A DNA stretch of 62,731 nt, the filler included, from Vermamoeba vermiformis (taxonomy: Eukaryota): the NCBI GenBank assembly GCA_045837725.1. It is 5 parts of 5 records of this genome, joined end to end, with 100 filler letters (N's around TTAATTAATTAA, not from the genome) between each part and the next. Parts side by side here need not be neighbours in the genome. Positions count along the whole stretch, not along the records: positions 1 to 18,586 come from JBEWZL010000206.1; 4 more parts are not named here. The stretch is one strand, 5' to 3'. This document shows, piece by piece, positions 1 to 62,731 of the stretch. How positions within the stretch are numbered: the stretch's first letter is position 1; every line of letters starts with the position of its first letter. A program made the translations under genes and the position numbers. The notes beneath the pieces were generated by a model, which worked only from the letters and a program-made list of their open reading frames with translations, had not been told where the DNA came from and did not search any database.

Positions 1-550
1 ATTTCGGCGAGCACACTTTAATAAATTTATCGCCGAACAGCAACCACACATCAACGAATAAACTTAACCGGTGATAGAACAGCTTATATAGTATATAATA
101 GTCAGCAAATTAATCGTCAGCGTGGTCGTACTGTAAGGTAAGATCCCCGGCACTTTAGCATCTGATAAAATTTTTGTTCAACTATGAATTATATGATTCT
201 GTCTATTATATTTCGCATATATATATATTATACCAATTATTGGTGCATAACAGAGCTTGAATTACACCAAAATTGAATTTTTTCGGTTTATTCGATCTGG
301 CTCGGAAATTATCGTTTTTCCAAAATAGCTTGGCAGCAATACTTCATAATTTAATATAATACAAGGAAAATTATCTAAAGTATGATTTGCAGAAATTTTG
401 TACATTCGATACTGCTGTGCCCCCATCCGCGAACTCTCTCTCAAGCAACAACAGAACAATCAAAATTGGCCTGGGAGTGGTTCTAGTTATCAAGTATGTA
501 ATGCTTTAGCACTATAGATAAGAATGCAACTGATTCTCAATAGTATAGGA

Positions 551-3480
551 ATGGCTGCGATTGTGAATGAAGGTGCGACGTGTTACATCAGCGCATCTCT
601 TCAGTTATTGTACAGTTTAGCACCGTTGCGCGAGCAAATCTTAATATGCAATCCTAAAACACCTCTTGGACTTGAATTGAAGAAGATATTTGTGCAAATG
701 TCACAATTAAAAACCGTTCAAATTGGGCAACTCGCAACGTTAATGAACATCAGCAAGTCAGACTGTCGACATAAACAAGAAGATGCCCAGGAATTCATCA
801 TTAGTGTTGTTCATAAATTGGATAAAGACAAAGAGATGAAAAGAATTTTCTCGTCGGTGTTTGCAGGTTCGACTGTTACCACAATATCTGAGCGAAACAT
901 TGAACCATTTTTGGGTAAGTGCATTGATAGTTTAACGCAACTCTGACAGCAAAGTTGCAGATTTGTCCGTTCCAATTCCAAAACACCCGGCTCCAACTCT
1001 GATTGAATGCATTCAGTTATTGTTCGACAACAATACAAAGTTTCATTCAATGCCGCAAGTACTGCTGTTGCATATAAAGCGATTTTCGGCCACTAAAAAG
1101 CTTACTTCTCGAGTTGAATTTCGAGCAAAGTTGACAATACCAGCAACATTAAATGACAACAATTGCGCAGAGGCATTCAAGTTGCAGTCGTACATTGTCC
1201 ATCAAGGTTCCAAAAACAAAGGTCACTATTGGACAAATAGTCTTTGTAATGGACAATGGATGGAATTAAATGACACAAAAATAACTAAAGTAAGGTATAT
1301 CATTTTGTAGGCAACTTTCTGACATCAATAGATTAGTGGAGCTGCCAATCAAAAGTACTTTGAAGGCGAGTCTGTCGGATACCTAGTTGCATATGTTCAA
1401 GAGAGAGCTCAATCACCAATGAAAGCTAAGAGAGCTGCTACCAAGAAAATTGATGATGATTATATGGACTGGGATACAGCATCAAGCTCTGATATGCCAG
1501 CAATTCACTCTATTGATAGTGACTCTTACGAAGCAAGTGAAAGTGTTGACTCTGACTACTGGTTTGAAGATTATGAGTGTGAGGAAGTATCGGATGAACA
1601 GCCAAAAGTAAACAAATTTGCTGATGGTAAGTAATAAGGAATGCATTGATATTAATCTAATGGATTCCCAGTGAAAAAGCAAGCTGAAGTTGAGGGCTGG
1701 AAGATTGACGGCAAAAAGTTCAAATCCAAGAAAGATTACATCCCTCCTCCTGCTCCTGGCCCAAAGCGTGCAGTAATACTTCAGATAATCAACCAAATTC
1801 GGCAGCTACACAATCAATCCCAATTACAATCAGTTCTTAATGTCAGTCCCCTTGATTGTTACTTGTTGCTAATGGAGGAAGTTATTAACCACATTGTTTC
1901 CGAAACCAACAAGCAAAATGACAAATTTAAGCTCACTTATAGTGATATTAGTGCGTACATCGGAGTAAGGATAGCCCAGCAATTATCTCCAAGTCATGCT
2001 ATTGATGATGCTTGGGCAACATTCAAGTATTCAAGAGGAATGTGGGGTAATCGTTGGATTGCCAAAACAATGCTCAAAGATGAATACAAGTTCATACACA
2101 GCAACAAGTCGTAAGTGATTGTGCTGCATTTATCAATACTAATTCATTCAGTTTTGATCTTTATCATGTGTGGCGGCTCTTAAATGAGAAATATTCCTCA
2201 ATTTGGACCCCTTATGGAAACTTGGCACTTGATGATAAAGCAAATGCATGGAAAGGGCGTTCAATTTATCGAATTTACCGTCAACGGAAACCATTCCCAT
2301 GGGCAATGTTAGAATACATCACAATTGATGAAGCAGGCTGGATTGTAGCATTCATTCCACGTTATGGAGATTTTGCTAGTGTTACAAAGCAGTATCAACA
2401 GTGGAAAGAACGATATGACAATTGGTTGCAAAACAAAGGAGATAAACCACCAGCATTCAAACGCTTGTTCCCAAGTGCCAGCAAGACAAACTTCAATTTA
2501 CACATGGCTATCAATTTTTTGTTGTCAAGACTTCCTGACACTGATGGCAATTTGGCACCCTTTATAGTGTCTCCATGGACAGTTGATGACTGGAGTGCAA
2601 TATTCTCTCGCGATATTTCCAACTATCAAATATATTGTGACAGAGAGTTCAGTTCTTATTGGCATCACTTTCGTCAATTCAAAGGTCTTGGATATACCTT
2701 GGGCATTGCTTCTGGACACCACACTCATCTATTCCGCGACAACTTAGCCGTTGGTTTGAAAATTGGAGACTGGCATTCATTAACGGATAATTCAGAAGTC
2801 ATTTTGACATATTCTGATCCTCAAGGGTCAGTTTGCCATTGGGTTAGTAACAGGCATTCTGGAGAAGCTGTAGCATGCAGCAAGAAGCAAGGCAACAAGC
2901 AAGTCAAAAAGCAAAAAGTCGCTTCTGTCCCTACATTAATAGCACAGTACAGAAAGCATTTTTCAGCAGTTGACTCTCATAACTCCAAAGCCAAAAAATT
3001 CTTTTGGCCACATCGCATTCGCAAGGTAAAGACAGTATTTTATCTAAAATGGTGTAACGTAACGTTTTAGGTTACTGATCGCTATGTGCTGGGAGACTGG
3101 GAGAGATCTGCTCAGGTTCAGGCGGAGCTATTGTACCAGGCTCTAACAGACAAGGACATATCATCAAAGGAATTTCTGTCCACCTTGTCTCGCAGTTTGA
3201 CAGAGAACTTTGTAACAAAGAGAGAGAGATCAACTTCTGTTGAAGCATTGGACTTAGCAAGGTCAAGTGCCAAACACAATCCTTATGCACACAGTTGCAC
3301 GTATACTTTTGGATCACGGAAACGTTGCTTCCACTGCCAGAGTGAACAAGTTGATTCTTCTACAATGTAAGCTTACTTATTATTTCATTAATAACAGTCA
3401 ACCTTAGGTATAAATGCCAACAGTGTAAAGTGCACCTCCACAAAAAGTGCTGGAAGAAATTTAAAGGAGTGAATTTATAA
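551..3480 (+). CDS. USP (peptidase C19) domain fused in frame to a piggyBac (DDE_Tnp_1_7) transposase with C-terminal Cys-rich domain; about 890 aa, 5' end uncertain
   Basis: GT-AG introns at 915-960, 1290-1331, 1627-1671, 2111-2151, 3026-3070 and 3367-3407 join the ORFs in one frame. USP motifs: NEGATCYISASLQLL, QEDAQEF, EPFLDLSVPIP, LLLHIKRF, HQGSKNKGHY, LNDTKI, GYLVAY. piggyBac motifs: LALDDKANAWKGR, IYCDREFSS, YRKHFSAVDSHN, then RCFHC...YKCQQCKVHLHKKCW. Confidence 0.85.
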
Positions 3481-3518
3481 TTAAAATAGTAGTAATCTAG
3501 TTGTTAGTCAGGCAAGTG

Positions 3519-3782
3519 GTGACGTGTTCCACGTTGTGGTGTGACATGAGCACGAAAGTGACTGCTGTGGTTAGACGTAAGACTCTCCACATGTATGTGT
3601 GGGTATGAGTCAGAATGAGCCTTCCACAGTAGAATTGCCACTGGTCTATTGGACTCTCCTAAGTGACGTGTTCCACGTTGTGGTGTGACATGAGCACGAA
3701 AGTGACTGCTGCAGTTAGACGTAAGACTCTCCACATGTATGTGTGGGTATGAGTCAGAATGAGCCTTCTGCAGTAGAATTGC
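3519..3782. repeat. Two near-identical ~120-bp direct repeats (period 144 bp) downstream of the transposase
   Basis: gtgacgtgttccacg...cagtagaattgc at 3519-3638 and 3663-3782. Confidence 0.95.
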
Positions 3783-3818
3783 TTAGATAAGAGTTCAAAA
3801 AACCCATTTTTCAGTGAT

Positions 3819-3847
3819 GGGTATCGTATACCCTTGCAGTTGGTTAA
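3819..3847 (+). mobile_element. Probable right end of the piggyBac element
   Basis: Subterminal palindrome GGGTAT-CGT-ATACCC followed by TTGCAGTTGG|TTAA, matching the piggyBac ...GG-TTAA end. No matching left TIR found in 1-550. Confidence 0.6.
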
Positions 3848-4227
3848 GGAATATCACCATTGATAACTTCAAATTAAACTAAAATTAAAAAATTCGAATG
3901 TCGATTACGCACTGTTTTTCAGCAAAATATAGCTTTGATTTTCGCATGGTATGCCAAATGCAGACATAACAGCCCATTGCATTGATCTGATGCGAGCCTG
4001 TCGGTTGATCCAGATCCGCTTCGATTTGCTTGTCAAGGTTTGTACGTAAACAGGAATAATTTCTTCGTTACGCTCCATCGTTGTGTTTCATCTTGTTTTT
4101 AATGCATAGCAACTGAAAAAGTGGCACTGATCAAAAAAAAAATTTGAGTTGTTTGACCAGGTCTTATTTGACCAATTGGTTTTTAACATAAAAAAAAAGC
4201 TCGATGTTTTGTGTTGCTTTAAAACGC

Positions 4228-4488
4228 ATTATTCCCGATTTACTAAAAACGGCACCACTTATAATTTATCATAAATTTTTTTGATAATTTGAAACCGCAC
4301 AAACTTTTCGTAGACGACAAGTTGCGCGATTGCTATTGCTGAATTAGTGGGCATTTCCATAGTCCTACTAACTGCAGCAAGAGCGAACGATTTAGCGAGT
4401 GTTTGAAAAAAGTTACACCGCTACCAAAATTATCAAAAAAGTTTCTGATAAATTTTTGTGGTACCGTTTTTAATAAAATGGGAATAAT
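4228..4488. mobile_element. MITE-like non-autonomous element with long imperfect terminal inverted repeats
   Basis: attattcccgatttactaaaaacggcaccac... matches the reverse complement of ...gtggtaccgtttttaataaaatgggaataat, and similarity continues inward (ttttttgataattt / aaattatcaaaaaa). No ORF. Confidence 0.75.
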
Positions 4489-4543
4489 TATTTAATTTCT
4501 AATAAAAGGGATTGTGGCATGCACAGAGGGGTTGGTTTTTAAC

Positions 4544-7500
4544 TTAAGCTTCGAAAGACTCCAACAAAGCCTTCTCAAACATTTCAGAGATCAATTCGCC
4601 GAACTCTTCATCGTCAATAGATCCGCTGTTATCTTTGTCGAATTGGTGCAAAGCATATTCGGCAACGTAAGCGTCCGGAGCTTCAAGCAACTTTCTGACC
4701 AATGGGAAGGTGCCGTGGTAGAACTCGCTCACGGCATCAAAAAGCTTCTCGCCTGGGATCTTATTATTGGCAGCAAACTTCTTGAACGTCTTATCGACGA
4801 GTTGCTTGTGCGCATCCGAAGCGAACAAAACTTTGAGTTGCTGTAAGCAATAAACGTTAATTACTTGTATAATAAATTGGATGTAAACATGAATGAATTA
4901 ATATAGTAAGATGAAGATCTTTACTATTCGGTGTTTTTTCAATTTACGGTTGAAAAGTACTGAAATTTCCAAGAATAAATTTATAACATAAAATGCACTT
5001 ACGGCAGACTTGTCCTGAGCCCAGCTCTCAGAATGACGATCAACTTCCCATCGTTCGTTAGCGACAGTAGTCACAGTCGTCTTGCTCGATGATTGCAAAA
5101 GCGAGTAATTCACGCTCCAGCCATCGTTCTTTTGGAGAGTATTGACCAAAGCATAGTTTCGATTTTCAGCGACTAAATAAGGCAAATTAGAATCTAGATT
5201 TTCTTTCAAATATGAAAAAACGAACCTGCAGTATGTTCGTAACTGAATCGCTCGTCGATGGATCCGCTGCGAGCAGGGAAAAATTTGCAGACGTGATTGG
5301 TCAACGGACTGGTCGTCACGTGACGGATGACCGAGTTAGTCTTGTTGTCCTTGATAGTAGACTCGACACCAACGTGAATGTCACCGCCCATCATGAGGAC
5401 TTCGCGACCCTTAGTAGCCGCCTTCCATTCGAACAACATCGACAACAACTTGACGAGCTCGTCTTTGTTGTAGGGCCAGTGATCCACGATGAACTCGGTG
5501 TGCGGATCCAACGCCTTTTTCTTGGCCTCATCGGGACTGTTAACAAAAATATTAGAACACGAACATATTAGGTTTAAAGTTGTGGGGGTAAGATTGAAGC
5601 TGGCCTACCTGTCGCCAACAAAAGGAATCTCGGAAACTACGAGCAAAGCCTTCAAGTCGGGAGTGTGCAAGGACTTCTCAATGAACTTCCATTGCTGCTC
5701 GCTGACAAGTGGCTTTTCGGGGAAAGTGTCGCCATTGGTGTCAATACTACGAGGAAACGTTAGGCAAAGCTTAATAGGGGAAATTAGAACAATGACTTAC
5801 CGGTTACCACGCATGTCAATGAACAGGACACCGACATCGCCGTACTTGTGGAAATGGAACTCGTCGCAGTGCTTGCCCACGTGCTTCTCGTACTCAGGGT
5901 CCCACAACTGATGTTGATATTCGCGATACACTTCGTGCGCTAGCTTGAGCACGAGAGGCGGCAGAACAACGCCTTCAACAACACCCAACGTGAAGTCATT
6001 GTAAATATCATTGTCACTCCAAATCATCAAATGGGGAGCATTAGCCAACACCTCTGACATTGGATAGTATTAATACGATGGCTCCTAAATCGGAAATATT
6101 AATGTGGTTACCTTTGGTGCCAGGCAAGTTCCAGTTGAATCTGTAAGCCTCGCGCAATCGGTTGCGAATCTTCTCGTGGAGTTCAGCGGTTTGAGTAGCG
6201 TTAAGAGCGAGACCAGCATGTCGGCGCAACATGACCATAGCGTCGGTGAAGTACTGGTGCATGTAGACTTGGTCTCCAAGATGCAACATGACATCGACTT
6301 TGCGACCAGGCTTTTGGATCAAGTTGCCAATAGTGACCCACAGATTTTCTTCGCCTTCTTTCAAGCGCTCGGGCCGATCGCAAGAAACAGCGACAAAGTC
6401 TGGAGAAACAATTAACGAGTGAAATTTCGGGCGATAAACAATGGGACTTACCAACTTTGCTAATCTTTGCGGGGAGAGTTGTCAAAGTGCCAACACGCTC
6501 TTCAGGGTTCTTAACGCCTTCAAAAGTGATCAAGTAACGACGATCAGGGTCCAATTTCTTGAAGTGGAACACTTTCGGCTTGTTCGCGGGCATCTCCTGT
6601 GACACGAGGAACTTCTTTTTGGTGATTTTGTCGGTCAAGACGCACGTCACTGGCGCACGTTCATTGACTTCTAACAACACAATTGCAGAGCTGGAAGTGA
6701 CGTCACCGACAACAGGACCAACGGTAGCTACGTAGATCAGTTAGTTCATGAATGAGATTTTCTAAATAAGGCAAAAATAGAGCTTACCGATCACGTGACT
6801 GCGATGCGTGCCAACAATCAGAGATTCAAGTCGAGGATTCTTTTTGTTGTTGAATAAGATAAGACCTAAACAATAAAGAAAATTAATATAAGTCCATCAT
6901 ATGGCATATTATATCATACTTACCGTAGTTTCTCTCGTTGTATACAATGTGCTTGTACTGGAATCTATTGTCAATAGTGCCAGTCAACGAAGGGAAAAAC
7001 TCGCACACGTGATTGGTGATGGGCGTCGTGGTCAATTGACGAATGACTAGGCCTGTCTTAGTGTCCTTGATCGTGGTGTCCACACCAACGTGAATGTCAC
7101 CTGCATTAACATAAGTAAAAATTGTTGCAAAGTTAGATCGGACGTACCTCCGAGCAACAAGACTTCACGAGACGGATCTTCGCTCTTCCAAGTAAAAGTG
7201 GTGTCGAGGAACTTGATCAACTCAGTTGAGTTATAAGACCAGTGGTCTTTAATGAACTCGAGTTTAGGTTCCTTGGCCTTCTTTTCAGCGTCTTCCGGAG
7301 TATCTCCGACAAATGGAATTTCAGCAGCGACAATCAGATCTGCCCTCAAAAGTTAGTAAAGGAACTCTTCAGAATAACTAATATTATGGCGTACTCTTCA
7401 GATTAGGAGATGAAAGGCATCTCTTAATGAAAGTCCATTGGTTGCTGCTAACAACAGGATTGTTCGGCAAAGTACGGCCTTCAGGAGTAATTCTGAAAAA

Positions 7501-9077
7501 AAATTAAATAATTAATAATTATGTTTAAATAGTGTCATATTTATGTATTTACCTATTGCCACGCATATCCACGAACAAGACGCCAAGCTCTCCGTACTGA
7601 TGATAATGGAACTCATCAGTGTCTTTGCCAACGTGTTGTTCGAAATGAGGGTCCCATAATTGACGTTGATATTCACGATAGACTTCGTGGCCTAATCTCA
7701 ACAATAAGGGAGGCCTAATAAACAATTTTAATTTTGTATCAAATCATAAGCGCAATTTCAATTTCAATTTCCATTCATTATTTAAAATTCTAACAAGGTA
7801 ACTTGAGTGAAATACGAAAGCTAAATATGAAGTATACTTACAATACTACTCCGTCAACGGTTCCGAAGGTAAAATCGTTGTAAATGTCGTTGTCACTCCA
7901 GATCATGAGATGAGGAACTTCAGCCAGGACTTCGCGCAAGTGAGGCAAGTTCCAATTGAATCTGTAAATGTCTCGGAGGGTATTGCGAAGATTTTCATGA
8001 AAATCTTCCTTTTCCAAAGCAGACATTTGGCTGTAGTTAGATCTTCGGAGTTTGATCATGGCGTTAGTGAAGCCAGGGCCCAAATAGACCTGATCTCCCA
8101 AATGGAGCATCAAATCGACTACATGATATTATTAGATTAATATCCAAATTTATCCGGCGAAATTCAAATCCGGAAAATCTTTTTGGATCCGTAACTTACT
8201 GCCTCCTTTTCGAACGTTAGACAAAAGCTTTTGCCATAAATTCATTTGACCCTCTAACAATCGTTCGCTACGATCGCAACTAACAGCAACAATCTACAGG
8301 ATACACAATTAATATTTAAAATAGATCAGCCTTAGAAATTAACTCTATTAATAATTACGAGCATCGGAGCTGTTGCTGGTATACTAACTTACTTGTAAAC
8401 CATTGTAATCTTTAGCAGGCGTAGTAAAACGACCGATTCTAGTGGCCGCATCCCGGCGTTTCACTCCGGTAAAAGAAACAACCAACTTGGTTGCAGCTGG
8501 CAAGTTCTTAAATACAAACGCCTATAATGATAAACATTATAAATACCATAAATCAACAGATTTTGAAGCTTTACAAAGATTTTCGGCAAATTATGGTAAA
8601 AAAATATCTTTGTGATCTTGATCGAGTATGAATTTCTTACTTTGGGTTTGCTAGCAGGCATCTTTTGCGCCAAAGTGGCTACTTTTTGACCACTAGGGCT
8701 GGCATGAAGGTGACAGACGACTTCAGCCTCGCGATCAACCTCAAGCAAAATGATTGCCGAGGTGGCAGTGACTTTGCCGATTACAGGACCAAGTAAAATT
8801 GACACTAAATATTATATTATTAATAAACTGATTTAATTTAGGGAAAGGGATTGAATACAAAATAGATTTTTTGCGTGTCAGAAAAGATCTCCTCAAAAAT
8901 TTGACTTGGCACTCGAAAATTTTTGAGCAGTATTTAAATTTCGAACAAGTATATTATTAATTATATTGTACCTTGTTCGCCAGCGGAGGTCAAGTCAGGA
9001 CTCTCCACAAGGTGTTGCAGAAGTTGCAGCTCGCTTTGCAAAGTCTGAATGTGAGCCAATATGTCTTGTTGCGCCAT
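4544..9077 (-). CDS. Multi-exon protein with two tandem PhoD-like metallophosphatase domains and a C-terminal EF-hand region
   Basis: Two copies each of GP(V/T)(I/V)G.VT..SAI.LLEV, VSCDR.ER, LHLGDQVY, WSDNDIYNDF, D.RGNR, DHW.YN and GGDIHVG. Terminal EF-hand loop DKDNSGSIDDEEF. ATG at 9077 inferred. Confidence 0.8.
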
Positions 9078-9243
9078 AGTTCAGCCTGAAAATGTAAGTA
9101 ACTAATGACCAAAATCTTAACAGCCAAAAATAAAAGCAACCAATTTTCAACCAAATTTCCAGTTTAGTTTATCCGATCCGGATCACAAACATATTTAGCG
9201 AAATGCCAACCTTGGTCCAATATAATCGCGTTATTATATCGTA

Positions 9244-10753
9244 TTAAATAGTATCTTCATTAGAGTAGCTTCGTCGCTTGTAATATCTGAACGGAGTTTG
9301 ACCAAAATTGACCGTGAGCTCGCAAGCTCCGAAACAACCAACCGTGGGAAAATATCCATACTCCACGTGATTCAAATGATTTGTAGCGTTGTCCAAGCGA
9401 AGACCGTTCAAAGTAAAGTATACGGCGCAGTCTCTCTGATCTTCATCTTTGCATTCAATGCCGCAGCCAACGACATCTCGCTCACCAAAAGTAGGGCCAT
9501 ATGGATCACCACCTTCATTATTATTAACAAATTTGTGGCCATCGTCGCCTGCATTAAAAAAATTAATTCATATCCCAGATTCGCATCCAAAATTATGTTG
9601 CATTATCGTATAGATATAACGTACCATGATATCCAATAGACATTTGATCCCAACCAGGCAATCTAAATGCAGGATAAGGCTTTGTAGCGAGACCAACAGC
9701 CGCTACACTTTCCTTCGGCTTGTAATCAACTGTAACCTGAAAACAAATATCGCTATTAGCGCATATCTGGTAATCATTTATACTCGCTTATATAAGATTA
9801 AATAATAGAATATGAAATTTCCTTACTTCGAAGTAATCGTTCGTAGTGATCGGGATCAAAGGGTAGTTCGATTGAAACGAGACATCTCCGTTGGTTTTTT
9901 TGACTTTGATTTGTGAACCATCAGGAACTTCCTTAATTTTATAGTCTACGCGAACTTTAGCTCCAACAGACTCAGCCTGACTGACATCCAGATCCGCAAT
10001 TTTCCAAGCTCGCAATCTTCGTTCTTGTAAATTGATTTGTTCCTACAATAATATTAATAAATTGGCTGACATAATAATTTCGCGTACTTCAGTGTTCAAG
10101 CGATATTTCTTGGGCGGATTCTGTTTCAAAAAATTATTTGCTTTTTTTGCTCGTTCGCGTTGATCTTCAACAGGTGCAGCAGTAGCCATATTATATACCA
10201 TGAATGCGGCCATAGCGGTAAATAAAGCCCAAAACATTCTGTTGCCCTGCTTCACTGTTTCAGGATCTTCTGGCGGACGATTTTCATTGTTACCACTGTT
10301 AGTATTGGTGCGAATAAATATAGGTGTTGAAGAGTGGCTCGATGATCCACCGCTGCTACCACCGCCACCACCTCCTCCACCGTGGCGTTCATGAATCTAA
10401 AAAAAATACTTAGTGAGGTCATTGCCATTGCACGATGAAAAATTAGTTTTGGCAGGTTACCTTGCTTTTGTTAAATGAAAATAGCGTATCGTACTCGGTT
10501 CTTTCGTTCCTTAGATATCTACAGAAGACGAAAAAATTATTTTCAATTTCGTAAATATTTTCAATTTGCTTGAAATTCATTATCATCCTACCGTGTGTTA
10601 TGAAAATATTATTAATATGATTAATAATCCATTTTTTCAGCAATTTATCGTTTCCTACCTTTTAGATGGCGATTGCCGCCCAAAAACACTTGACGCTCGA
10701 GCAAAGTAAGCACCTGATCGACGTACTGTTCGTCCAAATAAATTACGTAGCAT
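9244..10753 (-). CDS. Single-TM SPRY-domain protein (Ssh4/RanBPM-like SPRY) with an Arg/Ser-rich N-terminus
   Basis: Spliced product MLRNLFGRTVRRSGAYFARASS...; TM MFWALFTAMAAFMVY; SPRY motifs YFEV, VGLATKPYPAFRLPGWDQMSIGYHGDDGHKF, YGPTFGERDVVGCG, YFTLNG, FPTVG, VNFGQTPFRY. Confidence 0.8.
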
Positions 10754-10855
10754 GGTTATTTAATAAAGAATACCGCTGTGATTCTTGTGTTGGTTTTGAA
10801 AAGTTTTTGGTATTTTCTTATTTATTCGACATTACCGTTGGAACCACCATACGCA

Positions 10856-13800
10856 ATGGAAAAAGATCACGATAATACTGCCGATAAGGCGCCTAATGTG
10901 CTGTCCGAAAAGGAAGCCAACATCCGTGCCAAGCAAGTTTCAGATGTTCACTACGACTTCCATTTGTTCTTGGAAAAGGGTTCTGAGACTTACAAAGCAG
11001 ATCTGACCGTCTCTTTTGCATTTACCAAAGTTTCTGAGACCGACGAGCTGTTCTTTGATTTTGTTGGCAAGACTATTGAAAAGCTCTGTAAGTATTTTGA
11101 AAAATTTCAGAAATTAATTTAAGTAGCATTATAACACATTAAGGGCACGTAATTGTAATTATATGCCGACGAATTGGCGCTATAAATTATTTCAATTTCA
11201 AATTTTAGTTTTGAATCCAACTTTTTTCTAACGATTCACACTTTAGCGGTAAATGGTGCTGATGTCGATAAGAGTGCTTTCCACGGCAACAGAATTCACT
11301 TGAAGGACTCGATTTTGAAGTCGGGTGAAAAGAACCAGATGCACATTATTTATGTCAATGATTTTAACCACGACGGTGCTGGTTTCCATCAATTTATTGA
11401 CCCCGAAGATAAGCAGGTACGCTGATATTTATTGTGGCACTTTATTGAGCCTTTAGCGTTTGAGAAAATCTTAAGATCTAAAAATAATATCGAGTTTGAA
11501 CTAATAATAGCTTGCAGGAATATCTTTACACCAACTTCGAGCCTTTTGACGCTCATAGATTATTACCGTGCTTCGATCAACCGAATATTAAGGTGAGTAA
11601 CAGTAAACACGTGTCAATAGATCCGCGTACTTATCACATCTTAGGGTCGCTTTGCCGTTACTATTCGAGGTCCTACTGAGTGGAAGATTCTTGCCAACGA
11701 CAAGTGCGTGTCGAGCAAGGCTGAAGGCGACTTCACCGTGCACACCTATCAAGTGACACCGTTGATGAGCACCTACTTGTTCGCCATTGTTGCTGGTCCT
11801 TATGAAGAGTGGCACGACTCTTACAATAACGGTGAAATCCCTCTTGGTCTCTATGCCCGCAAGTACGTTACTATAGTGCATTAGTGGTTTATACAACTTA
11901 TTGACGTTGGTCGCGTGACAGATCTCAAGCCAAGCACTTGGAGTACCAAGAAATCTTCGAGATTACCAAACAAGGCTTCAAGTTCTACGGCGAGTTCTTC
12001 GATTACAAGTATCCATTCACTAAATACGATCAAGTATTTGCTCCCGAGTTCAACCAGGCACGTGTCCACCATCAAATTGCGCAACCTCTATTGATCCTAT
12101 ATTAACTGTTATGCGCACAGGGTGCTATGGAAAACATTGGTCTCGTGACCTTCAACGAGCATTATACTTTTAAGGAGATCCCAACAACTTACGCACGTGC
12201 CAACAGAGCCGACACCATCTTGCATGAGATGGCTCACATGTGGTTCGGAAATCTTGTCACACCGGTTTGGTGGGACGGATTGTGGCTCAACGAGTCATTT
12301 GCTACCTATATGTAAGTCGAACTATTGCAATGCACCATAATTGCCAATATGTCACGTGCTGTTGACGAATCTGTAACTTTCAAGGGCTGCTCACTGCGTT
12401 TGCGAGGCTACCAAGTTTGGACAAATTGCTTGGCAAGTGTTTAACAGTACGATGAAGGAATGGGCTTATCGGTAAGACTCCAAAACTTTAATCCTGGATT
12501 TAGATCAGATCAGATTCGATAGTGATTTCGTGCTCTCTTAACGGCAAGCTTTTGTCCACTAACAATATCATAATATTAGTGAGGATCAATTGAGCACTAC
12601 CCATCCCATTCAAGGAGAAGTCGCTGACACAGATCAGACCTTATTGAACTTTGACGGAATTACTTACGGCAAAGGTGCTTCTTTGTTGAAACAACTTGTG
12701 AGCATTGTTGGCGTGCAAGGCTTCAAGCTCGGTATGGTATATTACTTCAAGAAATATCAATGGAAGAACACCACTATTGGGGTAAGCAGCGGATGTGCAG
12801 GCGCGGCACGTGACTTTTTGTCTCATCTTTAAATTGAATTCGTAGGACTTTTTGGAGGCTCTCGAGCACGGTGCTGTTGAGAGTGGCCGAAAGGGAGTGT
12901 TCAACGCGCACGAATGGTCGAAGGAGTGGCTGCAGACTGCCGGACTTAACACTTTGAATCCAGTCTTCGAGTGCCAGCACGGCAAGATCCACAAGTTCTG
13001 CGTGCATCAAGTGAGTCTCATTATTTTATTGTATAGCACTACGTATTCTAATCAATGTTTTCAATCACTTTTAGACCGCACCCACTGAACATCCGACTCT
13101 TCGCAAGCATCACTTAGAGGTCTCGTTGTTCGACTACAACAACAGCAAGGTTACCTTGCGCAAGAAGTACGAGATTGATGTGCTGCCGCAAGTCGATACT
13201 GAGCTCTCTGTATTGGCTGGTGAAGCTGAACCTGCCTTCGTGTACATTAACTACAACGACCACGGATTCGCCAAGTGTTTGTTGGACGAGAAGTCTGAAG
13301 CATTTGTTCGTGCTCATTTGAACGAATTCGAAGACGATTTGTTGCGACAATTGTTGTGGGCTTCGTTCTACGTGATGGTTCGCGACTGCAAGTTGAAGAG
13401 CACTAACTACGTGGATCTGGTACGTAACCAACGCCCTTATCTTGACCCGTTTGTTTTGCAAATATTATAACTGATAGTACGACCTATTAACGCAAAACAA
13501 ACTAAAGCGGATTTGACCCCAGATTCGATCGGTTACCCGGACCTACTAACTTCCTTACGTGCAGGTCTTGAGCCAATTGGCCAAAGAAACAGATTCTAAG
13601 CTCGTACAAGCTGTTATGCGCCGATGCAGCGTGGCAGCTACGACTTTTATGCCGCGTGCCTTGCACGAGACTTACTCGGACAAATTGTTCGATTTCTGCT
13701 GGACTCAAATTCAAACTGCCACGGACAAGGACTTCCAGATCATTTGGGCTGGTAAGTGCAAGCAAATCATCATCGCGCAACAAACATCTTCAATTTTCTC

Positions 13801-15438
13801 AAATATTTCTGTCCACAAATTTATGCGTTCGCGTTGCTGCGTCCAACGAGAACCATAACAATTCGCAATCGGATTTTAGTGGTTGCATTTAAGCCACAAA
13901 TTTGCTATTATCGAGACGTAGGCCTGAGTTGGGCAATAATAGCCCCCTCGTCTGTCACTTCGGTGATTTCAACTCAATTAATGAACTAACCTTCAATTCG
14001 AGTGGATGTGCGTGTAACTCGCACCCGGGCCTACTACTTTTTTTTTAACCTCCGAGCAAATCTTCATTTTGGTTCGATCTCTTTGTACAAAAATCGTTAT
14101 TTCTTCTCTCTTTAAGCCTTATTCAACGTACCAAACCAATGAATTATTTTACTCGGTTTCACCCACAAAATTTTTACCCATATTGATTCTTAAAATTTGT
14201 GGGTGCTACCACAATTTTTCGTAAACAAACATGTGGCCCAAAACAAAGTGCTTTGTTCTACAATTCGTTTTTTGAGAAGGTGCCCTGTAACCGCGCTTCA
14301 TCGTTTATTATATATTGTTGTTCATCAATGAGTCAAAAAACTACCACACCACAAAGAAAACTTCTATACTTCGGACTTAAGACTACTGGGCCTGCGATGC
14401 AGGTCTGGTAGTCTTTGCCGCAGGATGCGCGATACGCAATCACTTTCTTTTTGCTTTTTGTGGATGCAGATCAATATTGATATTCAGATCAGATCCTTTT
14501 AAGGACTAGTCGTGGCTAATTATGGCACATTATTAATTAACACAAATTGTACTAACAACAAATGATTATTTTAGTTTGCTAACATGATTACTTTGTAGAT
14601 AACTTGATCAGCTTCGCTGAATCCAAGCAAAGTGTTTTGAAGCTCGTTGAAGTCTTAGAAAAACACGAAGGCAAGCCTAGCGCGCACTATGCATTCAATC
14701 AAACGCACAGATGGCGTATTGTTGTTCGTGCTGTTGCTTGGTCGGTCGAATCTGCTAGCCAACTTCTCGAGAAGGAGAAGGCACGCGATAACAGGTACCT
14801 ATTAGACACATATAATTGCTTTCAATATGTTACACGATACTAATCTCGTACTGTCTTAGTGATGTCGGAGATCGTATGGTGCGTACAGCGGAGTTTTCTC
14901 GATGGGACGCAGCTGTCAAACAGCGGGCTTGGGAACGATTCTTGAGCACTCAACAATGCGAAGGTGTTTCTGTTTGGCAATTAGAAGCCGGTAAGTAATA
15001 TTATACACGGTTTTTAGGAAGTTGAGCTAACGAGGTGGTTGCAGAAATGAGCGGATTCCGTTGGGAACACCAAGACGAATTATTGCGACAATATACTGAC
15101 CTGTTCTTTGCCAACGTGCGAAATGTATTCAAGAACAGAGAAAAAGAATTCGCCAATGCCTTCTTTAGCTCCGTAAGTCAAAAAACTCCACCACGGAATT
15201 TTTTTGCGATCTGATCGAGACACATCCGCTACAAACGTACTTCTTTAATTCAACTCACCCCCTTGTATTATAGTTCTTCCCGTTCTACCCTGAAGAGCCT
15301 GCATTGATCGAGCGTGTCAAGCAATTACTCTCGGAGCTGGATGCGGACAAAGAGAAGGTGTTGCAGTCGCTTCTCAAAGAAGAGCTCGATGACTTAATTC
15401 GTGCTCGTGATTGCCGCGCTCTCGCGTCACAAAAATAA
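10856..15438 (+). CDS. M1 family zinc aminopeptidase (aminopeptidase N-like), multi-exon
   Basis: [18 protein letters not shown]...WLNESFA (HEXXH-18-E), [11 protein letters not shown] and LPCFDQP motifs; stop TAA at 15436-15438. Confidence 0.93.
13918..14046 (+). ncRNA. Candidate structured RNA inside the long aminopeptidase intron
   Basis: Terminal stem GTAGGCC/GGCCTAC; inner stem TGAGTTG/CAACTCA enclosing GGGC/GCCC and TCAC-TTCG-GTGA hairpins; GTGCG/CGCAC hairpin; T9 run. Family not recognised. Confidence 0.4.
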
Positions 15439-16216
15439 TGCTAAGCGTATCTTCAGTTAGTGGTGAACCTTCGGAGGACGAGGAGTTGGTGATTTGCGCT
15501 ATTTTTAGGTGCAGGTACACTTTACCATAAACTTCAATTATTTTAAAAATCGTTTATAATAATAATGTAGAGTAATTAATTTTTTACGCTCTACTCGAAG
15601 GCTTTTCGTTTTGGAATTCAATAGCAGCAAGAATTAAATGAAATTGCATTTGCAAATGTCCGCTTGCACGCTTTAATTCTTGTTAGCGGAGCCATTAATC
15701 GCCGGACGACGTAATAATTTTTATTTATTTTGATGCCACGTGCAATGACAATTTAAATCTTCTTTGAAAGACTGAAATTTCTAAACATTTCATTTGTACG
15801 TTAGTCTATACTTCAGTATTTAAAACTTCTAGAATCGCAGACTTTAGCACTGATCGTAGTATCGATAGTTACCTTGTTTAAGCAAAAATAATGGTATTTT
15901 TGACAAGGCTAGTTTCAGTCCGAATCTAGTTTACTACTGACCTCAATTTGCTTGATCGAAGAGTTTTTCTCATTATATTTGTTTCATTGTGTGTCATACG
16001 GATGAATTTAGATTTGTCTCTTCGCACAGAACGTGAAATTAAATTAATACAAACAAGGAACTTTGATTGACATTGAAAAGTAGTTTGACACGCGGAATAT
16101 TTGACAGGAAATAAATCTGCGTAAATTTTGCAATTTTATCAGTATTATAATTCATCTGATTGATAGCAAGACCACGAGTCTTGTTTTATCTGTTTTTAAA
16201 CCAAAACCAAAGGCAG

Positions 16217-18200
16217 ATGCGATCCGCCTTTGCTTACTTGTTGCTACTAGCAACGTTAGGATGCATCCACGCAAATGTACTTATAGAATCAGGGCCATTA
16301 AATGGTACCTCTTATCGATCGGCTGAGATCTACAGGAGAGGTAACGTGGACACATCCGCTGTACCCCAGCATTTTCAACTAATTTTTGCTGTCTTACAGG
16401 AGATAATTATAACACCAACTTCGAGCCTATCACAGGCCTCCTTGTCTATGAGACAGTTGAAGATGTGAATGGCAAAATAGTTTATATTGAAGACCTGCCC
16501 AAGCGCGAGTTATGGGGCAAAGTCATCGCCCTGAAAGATCGCGGTGCAATCGCTGTTATTCACGGTACTAGTTCAAGTACGTATCGAAAGCATATGAATA
16601 AGTAATATCTGATATTATAACGCCAAACAAAAGTTTCCTTGATTTTACGTCTGACATCCGCAAAGTTTTGTAAAAAGCGATAGCACCCTTCGATTAACAC
16701 TAATATTATTAACTATAGAAATACCTGGTAGAGAATATTGCTCTTACACAGGCCAGGATGCTTCAGAGATCCAGATTCACGTCGCTGGAGTAAAAATTCA
16801 AGAGTTTGAACCAGTTCTGATGCAGATGACTGAAGGATATGAAATCGTCATTACTTTAACGTCTGAAGGTATATTATCCAATTTATATACCATCTAGAAA
16901 CACAGTACAGCGGCGTTTTATGTGATTGCAAAAATTTAAATTTTTCCGATTGACACGTGTCAAAACGAATTTTTCAGCTGGAATTACAGCGCAGCACGCT
17001 CCGCTTATCAGATAGATTCAGTGAAGCACATTAAGATTGGATTACTAAAAGTCACTTTCCTTATTAGGCAATCCTTGGAGCAAGGCGTTCATCAGCATCG
17101 CGACTATTGTATTTATGCGAAGTATTTGTGGCGCGGCTTCGATCGGTTTGATTGGCTTTGCTTTATGGAAGTTGATTATGTTTGTCAAGCGACAAGGCTC
17201 GCACTTCAATGTGCCGCAAGTCTGTCTCGCTCTTGAGATCATCGCTAATATATGTAAGTACCAATATACGCAGAATAAGTTTTAAAACGAAAATTTGTTT
17301 TGAACATCCGCCAAACTTCGGATCTGATCGAGTTTTTTCTTCTCTAATCGATGTCTAATTCTTCAAGTAGGGAGAATACTGTCCACAATAGTCGATCCCT
17401 TGGGCTGCTATCAAGTTCTCCCGACTGTTTTTAGCAATTACGCTAATGCTGCTGCTTTGCCTTTTGGAACCGCTACATTCGTCTTGGTCACTTTCTATTG
17501 GTATGTAAAGATTAATATGATACAAGTAACAATATAAGGGATTAATATAAGCGTTTATAATAGGCACGAAATTATTAGCGATTCATCGATCAAGATCCAC
17601 ATGTTTTTGAATCGGTTGAAAATTCCGTTTTTCGTAATTATGCTATGCTTGATTGCGCTGGATATTACGCTTACTATATCGAGCTACTACTTGGATTTTG
17701 GTCCTACTTTGCCCATCACTATCGTCTACTTGGTGATCTCGACAGCTTTCTTGATCTTCTACATTGTAACTGCTATTCAGATTGCTAAACGCATGCGCGA
17801 TGCTCAAAAACTTAGAAAAGTCGCTCGATTGAATAGAGTAAGCATTAGATCAAACAATTTCCAAACCGTGTACTGGATCCGGATTTGGTATTCTTTTCTT
17901 AGAAAGTTACTGACTGGAATATTTAAGGTGAATGCTAAGATGATTATGAACGCAGCATCAAGATTTGCTGCAATAATTGCAGCGATTGCTTTTGCCCTGT
18001 TAAGTTCGGATCCAGAAACGCAGATCGTTACAGTCTACTTCTTAGTCGCTTTATTATTATTCGACTCCTTCTGTCGCATATTCTTGTTCGATATTCCGCC
18101 AGAAGGTGGTTCATCAGCATCTAATACTTCAAATAAGACTGCTGTTACTGCCGTTGGTGGCGACACTACCAGCTCGACGACTGGAAATGCCGAATTGTAA
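16217..18200 (+). CDS. Signal peptide + protease-associated (PA)-like domain + multi-pass (about 7 TM) membrane protein
   Basis: MRSAFAYLLLLATLGCIHA; EDVNGKIVYI...KVIALKDRGAIAVIHG (PA-like); successive hydrophobic helices in exons 17070-18090; Ser/Thr-rich tail. Confidence 0.65.
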
Positions 18201-18358
18201 TTTTAGTAATAAATAATCATTGAGCGATATCATATGGGTATCATAAAGGTACAACAATTAAATAGTACGATCTTTTTTGCTCCTGGATCGGGCTGATTTT
18301 TTGGCAAATGTTGAAATTAAAGTACGCTTCTATTACATAATAATACAAAGTGATTATT

Positions 18359-18548
18359 CTATCGAATTCGTTTTTCCTCATATATCGACAATATGATGGG
18401 AATAAATATCAAGGCATGAAGTCCAGCAAAAAGTAACGCAAAGAACCAAGTGACTCCGAAATACATTTGAATCAGTTGAAACTCTGAGAACAACAGCAAG
18501 AACACACTGATCAGCGATGAGAGCACACTCATTGATATCATATTGCCT
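18359..18548 (-). CDS. Last exon of a Patched/NPC1-like sterol-sensing-domain protein (rest beyond the contig end)
   Basis: LFSEFQLIQMYFG...GLHALIFIPIILS matches the C-terminal helices of the Patched/NPC1 family. Confidence 0.6.
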
Positions 18549-18586
18549 GAACAAACAAAAACCGATGAGTTGGTTGATCCGGGTAC

Positions 18587-18686
18587 NNNNNNNNNNNNNN
18601 NNNNNNNNNNNNNNNNNNNNNNNNNNNNNNTTAATTAATTAANNNNNNNNNNNNNNNNNNNNNNNNNNNNNNNNNNNNNNNNNNNN
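18587..18686. other. Artificial contig-join spacer (N44-TTAATTAATTAA-N44)
   Basis: Identical 100-nt spacer with stops in all six frames occurs four times. Confidence 0.97.
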
Positions 18687-20907
18687 CTAACGAAGTTAGA
18701 AGAATAGTAGGATATTACGGCAATTAAACACTCACCGACTTGTGCCGAGATGTTGTTCATTTGCTGCTCGTACGCCCTTCTATCTTGCTCAAGCGTTCTG
18801 TGCATCGCTGCGATTCTCTCTTCTTCCTCTCTTTGCCTACCAGTCAAGCATTTAAGTACACACTAAGCTAAGACACCAGTCGTACTTCCTGATTTGTTGC
18901 AGTTTAATATTTTCTGCAGCTTGACGGAATTCATCAGCCTTTTCGTTGAGCAGCTTTTGCTCAAGATCGAACTGGATTTGGGTAAACTCACGAGGCATGA
19001 GTTCTATGATCTCCTCCATACTGGCAAGAGTCAGCGATGATAGTGGTAAGTAATAAGAGCACGTACCGGTTCTTGGAGGCACTGAACTGCTCCTCGAACT
19101 TGTCCCATAGATTTTGAGCGATGAAGCTCTCCCGGGTGTGCGTCTTCCAGTACTTACGAAGAATGCCCTCGGCTTTGTCGAAGGAGGTCGTTACTTTTTC
19201 CTAGGAATATGGTATTAATACATTTAACGTTCTAGATGTGCTAAGTACCTCCAAATGCCCGTATTGCTGGATTTGACGCTCCAATTCAGCTTTGGAAAAG
19301 TTTAAATTCCTTCGTTTCAGGTTGTTAAGCAGCTCTTCAACGTCAGCTACCATCGCGTCGAGCTCTTGCAACCGTCCTTGCACGTGGTTGAGGGCTGGAG
19401 TGCAGGCAGCAGTGATCAATTCAGTGTTGGCTTTTTTCAATGTCGTGTAGATGCCTGCCTCAATTAGTTAGTAACCTCGATAGATTTAAGTCATGTGGTA
19501 CTTACTGCTCTCAGCTGTTTTGTACCCTGGCCAGCCCAACCACTTGCGTAGCTCGTCCTTTTTGGTATTCGCTGCCATCATGACGGGACAACTGTCGACA
19601 AATTTCTTCAACAAATCACCAGCAAACGTGCAGAAGTCCGCGTCCAGTTTTTCTTCGCCTAAAGGTAAGTGTTTGCGCCACTCACAAGCTTTCAAAAGAG
19701 CTTCTCGACGAGTACTCCAATATTGCTCTTCGATCAGCGGGAGCGAGACTTCTTCCCAAGCGTCTATTGAGGAAAAGGTTTCGCCTTGATTCAAACTGGC
19801 GACTAATCTTTTCGTCATAGCGATGAATTCTCGCCCTTTCAACTTGAAATCTGATGAAGATTAGAGCAACCAAGAGCGAGCAAATTTGCTTACCTCCAGT
19901 GGTTTTCATTGAGCTGTCGTCGATTATTAACGTCTTCAATTTGAATACGGTGCGCAAGAAGTTCTCGTCCATGGTCTGGTTCGCTTTGACAGTTTCTTCA
20001 ACAGTGGGCATCCAGTTAATTGGCGGCAAGGTCTGAAGTTTGCTCTCTTCAACGACAGGTTTGGGCACGGTAATGCACATTCTATTGGTGAAATTTTCCC
20101 TAATGCAACTTCTGCTGGCATTACTCTGGTTTGAACCGCTACGACTTCGATTAGCTGACGTTGCATAGATTAGCTAATATCATACTTGTTGCCTTGGCTC
20201 AGCGCGAACTCGAGATATTCGTCTGGCGTGCATTTCTTTCCGTTGGCAGTAAGGCCTGAATAATATATGTAAGTAAAACCTCAAGTCCAATGCTCCTACT
20301 GACTTAAATAAAAGTCTCGAATCAGAAAAATTAATCTAGGGTATTGTAGAGCCTTGTTTGAGCCATATTCTGGTTGCAAGAAGGAGCTAAGAGAAGCAAC
20401 GTAGCCTAAATTCGTAATCGTTGACTCTTTGATGACATTGTTCTCGTTAAGAATTAGCGTGGAAGCCACTGCGACCAACAAGCAATACCTGTCCGAAAAT
20501 TAGCTTGATTGATTTCGCGGTGACCATACATCTTGTTGGCGAATGTTTCATCGCCGGCCCAATCTTGTAGACCTTCACTATCGAGCGCTGCGCCAATAAA
20601 TTAGATAAAATAGAAAAGTCAGTTGATTAAAATTACCGAGTAAATATCCATCTTTGCAAGGAACTATTCGCATCCAAACTCCTTTTGTGCAGGAATCAAT
20701 AGTAGATCCAACGCTGAACCCTTCGCGGTTAGAGTCGGTGAGAGAATTAGTTAGCTGATTGATCAAATATGACTTCCCAGCTCTGCTCGTTCCTACAATC
20801 GCAACCACTTTTAAAGGTGTAGCCAAATGTTTGATGATAGTCTCTGCTTCCGGATCTATGAACAACTTTGACTCGCGTTCGTTCCAGCCCACAAATCGTA
20901 TAGCCAT
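18687..20907 (-). CDS. Guanylate-binding protein (GBP/atlastin-like GTPase) #1, 3' end cut by the contig edge
   Basis: LKVVAIVGTSRAGKSYLINQL (G1), GFSVGSTIDSCTKGVWM, DSEG, LIFLIRDF; coiled-coil C-terminus. Confidence 0.88.
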
Positions 20908-21128
20908 GTTTTCTTCAAGTATTCGAAGTTCGTCCACTGATACTGATTACGAATTGAAAGTAAATCAAAATCAGATTTCAAACTTTATCGTCCATGGAAT
21001 AATCCGGTTAATAATTCGCAGCACTTGCAGCCTCCGTATCTCCAATTCGCTTTTTCAGCGTTTGCAACCGATTAATTTTCGGAACAAAGTTTTCAAAGTT
21101 TGCGTAATCCAATCCGCTTTATTATCCA

Positions 21129-21664
21129 TTACAGTTGAACTTCCGTATAACTTTTACGTAATTTTACAATATAAATGAGTACTGCCATTCCAGAGAACAG
21201 AATTGCAATACCAAACGATACTCCAATAATTACACCAACCAAAAAATCGGAATCTATTCGAGTGTTATTATATGTGAATAGATTAACTGTATGTATGACA
21301 TACCATTTTGCAACGCAGGATCGTGCAACATTTCCGTGAAACGAGGATCTTCGTATGTGCTGCCCAAACAACTATTATAAGAGTATGCAACATCTCCTGA
21401 GCACGACGTGGAGGCTTGTTGCTTGATTAGCATCGTTTCACGATATTCAATCTACTTGCACTACTTACATTTGCACGAAAGTTCCGCGGCGCACCAATAG
21501 CATTTTGAGTTCGAGTTGTAATAATAATCTACGCAAGCGTAGCATGATGTGTAGTTGCTACAAGCTGTGGACGGCGTGTAGTAGCTTGAGGGGCTGTAAT
21601 ATTGGCCAAGTACGATTGCAGGTAGAACGGCCTCCAGTACGAAGAACAATATAACAGTTTTCAT
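21129..21664 (-). CDS. Small secreted/TM protein with a PSI-like Cys-rich domain
   Basis: Signal MKTVILFFVLEAVLPAIVLG; CSNYTSCYACV...CYWCAAELSC; TM VGVIIGVSFGIAILFSGMAVLIYIV; one intron. Confidence 0.6.
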
Positions 21665-21824
21665 TGCGTGTTGTGGTTGTTACCAACGATTTATGTTTAA
21701 CAAATCGTACGATCCTCGCACATGTGCATGAAGTGCCGCAATAGCTGAAAATCAAGCGAATTAGAATTTGAAATTTTAAAATCTCTGGTGCGTGATATTC
21801 AATTAAATCAAACTTACTCGTAAC

Positions 21825-24320
21825 ATGTCAACAACTCAACCCATTGCGGAAAAGCTACTCACTCCCAGTCCGATTGTCTTCATTCAGTACCCGCGTGAAG
21901 AAGATTCCGAAGATCAGGACATAAAACTCACCAACGAAGCAAGAGAACTCTTGACGAAGCTCAACAAGCCTCTCAAGATCATTGGAATCATTGGCTCGTA
22001 TCGTGGAGGAAAGAGTTTCATTCTGAATCAGTTGTTGGGAGTGAAGAAAGGTTTTGATCTTGGTCACGAAGTCGAAGGCAAAACGAGAGATATCTGGCTT
22101 TGGGGCGTTGATCGTGGCGATCATATTGTGCTTGCCGTTGACACTGAAGGGTTAAACGATATTAGCAATAGGTACGTTGCATCGATTTATGATTAATCCT
22201 AACCAGTACTAAGAGATGAGTCTCTGGATGCCAAGATCTTCACTGTCTCCTTGTTAATTTCATCGTATCTAATATACAATGTCATGCAAAAAATCGACGA
22301 GGAAGCTATTCAACGATTGGGGTATGAAAGCGATTGTTGAAGCAGTCGATCTAACCTGCTCTAATAGATTAGTCACGCAACTGATAAAGCATATGAAAAC
22401 ATCGCTGAGAGAGGGCGTAGATTTTAGAGAGCACCTTCCTCCGTTGATGTGGCTTGTTCGGGACTTCAGTTTGCAATTAAAAGAGGTTGGATTGGTGGCT
22501 TACCGATACTGAACCAAGCTGATTGCTTATAAAGGGTGAGTCCTCTGATCGCTGGCTGATAAGAGCATTAGAAGAGCGCAAAGGCAACAACAGCGCTGCC
22601 AAGAAGTCGAACGAAATTCGCAAGGCCATCAACACGTACTTTCCCAAACTGGAGTGTGTGTGCCTTCCGACGCCTGTAAGTACAAACGAAGTATTAGTGT
22701 TGAGCATTCTGTATTAAATATTGGTTAGGTACTGGATATGTCGACTCAGTTGGCTATGATGGAGCACGATCCATCTGTGCTTCGTCCTTCCTTTTTGGAA
22801 AAATCATCGAAGCTCATTCAAAAATTGCACGAAGAAGCTCCCTTGAAAGAGATTTCGATGGGCGGAAAGGCATTGCAATTAGACGGTCCAAGTAAGTCCA
22901 AAATATACAAACCTGTGCTAACTCTAGACAGACTTCGTAGTATTCATCGAGGGATGTTTGAAGGCTCTCAACGGCGATATGGCCTTCAACATACCCGACT
23001 CGTTTAAGGCAATTGCGCGCGAGCAATGCGAGTCTGCTCTTCGTGAGGCTGAAATCTTCTACAATTCCGAAATGCTAAAGGTAATGGTGTCAGCGCCGAT
23101 CCTTCACGAGAGACTTATCTATTTCATAACAGCTAAAATTGCCTCTTGAGCAGAACGCCTTACAACGAGTTCACACCGAGCTTGTTCATCACGCGGCGCA
23201 ACTCGTCACTGCGAAAGCAATTGGAGAAGCCAAGGACGAATGTCTTGATCGTTTAATGGTAAGCAATAGGTTGGCGTACTATTATAACATATGTTAGGCG
23301 ATACTTCAACAATACAATGAGACAAATCAACTCGTTGGCGGGTTATTTTTTACTTATAGTTCGAAAAATAACTCTGCTTCGGAAGAATTCTGCAAGAACG
23401 TCGTCGTCAAATTAATGAAATCTATTGAGGATATATCGAAATTTTCATCTATGAGTGCGTTCAAGCAAGCTCAACAAAAGCGTAAGTTTGTTCGATCTTA
23501 AATCTGTCAAAAAACTCAACGATTTCGAAGTGTTATCGGACTATGACGGGCAAGCTATAGGTCCAGCGAGGCTAGCTTTTCGAGAGCAAGTTTTTAAAGG
23601 AGCTGAAACGAAAGCTACCGAGCTCGCCACCAAGTAAGATCAAGGCTCAAAATTCCACAACTTGCCTAATTCACGGTATAGGTTGAAATTATCTCAGCTA
23701 GAGGTCCAGAGTATGCACCATAAAAGTCTATTGGAAGCTTCGCAACGCGCCATCGAGAACGAAAAAATTAGGTACGTTGACGCGCATAGCAGCTCTGTTC
23801 ATCGTTCCTGACTCACTTTTCTTAAGAATGCAACAAACGCGAATAGAAGCTGAACAACGACAGAATCAAGCAATTCATAACATACAGGTACTTCAACAAA
23901 GCCATCAAAAAGAGAAGATCGCGTGGCAGCGCCGCCTTGAAGTAAGTACTCCAAGTAGCGACTCGACCTGTAATTGACTAACGGTAAATTTAAACAGAGT
24001 CACCAACAAGAAATCAATCAACGATTGATTGTCGTTAGGCAAGAAAATCAGCAATTAATGCAAGAGGCGATCGAGCGCCATCGCCAAAGAATGGAAGCAG
24101 AATACGAAAGGTATTAAATGAACTAATTCAACATGGACTTATTATAACCTAGGAGACGACTCGAACAAGAAGCGGCGGAGAGAAGACGACAACAACAAAT
24201 CCAGCAACAGCAGATGTAAGCCAACGATAATATTATATCAATCTAATTTTGCTTACCAGGATTTATGCTACGGTTAATACCTTCAACAACATGGTAGCAA
24301 GTTTTGCCTCTGGTTGGTGA
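21825..24320 (+). CDS. Guanylate-binding protein (GBP) #2, multi-exon
   Basis: GIIGSYRGGKSFILNQL, GFDLGHEVEGKTRDIWLW, VDTEGL, WLVRDF, LPTP; Gln/Glu-rich coiled tail. Confidence 0.9.
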
Positions 24321-24590
24321 TCGATCTGCCTGTCTAAAAATGAATCAATTTGCCAGGCATCTGTAAACGTAATTATTGCATATTTTACATATTTTCTTTC
24401 ATGCTAAATAAAAGTATTTTACAAATAAAATGACAATTGGATTGGATGAAGGATCCGGACTTACCAGTGCCTGAATTACACAAAGACAAACAACCAAAAT
24501 TTCAACTAGGTGTTTTTGTTATATTGTTCATCAGTTCGTGAATGAAATAAAAGGGCGCGAAATTTTAATGTCTCTTTGGTAAAATTAATT

Positions 24591-25694
24591 TTATGCAGCT
24601 AAACAAGCTGAAGGTACAAGCCCAACTTTGCCGTCGATCTCTACGATCCAGAAGTCGTCTTCATTGGCATCTAAAATCGTAACGACTTCACCTTTTTTAA
24701 CACTGATCTCTTCATCCGAGGAGGCTGTATGCGAGCTGATTACTTTGGCCGTCTTGCTGGCAGACTGAGTTGGGTTAACCACCGTCGTGGAGGCACCAAG
24801 TTTTTGCGTTGCCTGAGAACCTCTTCTGTTGCGTGCAACCCAAATTCCGACGGGCACCAAGACTGCCGTTACAACAACGACAGATAAGACGGGAACGAGC
24901 ACGCCAACTAACAGGCCAGTTGCTTTTCTATCTAAAGATGCACTTAAGTCCGCAGGTACCGAGGAGTAACTGCTAACTGACGGGTGAACGGCTGTCGGGA
25001 CAACATTATTCGGAGTGCTTATCGTGTAAGGAGAGACATTAAATTGAAGGTTGCAGTCAAAGCAGTGGGTATCATTTAGGGTATTGACAACTGGCGGCCA
25101 TATTTGGCGCCATGAATTCTGGCTGGCAATTCTATGTCACGCGTTAGGTAAATCGATGGTGGAATTATTGACTTACGCAAGATTGTAGACATTGTAATAA
25201 GATGAAACTCGGAAGTTAGTGTCGTACACTATGATGGAAGAGACGTCTAAAACTCCGTACGCAGCAAACATTGAGCCAGGTATCGTAACAAGGCATCTAT
25301 TTGCTGTATTTGGGCAATACAATGTGTAGTTAATGAAGTCAACACTGTATCCACCGAAGGTCATCAAAATACCGATGTCATCTGGAAGTGTGTTAGTTAT
25401 TGGCAGATCCGCGAGTACGGGCATACCGTAATAATACCCCTCGGGCATGTATAGATCAAAAACTATATTATCGCTTTCGGAATTGAATATAAAGTCGCAC
25501 ACGCTGATTATACAGTGTCCCAGTTCAGCAATAGGAACCCTACGCAACATTAAGTTAACATCCGATTATTTAACCTCTTCCACTTACGTCACGTAATCGC
25601 CGTAACTCTGGCCGCAGTCAGTGAGACCACATGCCCAATGGCCAACGATGTTCGTAGCCACCAAGAGAGCAATAATTGGTAACGTTGATTTCAT
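24591..25694 (-). CDS. Type I membrane protein: signal peptide, Cys-containing ectodomain, TM, cytoplasmic SH3
   Basis: MKSTLPIIALLVATNIVG; TM LVGVLVPVLSVVVVTAVLVPVGIW; SH3 HTASSDEEISVKKGEVVTIL...DFWIVEIDGKVGLVPS. Confidence 0.75.
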
Positions 25695-26010
25695 TATGAA
25701 GTTACCAGTCGCTTTCGGCGCAATGATATAAACCTTTGTTCGCAGGTGATCAGTGTTGCTATTAGGATTAATTAAATATAAATTAGTTGGTTGGGAAATA
25801 AAGCGAATTGAATTAACGCAAATGCTACGAAATTTATCGGAAGCTACCCGTTGCTTTGCTGCAAAAGCGAATTCATGTTAGGATAATTACGTCAGTCGAG
25901 ATTTGGGTCTGATTGATTTGATTTTGAATAAATTCCGTTTTCTACAATTGCGTGATATCGAGGCTGTTAAGAAGACCACCCGTAATCCAGCAGTTAATCA
26001 CGACTGAGCG

Positions 26011-28445
26011 ATGAGCGATTCCAAAGAAGGGGCGATACGACGGCTTGCACAACTCCGCGAGCAGAAAAAAATGAACGTACCTCGATCCAGCTCCGCGCCG
26101 TCAACGTCAGAGAGCTCGAAAGAAGCGTTAATAGAAAAGTTGAAAGCAGCTAGGCAAAACGCAAAGGAAAAAAGCTCGCCATCCGCATCAGGTCCTGCCA
26201 GTGGCACACAAACGCCACTATCTCGACAAAGCGCTCCTTCGCTCGATGACAGCTCTCAAAGCAACAACCTTCGTCAAAAATTGTTAGTGTTACGAGTGCA
26301 GAAAGAAAGACAGAGACTGGGTAAGAAAGGAACTTTGTTTAAAAATTAATGCCGATCTATTCAATTAATTAATTTTTGAAATTATTAATAATATAAATCG
26401 CATCATCGATAGCGAGGGGGTTTAAATAATAAATTTGGCGATAGAATAGAAAAGTAATCCAAAAGCAGAATATTTTAAAATAATAGCTAGTATTAGTCCT
26501 GCTTAATTACCTAGCACGATGTTATTAAGACGACTAAGGCCTACTAGCCGAGGATACATTCTGAATCATCCTTGGTGGTGGCATTACAAGCAAAACACAA
26601 AATATTTTGGTTAATGCGTTCGAATGCCTCCGTACTAACACAGTTAATTGTTTTAGATGAGTCAAGTTCGGATAGTACACTCGGTGAGTACTCAGGAATT
26701 GGTTTGCGTGAGCGAGTGTAAACGATTTAATTTTTGGCCCAGATTTGTCAGCTAGCTCCAGCAAGCGCAAGGATAAAAAGGAGAAAAAGCCATCAAAATC
26801 CGAGAAAAAACTGCAAAATGCTGAGCAGGTAGTATTTCGTCTTTTAGTTTGCTTGACTAATTGTAAATAAGGAAAAAAATGCACAATTAGAGCAGATTCG
26901 AGAGAAACAAAGGTAATACGCGATTGATACGTGGTAATAAGTTTATTGAATTTAAAATTCCAGACTGCAAGCAGAGGAGCTTCAACGGCAAAAGGATGCT
27001 GAGCACTATAACTTGACGCAACTAATGAAAGCTGAACTCCAGAGAAGGAGCAAATTAAAGCAAGGAGTTATTGCTATCGAAATACGAGAAAACGATTGTT
27101 GTGTCCTTATATCAGACTTGGCGTATGACGAGGATTTCGAATATTCGATAGCCGATCGTGTGCAGATTGGCAATATTCTCGTTTGTAAGTCTTCATCCAA
27201 TATTTATTTATTATAACAAATTATGCAGTTCAAGGCATTGCGAAAAAATTTATTACCGTGGCTGGCGACTGCGGAGACTTGCCAGCATTATTTTCGAGGT
27301 TGATTAATTCCCTGCAGGTAGAGTGACTCGTTAGTATAGCTTTCGGCTAATATTATTAATATTAGTTATCACAACCTGTAACGAGCTACAGACTTTGCGT
27401 AAACTTCGATATGAACTGGCGCCCGGGTCACCAGATCACGTTGCGAAAGATGGTTTCCTCTTCACGTAACTTTTTCTACTTTCATAAATAATAAATCGTT
27501 ACTAATAACAAATTGTAGAGGTGATCGGTGACCTAGACGCAACTGCGTGCGTGAACTTCAAGATCGTGCACGAAGCTGAAGCGTTGCTTTACTACTGCCA
27601 CAAATTTATTCCCCACTTCTCGGATGCTAAACGTGTCGCGGTATGGACTATCATATATTGTTATAACGCTTAATTATTTATTAGATTCTGCATTTGAATC
27701 ACGAACTTAGGGCTATGCTGTTCGATCTGACCAAGCCTGCGAAGTATCCGCTCGAATTCACCTTCGAAGGGGCTGCTCAAGCTTCATTAAACTTCGACGC
27801 AGAGTTTGAGGCAACGCTGGATAAGCTATTAGAGGGCAAGTTGAATGCGTACAAGTCGCAATATCCAGCCGAATTTGAAGAGCTAATGAAGCGATGGCGC
27901 GTCGAAGAAGAAAGTTGGATGAGTGAGTGAACCGTTGTTAATAGGCGTTGGTCTAATTTTGTGCGCAGATGGCGTAGCAGATTTGTCGTACTTCCCCTTC
28001 TACGACTTCCCAGAGTTTGTTTGTTTCATGGATCGCGTGCACGTGAACCGTCCGTTCAAAACTTTGGATGTAGTTTGTGGCTGGAAGGTTGATGTTGAGG
28101 CGTTGGTTGCCCCGTGCATGACGCACGCCCAACAACAGCTCACAACCTTGCTGGGTAAAGCGAACGTAGAAAACATTGCAATTCTGTCACCTCACAGCGG
28201 TAAGTCCGTCGCATTCGTTAGTTACCTCTTTAACACAGTTGCAAATAGATACTTGGCTCATTCGTAATATAGCGAAGATCTGTCAAAATTTCTGCAAGAA
28301 TCAAATTTATTTATTTATTCAGAAGGAAGGAACTAGCGCCATCGCCACCGGTGTTCTAATTAGTGGCTATGTTCATCCAGTACGCGCGGTATCGCTCACC
28401 AACGCAGAAGCCAACCAAAAGTTCAACGGTAAAAAGGTCCTCTAG
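26011..28445 (+). CDS. Coiled-coil N-terminus + degenerate Hsp70-12-like (actin-fold) domain
   Basis: Ordered remnants VIAIEIRENDCCV (cf. VxxIDFGTTYS), IVHEAEALLYYC (cf. EPEAAA), FDAEFEATLDKLL, VENIAILSPHS..RYL (cf. LVGGF..S.YL) and SAIATGVLISG (cf. AV..GAV..G). Confidence 0.5.
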
Positions 28446-28695
28446 TTTCCTTGATTTGATTTAAGTAAAGCTAAATTTAACCACCGCAATGTTTGAAATC
28501 AAAATTGAATTGATTTCATATTCGGATTAAAACCGCAATTCGCCTTTTCATATTTTGCAGTCAGTATCTCGGAAAAAAATTCGTGTGATTTGCAACAAAT
28601 CCAATTCGCCTTTTGGTTCCGTAATCACGGCGGAATGAAGTTTCGAGCTCAGCAAATTGAGTATCCTCCAAGTGAATAGCACAGTTGAACGAATC

Positions 28696-29837
28696 ATGGA
28701 CGGCTTTCTAGGTACGCTCTTGATGTTTTCATCGTTTTATGCTAATGATGCATTAGTTGACATATTGAACTTCGACCTTGGCATAACTATCGCGAGTATT
28801 ATGAGCGGCTGCATTATCGTTGGTTCGCAGCTTATTGTCGGGCTAATCCTGGCTGTCTTCAAAGTTAGAAACAAGCAAAAGAAGGCTAAAGAGAGAAAAT
28901 TTGTTAATAATGTTCCAAGTTGCGGTAGTCAAAGCGCGGAAACAATGACGGTAAGTTTGATTCAATGCACAATTTCGTAGATCAAGTTACTAACTTTTCT
29001 CGAGAACGCTATGGTAGCTGTTCCTATTGTATACATTGTTGTTCACAACGTTTTGTTTATGATTGGAATGCGCTACGCATACACTTTTCTTACTTTCGCT
29101 GCAGGTAAATTTATACATCCAATTCCAACTTCTAACTTTTTCAGCCATCGTTACTTTGACTCTCTCTGGGTATATTACTCATGCTGCCAAACGTGTTCCT
29201 CTAAAGCGATTTAAAGCTCAGTTTTGCACCACTCAAGCGGTGCTTGGAGGAATCTTCGGTACTTTCGAGATTATTTTGGCTGCGCTGCTCTTTGTTTGGT
29301 GTTACCTTGCAGCTTCAGACTTTGACACAGGAGTAATCTTGATGTATATTTTCCCCGTGACTACGTTTGGCCTTGTGCTCTACTATGCAATGGTGTTGCA
29401 AGCCGTTTTCCAAACCTGGACTTGCGTCTTCCTGTTCGAAGCCTTGCTGTACGTAAAGTTGCCTTTCAAGAGTTAATATTGATAGCAATGCAAACAGATT
29501 AATTCGTGCACAGAAAGACGGTGTGAGAGTTGAGGAGCCAATGGTCGTAGTTTCAAAACCTCAAACCGCACAACCTTCTACCGTAACGACCAATGCCGTT
29601 CCATCGACCGAGAGCTCAAGCTCTTCTGAGTCGGAGGCTGCTCCTGAAGGCTACTACTTCACTACGAGAAGTTATTCTGCTAGCGACGATAATCACGTCA
29701 GTTACGACAAGGACGAACTGGTCAAAATCCTCGATAAAGCAGATCCAGATTGGTGGATTGGCGAATTGCAAAACGGAGCAGTTGGCTTAATTCAGGCTGG
29801 TTCGCTGACTGGTCGCAAAACGAAGAAAAACATGTAA
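28696..29837 (+). CDS. Multi-pass membrane protein with C-terminal SH3 domain
   Basis: Several hydrophobic helices, then YSASDDNHVSYDKDELVKILDKADPDWWIGELQNGAVGLI. Confidence 0.7.
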
Positions 29838-30221
29838 AAATCAATGGTCATTAATTTTGTTCATCAAACATGCCCTACATGCCCTCGTTATCTTTTTAAA
29901 TAAATGCTTGATAATTATAATAATAATATCGGAAAGTGCACGCAATTTACTCGGTTGGATCGTACGATCTAAAAAAGAGCTCACACGCGTCGTCCGCAGC
30001 ACTGTGCTGTTAATGGTACGCTTTAACATACTATACTTATATATCAAGAGTAAATAAACAACATAATAGAATTTCTTTTTTTATTTTTTAGTTAAATCTG
30101 ATCCAAAAAATATTATCTAGAGTGGTTATAACGTTTCGTAAATTTACAAATTATATTTTACTCAAATATTGTCTAATTTTATCCAGGTATCTCTTGCAAT
30201 TGCGGATGACTCGTCGTGCAA

Positions 30222-31670
30222 CTAAAGGTAAGACGAAGGAAATACTTCCCATTGCGAGTTGTTTTTGACGTAAATTTCTCCGTTTGGTGCGCGATACATA
30301 TCTTGACCGCTGCTATTTTGGCCCATCGCTTTGTAATTTCTCAAAATATAATTGTTCATACTTCCAATGGCGCTAACTGTTCTTAAAGGTCTTAGTCCAG
30401 CCTATAAGAGAGTCAATGCACTAGCGTATTGGGTATTTGATGCACGTACGCGAGGATTGTTCAATGGCACAGTGCTGGTTGGAAAACCAGTAACTACGAC
30501 TGGCACCTTTGGGCTTTGTCGTGTAGGTACGTATACTTTTCCATGGGGTGGCTGATAATTTGTCTTTGCAGGAGGTCGTGGAGCTGGAGCGCTCGTGGCT
30601 TTTCTTGGACCGTAATCGACGGTCTTTGGTTGCACAGGCCTGCTCTTTGGTACAGCGCTCGCTTTGCCTGGCTTGCCAGCTGTTATGGGTGGTCTCTTTG
30701 CGTGTGGTCGTGGAGCGGGACTCATCGTGCCTTTGCCGTTGTTCTTGGTCGTCGGCTGTCGATAGCGTTGTGTCTCGTCAATTGGCCCTGGGCACGAGAC
30801 AAAATCTGTGTATTTACGAGGTGCTGGCGACGAATAGAAAGGATTTGGTGCTGTAAACTTCAGCGAACCACCACCGCCAAATCCGAAAGTGGGTGTCATT
30901 CCGTTGACCAGCCAAGGGTTCTGTTTTAGTACTGGATACGTCTTCCATCCAGGCACAACACGGTCGCTCGGTAAAATAACTGCCTGAGGCACAGTACATT
31001 CTGGCGGTTCCGTATCGGCAGGTGGGTCTGGATCGGTCGTTGATGGATCCGGATCTGTTGGTGGATACGAATCAGAAATTATATCTTCTGGATTGCTACT
31101 GGGCTCAGCGGTATCCTCAGTATATTCTTCGGCGTAAGTTTGGTCATCACCAATTCCGTAATCTTCTAATTGAGAAGTCAAATTATCAACAGTGTCGTCA
31201 TAGGACTGATCTTGCAGTTCTTCTTCGGCATAATACGGCGGATCAGCGCCATCATCAATGCCAGTGTAGTCGATGTCTGTTCCATCATCGATGCCAGTGT
31301 AGTCAATGCCTGTTCCATCATCAATGCCAGTATTTTCGATATTGCCGTAGTCACCACAATCAAGGCCTTGAAGATCACCACCGTATTGCTGTAGAAGATC
31401 GTTGTACATTGCTTCTGCTTCAGTATTTCCTCCAAAGTCTGGTTGGGGTAAGCTGTTCATATCACCATTCCAATTGTCCAAGTACGAGGACGGATCACTG
31501 GCGAAGTCGCCGTAAGTGCCTCCATTGCAACTTTCGTAATTATCATAATTGTTATAGCTATTATCGTAACTACTATTATCATTATAGCTGTTGTCATAGC
31601 TATTGTCGTAGCCACCGGTATCGTAATCCCCGGTGTCATAGCCTCCCCCACAATCGTATTCTTCACCCAT
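30222..31670 (-). CDS. Low-complexity protein: Asp/Tyr/Gly-rich N-half, Pro/Lys-rich C-half; unknown function
   Basis: Long ORF with YDTG, YDNS and TGIDDG repeats. A GTACGT...TTATAG intron near 30402-30450 extends it to ...WEVFPSSYL* at 30222. Confidence 0.6.
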
Positions 31671-31954
31671 CAAATCAGCCAACTACTACGAGCTGTAAGT
31701 TAAACTATGATCTCGCACAAAAAGCGAATTGCTCAAAACGTGCAAATCCTACGAATTTTGTTCCGGATCGTGCAAAGTGTGAAAATGCGAATTGGATTTA
31801 ATTGAATTATCCGAGCAGCCGAGATTCAATTAAATTTTAGCAGATTTCAGGTTTTGAACAATTGCCTGACTTAAATAAGCGATATCTGAAATTGCGAATT
31901 GGATCTCATTGAATTAATTGTTATTTACAAGCTTCGGCAGCAATCACAACCTAA

Positions 31955-34630
31955 ATGGAAAGCTCTACAAATCCACCGCGTTCATCAGCGCCTAAGAAAC
32001 ATGGCCCCAAATTCCCGTCACCTCCCGGCACCAAGAAGGCCCCGCAAGCACCGCATCCGAAAGGAACAGTGTCCGTTATTCCAAACCAGAGTTCAGCCGC
32101 TCAAAAGCCTCAGTTTGTTCCTCGTTTGATTACACCTGGTCCAATTGCATTCATTCAGTACCCGCGTGAAGAAGATTCCGAAGATCAGGACATAAAACTC
32201 ACCAACGAAGCAAGAGAACTCTTGACGAAGCTCAACAAGCCTCTCAAGATCATTGGAATCATTGGCTCGTATCGTGGAGGAAAGAGTTTCATTCTGAATC
32301 AGTTGTTGGGAGTGAAGAAAGGTTTTGATCTTGGTCACGAAGTCGAAGGCAAAACGAGAGATATCTGGCTTTGGGGCGTTGATCGTGGCGATCATATCGT
32401 GCTTGCCGTGGATACTGAAGGTCTTTACGACATAAGTAATAGGTAAGTAGGTTAGTTAACTTTGAACTTCGCGTATTAACATTGTATTAAGAGACGAGGC
32501 TCTGGATGCCAAGATCTTCACCGTGTCAATCATGGTGTCGTCTTTCTTAATTTATAATGTGATGCAAAAGCTAGACGAACACAGCATCTTGCGTTTAGGG
32601 TAAAGATCGAACTCAGTTTTTATTTGTTAACGACGCGATTGCTAGATTGGTAACTCAAATCATGAACCATTTGAAAACTGATAACGAAGAAGGCTTGGAT
32701 TTTCACCAACATCTACCTCCTTTGTTGTGGCTAGTGCGAGACTTTAGTTTGCAATTCAAAGAGGTAGGAACATGCTGGGAGTTGGTGATCGATTAATCAA
32801 TTTACAGGGAACAAATCCTCAAACGTATCTTTCCCAGGCTCTGTCTGAACGAGCGGGTCGTGGTGCATCCGTTGCTCGGTCAAACGAGATTCGAAAGGCG
32901 ATTACCACGTTCTTCCCGTCGCTCGAATGCACAACGTTACCGACCCCTGTAAGATTTAAAGGGTAGCAAAACGCCATATTTAACGTTATTTAAAGGTTTT
33001 GAACATGGAAGAAGACCTCTGTCGTATTGAAGAAGACGAGTCTTTGCTCCGTCCTAATTTCGTGTCTGGGGTTACGAGCTTAATTGCGAAATTGCATTCG
33101 GAGACTCCATGGAAGGAAATCAGTTTAAATGGCTTCACAATCAAAATGGATGGACCATGTAAGTGGACTGACCCTTTAATACTTACCGCTAACAACTCGG
33201 CAGCTTATGTTAAGTTCATCGAAATGTGCATTGCCGCGTTGAACGGTAACGAGACTTTTGACATTCCCGATTCATTTTCGGCGATCTGCCGGGAGAAAGG
33301 TGAAGCAGGATTGGCTGAAGCAGTCAAGCTATACACAGCGCAGATGGATCAGGTAAGAGGTTCTCTGTTAGTGATACATCGGTAACAATATTTTTACTAG
33401 ATTACGCTGCCAATTGAAGCCGAGGAACTTCAAGCTACGCATCTGTTGCACATGGACACAGCAGTACAGTTGGTGTCCGAGGCTGCTATGGGTACCTTGA
33501 AGGAGGAGTACATTCAAAAGATACTCGTAAGATGTGATTGTGCATTGGTGTCACAACTAACAGTGTGCAGGATGCGATAGAGGAGTTCAAGGGCGATCAA
33601 CTTGCCGGTGGTCTATATTTCAAATATGCCACGTTGAATTTGAATGCATCAAAAGACTTATGCACGCAACTTGTGGAGAACGCTAAAGCATCAGTGGATT
33701 TGTCGAAATGTACGAGCATGGCTCAATTCAATCAAGCAGCTGAAACAGGTAGTTAATCTCAGTGCCTCAACTCAAATAATCTCTAACCTGGTTAAAGCCT
33801 ATCAATCGTTCAAGCTAGTCGCAGTTGGTCCAGCACGACTGGCTTGTGAACAAGATTTGGTTCAGTCTTTTAACGTAATGTGTAACCAGTTGATGAATAA
33901 GTAAGTCATGTTAGTTTGGCACAACCTTTTAATGCGCAATACAGATTACAAATATCAAAGCTTGAGCAAAATGTGGTCAATCAACAACGTCAATTAGAGC
34001 AGACTCAAAAGGCTCTCGAGGCACAGAAAGCTCAGTACGTACATTGCGAAGAGGTATTCATTTGATTCCACAATAACAAGGATCCAGAGGTGAAAAGGAG
34101 CGGCAAGCATTTGCTGCTAAACAAAAACAAATGGAGCAGACGATGAACCAAATTCAAGCCAAGCGCCGTGAGGAGCAGCAAGAATGGCAAGCGAAGATGC
34201 AGGTACGCACGACCATTACAGTCAATTAATCATTATTGGTGTTGACTTGCTCGCTTAGCGCCATCAAGAGGCAATGGAACAAAAGATTAAAATAATGCAA
34301 GCAGACAATCAAAAGAACATCCAAAATGCCCTATCAAATCAGCGTCAACAATTTATGATGGAACAGCAACGGTAAGAATAATGTACTGTTAGATTGATGT
34401 GCTAATTACTCTCTAGCCAAGATGCCCTGCACCGACAACGCATGTCACAGATAAACTCAAATGCTAGTAATGGATGGGGGTAATTATAAACTAATTAGGC
34501 TGCTAATTTGTAATTAATTTGTTTGTTTAGCATTATGATGGGACAAGCTCTTGGACAGTCATTAGGCAACATGGTTAATTCAATTGAACATGCTGTCCAC
34601 CCAACACATCAGCAGCAGTTTTATTATTAA
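31955..34630 (+). CDS. Guanylate-binding protein (GBP) #3 with Pro-rich N-terminal extension
   Basis: Same G motifs and intron positions as GBP #2; ends ...QQQFYY* about 780 bp from the telomere. Confidence 0.9.
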
Positions 34631-35134
34631 TGTTTTCCAACTGGAATGAGAGGGGCCTGCAATTAGCCATCAATCAATAAATTCCATTTTACCTGCAGTA
34701 AAGTTGTAATTGTTATTAAGCAACTGCGAGTGTAAGGATTGTGTTTTGCACTTGCTGTGGCCAAATCTAAAAGCTCTTTGCAATACACTGAGCTGTTAAG
34801 TACGCAGTCCGGCAATACCTCACTGCGTAATCATCGAGCATCAAAGCAGATTCACTCGGAATAGAGGCTTTCTTTCCTAAAAGCTAGTCCTCTGTATTAA
34901 ATTAATTTAACAATACATTAATTACGTAGTCTGTAATATCGTCGCACAGTTCCCAATAGGCTCCGTCTCAATTTTATTTAAAATTAATTAAATTCAATCT
35001 GGCTCGATCAAAGGTTTCAAATGGTAAAAACTTACAGAAATAATTATTTAATGACGATTATACTATATAGGAGGCTACTACAATTTAGGGTTATGCGTTC
35101 TACGGGCTGATAACACCCTTGCCAGATAAGACTA

Positions 35135-35335
35135 GGGCGTAGTCCTTGAAACTACGCCCTTGCAAACTGGAACAGGGGCGTAGTCCTCGAAACTACGCCC
35201 TTGCAAACTGGGACGGGGCGTAGTCCTCGAAACTACACCCTTGCAAACTGGAACAGGGGCGTAGTCCTCGAAACTACGCCCTTGCAAACTGGGACAGGGG
35301 CGTAGTCCTCGAAACTGCGCCCTTGCAAACTGGAA
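35135..35335. repeat. Subtelomeric 41-bp tandem repeat, five copies, each with an internal inverted repeat
   Basis: GGGCGTAGT-CCTCGAA-ACTACGCCC-TTGCAAACTGGAACAG units at 35135, 35176, 35216, 35257 and 35298. Confidence 0.95.
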
Positions 35336-35407
35336 CTATATACCCTATAGGGGTAGGGGTGGGTAGGTGGGGGGTTGCGTATTCTATTTTCATTCACATC
35401 AGCATCA

Positions 35408-35576
35408 AGGGTTAGGGTTAGGGTTAGGGTTAGGGTTAGGGTTAGGGTTAGGGTTAGGGTTAGGGTTAGGGTTAGGGTTAGGGTTAGGGTTAGGGTTAGG
35501 GTTAGGGTTAGGGTTAGGGTTAGGGTTAGGGTTAGGGTTAGGGTTAGGGTTAGGGTTAGGGTTAGGGTTAGGGTTA
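35408..35576 (+). repeat. Telomere (TTAGGG)n
   Basis: Perfect TTAGGG array at the contig end. Confidence 0.98.
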
Positions 35577-35676
35577 NNNNNNNNNNNNNNNNNNNNNNNN
35601 NNNNNNNNNNNNNNNNNNNNTTAATTAATTAANNNNNNNNNNNNNNNNNNNNNNNNNNNNNNNNNNNNNNNNNNNN
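35577..35676. other. Artificial contig-join spacer
   Basis: N44-TTAATTAATTAA-N44. Confidence 0.97.
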
Positions 35677-35815
35677 GTCAAGGGGCCTCCCGTAGAAACG
35701 TGTAAAAACGAATTTTTCTGGCCAAATATTTCTTCGGACAGGACCTATAAATAAACGCACACATCGCCCATAATGGCAACCACAACGGAGCCCTTTATAT
35801 ATTATTTATATATTA

Positions 35816-36370
35816 ATGGATAAGAAACAGCTACGCAGATACAAAAATGATCAAATTGTGCATCTGAAAATTATGATTGATCAAATCCCGGTTGCTAAAA
35901 CCGAATCTGGCTTGCTAAGCTTCGAGGAACAAGAATCTTCAGCACGTCTTAATGCATTTGTAGAGGCAGCTATGAATCCAGAATCGTTGGTTGAGCGACT
36001 TCAAATAAAGGATGGCTTGATCAGCAGTATTTTCAAGAAGAACTTCCATGTGCCACTAGCCACAAGTTTGCAAAACAAGGTCTCGTACAGTTTGATTAAA
36101 AACCGCCGCAAGATTGGCAAATCTGACTTAGTACTCATTACAACGTACCACTGCTATGACATCTCTTCAATCAAACCTTTTTTGCCAGTACTAGATGGAG
36201 GTCGTGTGGGATTGGACAGCGATTTTACTCCTCTTTTTACGGTGGTATCCAGCGAAGTTCCGTTCATAATCAAATACAACTGGCATGAGCAAGAAATAAC
36301 ACTCCGATTTGATGTAGATAAGTGGCGTGGTAATTTTGTAAATGGCCAGTTTGTTGGCAACCCAATATAA
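35816..36370 (+). CDS. Intronless orphan ORF, 184 aa
   Basis: ATG to TAA ORF with globular-protein composition; no family recognised. Confidence 0.45.
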   Translation: MDKKQLRRYKNDQIVHLKIMIDQIPVAKTESGLLSFEEQESSARLNAFVEAAMNPESLVERLQIKDGLISSIFKKNFHVPLATSLQNKVSYSLIKNRRKIGKSDLVLITTYHCYDISSIKPFLPVLDGGRVGLDSDFTPLFTVVSSEVPFIIKYNWHEQEITLRFDVDKWRGNFVNGQFVGNPI

Positions 36371-36932
36371 TGCGTAAATAAACCTCAAGATCTTGCCGCT
36401 AAAATTAGTCACAAAAAGAGTCGTCTCCGCCAAAATTAGTCGCAAACAGGAAGGGCTAATTGCAAAATTTTAATATATATAATGCATAATAGTATATTAA
36501 ATAATACCACATTAAATGAACTTTAAACCGGTAATATGTATTGTGCAGATGTGAAGGTTTACGAGTTCAATCCCTTCAAAGGTGTGATTGCAACGTGCTT
36601 TAAACAGGCACCTAACGCGCCTTCGTCTCCTAGACATAATACGCTGGTTTAATGGATCAAAAAAGGGAACCGGGAAATAACCGGGAATTGCGGTACCAAC
36701 CCGTTTTTTCGCGGTGCCGTACTTGATTCCCGTGACCTGCAATACGCGACACAGTCATCGGTGAGTATATATTATACATAATCGTCACATATTAAACGAG
36801 CTCATTGGAACACGTCGCTGGGGTTGAGATCGGATCAGATTCAATTTCCTTCCCTAGAAATATTTGAATTATTAACTATTTATTACGCAATAATGATTAA
36901 GCGATTCGTAACCCCTTTAATAATGAACAGAG

Positions 36933-37655
36933 ATGGAGTCGCTAAGTGTACGTGAGGTTGCAGTCGGATCAGGCTACGGCGCAGCATTCGGCGCAGTACT
37001 CGGTGCTATTTATAGCGTGGGCAAGTATCGCCTCGTCACGCGTCAAGAGCTGCAACAGCAGCTGCAGGCAAGAGCTCAACTGCGCGCAGATCAGCACCGC
37101 ACTGAACTCACCACTGTCGAGCCCAAGCGACGACTGCCACTTCCATATTTGGTCAAAATACCCGATGACGTGCTCGCTCAACAGCACCGTGCACTGCAGC
37201 GCGAGAGACTGCGCACGAGTGGCAAGTTCATCGCGTACTGGTCACTGCTCGGCGGGCTCTACGTCACTGCGCGCACTGGCGTCAACAACTACTGCGCACT
37301 GCACATGACGATGCACCACTACGAGCGGTGGCAACTTGCCTCCACGTGCGCTGGGGCACTGCTCGGCACACTGGGCGGAATAACTCGCATGCAGCGCGGA
37401 GCAGGCGTGGCACTGACCACAGCCCTCGGTGCAGTGCTGGGCTACCTGCAGGGACGCACGAGCAATCCTTACGACAAGACAGATCCGCTTGCAGCACAGC
37501 CGAGCAGAGTGGTGCAAGTGTTGGAGTGGATCGGCATTCACAAGATGAGTCCTGAAGAGCTTGAGGAACATCAGCAGCGGCAGCGAGATAAAGAGGCGGC
37601 GATGGAGCTGTCTGCTGCACTGCCTGGCAAACGTGATGTAAATAAACGAATGTAA
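36933..37655 (+). CDS. Tim17/Tim22/Tim23-family (NDUFA11-like) membrane protein, intronless and GC-rich
   Basis: GxxxG-rich helices: GSGYGAAFGAVLGAI, WSLLGGLYV, ASTCAGALLGTLGG, ALTTALGAVLG. Confidence 0.55.
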   Translation: MESLSVREVAVGSGYGAAFGAVLGAIYSVGKYRLVTRQELQQQLQARAQLRADQHRTELTTVEPKRRLPLPYLVKIPDDVLAQQHRALQRERLRTSGKFIAYWSLLGGLYVTARTGVNNYCALHMTMHHYERWQLASTCAGALLGTLGGITRMQRGAGVALTTALGAVLGYLQGRTSNPYDKTDPLAAQPSRVVQVLEWIGIHKMSPEELEEHQQRQRDKEAAMELSAALPGKRDVNKRM

Positions 37656-39299
37656 ATACCGAAAGGACGATCCGATGTTGAACCATCAAAAAACACACTT
37701 GTGTGCCTTTTCAGGATGCTATTTGAGTTAGCTTTTTTGTGTCCCAGACACGGGGGCAGGCCAAAAAAAGTCAGGGTGGCAGTCTGGCTACCAGGATTGA
37801 AACAAACAATGGGGGTCTGCTGGCCTTGATGGCCGTACAACCCTGCTCACAAGTCTATTGTTTCTTTGTGGTGGAATAGAGATTCGTTTTAGCCTTTGGT
37901 GAGCTGTAGGACGCACTCCTGAGGTAAGGCAAGACTTTTATCAAAGTGGTAACCTGTTGGCAGACACCTATGGTGAAGATCCTGAAGATGACAGACAATA
38001 CACTCAACCGAGTTCGTCCTCACATGGTGAGCAAGGTGCTCGTGTTCAGGGTGTCCGTCCATGGACAGGGTGTCCACCACCTTAGTAATTGACCAATTCA
38101 ATTGCACCTTGCTTCAGCAAGTAGAACATGCATATAATATATGTGGTTTTTGCTTTCTGGTTTGCTGAGGAGTGCTGTAGAACGAAAGTAGGAGGGGATG
38201 AAGTTGCTATACATTTCTGATTTCAGCAAATCACATCTAAGTGGTAGCACTGAGCTTAAGCACCCGTATAAACATTGTTTCTGAATTTTCTGGCCATTTC
38301 GTTGCTTACATATGAAGATAAAAGGTTGCTGAAAAAAGTGTAATTTTAATGCACCAACCTCATCCATTATAGTTCTGTATAGAACTTCTCGTATTGTGGC
38401 TCTCCACCATTTTATGTTGCAGAAAGGGTGTGCATCTCAACTTTTTTGTATCAGCTTTGATTAGTGCACGCATAGATTTGGACTGCTTTTATAGAAAATG
38501 TCAACTTTTAAGGCAAGGGAGACATCCAGATTATAAGTTCTGTCGATGAGTCAACCTTTTCCAGCTCCTTTAGAGGTCCAAGCTATCAGATATGGGAGGA
38601 AAGTTCCAAGTTTTTCAAATCTCCTTCCAAAAGTCTCGAGTCAAAGATTTTGATGGCTGCAGCTTGACATGACATATGAAGTAGTTTCAACTGGTTGACA
38701 TGCAGAGTTCAACAGAAAAGTCTACATTGTTAGTCTCATCCACCAAAAATTTTTCATCTGTCCGTGCCATTGCTTCTGGGGTCGCTGCATCTGCTGAAGT
38801 TAGTAATTGACCAACTTATACCAAACTTTGCCATTAGCACCAGCGGACCCAAGAAGGCTACTATTGCATCAGGAGGCTTTGGGCTAGCCGCTGTTGAAAA
38901 TGTCATTGTTCTGCAAAGACCTTAAGTACTCGAACTTTGGTAAGACACACTATACATATTTTATGCACCGGAACTTGGGCTACAATTCATTGTCATCTAA
39001 CTGTCCAAAAATTTTTGCATCATTTGACTTTTTTATGTTGTACTTTGTCCAGCATATGGTTGGCGGAGTGCTGTGTAGAGTCCATGGTGGCGTCCAATTT
39101 TTGGTGGGCGTCCGCCTATGCGTCTACAAACTTCAGCAGCATAACTTTGCCCTCTCTCGTTTATAAGAAGCCTGACATCCAATTTTGCAGGACAGGACGT
39201 CCGCCCTAATTCTTCTTAAGGCATTTTCAGCCTGCGGCCTAGACTAGCTGCCAAGTTCAAGGCGCTGCTAATGGCAGAATTTGGTTAAGTACCTCAGCG

Positions 39300-39510
39300 G
39301 GACTCAAGTGCACATTGACTTCACGTCCGCCACTGGTCTCGCCAACTTGCCCCCCGAGTGGGAGGCCATGCTCAAGTCAGCGGGCATTGACAAGAACGAC
39401 ATTGTCAAGAACAAAGACGCCGTGCTCGATGTGCTCGAGTTCCAGAGCAAGCGCATGCAGAGCTCTGCAGGCCCTGCGTCAGCTCCCTTGCCCGTCAACC
39501 GACAGAACAC
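39300..39510 (+). pseudogene. Fragment of a PAK/WASP CRIB-autoinhibitory (PBD) segment
   Basis: VHIDFTSATGLANLPPEWEAMLKSAGIDKNDIVKNKDAVLDVLEFQ; the first half of the CRIB motif and any kinase domain are absent. Confidence 0.65.
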
Positions 39511-39557
39511 CAATGAAAGGCTGTGGTGTGGTGCCTCAGCAATATTTTTTGGGGGTT

Positions 39558-39657
39558 NNNNNNNNNNNNNNNNNNNNNNNNNNNNNNNNNNNNNNNNNNN
39601 NTTAATTAATTAANNNNNNNNNNNNNNNNNNNNNNNNNNNNNNNNNNNNNNNNNNNN
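39558..39657. other. Artificial contig-join spacer
   Basis: N44-TTAATTAATTAA-N44. Confidence 0.97.
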
Positions 39658-39906
39658 ACGACGCTATTAGTCATCATCGCGGAAATTTCAGTGAAAACTC
39701 CACGATGACGAAGAAGCTTCGAACAACATCAATAACCCAATAGCAATATGACAACAAATAATTAATAATATATAGAATGACCTAGAACATTCTACGGTCA
39801 AGTATAAATAACGTTGTAAACGAATCCGATCTTGTATTCTCTTTTATTTTAATAAACAACACATTACAACAATCACTTAGACGTTGATAGCCCACACAAC
39901 GTTACA
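39658..39906 (+). repeat. 5' LTR
   Basis: Identical by eye to the 3' LTR; ends CGTTACA. Confidence 0.95.
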
Positions 39907-39909
39907 TTT

Positions 39910-39923
39910 TGGTTCCGATTACC
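39910..39923 (+). promoter_or_regulatory. Primer-binding site (TGGTTCCGATTACC), tRNA-Glu-like
   Basis: TGG-initiated sequence just inside the 5' LTR, complementary to a tRNA 3' end ...UCGGAACCA. The tRNA identity is inferred. Confidence 0.6.
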
Positions 39924-39963
39924 TTCCTGGACTCATTCTCGACAACTTCTGCAACGCATCTGG

Positions 39964-41586
39964 ATGTCTACTCGCGACTTCGCCGCCCCCGTGAAAAGAA
40001 GACCTGGACGCCCACCTCATATCAAAGGGAAGGGAGGTCCTGCGACTTATGTCCCAAGCAACACTAATGTTGGCCCGAACAATAACAACTCTCCGATCCA
40101 AACACCGCCGAGATCTCCCAGCGAAGCCTCTCTCGCTAGTTCTCGCGACATGGTATCCGATGGTGTGTTAAGCCCTCTCAACAGCCCTCAACCTGTGTTG
40201 CAGCCCGAGCCTGTTCCTCATCAGTTGCCCGAAAACTCTGGACAAAGACCCAATCCGAAGACACCACCTGCCGGCTTCAAAGCTCCGCCACCTGTGACCC
40301 CAGCCGCGAAGCAACCGCCGCATCCCAATGTTGCCGCCAATGCCGCCATGCCCTCTGGACAGGACTACGACCGATTACGACAGCAAGTGGAAAACCTGGC
40401 TGAAAGTAACCGTCGTCACCGCGATCTCTTGACAGAGAATACTAACTCAATTCGTCAAATGCGAGCAGACATGAGTGACACCAACCAACTGCTTCAAAAT
40501 TTGATCGAAAAGATTAGTGAGACTCCGCAACGCGAAGACCCTAACATCGCGAACGGATCTACCTCTAGATCTCGCTCAGATCCCTACTCAAGCGGAAATA
40601 TTACCAATGTTAGACCTTTTAATAACACTGGTTCGAACGCTCAAAATCAACAAGACTCTGACGTGCGTAGAGTTCTTGAAGATAAACACATTCCGCCTGC
40701 GATCACGAAAATCAAGTCACCTGTCAGCAATGACATCGTGCACTGGATCGAGAAATTGCAAGCCATCGCTCGCAATCAGCGTTGGACAGATGCTGACATT
40801 CGTCAAGTATTCTTGTTCCGAACTGAAGGCACATTGAACGACTTTTTGTTCAAAGAGCTGGATATTTCGACGATGACATTTGCCCAAATCGTCAATGCAA
40901 TTTTCACTAAGTGGAATAATATTGATCGTATCATGATCAATACGCACAAGCTCCAAAACACTCGTATGAACGACGGAGAAACGGTCGAAGAATACTACGA
41001 ACGTTTCCTTGATGTCGCTAATCGCGTGACTAATAAGTCTGACTTCGATAAAATGATCTCTTTTATTGATGGTCTTACTGAAGAGTTACGTGAGCACATG
41101 GTTAAGAACTCGCATCCGAAAGATCTTGACTCTGCTTACAACGCTGCACAGAACGCCGAATCTTGGAGAGCATTATTCAAGCCTAAGAAACCTGTTACGA
41201 AGAAAGAAACGATCTACCAAGTCATTCGCCCTGTAATGCCCCAGCGACCGCCGATCTACGGATCTCACCCTGGAAATTCCCCCGCACCTCGCCCCGTGAA
41301 TTTCAACACTCCAAAGCCGTATACGCCGAAGACCCCTTCAATGCCCTATACTGCTACGCCCAAGACTCCTGCTCCTACGTCCGCCAATTCAAAGTACAAC
41401 TACCCGTCAGCTGTGCGACGCCTTGACTTCACGACGCCCCAGCACAACAACATCGAAGAAGTGGAGACTGCCGATGCTGCTACCTCTACTGCCCCTCAAG
41501 ACGAAGTCAACAATGTGGAAGAATCCTACTACATCGTTGATGATGGCGCACCCGAGCCGGGAAACGACCTCTTGGAAGAGCATTAG
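39964..41586 (+). CDS. gag: Gag
   Basis: 540-aa ORF with retrotransposon gag core: WIEKLQAIARNQRW, GETVEEYYERF, FIDGL. Confidence 0.88.
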   Translation: MSTRDFAAPVKRRPGRPPHIKGKGGPATYVPSNTNVGPNNNNSPIQTPPRSPSEASLASSRDMVSDGVLSPLNSPQPVLQPEPVPHQLPENSGQRPNPKTPPAGFKAPPPVTPAAKQPPHPNVAANAAMPSGQDYDRLRQQVENLAESNRRHRDLLTENTNSIRQMRADMSDTNQLLQNLIEKISETPQREDPNIANGSTSRSRSDPYSSGNITNVRPFNNTGSNAQNQQDSDVRRVLEDKHIPPAITKIKSPVSNDIVHWIEKLQAIARNQRWTDADIRQVFLFRTEGTLNDFLFKELDISTMTFAQIVNAIFTKWNNIDRIMINTHKLQNTRMNDGETVEEYYERFLDVANRVTNKSDFDKMISFIDGLTEELREHMVKNSHPKDLDSAYNAAQNAESWRALFKPKKPVTKKETIYQVIRPVMPQRPPIYGSHPGNSPAPRPVNFNTPKPYTPKTPSMPYTATPKTPAPTSANSKYNYPSAVRRLDFTTPQHNNIEEVETADAATSTAPQDEVNNVEESYYIVDDGAPEPGNDLLEEH

Positions 41587-44500
41587 GCTCACGCTCTTCT
41601 GGCGCTAACGAGCCACTTCCAATCACCACCACACCCTCTCCTATACCCGACATACCCCTCAACCTACCCGACAATCCCGCCGAATCAAAACCCTTGGTAC
41701 TCACTTCGTTCCTAGTTGACAAGACCTTCGTCACTCTTTGGGACACTGGTGCCAGCCGCTCCTTTATCAACCGAAAGACCCTACAACAATTTCCCCAATT
41801 CAAGACAACGAAAGAACATCGCTTCATTAAGAACTCAAATGGTCAACTCACGCGCGTTAACGAATCAGTCATTTTGCCAATTCGCTTGACAAATGGTTTC
41901 CACGGAGACTTCAAATTCTTCGTGTCTGATGAAGTTAACTACCCTCTAATCTTTGGTATGGATATCTTGACAACGATAAAGCCCGTCATCGACTTGTCAA
42001 CTCAATCGGTGAAATTTCATCACTCGCCGATCGAATTCAAAGAACACGAGATCATCGATAAGACTATTACCCTCAAGTTTGATCAACAAGTCATCGTACC
42101 TGCCCGCAGTGAAGTTCTCTTGCCCTACGACGTGCACTTTGGTACAAATGTCTACGCCTTTGTTGAACGTTCCGACGCCTTTACCACGCAACATGGTGTG
42201 ATCCTCGCCGAAGCTCTGGTCAAGTGCTCGAATGGTCGTATCCCTCTGCGACTATTGAACCCTACAAACCGCGACATTGCCCTTCCTGCTCATCGGAAAA
42301 TTGGTCGACTTGTTCCCTTTCAGAAGATTGTCCTCAACGATCTCAACGCTCTCAAAATCGACATATCACAAGAAGAATTCTTCAAGCTATTCAATTTCGA
42401 CGAAATGAAGTTAGAAGATAATATACTATCGCGCCTGAAAGCCATATTATGGAAATGGAAGCACGTATTCGTCTTTGGTTCAACTGGTAACCTTGGTAGC
42501 ACCGACTTAGTTGAACACAAGATAGAAACGAATGGTCAAATCATCAAACAATCGCCCTACAGAATCCCCTACGCCTACCGCGACGAAGCAAAGCAAATCA
42601 TCGACAAAATGCTACAAAATGGTGTCGTCACTACTTCATCATCATCATACTCGTCACCAGTAGTGCTAGTTAAGAAGAAAGATGGTTCCCTGCGCTTTTG
42701 CGTTGACTATAGAAAATTGAACGAAATCACTCGCAAAGACGTCTACCCGCTGCCGCGCATCGACGACATGTTTACACTGCTTAGTGGCAATTGTTACTTC
42801 TCTGGTGTAGACGCTGATAGTGGTTTTTGGCAAATTCGAGTCAAGCCTGAAGATCAACACAAGACTGCGTTCTCAACTCCGTTTGGTCTCTTCGAATTCC
42901 GACGCATGCCTTTTGGTCTCTGCAACGCCCCTGCCACCTTTCAACGCCTCATGGACATCGTACTCTCTGGCCTCTTATGGGATATATGCTTAGTTTATAT
43001 GGACGATATTATCATTTTTGGTAGAAATCTCGACGAACACTTCAACAACCTCGAAACCGTATTTGGCGCTCTCGCAAGTGCTGGTATCACGCTCAAACCC
43101 AGCAAATGCCGCTTCTGCCAACGTGAACTGCCCTTCCTTGGTCACGTGGTTTCCGAAAAAGGAATTGCAACAGATCCGTCAAAGATTGCAAAAGTCCGCG
43201 ACGCTGCAGTACCTAAGAATATTCATGAATTACGCTCCTTCCTTGGTCTCTCTGGATATTATCGAAAATTCATCAAGAATTACGCGAAACACGCCGAGCC
43301 CTTGGTTAAACTCACCAGATCTGATACGAAATATCAATGGACACAAGAACAGCAAGCCTCATTCGACAAACTCAAAGCCAAACTTGTCAAAGCACCTATT
43401 TTGGCCTATCCCGACTTCAACAAGCCCTTCACGCTCTACACTGATGCCTCATCCGTTGGACTTGGTGGAATTCTCAGCCAAACTTTTGACGACAAGCCCC
43501 GAGTCATCGCATACTGGTCCGAAACTCTTACTCCTGGTCAACGCTCATGGTCTGCCACTGAAAGAGAATCGCTAGCTATGGTTCACGCTGTCAAATACTT
43601 CCGCTATTTCCTTATCGGAAGGAAATTTCAACTCGTCGTTGATCATCATTCATTAGTCTTCAAAATGTCTGATGCAAACTCTAAGCTCATCAAACACGCC
43701 ATTCAACTTCAAGAATATGATTTCGACATTGTCTACAGATCCGGAAAATCTCACACTAATGCCGACACTATGTCACGACCTCCTATCGTCACCACCGAAC
43801 TCAACAATACCCAAGAAGAACCATTACCCTTTTCAGAAGAATATTTCCGTAAAAATCAACGCCTGGATCCAACGATCTCCTACATCTGCGACTACTTCGA
43901 GAAGAAGATCGAGCCCGCTTCGCAGAAAGAAAAGCTACAACTTCAACGCATCACTGCCGACCTAGTAATAGAAGATGGAATATTATATAGAATTTGGAAA
44001 CCCTTTGGACGCGCCCTAGACGAACATCGACAGATCTTCTTGCCGCTGCATCTGCGACCGAAAATTCTCAAGTTCTATCACGACTCTCTATTTGGTGCTC
44101 ATCTTGGATTCTTCAAGACGCTCAACAAAATTCGCGAACGCTTCTATTGGTTTGGTATGCTTCGTGACGTGCATCACTATGTCACATCCTGCGAATCCTG
44201 CACGCGAAGAAAAGTTTATGGAAAACTCTATGGAAAACTCAAGACTATTCCAATCACCGACGCCTTCGACACTATTGGAATGGACATCCTTGGACCCTTC
44301 AAAGAATCACGCAACGGCTACAAATACATTCTCGTCATCACTGACTACGCTACTAAATGGGTTGAAGCCTTCCCGCTCTTCAGTATCTCATCAGAAGACA
44401 TCGCCCGTATTTTAGTTGAAGAAATCGTTTGCCGCCACGGATCGCCTGGTCAGATCATCACGGATCAAGCTGATAATTTCAACTCCGAAATGATTCAACA

Positions 44501-45462
44501 AGTCTACAAGCTGCTCAACACGAAGAAAATCCGCACTGTTGCCTATCACCCTCAAACCGACAGTCTCACGGAAAAATTTAATCACACTTTGGCAAAAATG
44601 CTCACGCCTTATGTCAACGAATCGCAAGACGACTGGGACGAATATCTCCGCTTTGTTCTTTTTGCCTACAACACTGCCGAATGAATCGACGAAATTTACG
44701 CCGTTCTTCCTGCTCTATGGTCGACACGCGAAAATGCCCGTGCCCTGGGATCACATCTCGCCGCCTCCTCAGATCCACGACAGTTATCAAGGTTATGCTA
44801 AAGATATGCTCAATCGCCTAGCCATTGCCAAGAAGATTTCGAAAACGAACATCACGAAAGCGCAAGCTCATCAAAAGAAGAATTACGACAAGAAGAAGAA
44901 AGACGAAAAGAAAATTCCGCCTGATTCAATAGTTTGGTATAACAAATACAAACTCGATGAAGGTACTACTCACAAGCTTGCCTACAAAAATGATGGCCCC
45001 TTCGTCATTAAGAAAATCGATGGACTCAATGCCGAGATCGCGCTCAAAGAAAATCCCGCTTATGTCAAACGCGTCAACGTGTCACAACTCCGCATTCAGA
45101 AACCGCGCCGCGCCGAACTTGAAGAGAATGATAGTTTGTCTTCTACCGACAAACCGAACTCACCGCCGCCTACAATCGAAGAAGAAATCTTAAGTGAGAA
45201 AACCCCTGTCAAACGTCAACGTCAATCAACGGATAATCAACTCGTGCAATCGCTCCGCCTGATTCAACAATCCATCAAACCCACGTCATCACTCGCTCCT
45301 CTCAAGAAGAACATTAATCAACTCGTTGGACTCTCATCAACGTACTCCCGCTCTACTTCAACGAAAGAAAACAACGAGAAGTTGGTACGCAAATGCTCTA
45401 CACCCGCCGAACTGATAAGTTTGATCGATCACTTCATTCAAACTTACGCCTCAGAGGACTGA
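41559..45462 (+). CDS. pol: Pol (protease, RT, RNase H, integrase), reached by -1 frameshift; frame break near 44680
   Basis: WDTGAS, LRFCVDYRKLN, YMDD, LYTDAS, HLG...CESC, IITDQ. The integrase continues in another frame (NESTKFTPFFLLYGR) after YNTA. Confidence 0.92.
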
Positions 45463-45484
45463 GTCGAAACTAGCGACGGGGTAA

Positions 45485-45737
45485 TGTAACGACGCTATTA
45501 GTCATCATCGCGGAAATTTCAGTGAAAACTCCACGATGACGAAGAAGCTTCGAACAACATCAATAACCCAATAGCAATATGACAACAAATAATTAATAAT
45601 ATATAGAATGACCTAGAACATTCTACGGTCAAGTATAAATAACGTTGTAAACGAATCCGATCTTGTATTCTCTTTTATTTTAATAAACAACACATTACAA
45701 CAATCACTTAGACGTTGATAGCCCACACAACGTTACA
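45485..45737 (+). repeat. 3' LTR (253 bp, TGTAACG...CGTTACA)
   Basis: Terminal inverted repeats, TATAAATA and AATAAA within. Confidence 0.96.
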
Positions 45738-45829
45738 CCGAACAATTTGTTTTTGGGTCGCATAATATAGAACAATCCTAATGAAAGAATGTCCTTAACA
45801 ACTGATTTGGATGCGGATTCCGAATCTAC

Positions 45830-46584
45830 CTTTCCAGTGAACCCCTGATAACAAGAGCAAGATCCCCATTCATTGCATTTACCATTGCCACCACAACTGA
45901 CGTTAGAATTGCAATAGTACCCACAATTAAAGCCATGGTAGGTCGGCAAGCAGTTGCAGCGGTGAGTCGTTTGATTGCAGTAAGCAGTCTCGGAACACAC
46001 CGAAGGGTTATACGTACAATCATCTATAATACGAACGTTAATTAATAAGCGTTAATAGTCTCGAATTAAGGGAACTCACGCGAATCTGCTCGTAGACGGA
46101 TCGGCAAGTCGGTTACTTCATTTGTATACAGATTGATTGCACTAATATTGCATTTGAAATATCCTATATGATCGAATTGTCCAGTATCTAGCGTGATGGT
46201 GAAATTGTACGAGCTTAAAGGATCTTCGACCGTTTCCTCTCGGCTGACTGAAATTCCTATCTTGGAGCCTACAAATTACATATTAACGACGCATTGGCAT
46301 TTAATCAATAATAAATTAGTTAATTACAATATAATTACATTGAAAAGTAAAAAAAAGTTGGATGGACCTAGCAAAAACGGATTGTCCTTACAAGTTCTAA
46401 GCGACTCTGGTCTAAATTCGTAGAAAAACGGACTATCGCTTACAAGTTGATAGACGATAGTATAGTTCTCTTTGTAAGGAATGACAAAATACAAATCCAC
46501 CGTTGCAGGTTGCCATTCAAAAGCCGAAACTACGGCAAGCTTTAGAGCTAGTATAATAATACTATAGTATTTGACTCCTTGCAT
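45830..46584 (-). CDS. 5' part of a secreted EGF-repeat protein, interrupted by the Gypsy insertion
   Basis: Signal MQGVKYYSIIILALKLAVVSA; EGF repeats CSETAYCNQTTHRCNCLPTYHGFNC and CGGNGKCNEWGSCSCYQGFTG; donor near 45830 and the intron runs into the LTR. Confidence 0.7.
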
Positions 46585-46875
46585 AGTTGGAAGTTAAACC
46601 TAACGCTAATGTTGATCAAATTTAACTTTTCTGCGATACTCTCAAAATTGGAAAGGAAGATTTGACATTTGCCAGTTTTGGTCCCAATCCCTCTCAAGTT
46701 CGATTTCAACTATCTGTCGATTCCGATCGGATGATTACGACCCTTAACGGTGCTAAATTTGTGATTTACGTGTCCGAAATTGAGTTGTGCCTACTTACCG
46801 AAAAGATGATCCGGATCTTGTGGATTTGGTATTTTTAAAAATTTATTAACAAAATTATTGTTATTATTATTGGCT

Positions 46876-46975
46876 NNNNNNNNNNNNNNNNNNNNNNNNN
46901 NNNNNNNNNNNNNNNNNNNTTAATTAATTAANNNNNNNNNNNNNNNNNNNNNNNNNNNNNNNNNNNNNNNNNNNN
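46876..46975. other. Artificial contig-join spacer
   Basis: N44-TTAATTAATTAA-N44. Confidence 0.97.
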
Positions 46976-47057
46976 CGAACTGTGGACATTATATAGGATT
47001 TAGGGCTGGGGCTAGGATTTTTGTTAACAAAAAAAAAATCACCATGCATACACTTTG

Positions 47058-47686
47058 GTGTACACCCCCTCACACCCCCGTACGGCACGCTGTACACCCT
47101 CTCGAACCCCCATACGGCATGCTGTACGCCCCCTTGAACCCCCGTACGGCACACTGTACACCCCCGTACGGCATGCTGTACACCCCCTCACACCCCCGTA
47201 CGGCACGCTGTACACCCCCTCGCGCCCCCGTACGGCACACTGTACACCCTTTTGCACCCCCGTACGGCACACTGTACACCCCCGTACGGCATGCTGTACA
47301 CCCCCTCACACCCCCGTACGGCACGCTGTACACCCCCTCGCACCCCCGTACGGCACACTGTACACCCTTTTGCACCCCCGTACAGCATGCTGTACACCCT
47401 GTCACACCCCAGTACGGCACGCTGTACGCCCTGTCGCACCCCGTACGGCACACTGTACACCCTGTCACACCCCCGTACGGCACGCTGTACACCCTGTCAC
47501 ACCCCCGTACGGCATGCTGTACGCCCCCTCGAACCCCCATACGGCATGCTGTACACCCCCATACAGCACGCTGTACACCCATCGCACACCTGTACAGCAT
47601 GCTGTACGCCCCCTCGAACCCCCGTACAGCATGCTGTACACCCATCACACCCCCGGATGGCACGCTGTACACTGTCACACCCTGTC
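47058..47686. repeat. Minisatellite of about 20 units (32- and 22-bp) around a quasi-palindrome GTAC(G/A)GCA(T/C)GCTGTAC
   Basis: Cores at 47080, 47112, 47144, 47166, 47198 and onward; the overlapping repetitive ORFs are artefacts of the repeat. Confidence 0.95.
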
Positions 47687-48338
47687 AACAAAAGTTTTAT
47701 TTTCAAATTTCAAAAAGTGTTTCGAAACCCAAACTTGGCATGAAATTGAATGGAACTAACCAACTGTTGTCAATTACAAACCAGATGGAATTGATAGCCC
47801 ATGTGGGCTAATGCAATTATATTTGGATACCCGTGGATCCCGCGTAGTAATGAGAAATAGTGTGGATCTGCTGGGCGCTCCCAGGATCCGAGATCGCTGT
47901 AATCGACTGGGTATTCAGCAAAGCTCAATTATTCTGATTGCCAGTGCCAGTCACGTACGAGGAAAGGCAGCACAAAACTTAATTAATGCGTTGCGTCATA
48001 GAACGCGTGTAGATCTGTCAAGAAAAAGGAACTTGGAGGAATTATGTAAAATCAGCCTGCTAGAGTGATATTAGGTGCGTATTAATTACGATAATTAAAG
48101 AAATTTATTATTCGATTACGTTCGAGGCTTGATTCGAACGCTGATCGATAATTAAATCGGCGAGATTAACGAGATTTTCGTTACTCGCAGTCTATTACAG
48201 CTCAATATAACACGTAGTAATTATTTTCATACAGACCTTATTCAACGCGAGAATCAAGGAACGCATCTAGAAGGTATTTTAGTTTTAACACACGATTGAA
48301 TACGTCAATATATCATTTATTTATCACTTTAGATAGTA

Positions 48339-48885
48339 CAGTAACGGGACACGACACCAACGTCCGTTACAGGGCGAGTTATTTCGAGTTTGCCAAAATC
48401 GCACGCGTAATTCCTTTCGTATTTTTACAATCCTTTGACAGATCGACCACAAGGGTCGAGTTGTTTTTTTATTACTATCACAGTAGTCATGTACAGCTGA
48501 TAGTAACGCGCTGCGGTATCAAAGCCGCTCCAGCGCGAGTTATTTCGAATTCAGTGCTAATGCGAAAATGACGGCACGCGTCATTTCCCTCAGGAACTCA
48601 ACAGATCGACCACAAGGGTCGTTATATTTATTTTTAATTGTTTATTAACAACATGCAGTGACGCGCCACGGTCGCAACGGCCGTTCAGCGCGAGTTATTT
48701 AGAGATTGATAGCTGCGAACTCGGATTCGTAACAGATCGACCACAGACAGGGTCAGTTTGTTCAATTAGATTATTTATATTGCAATAGACACACGCCAAA
48801 CGACAGTCAGCGTCGTTGCAGCGCGGGACTCAGTTCGAGATCAATTGATCGCGACATCTCAGCGTCACGATCCCAAAATCAAAAG
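48339..48885 (+). repeat. Array of four diverged GC-rich units separated by AT-rich intron-like spacers
   Basis: GCGAGTTATTT and ACAGATCGACCACA(AG)GGTC (48438, 48601, 48732) shared by units 1-3; unit 4 is more diverged. Each unit begins with a hairpin. Confidence 0.7.
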
Positions 48886-50508
48886 GTAATATTTTTGTAG
48901 AGAAGCTTCCACCATTTGTGTAAATATTATATATTAATTTTAATTTTTTAATTTTCTTTCACGTAATTGGAATTCGGATCGAGCTTAGTGCTTGTACGTT
49001 ATCCGATTTTTCCATAAAATATCATTTATTTTATTACTGCGTAATACGCTAACGTATTTTTTTACAGAGGCCGTTACAGATTGCAATGTCAATTTTTATA
49101 ATCGCGATCGAAAGGGTTATTAACTTTCGTTTCGAGCGATTGCGACCACCAATGGTCGCTGAGTGTTATTGAGCACCGTTATGCTCGTACCGTGCTTTGG
49201 TTGGTGCTCTTGGCGGCGAACCCTCACAGTGCACTCGCCGGTCTTGAAGGCGAGATTCGATGGTCTAACGTTAGACGCATCAAAATTATTGGTAAGTCAT
49301 TCGTTAATAACAGCAATCAATAATAAGTCAGGATTATAATTTAGTTGGTTCGTTTGTGCATCGTTGTCACAGCGAGCACCGCGATTTAAAGAAATTGGAG
49401 TTACGGATTGAGCTTAGTGCTGAATTAAATTCAAAATTACGTTTTACTTATTATTAATACAAGTGAATTTAAAATCAATTATTACAGGGATCGTGCGTTG
49501 GATCCTTGCAAATGACGGATGCAGATCGCGTACTTGGCGCGATAATAACTTCGAATAGTGCGACCAATTAGCTATAGTAAGTATTAAAATCTATATTCAA
49601 CGGTGCCTAATAACGCTTTTTAATGCAGGACTTATCAAAACATGGATATTAAAGCGTCAATTAATGGGTTGATCTGGCGAGATCGGATTCATAAAATTCA
49701 AATGGTTGGCCCTGACGCGCTTAAAGGTAAGTAAAACTCATTTAATATAATGCATATATCGATATTTAATGTAAGTTTTCGTTGCAGGACTTGATCGATC
49801 CGAAAAATAGAGATCGTGGAATGGGTTCTCGATCCGTAAAATTTTACATTGAGTGCATCGATTGCGCTATAAGTAAGTATAATGGGATTTAACTTACATG
49901 AATAATATACTTATATATATATATTTGATAGCAAAAGTGTCTGCGCGGACTTAGCGGATCCGCGATCAGCTATTTGTAGCGCGTTAACTGTCATCAACAG
50001 TAACGCTATTTAAGTGCGTAAGTGATCACATCGAGAAAATATAACGATTACTAACGCTTTGCATTAATGGATTAGTTAAAAGAGTGTTTATGACGCAGTG
50101 GAGCCGGATCGATGTCGCCACATCTCGCTCAGTAAAATATTTCATTGAGCGTATCGATCGCGCTCTCAGTAAGTACAATGTAATATATATTATATTTGCA
50201 TTATTAATGATCGATAATTCTCAAGAATAAGAGTCTCCACGGACGTAGCTGATCCGGAAAAGGCAGCGCCAGGCAAAACAAAAGGTAAGTTTTGCTAGCA
50301 AAATCAATATTAAAAGGCTAATGCTAACGCATTATAATATTAGATTGAGTTAAAACGGTTTGTTAACCCGCAGAACCGGATCGAAAGCTACCTCCACGAG
50401 ATCCGTTCCGAACCAAAATTTCATGTCAATCGCACCAAAAGTAAGTAGATCACAATATACATTGTCTACACGACACAATGATTGATCGTTTTTAAAGGAA
50501 TTGTTTAT

Positions 50509-51088
50509 TTATCCGTCAGAATAAAGCTCTTCGTCAGAATAAAGCTCTTCGTCAGTTTCGGATTTACATTCTTGCCAGTCCAGAATACGCTTCACCTCGA
50601 GAGAGTCAGTCCAACCATTTGCATCACAATTGTTGCTATACTTACTGTAAGGACACCATTATCAACACTGATTTTGTAGAACGTTGCGAGTCCTGTGGCG
50701 TCGAGAATAAAACTAAAATTGTAAATGTTGATAATAAATAACGTTAGGTTACTTACTTACTTCATTTTTTTCACTTGCTCGTGTTGCGTAATCCCTTTTG
50801 GATTACAAGTACGAAGGATTTGATTCACGACGTCAAATCCGAACCAGTAGGTATCTGGTCGCCGATTTATTAGCGTGACAATAAATTCCTTCGAAATGTC
50901 ATTACCTAATATGTTATTAATTATTATAATAACATAAACTTCAAAAACTTACTCAGATGTCGCAGTTGTTTCGCTATCTCTTTGATTTTAGAAAGGCCAA
51001 TCAGGGTAAAATTAGAAATACCCTGAGTGGTTAAGTAGGCGGTGCCTGTTTTAATTTCATAAACAATTCCGTACTTCATGTATTGCAT
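50509..51088 (-). CDS. Four-exon orphan protein of about 144 aa (absent from the ORF track)
   Basis: Three GTAAGT...AG introns give an open frame MQYMKYGIVYEIKTG...YWFGFDVVNQIL...LDATGLATFYKISVDNG...ETDEELYSDEELYSDG*. Confidence 0.7.
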
Positions 51089-51933
51089 TTGTTAGTTACC
51101 AAAATTACAGTGCGAACGGAAATCAATGCGTTAATTTGTTAGTCATCGAATAAACACAACATTTTAGCCTGGTGCCACGAAGCCAAGCGCGAGCGACACG
51201 TAGAGTGAAGAATCGAATGCAATGATTTACTCGAGGAGTTGTCGTTCTTAAATCAAAGCAGTAAGTAACAACAATATTATGATTAATATAATTACTTGCC
51301 AGCCAGCAAGTCCGTAATTCCAAATTTTTCATGGCTCACGACTGTCAAATCTGTAATTCTGAATTTATTAAACGAAAAATATTTTGCGCACGTGCTTCAA
51401 ATATTCAATCTGGATTTTGTCTCGTATTAACCTGTCCTCCGCGAATTAATTCTAAATTTAGGACGTCCAAAAATAAGTCTCTAGATCCGAACCCAATGCC
51501 GAGAAGACAATCATGAGCTAACTGCTCAGTTGTAGCACGTGGTAACGCATGGTGATTTGCCATAAAGGCGAATCAAGACTCTCAAAACGAAGGTAAGATC
51601 GGATCAAAATTAAATCACTTCTAACGCTGTTCTTATCTAACTGTTTATAGTCGCGAGCTTACTGCATGGACAACTCCAAGAAATGGCCGTAGAGACGAAG
51701 GGGCATGGCAGAAGCTTGCCGTGGTAAGTAAAACTGGTAAATCCAGGGATGAAGCGTGGCCTTAACACGTTTTTTTGTAAATAGGTTGCTTTTTTGATTT
51801 TAGTCAAGAATCCCGCGCATTTCAATGCCCAGAATATAGCCGTTACAATGCCAAAACAATAAAAGCGAAGCAGCAGCGCTGGATCGGAGCAATTTCAAAT
51901 ACAACACAGTAACAACACCTTAACGACAACGGT

Positions 51934-54900
51934 ATGTCCAACCCCAATCTATCAAAAATTTTGCTTAAAATTATACAAGAAAACGTCCTGTCGGGGGACT
52001 TTAAAGTGGCCAAATTCAAATCCAATCTAAAAGAATTTTTGAAATTTGTTACGGCCACATTTTCTTTTATCAACGCTGACAAAGATCAATTGTCCGTCAA
52101 CACTACGATTGATGCAGTTTGCTCGAAACTGGTTGCAAGCAGTTTTAGCAAGCTGAAAAGCCCTAAGACATCTCGCGTGTACCTCTCTGTGGTGTATGGC
52201 TCGCGTGTTCTTGGCCTACAGTTCTCGTCCCAAGAGGAAGTGCGCGAACACTTGAATAAGCGCTATGGCCCTAATCTTGTGCTCGCAACAGACACAATAG
52301 AGCTTGGTAAGTTTATTTATTATTCATTGTTGATTCGCGCTAATTCAGTCGTCACTCAGCCTCAAAGCACGTCGGAACTTTCAGTAAGAAGCGCAAAGCA
52401 AGCGGCAATATTGACAGTACCACGAAGCGGCAAAAGGTAAATGTTAGATGTACTTAGGTAATCAAAAGCTAACGTTTTCATTTAGATCTCGGACACCAAC
52501 ACTATTTCCATTGAATCGCAAGAAGAGCAATCTGACGCGGAGGCTGGAAAACGGGCAAGCAAGCCTGTGGAGCGATTCTATGGCGATACTGCTGTCGGGT
52601 TGGTTGGTGATTTCTCACCCGAAGAGTATGAAGACTTCGCCAAATCCGTTAAAAGAGACGAGAAGCAAGCAGGTAGTACTTGACTATATTGGTTCGTAAT
52701 ATTATTTGCTAACAATATCTCGTTGCTAGGAAAAATTTCAAAGCAAGCTCGTAAATACCTTGATTACCTGCATCAACACAACGTGCAGTTAATTGTCGAG
52801 AAGCGCACGATTAGGCGAATGAAGATTGGTGATGAGGGCGAAACAAGTAAGTATTAATAGTTAAAATCATTAGGCTAAGCTGATCGCTAATATTTTTTTT
52901 AAGTTGACGTGACAAATCCAGTTGTTATCATTATTGATGACGATGAAAGCTACCTCTCACAATCCGCAAGTGCTTCTGAATCAAGCTCCGACTCAGAATC
53001 AAGTTCCGACTCCGAATCTAGCTCTCAGTCAACGGATTCCAGTACCAGCACTTCGAAGAAGAAGAAAACAAAGAAGACCAACAAGAAAAGGTCAAAGAAG
53101 AACAAGAAAGCAAAGAAGAACAAGAAATCAAATACAACCGTTGTGGCCAAATCTACGGCAGTGGTTGCAACCCCAGAAAAAACAAAAATTGCGCCGACCT
53201 CCCCAAACCGCTTGAGTATGTCATTACTAGTATTAAGTAGTTGATCACGTATTAACCAAATTATCTAGATTCGTTTGATTCATTTTTGGGCTACCTTCGA
53301 ACTCGATCTGTTGATTCGGAGACTTTTAAATCCATTTGCGAACAACTGGCTGCCAATCAACCGGTGCAAGAGGTTATTATGACCTTAAACTCACCGTTGC
53401 TACCCCCAGCTTTTTTGAATTGCTGGTTCAACGAGTCACTCGCGGATGTGTCGAAGGAAGCTGTGCTTCAAGAATGCTCAACCTCCCTCCAACCAATTGT
53501 AAAAGGATTACATTCATTGAAGGTACGTCCTCATTATTTGTTAAGACATTCAGCGGTTAATAATTAATAATATTTAGATCCATCAGAAAGCGCAGCTGTT
53601 TGTCGTTGGCACTGTTCTCGAGGCTTTGCACGCCCAGTGCACCAACGACATAAAAGCCTCCTTGCCACCGAATAGCGATTGTGCTACTGCCATCAATGAT
53701 GCAGTTGTGGCGAAACTAGAGCAAAGTGCTGCGTTCAAATCCTTACAGCAACTTGGCATCTTTCGTCGCAATTTTACAACAGCGGCCAACAAAAGAGAGG
53801 TCTTTCGAGTGTAAGCAATTTAATATTCTTATTTTCACTTCTAACATGTTATGGCAGATTCAAATCCGAAATCAAAAAGTTCACTGTGCTTTGCCGTGTA
53901 TCTCCGGCAATAGTTTTCAACGATGCGTCATTTGATGCGTTAATTACAAAGAGTCCAAGCACGGAGGTGTTTCTCACTCAATGGCCGTTGTTGTCGAATC
54001 TATCGGATCACGGCTTGGATTCGGCTTATTTTATGAAGTGGCCTTCTGTTTATTCAATTAATTAGATTATCCCCCGACATACTTTATTATTTATCGTTTT
54101 GTTGTAATTACTAATAAATAAGTCACCAGATATGGAGCACAACATTCCCGAACACGAAGGCAACACACGAGCTCAACGATCTCTGTTGGCATTCGAAGAT
54201 GATGTCAGTTACTCAGACAGTGACAGTGTCGAGTTGGTAAGTACCTTACTTAATTAAGAACATTAGTACTAACTCTGTCAGTCTTTCACCGCCGAAGATT
54301 ATCTTCGCAATCGGTCAGCAACTAGTCCGTTGGATTGCTCACTGTACTCGTCAATGGAGTTTGCTGAACAACTGGCATTAGTACAAGCTATCGACAAGTA
54401 AGTTATCAAACATTCGACCGGTTGTACTTACTAATAATGCTCAAAGGCTCGAAGAAGTTGATGGTCAAGTTGGGCTTAGCTCAGACAAACAAGAAGCCTT
54501 AGCCTTTGCCATTAGCAGTGGTGCTGAACCGCGCTCCATTTGGACGAAGAACCTGGAATCTGGGCCAGTGTTCGTAGTTCAAGACAAGTCAGATCTTCCC
54601 GACTTAAATGAAGCGACCAATCCTGAGGCAATTGATTGGCTGCATTCAACAACCCACTGCACTGTTGCAGCAGCATTCCCAACTGCTGGCTGTGCAGCGT
54701 ATCAAGCCCACATTGATGTAGATGCGACTACGCTACTCACTGACACTCTCTCTGTGGTCAAGGCTCCCATTCGCATGCACGTCGTTCCACACGAGAATCT
54801 GTTTGCTGATAAGATCAAGCACACTTGGCACGGAGAATCTTTGAGCACCAAGTTGAACTTGGAACTCGGGTAAGTTGTTAACCCTTGTCACGTGATTAAA

Positions 54901-57713
54901 GCTATTAACATTTTAATTAGATCCGTAGACTCGCGACTAGCAGTATTAGTGGTGCTGCCTCAGTTCGACAAGTCACATCCGCAACGGCAACAGATCATAC
55001 GTGCATTATATAAGAAATTATATGCTGGCAAGTATCAATATTCAGCATATCAAAGTGAAAGTATAATCTAATCTTACCAGGTATTAAACGGTCCGATCAA
55101 GCTGGGTCTTCAGGTCTTCAAAAAGATCTGGATGCGCTGATCGAGGATCCAAATGCCCGCACTTCACGCACAACTGTTCTTGTTTCGACTTACGACCACA
55201 TTGAAAATGAGCTTAAGAGCTTTCGGTTCAATCATCACCCGTAAGACGACCTTCTGAATTTCGATCCGTTCGATACTAATTAATTTAAATAGAATTCAAG
55301 TACTGTGGGTGTTTCAATACTTTGGAGACAAATTTAATATCTCCGGAGAGGAGGCTATTGGTGGTTATCTCGACTATCTGGGAAAATTGTTTGACCTATC
55401 AGCAATTTGCGATCCTTCAAATGAAGCTGCACGCAATGTCATTTTTACTCAAGATATTGCTCTAACAATTTCGTAAGTAATTATACATAATGACAAAGAG
55501 ACTAGTACTAAGGAAATTCATTCAGTTCTGCTCACAACTCGGCAAATCCGATTTCAATTGCGTGGAATCCTTTGTTTGCTGGCTCTCTTGGAAGTGTTTG
55601 GAACTCTTCCTTACGAAGTTTGCTGCGCTTCAACAAGAGGCACGAGCATACTGATGCTCACGTTCGTAATGGTCGAACCCAAGTCTACACTAACCTTGGA
55701 GTTGGGGTGTTAAAGAGTGCGATGATCGATTGGCACTCTGACCAAGTCTTGGTCAAGGCGATCAAAGCTTACTTCTCTGGGAGTGAGTATTGGCGTAATA
55801 ATGCTCCATACGCTAACAAGTGCTTTGCTGTACTTGGTCTACCAATGGAGAATATCCTTGCGTGCTCTGCTATCTCAGACGCTGATCAGGCATTGCTATT
55901 AAAACAGTAAGTTCATTCTTTTTGGTCAATGAATGCATTCTAACAGTGCTGTTGCACAGGAAAAAGTTGCTCGAGAAGACTTTCAATGCTAAATCAAATG
56001 AGTCTTCGAAGATTAGCAGTATTATGGGAGTGATGCATGGCAGCTCTTATGGGGCTCGCCTTGAAGTCACACTGCAGAACACCGACAAAGACGGCTTACT
56101 AGAGGCGTACCAAGCTTTGCTGGCTCTTGGAGACTCTATCATCAAGACTCATGTGTCTCTCTCGGACATGTACGACAATGGTCAAATCCCATTTGAGAGT
56201 TTGCGACATAGCCCAATTCAAGTTATTGACTCAAGATCACTCTTTTCACTTGCCAGCTTCCAAGCAAATTTAATCAACAACATGTTCACTGCCCTGTTTA
56301 ACTGTGCAATTGGTAATGGTATGGTTCCCTTATCATAGTGATAACTTGCTAATCCACTTGATAGAGCGTGATGATGTGTTCAATCCTGATATAGTCAATG
56401 GCTTAGCGTTGCTTGAAAATGTATGTAGCACTTTGGATTGAACCTTTATAGCCCTCTAACATAGTTGTAGATACAGCAATTGTTGTGGAGTGGATCATTA
56501 GTGCAACTCAACAATCCAGCTCTTGTCAATCGTCTGGCTCTTTTAAGCCACATTGATGAATTTGGAAGGCTGTTCATTCCACAAACTGTCTTTCATTTCA
56601 ACGATGTCAATCCTCTACTCACTGTTGTGAATCTTCCCCCTGGAAATACGCCAAGTGAAGAACCTTTTATGGCAACTCAACTGGCTCTTTCTCGTCGTTG
56701 TTTCCGACGTGCATTTGGTGGATGTTCAGCAGAATTCTTACGAGTCTTCACCTCCTACAGCTCAGTTTTGCAGCTCTTCATACTACCTCGACAATCTTTC
56801 TTCACTCCGTTGTACAAGTCCAAGACCAACATTATGGCTGCAAACATCCTCAACATGATGTTTACAGAGCTATTTGATGCCATGGACATCGAGCATGATC
56901 AGCATTTGCAACTCTTCGCACAGTTGTGCTTCACTGAACCCATCTTGCCTCCTGCTCTCCCTATTCAGCTAATGACTGCTTCAATCAGTGCACATGTGGT
57001 TCTTGAGAATGTGTTTGACTTGAATGGCACCACTCCTGACTGTTTGTTGGACACGAAGTTTGCAAAACTTTGGCGCTTGGCTTATGGAGTTGTTCCATAC
57101 CTTACAAGGTACTTTATTCAATAGTTGCATTATTGCCAAATTTACTAATCAAACTTGTAGTATGATGAAATGGTCTGCATTTGCAGAATTCCGTGCACTT
57201 GGCTCTCATGTGGTAGATGTAAAGCCAATTGTTCGTGTGAAGGACATACGTGACCAAATGCTTATTTTGTTGCACCAAAGTGGCCTACGCTTCATTCCTG
57301 TGCTTGGGTCGTCAGTATCAGACGGTTTGGTTCTACACTCTGCTACTGGTTACCTAGTTGGTGGCTTAAGTCAACCCTACTACTCCTCTGTATTGCCTCT
57401 CCACAACCACACCAATGGCATACCTCTCCCTCATCCAGTGGATGGCTCCTTCATTTACATGGTTGCTGAAAATCTTTCAAAGAGATTGTGTCAATCTCGA
57501 CAGCAACGTGAAGAATTCTTGGGCCACATCTTATACCACTACACCAAACTGCGACGTATTGATCGTCAAGCTCAGGCCCTTCCCTGCCCTCGCTATCGTG
57601 TGGTCACTTTCGAGCTTCTTGCTGAATCCGGTCTCTTGTACTCAATGGGTCCTCGCTGCCCATTTGAGCTGCTTAGCTTAAATGAGCTGTACCAATTTCA
57701 CTTAGAGAACTAG
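51934..57713 (+). CDS. Large multi-exon protein (roughly 1500 aa) of unknown function with Rep_trans-like motif order
   Basis: Consistent GT-AG exon chain; Ser/Lys-rich linker at 52950-53130; central motifs FTQDIALTI, AIKAYFSGSE and YGARLEVTL. Confidence 0.65.
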
Positions 57714-58456
57714 AAGTTGAAACTTGATTGGTTAATTAATCTAACCAACGTTGGTCTTTTATTTCAGTACTAGCAATAAATATCTTTTCAAATGCACACC
57801 TCTCCAAATTTAATGTCTTTAACACACTGTGGATAAGCAAGTCTACCATGTTTCAAGCAATGCGTAAGCAAGTCTGGCACATTTCAAGCAGTGCGCAAGC
57901 ATGTCTGTTGTAATACAAGCCATGCACAAGCAAGTGTGGCATGCTTCTCACTGCGCAAGCTTGGTAGCTCGTTCATGGATCTAGATCAGTATGGGCTACT
58001 CGGCAAGTCCTTCACTGCCACGCTCGGCAAGATGGTGCAGTCGCTGCAGGCTTGCTCAAGTGATCTACCAACAGGCTTGGAGCAAGATCATTGCCCTGCT
58101 TCAAACCCTCATGTGTGCCCTCGCAGACCTCATGCACCTCGTGTTGATGGACAACAAGAGCATCGCTGCACAACAAGAGGCTACTTCTATCTGCTGCACA
58201 ACCTCACCGTGCAAGTCATTATTCTGCAAGCCAAGGAAACTAGCACAGGACAACAATCATGTGACTATGGCTGTCACTTGATCGGCCCTTTGGTTGTCCT
58301 CAACTCACTAGTTGGTGCAAACAAGACCAATTCAACAAGGGGATTGAACAGCTGCTTGCACCCCTCATCTTGCTGCTGGGCATTGCGCGCTACTTGACAG
58401 CCATTTAATTTGCACTGCCCCCTCCGTGTTACAATGCTAACGGCACCGATTACCAG

Positions 58457-59030
58457 GGTTTATCGCATGTGCACGACTGCGGCATCATTCATGGCGATAT
58501 CAAGCCCTACAACTTCATGGTGGACTCAGACTGTAACACGTGCATCATTGACTTTGACTTCAGTGCTCATGTGGACACTGGTAAGCTCTTTTAAGTGCTT
58601 TTGAAAGGTCCATATTAATTTGCTTGTAGATGACATGGAAAAGCTTGGTGGCACGAAGGGCTATTACACACCTGAGTGGTACGAGCAATACAAAGATGCT
58701 GCTGGAGGTGGCCCAGTGACATTCAAAATTGACATTTGGAGCCTCGCCATCACTATTTGTCAATGTGTATGTTAAAATTGTCTTTGAAGCACGCTTATTT
58801 CTTTGTCATCAGGCAGGAGTAGACTACGGCGAGGTGATCGATCCGCTTGAACGACGCAATGTAATTCTTCGAGAACTGCAACGTGAGATGTAAGTAATGG
58901 CTGATTTATGACTTGATTATAATAACCTGGCGACAGGTTCTTGTTGTGGCTGGTTTGTAGTTTGATTGAGCGAAGGCTAGAGTCAATTTGTCCAAATGAC
59001 AGACCAACTGCTTCAGAGTTGTTTAGCTAG
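58457..59030 (+). pseudogene. Ser/Thr protein kinase C-lobe; no N-lobe found
   Basis: Spliced HGDIKPYNF, IIDFDFS, GGTKGYYTPEW, DIWSLAI, RPTASELF. Confidence 0.7.
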
Positions 59031-60078
59031 CTCGTGAAAGTGTACGGCAATTGAAAAATTGTTGGAAATGAAGATTAATCTGCTGCTGCTACTCAGTTCT
59101 TGCACAGCACTCGAACGGTGGCAAAGTTGTTCTAGATCGAGATGGTTTCTCATAGATTTTTTTGTCAACGCTTTCATATTTATTGGCTGATGAATATGCA
59201 ATGTATTGATTGAGTAAAGTTTATTTATTTATGATAAATACACGAATAAATCCTATTTATCGTTTGTTCGATTCTGTTCCGTTGCCAGCGCTAACAAATC
59301 TACCATCATTTTTGAATTTTGAGCCCACAAGGATTGGTTTTATTGTCGAACTTGGAGCACCATGACCAGGCACTCGTTCATTGACTGATATTATCTGTCC
59401 ATTCTGTGGTTGTGACAAGCACTACCTGCATCATCTTTGGTTAAAACATCCTTGGGAAGTCAAAAAACCAGTACTCACGATCACTCATTTTCCCGGTGCA
59501 ACACTTCAGTCATTACCACTTCACAAACCACACTACGATTGGATGCATGGGTGCACATCATTGCCTACTAAATGGATAAAATTTCACTATGGTAATTAAA
59601 TTGAGTATAATGGTGAGCGATCGCTGAAAGTGTCGCTGTAACTCTGTTAACGGCGACACTAACAGTGAAGACCCACCATTATCTCCTTATTGGGGATTAA
59701 ACCCCGTTTTGGTGCTCTGAAACCCCGTTAGCGAGACTATTTTGGGGTTACAGGCAACTCGTCCAATTAATTTTACCCAGATCCGATAATGTTTATCGGG
59801 CCTGGACTTTATAAATAATCGCTATAGGTGCACATTATACTATTATATATATATATATTATTATGGTGCTAATACTTGGGCCAAGCAAGTACTTGGAGTT
59901 GTGAAACCGAGATCTCGGAGATCTCGGGCAACGAACCGGGATTAGCGACCCCTATAGCAATAATACCCCCTAAAACAGGGTTTTAGTAGCCTGTAACGGG
60001 GTTTCCGCCCCTGTTACCAAGTTATCGCCAAATTATATTCGGTTTGGCCACTGTAGTGAAATTTTATCCAATATATAC

Positions 60079-60620
60079 ATGCACTTCACTCCACGAACCC
60101 CAGCGAAGAGTGCATTCTTCAAACTTGTTGAGAAATTTCGAAAAAAATGGTCGTTCAAGAATTTGCTCGAACCTGTTGGAATGAAGAAGTGGTGGAGCAG
60201 TAATTGGATTACACACTTTGAGGACATATTCAACAACACCTCAATCACAATATTGCATGGAGTTATGTTAATACGTGGATCTGTTCAACAACTGAAATGA
60301 CTTTGCTGGTTGATTCATGCTGAGTGTTTTATGAATTTGCCTACAAAAGGCAAACAAGAGAAGAGGACTTCATACCTCTTTATTACACACGCCATTCACT
60401 TTGCTCTATCTTTGCATACATGAGGTGGCACCTTGATCCAACATGTTGAACGAAGCTATTGTTTATGCCATTCAAGACAATGGAGCATTTCGAACTCTTC
60501 AAGAGGGCATTACATGCCAACCATGACGTCAAAGAGGATTGTAGGTGCACCTCTGCACAAGACCTGACTTAAGCGCTGGACCTTCAAGAGCTAGAGCGGC
60601 GATTAGCTGAATTACCACTC
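60079..60620 (+). pseudogene. Possible degenerate Mutator-like transposase fragment
   Basis: AFFKLVEKFRKKW...WWSSNW resembles MULE C-terminal helices; multiple stops follow. Confidence 0.25.
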
Positions 60621-61034
60621 AGCATTCGAAGAGCAGCATGACCAATTTAACATTGATAGTGCCTCGACAATATCGTTTGCCAAATATACCCCCTTGGCCT
60701 ATGCTGTCACTGCATTTGACGAATGCCCATACCAAAAATTAGCGGATCAAAGGCAATAATAATTTTGAAAATTCTAAATAAAACAGCGGTCAATTTTATA
60801 ACAGCCGTTGTAATGAATATAACGCGGATAATATTTAATATCGCTAGCAATAAACCCTTCAAATTTACGCGTTTGTCAGAATAAATGGAAATTTCTACAA
60901 TTGGTACTTTGAAACAAACGAACACCCACAGTTTAATGTCGTGATGTAAGATCCACTTTACTTTACGCCTCCTGCATGCATGGTTTTGAACTTGAGGATC
61001 GAACTCTACTCATCCATTCATCGAACTGAGCATA

Positions 61035-61478
61035 ATGAAATCTATTGGAGTTAAGAGACAACGTAGCACTGAAGATCAAATCAATTATAAGAAAACAAAG
61101 AAGTTGAAAGCTGCCGATCCATACTTGTCAGTTTTCGCTTTGCCAGAGTTGGTCAAAAATATAATCAAACACCTCATAAATTACCCTAAGGCAATATTGA
61201 GCATATCAGGAGTTTCAAAGATGTAAGTGCTATTTTCTAGAATTTACAATATTAATTTTTGAATTTCATTTAAAATTAGGGTTAGGCATAACAATTTGAT
61301 CCAAAATAAAGCCACTTGGGTACGACTAGGATTCTCATCGAATAGCTTTCAAGGATCAACGCTCTCCAAAAGCTCGTTGAAAGCTGTACTGGCTCAGATT
61401 TGCTTTAGTCATAAATTTAAGAAGCTTGCAAGACTTTATTCAGACATCTCATGCATTGAAGAGTCCTATTTAAGGTAA
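61035..61478 (+). CDS. F-box-like protein, N-terminal exons (probably truncated)
   Basis: Basic NLS-like start followed by SVFALPELVKNIIKHL...LSISGVSKM. Confidence 0.5.
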
Positions 61479-62079
61479 ATGACACCCTTATATAATATTA
61501 TTTGTCAATACTATGCCTAATCGAGAAATTTAGAAAAGCAGTTATTGCTAATCCATATGGCCTGCATCGGTTCTATGCATCATGGCAACAGAATCCATTC
61601 ATAATTGGTATATGATGTCCTTACTATTAGTTGTGTATGCCATATCAATAGGACCCCTTGATTTGCTTGTGACTCTGATAGCCAAAATCCAGTGCCAGAT
61701 TTTGTCTGACTTCTCACCAGATCTGGATATCAGCTTCTACATTTCAGAATCAGCTAATACTTGGACCATAGTATATTCATATGAATTGTTATTGATCCAT
61801 GCCATATCTGCAAAGATTGCATGTTTGCAGCCTTTGACGCATCCAGCTAGCCATCCAGATCTCAGAGCCATGATATTGGATTGATGAATCTCTTTCATAT
61901 TCTTATGTTACTATATTTATGTATATTTATCATAATAGTATCGACCTGTTCCGACAGTTGATCCATCCTTGCTAGGATTTGAGTCCCTGATCAGCTATGC
62001 AGTAACTTTGAGATTGGATTCAAAACCATGTCAAATCAATCAGAAACATATTAAAACATGATATAAACAGTGTATCTGA

Positions 62080-62460
62080 TAGATTCAAGTTGAAATGTCA
62101 AGTTGATCATAGGTAGAAGGAGGCAACCCTAACCCAGTGGTCAGAATCAAGTATCAAAGTTGGGATTTGACTTCAGAATCAATGTTTAATCAATGAATCA
62201 TAGTGAATATGAAGAAAATAACAGATCTGAGTTGAAGTCAACTTGATCCAATCCCTTGGTCTGGATCAGTGCCAAGAGTCAAGGGTCAAAGTTGGGATCT
62301 GACTTTGGAATCAGTGTTTAATGCATGAATCATAGCTAATATAAGTAAAATACCAGATCTGTGTTGAAGTTAGATCAATTTGATCCCTTGATCTGAATTA
62401 ACAGCCAAGGTCTGTGGCTTGGTAAAATCAAAGTATGTTTTACAGCAATCCAGATTTGAT
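62080..62460. repeat. Degenerate ~130-bp subtelomeric repeats
   Basis: tcaaagttgggat(t/c)tgactt..gaatca.tgtttaat...atgaatcatag...cagatctg.gttgaagt occurs near 62155 and 62286, with partial flanking copies. Confidence 0.75.
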
Positions 62461-62571
62461 ACATGGTTGGATAGGGCTTTAAAAGGCCTTCAAAACGGTA
62501 CCAGTCTTGCCTCTTAGCTGCCAGTAAGGGAGAAAAGAAGAGGGTTTAAGATGAGTTAGGGCTAAGCGGAG

Positions 62572-62731
62572 AGGGTTAGGGTTAGGGTTAGGGTTAGGGT
62601 TAGGGTTAGGGTTAGGGTTAGGGTTAGGGTTAGGGTTAGGGTTAGGGTTAGGGTTAGGGTTAGGGTTAGGGTTAGGGTTAGGGTTAGGGTTAGGGTTAGG
62701 GTTAGGGTTAGGGTTAGGGTTAGGGTTAGGG
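62572..62731 (+). repeat. Telomere (TTAGGG)n
   Basis: Perfect TTAGGG array to the window end, preceded by degenerate variants. Confidence 0.98.

What the first reader, a model, noticed from the sequence alone, without database searches (positions are those of the whole stretch)
551..3847. piggyBac transposase fused to a ubiquitin-specific protease
Seen: six canonical introns join an intact-looking USP (Cys codon at 581, His at 1224, Asn/Asp in LNDTK), an acidic linker, a piggyBac D-D-D core and the Cys-rich domain into one ~890-aa frame, followed by a plausible GG|TTAA end. Known: some eukaryotic transposons carry Ulp1/SUMO or OTU proteases (Mutator, Zisupton, Helitron). I do not recall a USP-piggyBac fusion family. 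Inference: the element may deubiquitinate itself, histones or host silencing factors, or it may be a domesticated gene.
Basis: partly seen in the sequence, partly recalled or inferred. Interest (0 to 1): 0.82.

Follow-up and report, generated by a model that had tools for sequence, protein, structure and literature searches.

The report
Deubiquitinase fused to piggyBac transposase
A seven-exon eukaryotic gene joins a small but complete-looking ubiquitin-specific protease to an intact piggyBac-type transposase in one reading frame, and a second, distantly related copy from another sample has the same layout, so the pairing is conserved and appears not to have been described for this transposon family.

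Summary
Exons 551-914, 961-1289, 1332-1626, 1672-2110, 2152-3025, 3071-3366 and 3408-3480 (+) join through six GT..AG introns of 41-46 nt into an 889-aa frame. Pfam finds UCH/USP in exons 1-2 and piggyBac DDE_Tnp_1_7 in exons 4-5. The junction lies inside exon 3.

A metagenome contig, L001, encodes an intact 887-aa homologue with the same architecture. Identity is 44% in the USP part and 57-66% in the transposase part, and five of the six intron positions are shared.

The 3' non-coding DNA is also conserved. It holds two ~145-nt tandem repeats with a 45-nt core and an 18-nt terminal block ending at 3854. Contigs of another run diverge at exactly 3854.

No left end lies in the window, copy number is unknown, and nothing here tests expression.

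Best reading: transposase gene of a divergent, mobile or recently mobile piggyBac lineage that carries its own deubiquitinase. A domesticated fusion gene is the main rival.

Nine literature searches found no USP-piggyBac report. A 2010 paper notes a C19 peptidase fused to a different DDE transposase in Trichomonas. Verdict: new variant of a known kind.

The parts
551..914 (+). Exon 1. It holds the start codon and the USP Cys box (NEGATCYISASLQ), with the catalytic Cys11 codon at 581-583.
   Evidence: Pfam UCH E 3.1e-11. Best solved relative is USP34, E 4.2e-05. L001 is 48% identical over residues 1-124.
961..1289 (+). Exon 2. USP palm and His box, with His210 at 1224-1226 and N225/D226 in ELNDTK. 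The finger tip is shortened.
   Evidence: Pfam UCH E 1.2e-16. In the alignment to USP2 (2ibi), 6 query residues stand opposite 28 chain residues between chain positions 231 and 260. There is no CxxC pair among the six Cys of residues 1-258.
1332..1626 (+). Exon 3. It runs from the last USP strand (GYLVAYVQER) straight into the acidic Ser/Asp-rich linker without a stop. This is the fusion point.
   Evidence: One open frame of 98 codons. The equivalent L001 exon (1356-1659) is also continuous. Residues 270-320 hold 19 Asp/Glu of 51.
1672..2110 (+). Exon 4. N-terminal domain of the piggyBac transposase (GW..G..F..PP.P motif and helical region).
   Evidence: Pfam DDE_Tnp_1_7 E 3.2e-07, profile 7-87. 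58% identical to L001. The same motif is present in relatives P0004 and P0005.
2152..3025 (+). Exon 5. Catalytic core of the transposase, with D503 (2231-2233), D639 (2639-2641) and D750 (2972-2974).
   Evidence: Pfam DDE_Tnp_1_7 E 3.1e-09. The three Asp columns are invariant in all 7 aligned sequences. The profile hits T. ni piggyBac 6x67 at E 5.4e-07. The AlphaFold model (pLDDT 65.9) has 6x67 and piggyBat 9c0f as its best PDB matches, E 1e-05.
3071..3366 (+). Exon 6. C-terminal helical region and the first half of the Cys/His-rich domain.
   Evidence: The exon 5/6 junction is confirmed by P0002 and L001, which read straight through it without an intron.
3408..3480 (+). Exon 7. Second half of the Cys/His-rich domain, followed by the TAA stop.
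   Evidence: Eight Cys/His positions of residues 836-880 correspond exactly in the window and L001 (11 Cys/His in the window, 9 in L001). Pfam gives only sub-threshold PHD/C1/RING-like matches.
3519..3782 (+). Two tandem subterminal repeats (3519-3638 and 3663-3782, 97% alike). Each has a 45-nt conserved core (about 3520-3564 and 3664-3708) carrying three GTGAC words and a small palindrome.
   Evidence: The same arrangement sits at the same place in L001 (3494-3609 and 3644-3759). The 29-nt core pattern is found 2 times in the window against 0 in 100 shuffles.
3837..3854 (+). Conserved terminal block CAGTTGGTTAAGGAATAT, with TTAA at 3844-3847. This is the probable right end of the mobile unit.
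   Evidence: It is identical in L001, and similarity stops after it. Two contigs of run X3 match up to 3854 and then run on unlike (table 7).

Best explanation
This is one spliced gene for an 889-aa protein. A minimal USP-type (peptidase C19) deubiquitinase of about 258 aa, with shortened fingers and no zinc site, is joined by a roughly 75-aa acidic linker to a complete piggyBac-type transposase. The transposase has its N-terminal domain, a D-D-D RNase H-like core and a Cys/His-rich DNA-binding domain.

The fusion is old. It predates the split of two lineages that are now only 57% identical, and both halves have stayed intact in both.

I take it to be the transposase gene of a divergent piggyBac-like transposon that is mobile or was so recently. 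Its right end is at 3854. The two subterminal repeats are probably the binding sites of the Cys/His-rich domain.

Inferred mechanism, not shown: the transposase part binds the repeats and cuts and pastes the element. The tethered deubiquitinase works in cis at the transpososome. Most likely it strips ubiquitin from the transposase itself and so protects it from degradation. Alternatively it acts on ubiquitinated chromatin or repair factors at the break.
For: What is shown:
- The gene model, the domains and the catalytic residues.
- The junction lies inside one exon.
- L001 has the same architecture, is intact at 887 aa, and shares 5 of the window's 6 intron positions and phases. Each locus lacks one intron that the other has, which confirms those two junctions.
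- No internal Met position between the USP and transposase parts is shared by the two loci.
- The 3 coding differences between the window and run X3 are all synonymous (3 of 3).

Evidence for a transposon:
- At 57% protein identity the 3' non-coding DNA still keeps two copies of a 45-nt core per locus and an identical 18-nt terminal block.
- The palindrome arms ACGTG/CACGT in the window are ACATG/CATGT in L001. Both arms changed together, in all 4 copies.
- X3 contigs match at 95% or better up to 3854 and then diverge (2 contigs). One X3 contig joins unlike DNA to 3669-3854 only, as an internally deleted copy would.
- Word depth in X3 is 8.9 over 3697-3850, against 1.1-1.9 in the flank just after.
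- L001's flanks show no similarity to the window.
- The nearest relatives without a detectable USP (P0004, P0005, P0008) look like ordinary full-length piggyBac transposases.
Against: - No left end, inverted repeat or second set of subterminal repeats lies in the 550 nt upstream of the start codon, nor anywhere else in the 62.7-kb window.
- Only one copy is in the window, and the whole genome is not held, so copy number is unknown.
- The conserved block runs 7 nt past the TTAA. The flanks after it (CACC, AATG, TGCA) are not TTAA, which does not fit the canonical piggyBac end.
- A gene with six introns at conserved positions resembles the domesticated piggyBac genes (PGBD5, PiggyMac, TPB2) more than typical intronless elements.
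- The X3 depth figures are low (2-9) and noisy. The two loose ends agree at 0.73, so they may be variants of a single alternative context.
- Neither deubiquitinase nor transposase activity is tested, and there is no RNA evidence for or against a single mRNA.
Confidence: 0.5

Rival explanations
1. Domesticated host gene. A piggyBac transposase was captured as the DNA-binding or DNA-cutting module of a cellular deubiquitinase, as in other host-transposase fusions. The window and L001 would then be orthologues or paralogues in related species. The protein would bring deubiquitinase activity to specific DNA sites, or take part in programmed DNA rearrangement. The conserved 3' repeats would be its own regulatory or target sites.
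For: Six introns, five at conserved positions. By the passages read in PMC5381638, introns are typical of the domesticated PGBD5, PGM and TPB2. N-terminal host fusions of piggyBac transposases are a known route: SCAN-PGBD1 and CSB-PGBD3. There is a single copy in the window, no left end within 550 nt, and the gene sits among ordinary host genes: EF-hand, PhoD-like and M1 aminopeptidase fragments. All 3 coding differences to X3 are synonymous.
Against: Non-coding repeats and an identical 18-nt terminal block survive at 57% protein identity, which is what transposase-end co-evolution predicts. Near-identical copies of the 3' end stand in other sequence contexts in X3. All three catalytic Asp and the Cys/His domain are intact in both loci. 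L001's flanks show no synteny, though only about 0.5 kb was available on each side.
Confidence: 0.3
2. Two products from one locus. The main transposase would be made without the USP part, from an internal promoter or start such as Met261, Met276 or Met286. The fused frame would be a minor or untranslated isoform.
For: Three Met codons lie just after the USP domain. No RNA data bear on this.
Against: None of those Met positions is shared with L001, which has Met242 and Met301. The frame stays open across the junction in both loci despite only 24% identity in the linker. There is no stop and no splice site at the junction.
Confidence: 0.1
3. The USP part is a catalytically dead or re-purposed module, for example a ubiquitin- or SUMO-binding domain that only targets the transposase to modified chromatin. 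It would not be a working deubiquitinase.
For: The fingers subdomain is shortened by about 22 residues relative to USP2, and there are no zinc-ligand pairs. The USP part evolves faster than the transposase (44% versus 57-66% identity).
Against: The Cys box with the Asn five residues before the Cys, the ED.QEF motif, the His box GHY and the ELND motif are all kept in both loci. A dead enzyme would usually have lost one of these. By my recollection, other active USPs also lack the zinc site or have reduced fingers (USP7, CYLD).
Confidence: 0.1

Closest known systems
piggyBac / piggyBat transposases (T. ni piggyBac, PDB 6x67/6x68; Myotis piggyBat, 9c0f)
   Same: Pfam DDE_Tnp_1_7 is matched above threshold. 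The profile match to 6x67 covers the first and third catalytic Asp and the C-terminal Cys-rich region. These are the best fold matches of the exon 5 model. The acidic N-terminus and the repeats near the element's end are also shared.
   Different: The lineage is very divergent. Only 30 proteins of 1.84 billion representatives reach E 0.001 with exon 5. D1 and D2 are 136 aa apart. There is an extra N-terminal USP domain and six introns. The conserved right end runs 7 nt past the TTAA. No inverted left end has been seen.
N-terminal host-transposase fusions of piggyBac (SCAN-PGBD1, CSB-PGBD3)
   Same: A foreign N-terminal module is joined in frame to a whole piggyBac transposase, and N-terminal fusions are tolerated by the transposase (PMC5381638, passages).
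   Different: Those are mammalian domesticated genes. The partner is a SCAN domain or CSB exons joined by splicing, and some have lost catalytic Asp residues. Here the partner is an enzyme (USP), the junction lies inside an exon, the D-D-D triad is intact, and end-like DNA is conserved.
Transposases carrying ubiquitin-like-modifier proteases: Ginger1 (OTU or Ulp1), Mutator-like elements (Ulp1), Helitrons (OTU)
   Same: A cysteine protease of the ubiquitin/SUMO system is built into a DNA-transposon protein. The authors proposed a role of the ubiquitin pathway in transposition or repair (PMC2836005, passages).
   Different: The protease clans (OTU, Ulp1/C48) and the transposon superfamilies differ. 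In Ginger1 the protease is C-terminal.
Trichomonas vaginalis protein XP_001314237.1 (transposase_11 pfam01609 plus Peptidase C19), as cited in PMC2836005
   Same: It has the same protease family (C19/USP) fused to a DDE transposase. This is the only earlier mention of such a pairing that I found.
   Different: Its transposase is of the IS4/IS5 type (pfam01609), not piggyBac. I could not fetch the protein, and the source paper (Gladyshev and Arkhipova 2009) is not held, so any relationship to this gene is untested.
Cellular USP catalytic domains (USP2, USP21, USP46, USP34)
   Same: These are the best solved-structure matches of exon 2 (E 6e-06 to 5e-05) and exon 1 (USP34, 4e-05). The Cys box, the His box and the Asn/Asp are in register.
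   Different: At about 258 aa it is much shorter, the finger tip is deleted, there is no zinc site, and there are no flanking regulatory domains.

Membership tests
piggyBac superfamily transposase | Match to the family profile (Pfam PF13843 DDE_Tnp_1_7) above the curated threshold | tested here: met
   Exon 4 scores 30.4 bits and exon 5 scores 37.0 bits, against a cutoff of 22.4. The profile of exon 5 plus 6 relatives hits T. ni piggyBac 6x67 at E 5.4e-07.
piggyBac superfamily transposase | Catalytic D-D-D triad on an RNase H-like fold | tested here: met
   D503 and D750 align with the first and third catalytic regions of 6x67. D639 (DREF) is assigned by its invariance in all 7 aligned sequences, not by alignment to a solved structure. 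The exon 5 model's best PDB matches are 6x67 and 9c0f (E 1e-05, TMq 0.43; model pLDDT only 65.9).
piggyBac superfamily transposase | C-terminal cysteine-rich DNA-binding domain | tested here: inconclusive
   Eight Cys/His positions correspond exactly between the window and L001, and the profile alignment reaches the 6x67 C-terminus. No Pfam zinc-finger family reaches its threshold, and binding is untested.
piggyBac superfamily transposon (the element, not the protein) | Terminal inverted repeats flanked by a duplicated TTAA | tested here: inconclusive
   Only a right end is visible. TTAA lies at 3844-3847, but conservation runs on to 3854. No left end is in the window. The window starts 550 nt before the start codon.
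piggyBac superfamily transposon (the element, not the protein) | More than one copy, at different genomic places | tested here: inconclusive
   There is one copy in the window and the genome is not held. X3 contigs show other contexts after 3854 and before 3669, with raised depth over the end, but depth is low and X3 is a mixed sample.
USP / peptidase C19 deubiquitinase | Match to the family profile (Pfam PF00443 UCH) over its whole length | tested here: met
   Exon 1 covers profile positions 3-135 and exon 2 covers 141-236 of 254. Scores are 43.8 and 61.6 bits against a cutoff of 23.9. The last strand, in exon 3, is seen by eye only.
USP / peptidase C19 deubiquitinase | Catalytic Cys (Cys box), His (His box) and Asn/Asp | tested here: met
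   Cys11 in GATCY, His210 in GHY and N225/D226 in ELND are kept in the window and in L001 and are in register with USP2 and USP34. Which residue is the third catalytic one is recalled from USP2, not tested.
USP / peptidase C19 deubiquitinase | Hydrolysis of ubiquitin conjugates | not testable with these tools
   This needs recombinant protein. The spliced domain could not be handed to the structure tool, because only unjoined window sequence is accepted.
Domesticated piggyBac-derived gene (PGBD type) | Single copy at a syntenic place in related species, with the ends lost | tested here: inconclusive
   L001's flanks (522 and 533 nt) have no similarity to the window, and end-like DNA is conserved. 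Both points speak against domestication. The flanks are short, and no related genome could be searched.

The most novel reading that the evidence does not exclude
An autonomous piggyBac lineage that has carried a working USP deubiquitinase for a long time and needs it to transpose. The enzyme would strip ubiquitin from the transposase, or from chromatin or repair factors at the break. The ends would also depart from the canonical TTAA-flanked inverted repeat: the terminal block ends 7 nt beyond the TTAA, and TTAAGGAATAT is half of a perfect 18-nt palindrome.
Probability: 0.3. Interest if true: 0.8.

Novelty: new variant of a known kind. Interest (0 to 1): 0.62.

Why it matters
Transposons of several superfamilies carry SUMO or OTU proteases, yet nobody knows what these do for transposition. 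Here the protease is a USP, the best understood deubiquitinase class, and it is tethered to piggyBac, the best understood and most widely engineered eukaryotic cut-and-paste transposase.

That gives a directly testable system. One can compare excision and integration for the wild type, a catalytic-Cys change and a USP deletion.

If the deubiquitinase raises transposase stability or steers repair of the excision site, it would show that ubiquitin is a host control point on DNA transposons. It could also suggest ways to tune piggyBac vectors. If the gene is domesticated instead, it would be a deubiquitinase targeted by a transposase's DNA-binding module, a new kind of host-transposase fusion.

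Tried and rejected
- RNA evidence. No RNA holder was listed for 400-3900. Three RNA runs with the same species label (X13-X15) laid 0 reads on window 1-4600, flanking genes included. The tool marks this as no test, so it says nothing about expression or splicing.
- Whole genome. None is held, so copies and the left end could not be searched.
- Left end. The 17-mer with up to 3 mismatches matched only itself and a chance-like site at 34716. All TTAA pairs compared gave at most 8 of 16 matches. Local alignment of 1-620 against the reverse complement of the 3' region scored 19 for the window and 22 for L001, against a shuffle mean of 20.4 and maximum of 29. Rejected: the TTAA at 64-67 as the left end.
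- Palindromic target idea. ATATTCCTTAAGGAATAT has 0 matches in the window with up to 3 mismatches. TTAAGGAATAT with up to 1 mismatch has 2 matches against 2.0 expected. No support.
- Public collections. The 18-nt end gave 16 exact matches in prokaryote contigs, which is about the 17 I calculate by chance for 596 Gb on both strands, so they are irrelevant. The 29-nt core gave 0 matches in viral contigs.
- Word-based protein searches for longer proteins, with exon 5 and exon 1, found none. The tool calls this weak evidence.
- ESM Atlas with P0002 returned only piggyBac-only clusters and no cluster with UCH.
- Rfam on 3400-4000 gave no match.
- Earlier notes of this scan held nothing relevant.
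- Synteny. tblastx and blastn of L001's flanks against the window gave only chance-level hits.
- Structure of the USP domain was not attempted.
- The Gladyshev and Arkhipova 2009 paper, the source for the Trichomonas fusion, is not held.
- Supplements are closed. The element lists in the supplements of PMC5381638 could contain such a fusion, and I could not see them.
Full report
**Observation**

Joining exons 551-914, 961-1289, 1332-1626, 1672-2110, 2152-3025, 3071-3366 and 3408-3480 by coordinates gives 2670 nt, an 889-aa frame ending in TAA. The six introns are 41-46 nt long, begin GTAAG or GTAAA and end AG. Each would introduce an in-frame stop if it were retained.

Seven exon translations were scanned against Pfam:
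- UCH (PF00443): exon 1 (E 3.1e-11, profile positions 3-135 of 254) and exon 2 (E 1.2e-16, positions 141-236).
- DDE_Tnp_1_7 (PF13843): exon 4 (3.2e-07) and exon 5 (3.1e-09). All four matches are above the curated cutoffs.
- Exons 3 and 6: nothing.
- Exon 7: only sub-threshold PHD/C1/RING-like matches.

**The two halves**

*USP part.* It spans residues 1 to about 258. All the motifs I recall as canonical for USPs are present:
- the Asn five residues before the catalytic Cys (VNEGATCY);
- LQ after the Cys box;
- EDAQEF;
- the His box (HQGSKNKGHY);
- ELND;
- the closing GYLVAYVQER.

The nearest solved relatives are USP2, USP21 and USP46 for exon 2 (E 6e-06 to 5e-05) and USP34 for exon 1 (4.2e-05).

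Against USP2, 6 residues stand where USP2 has 28, at the tip of the fingers. None of the six Cys in the domain forms a CxxC pair. So this is a minimal USP with short fingers and no zinc site.

I could not fold it.

*Transposase part.* It has the GW..G..F..PP.P N-terminal motif that its relatives share. D503, D639 and D750 are invariant across all 7 sequences aligned. Eight Cys/His positions between 836 and 880 correspond exactly in the second locus.

A profile of exon 5 plus six relatives hits T. ni piggyBac (6x67) at E 5.4e-07. The alignment covers the first and third Asp regions and the C-terminus.

An AlphaFold model of exon 5 has mean pLDDT 65.9 and pTM 0.67. Its three best PDB matches are 6x67 and the two piggyBat chains of 9c0f (E 1e-05 to 5e-04; TMq only 0.33-0.43). 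The second Asp is assigned by invariance, not by alignment to a structure.

The lineage is remote. With exon 5, HMMER found only 30 proteins at E 0.001 or better among 1,835,955,588 representatives. Ten reached 1e-10 and two reached 1e-30.

**Is it really one protein?**

The strongest sequence argument is exon 3. In one uninterrupted frame, the last USP strand runs into an acidic Ser/Asp-rich stretch with 19 Asp/Glu in 51 residues. That stretch resembles the N-termini of the USP-less relatives P0004 and P0005.

A scan of JGI metagenome contigs with the alignment gave 166 pattern matches. Three encode a relative. One of them, L001 (4379 nt), aligns with the whole model: residues 1-124, 148-316, 334-475 and 477-889.

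Its gene model is an intact 887-aa frame with the same order of domains. Identity to the window, by region:

| Region | Identical / aligned | Identity |
|---|---|---|
| USP | 112 / 255 | 44% |
| Linker | 18 / 74 | 24% |
| Transposase N-terminal domain | 81 / 139 | 58% |
| Transposase core | 164 / 288 | 57% |
| C-terminus with Cys/His domain | 80 / 122 | 66% |

Both catalytic triads are kept in L001.

Five of the window's six introns sit at the same position and phase in L001. The window's intron 3026-3070 is absent from L001, and from protein P0002, which reads straight through the junction. L001's intron 993-1046 is absent from the window. Each locus therefore confirms one junction of the other.

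The Met codons after the USP domain are not at shared positions: 261, 276 and 286 in the window against 242 and 301 in L001. That argues against a conserved internal start.

The three coding differences between the window and contigs of run X3 (at 883, 1079 and 1604) are all synonymous. I have no RNA evidence either way.

**Transposon or domesticated gene?**

*For a transposon.*
- The 3' non-coding DNA is conserved between loci whose proteins are only 57% identical.
- Each locus has two tandem repeats of about 145-150 nt directly after the stop codon. They lie at 3519-3638 and 3663-3782 in the window (97% alike) and at 3494-3609 and 3644-3759 in L001 (89% alike).
- All four copies share a 45-nt core with three GTGAC words.
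- Inside the core, the palindrome arms ACGTG/CACGT of the window are ACATG/CATGT in L001. Both arms changed together.
- Both loci then carry the identical 18-mer CAGTTGGTTAAGGAATAT, and similarity stops right after it, at window 3854.
- In run X3, two contigs match up to 3854 and continue with other sequence. One contig joins unlike sequence to 3669 onward.
- Word depth in X3 is 8.9 over 3697-3850, against 1.1-1.9 just beyond.
- This pattern fits a transposon end with transposase-binding repeats, further insertion contexts, and perhaps an internally deleted derivative.

*Against a transposon.*
- There is no left end, no inverted repeat and no second set of the core anywhere in the window. The upstream 550 nt show little conservation with L001.
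- The conserved end runs 7 nt past the TTAA, and the flanks are not TTAA.
- A six-intron gene resembles the domesticated piggyBac genes more than typical elements (passages of PMC5381638).
- X3 depths are low, and its two loose ends agree at 0.73, so they may be one context.
- The window probably begins inside the unit. L001 also ends at the homologous place, about window position 18.

My weights are about 0.5 for a mobile or recently mobile element and 0.3 for a domesticated fusion. The rest is split between separate products and a non-catalytic USP module.

**Mechanism**

What is shown: an intact, conserved, in-frame USP-linker-transposase gene next to conserved repeat DNA.

What is inferred:
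- The Cys/His domain binds the 45-nt cores.
- The D-D-D core cuts and joins.
- The tethered USP acts in cis.

I think self-protection is the most likely role: removing ubiquitin from the transposase so that it escapes degradation. Editing of ubiquitin marks on chromatin or repair factors at the break is the next most likely. The idea that the ubiquitin pathway is involved in transposition or repair was proposed for OTU and Ulp1 domains of other transposons (PMC2836005, passages).

**Comparison with what is known**

Known N-terminal fusions of piggyBac transposases are SCAN-PGBD1 and CSB-PGBD3. The superfamily review PMC5381638 has 0 occurrences of 'ubiquitin' and 0 of 'protease' in its main text (find mode only; supplements are closed).

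Ginger1 transposases carry OTU or Ulp1 domains, Mutator-like elements carry Ulp1, and Helitrons carry OTU. The same paper mentions a Trichomonas vaginalis protein with a pfam01609 transposase and a Peptidase C19 domain. So a USP-type protease on a DDE transposase is not without precedent. I could neither read its source nor fetch the protein.

Nine full-text searches combined piggyBac or transposase with USP, deubiquitinase, UCH or C19. They returned no paper describing a USP-piggyBac fusion. This covers only the held open-access library.

Ten of the exon 5 relatives were scanned in Pfam. Eight have DDE_Tnp_1_7 and none has UCH. These are unspliced gene calls, so upstream exons could be missed. 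The longest hit is 648 aa. The ESM Atlas returned only piggyBac-only clusters.

**Surroundings**

Downstream lie host-like gene fragments: an EF-hand at 4544-4897 (-), weak PhoD-like matches in a tandem duplicate at 5.2-8.8 kb, and an M1-aminopeptidase C-terminal domain near 13.1 kb. A young Ty3/Gypsy element sits at about 39.7-45.7 kb. The spliceosomal introns and the retroelement show that the source is a eukaryote. I did not try to name it.

**Verdict**

It is a new variant of a known kind: a piggyBac transposase with a new accessory enzyme domain. Whether it still moves, and what the deubiquitinase does, are open questions that can be tested directly. Interest 0.62.

Noticed in passing
window 34702-34776 (-): A short stretch translates to a 19-25-residue match (58-60% identity) to the ...LDL.R...KHNPY.H.C... 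segment just before the Cys/His domain of this protein and of P0002. DNA identity is 86% over 35 nt to 3264-3298. It could be a relic of a second, decayed copy or a chance match (E 7e-04).
   Followed up: partly
window 3520-3564 and 3664-3708; L001 about 3495-3540 and 3645-3690: Inside the conserved 45-nt core, the palindrome arms ACGTG/CACGT (window) are ACATG/CATGT (L001). Both arms changed together in all four copies, as expected for a dimeric binding site or a small hairpin. Rfam has no match.
   Followed up: partly
window 3844-3854: TTAAGGAATAT is half of a perfect 18-nt palindrome (ATATTCC TTAA GGAATAT). The 7 nt after the TTAA are identical in the window and L001, and both X3 contigs match the window through 3854. 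No empty site of this kind is in the window. The meaning of these 7 nt is unexplained.
   Followed up: partly
window 39658-39906 and 45489-45737: Two 249-nt direct repeats, 100% identical, flank a 1046-aa open frame (41544-44684) with protease, reverse transcriptase, RNase H and integrase domains. This is a young Ty3/Gypsy LTR retrotransposon. Masked N runs lie just outside it.
   Followed up: partly
window 5229-8000 (-): Tandem duplicate of about 1.7-1.9 kb at 70-74% DNA identity (families D1, D2, D4, D5). One frame has a weak PhoD-like phosphatase match (E 0.0086).
   Followed up: no
window 4263-4290 / 4427-4454: A 28-nt inverted repeat, 93% complementary, with 136 nt between the arms. X3 word depth rises to 14.9 over 4313-4466, and two contigs skip 81-100 nt here. 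This looks like a small repeated, perhaps MITE-like, element next to the gene.
   Followed up: no
L001 122-138; window 39818-39834 and 45649-45665: A 17-nt exact match between L001's 5' flank and both LTRs of the window's Gypsy element (E 0.008). It is probably chance.
   Followed up: no
window 18587-18686, 35577-35676, 39558-39657, 46876-46975: Four pairs of 44-N runs (352 N in all). These stretches are masked, and what lies there is unknown.
   Followed up: no
window 524-550: An in-frame ATG at 524 precedes the ATG at 551. L001 has a stop just upstream of its equivalent ATG, so I used 551. A possible 5' UTR intron (GT near 128, AG at 542-543) would remove the upstream ATG. This is untested.
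   Followed up: no
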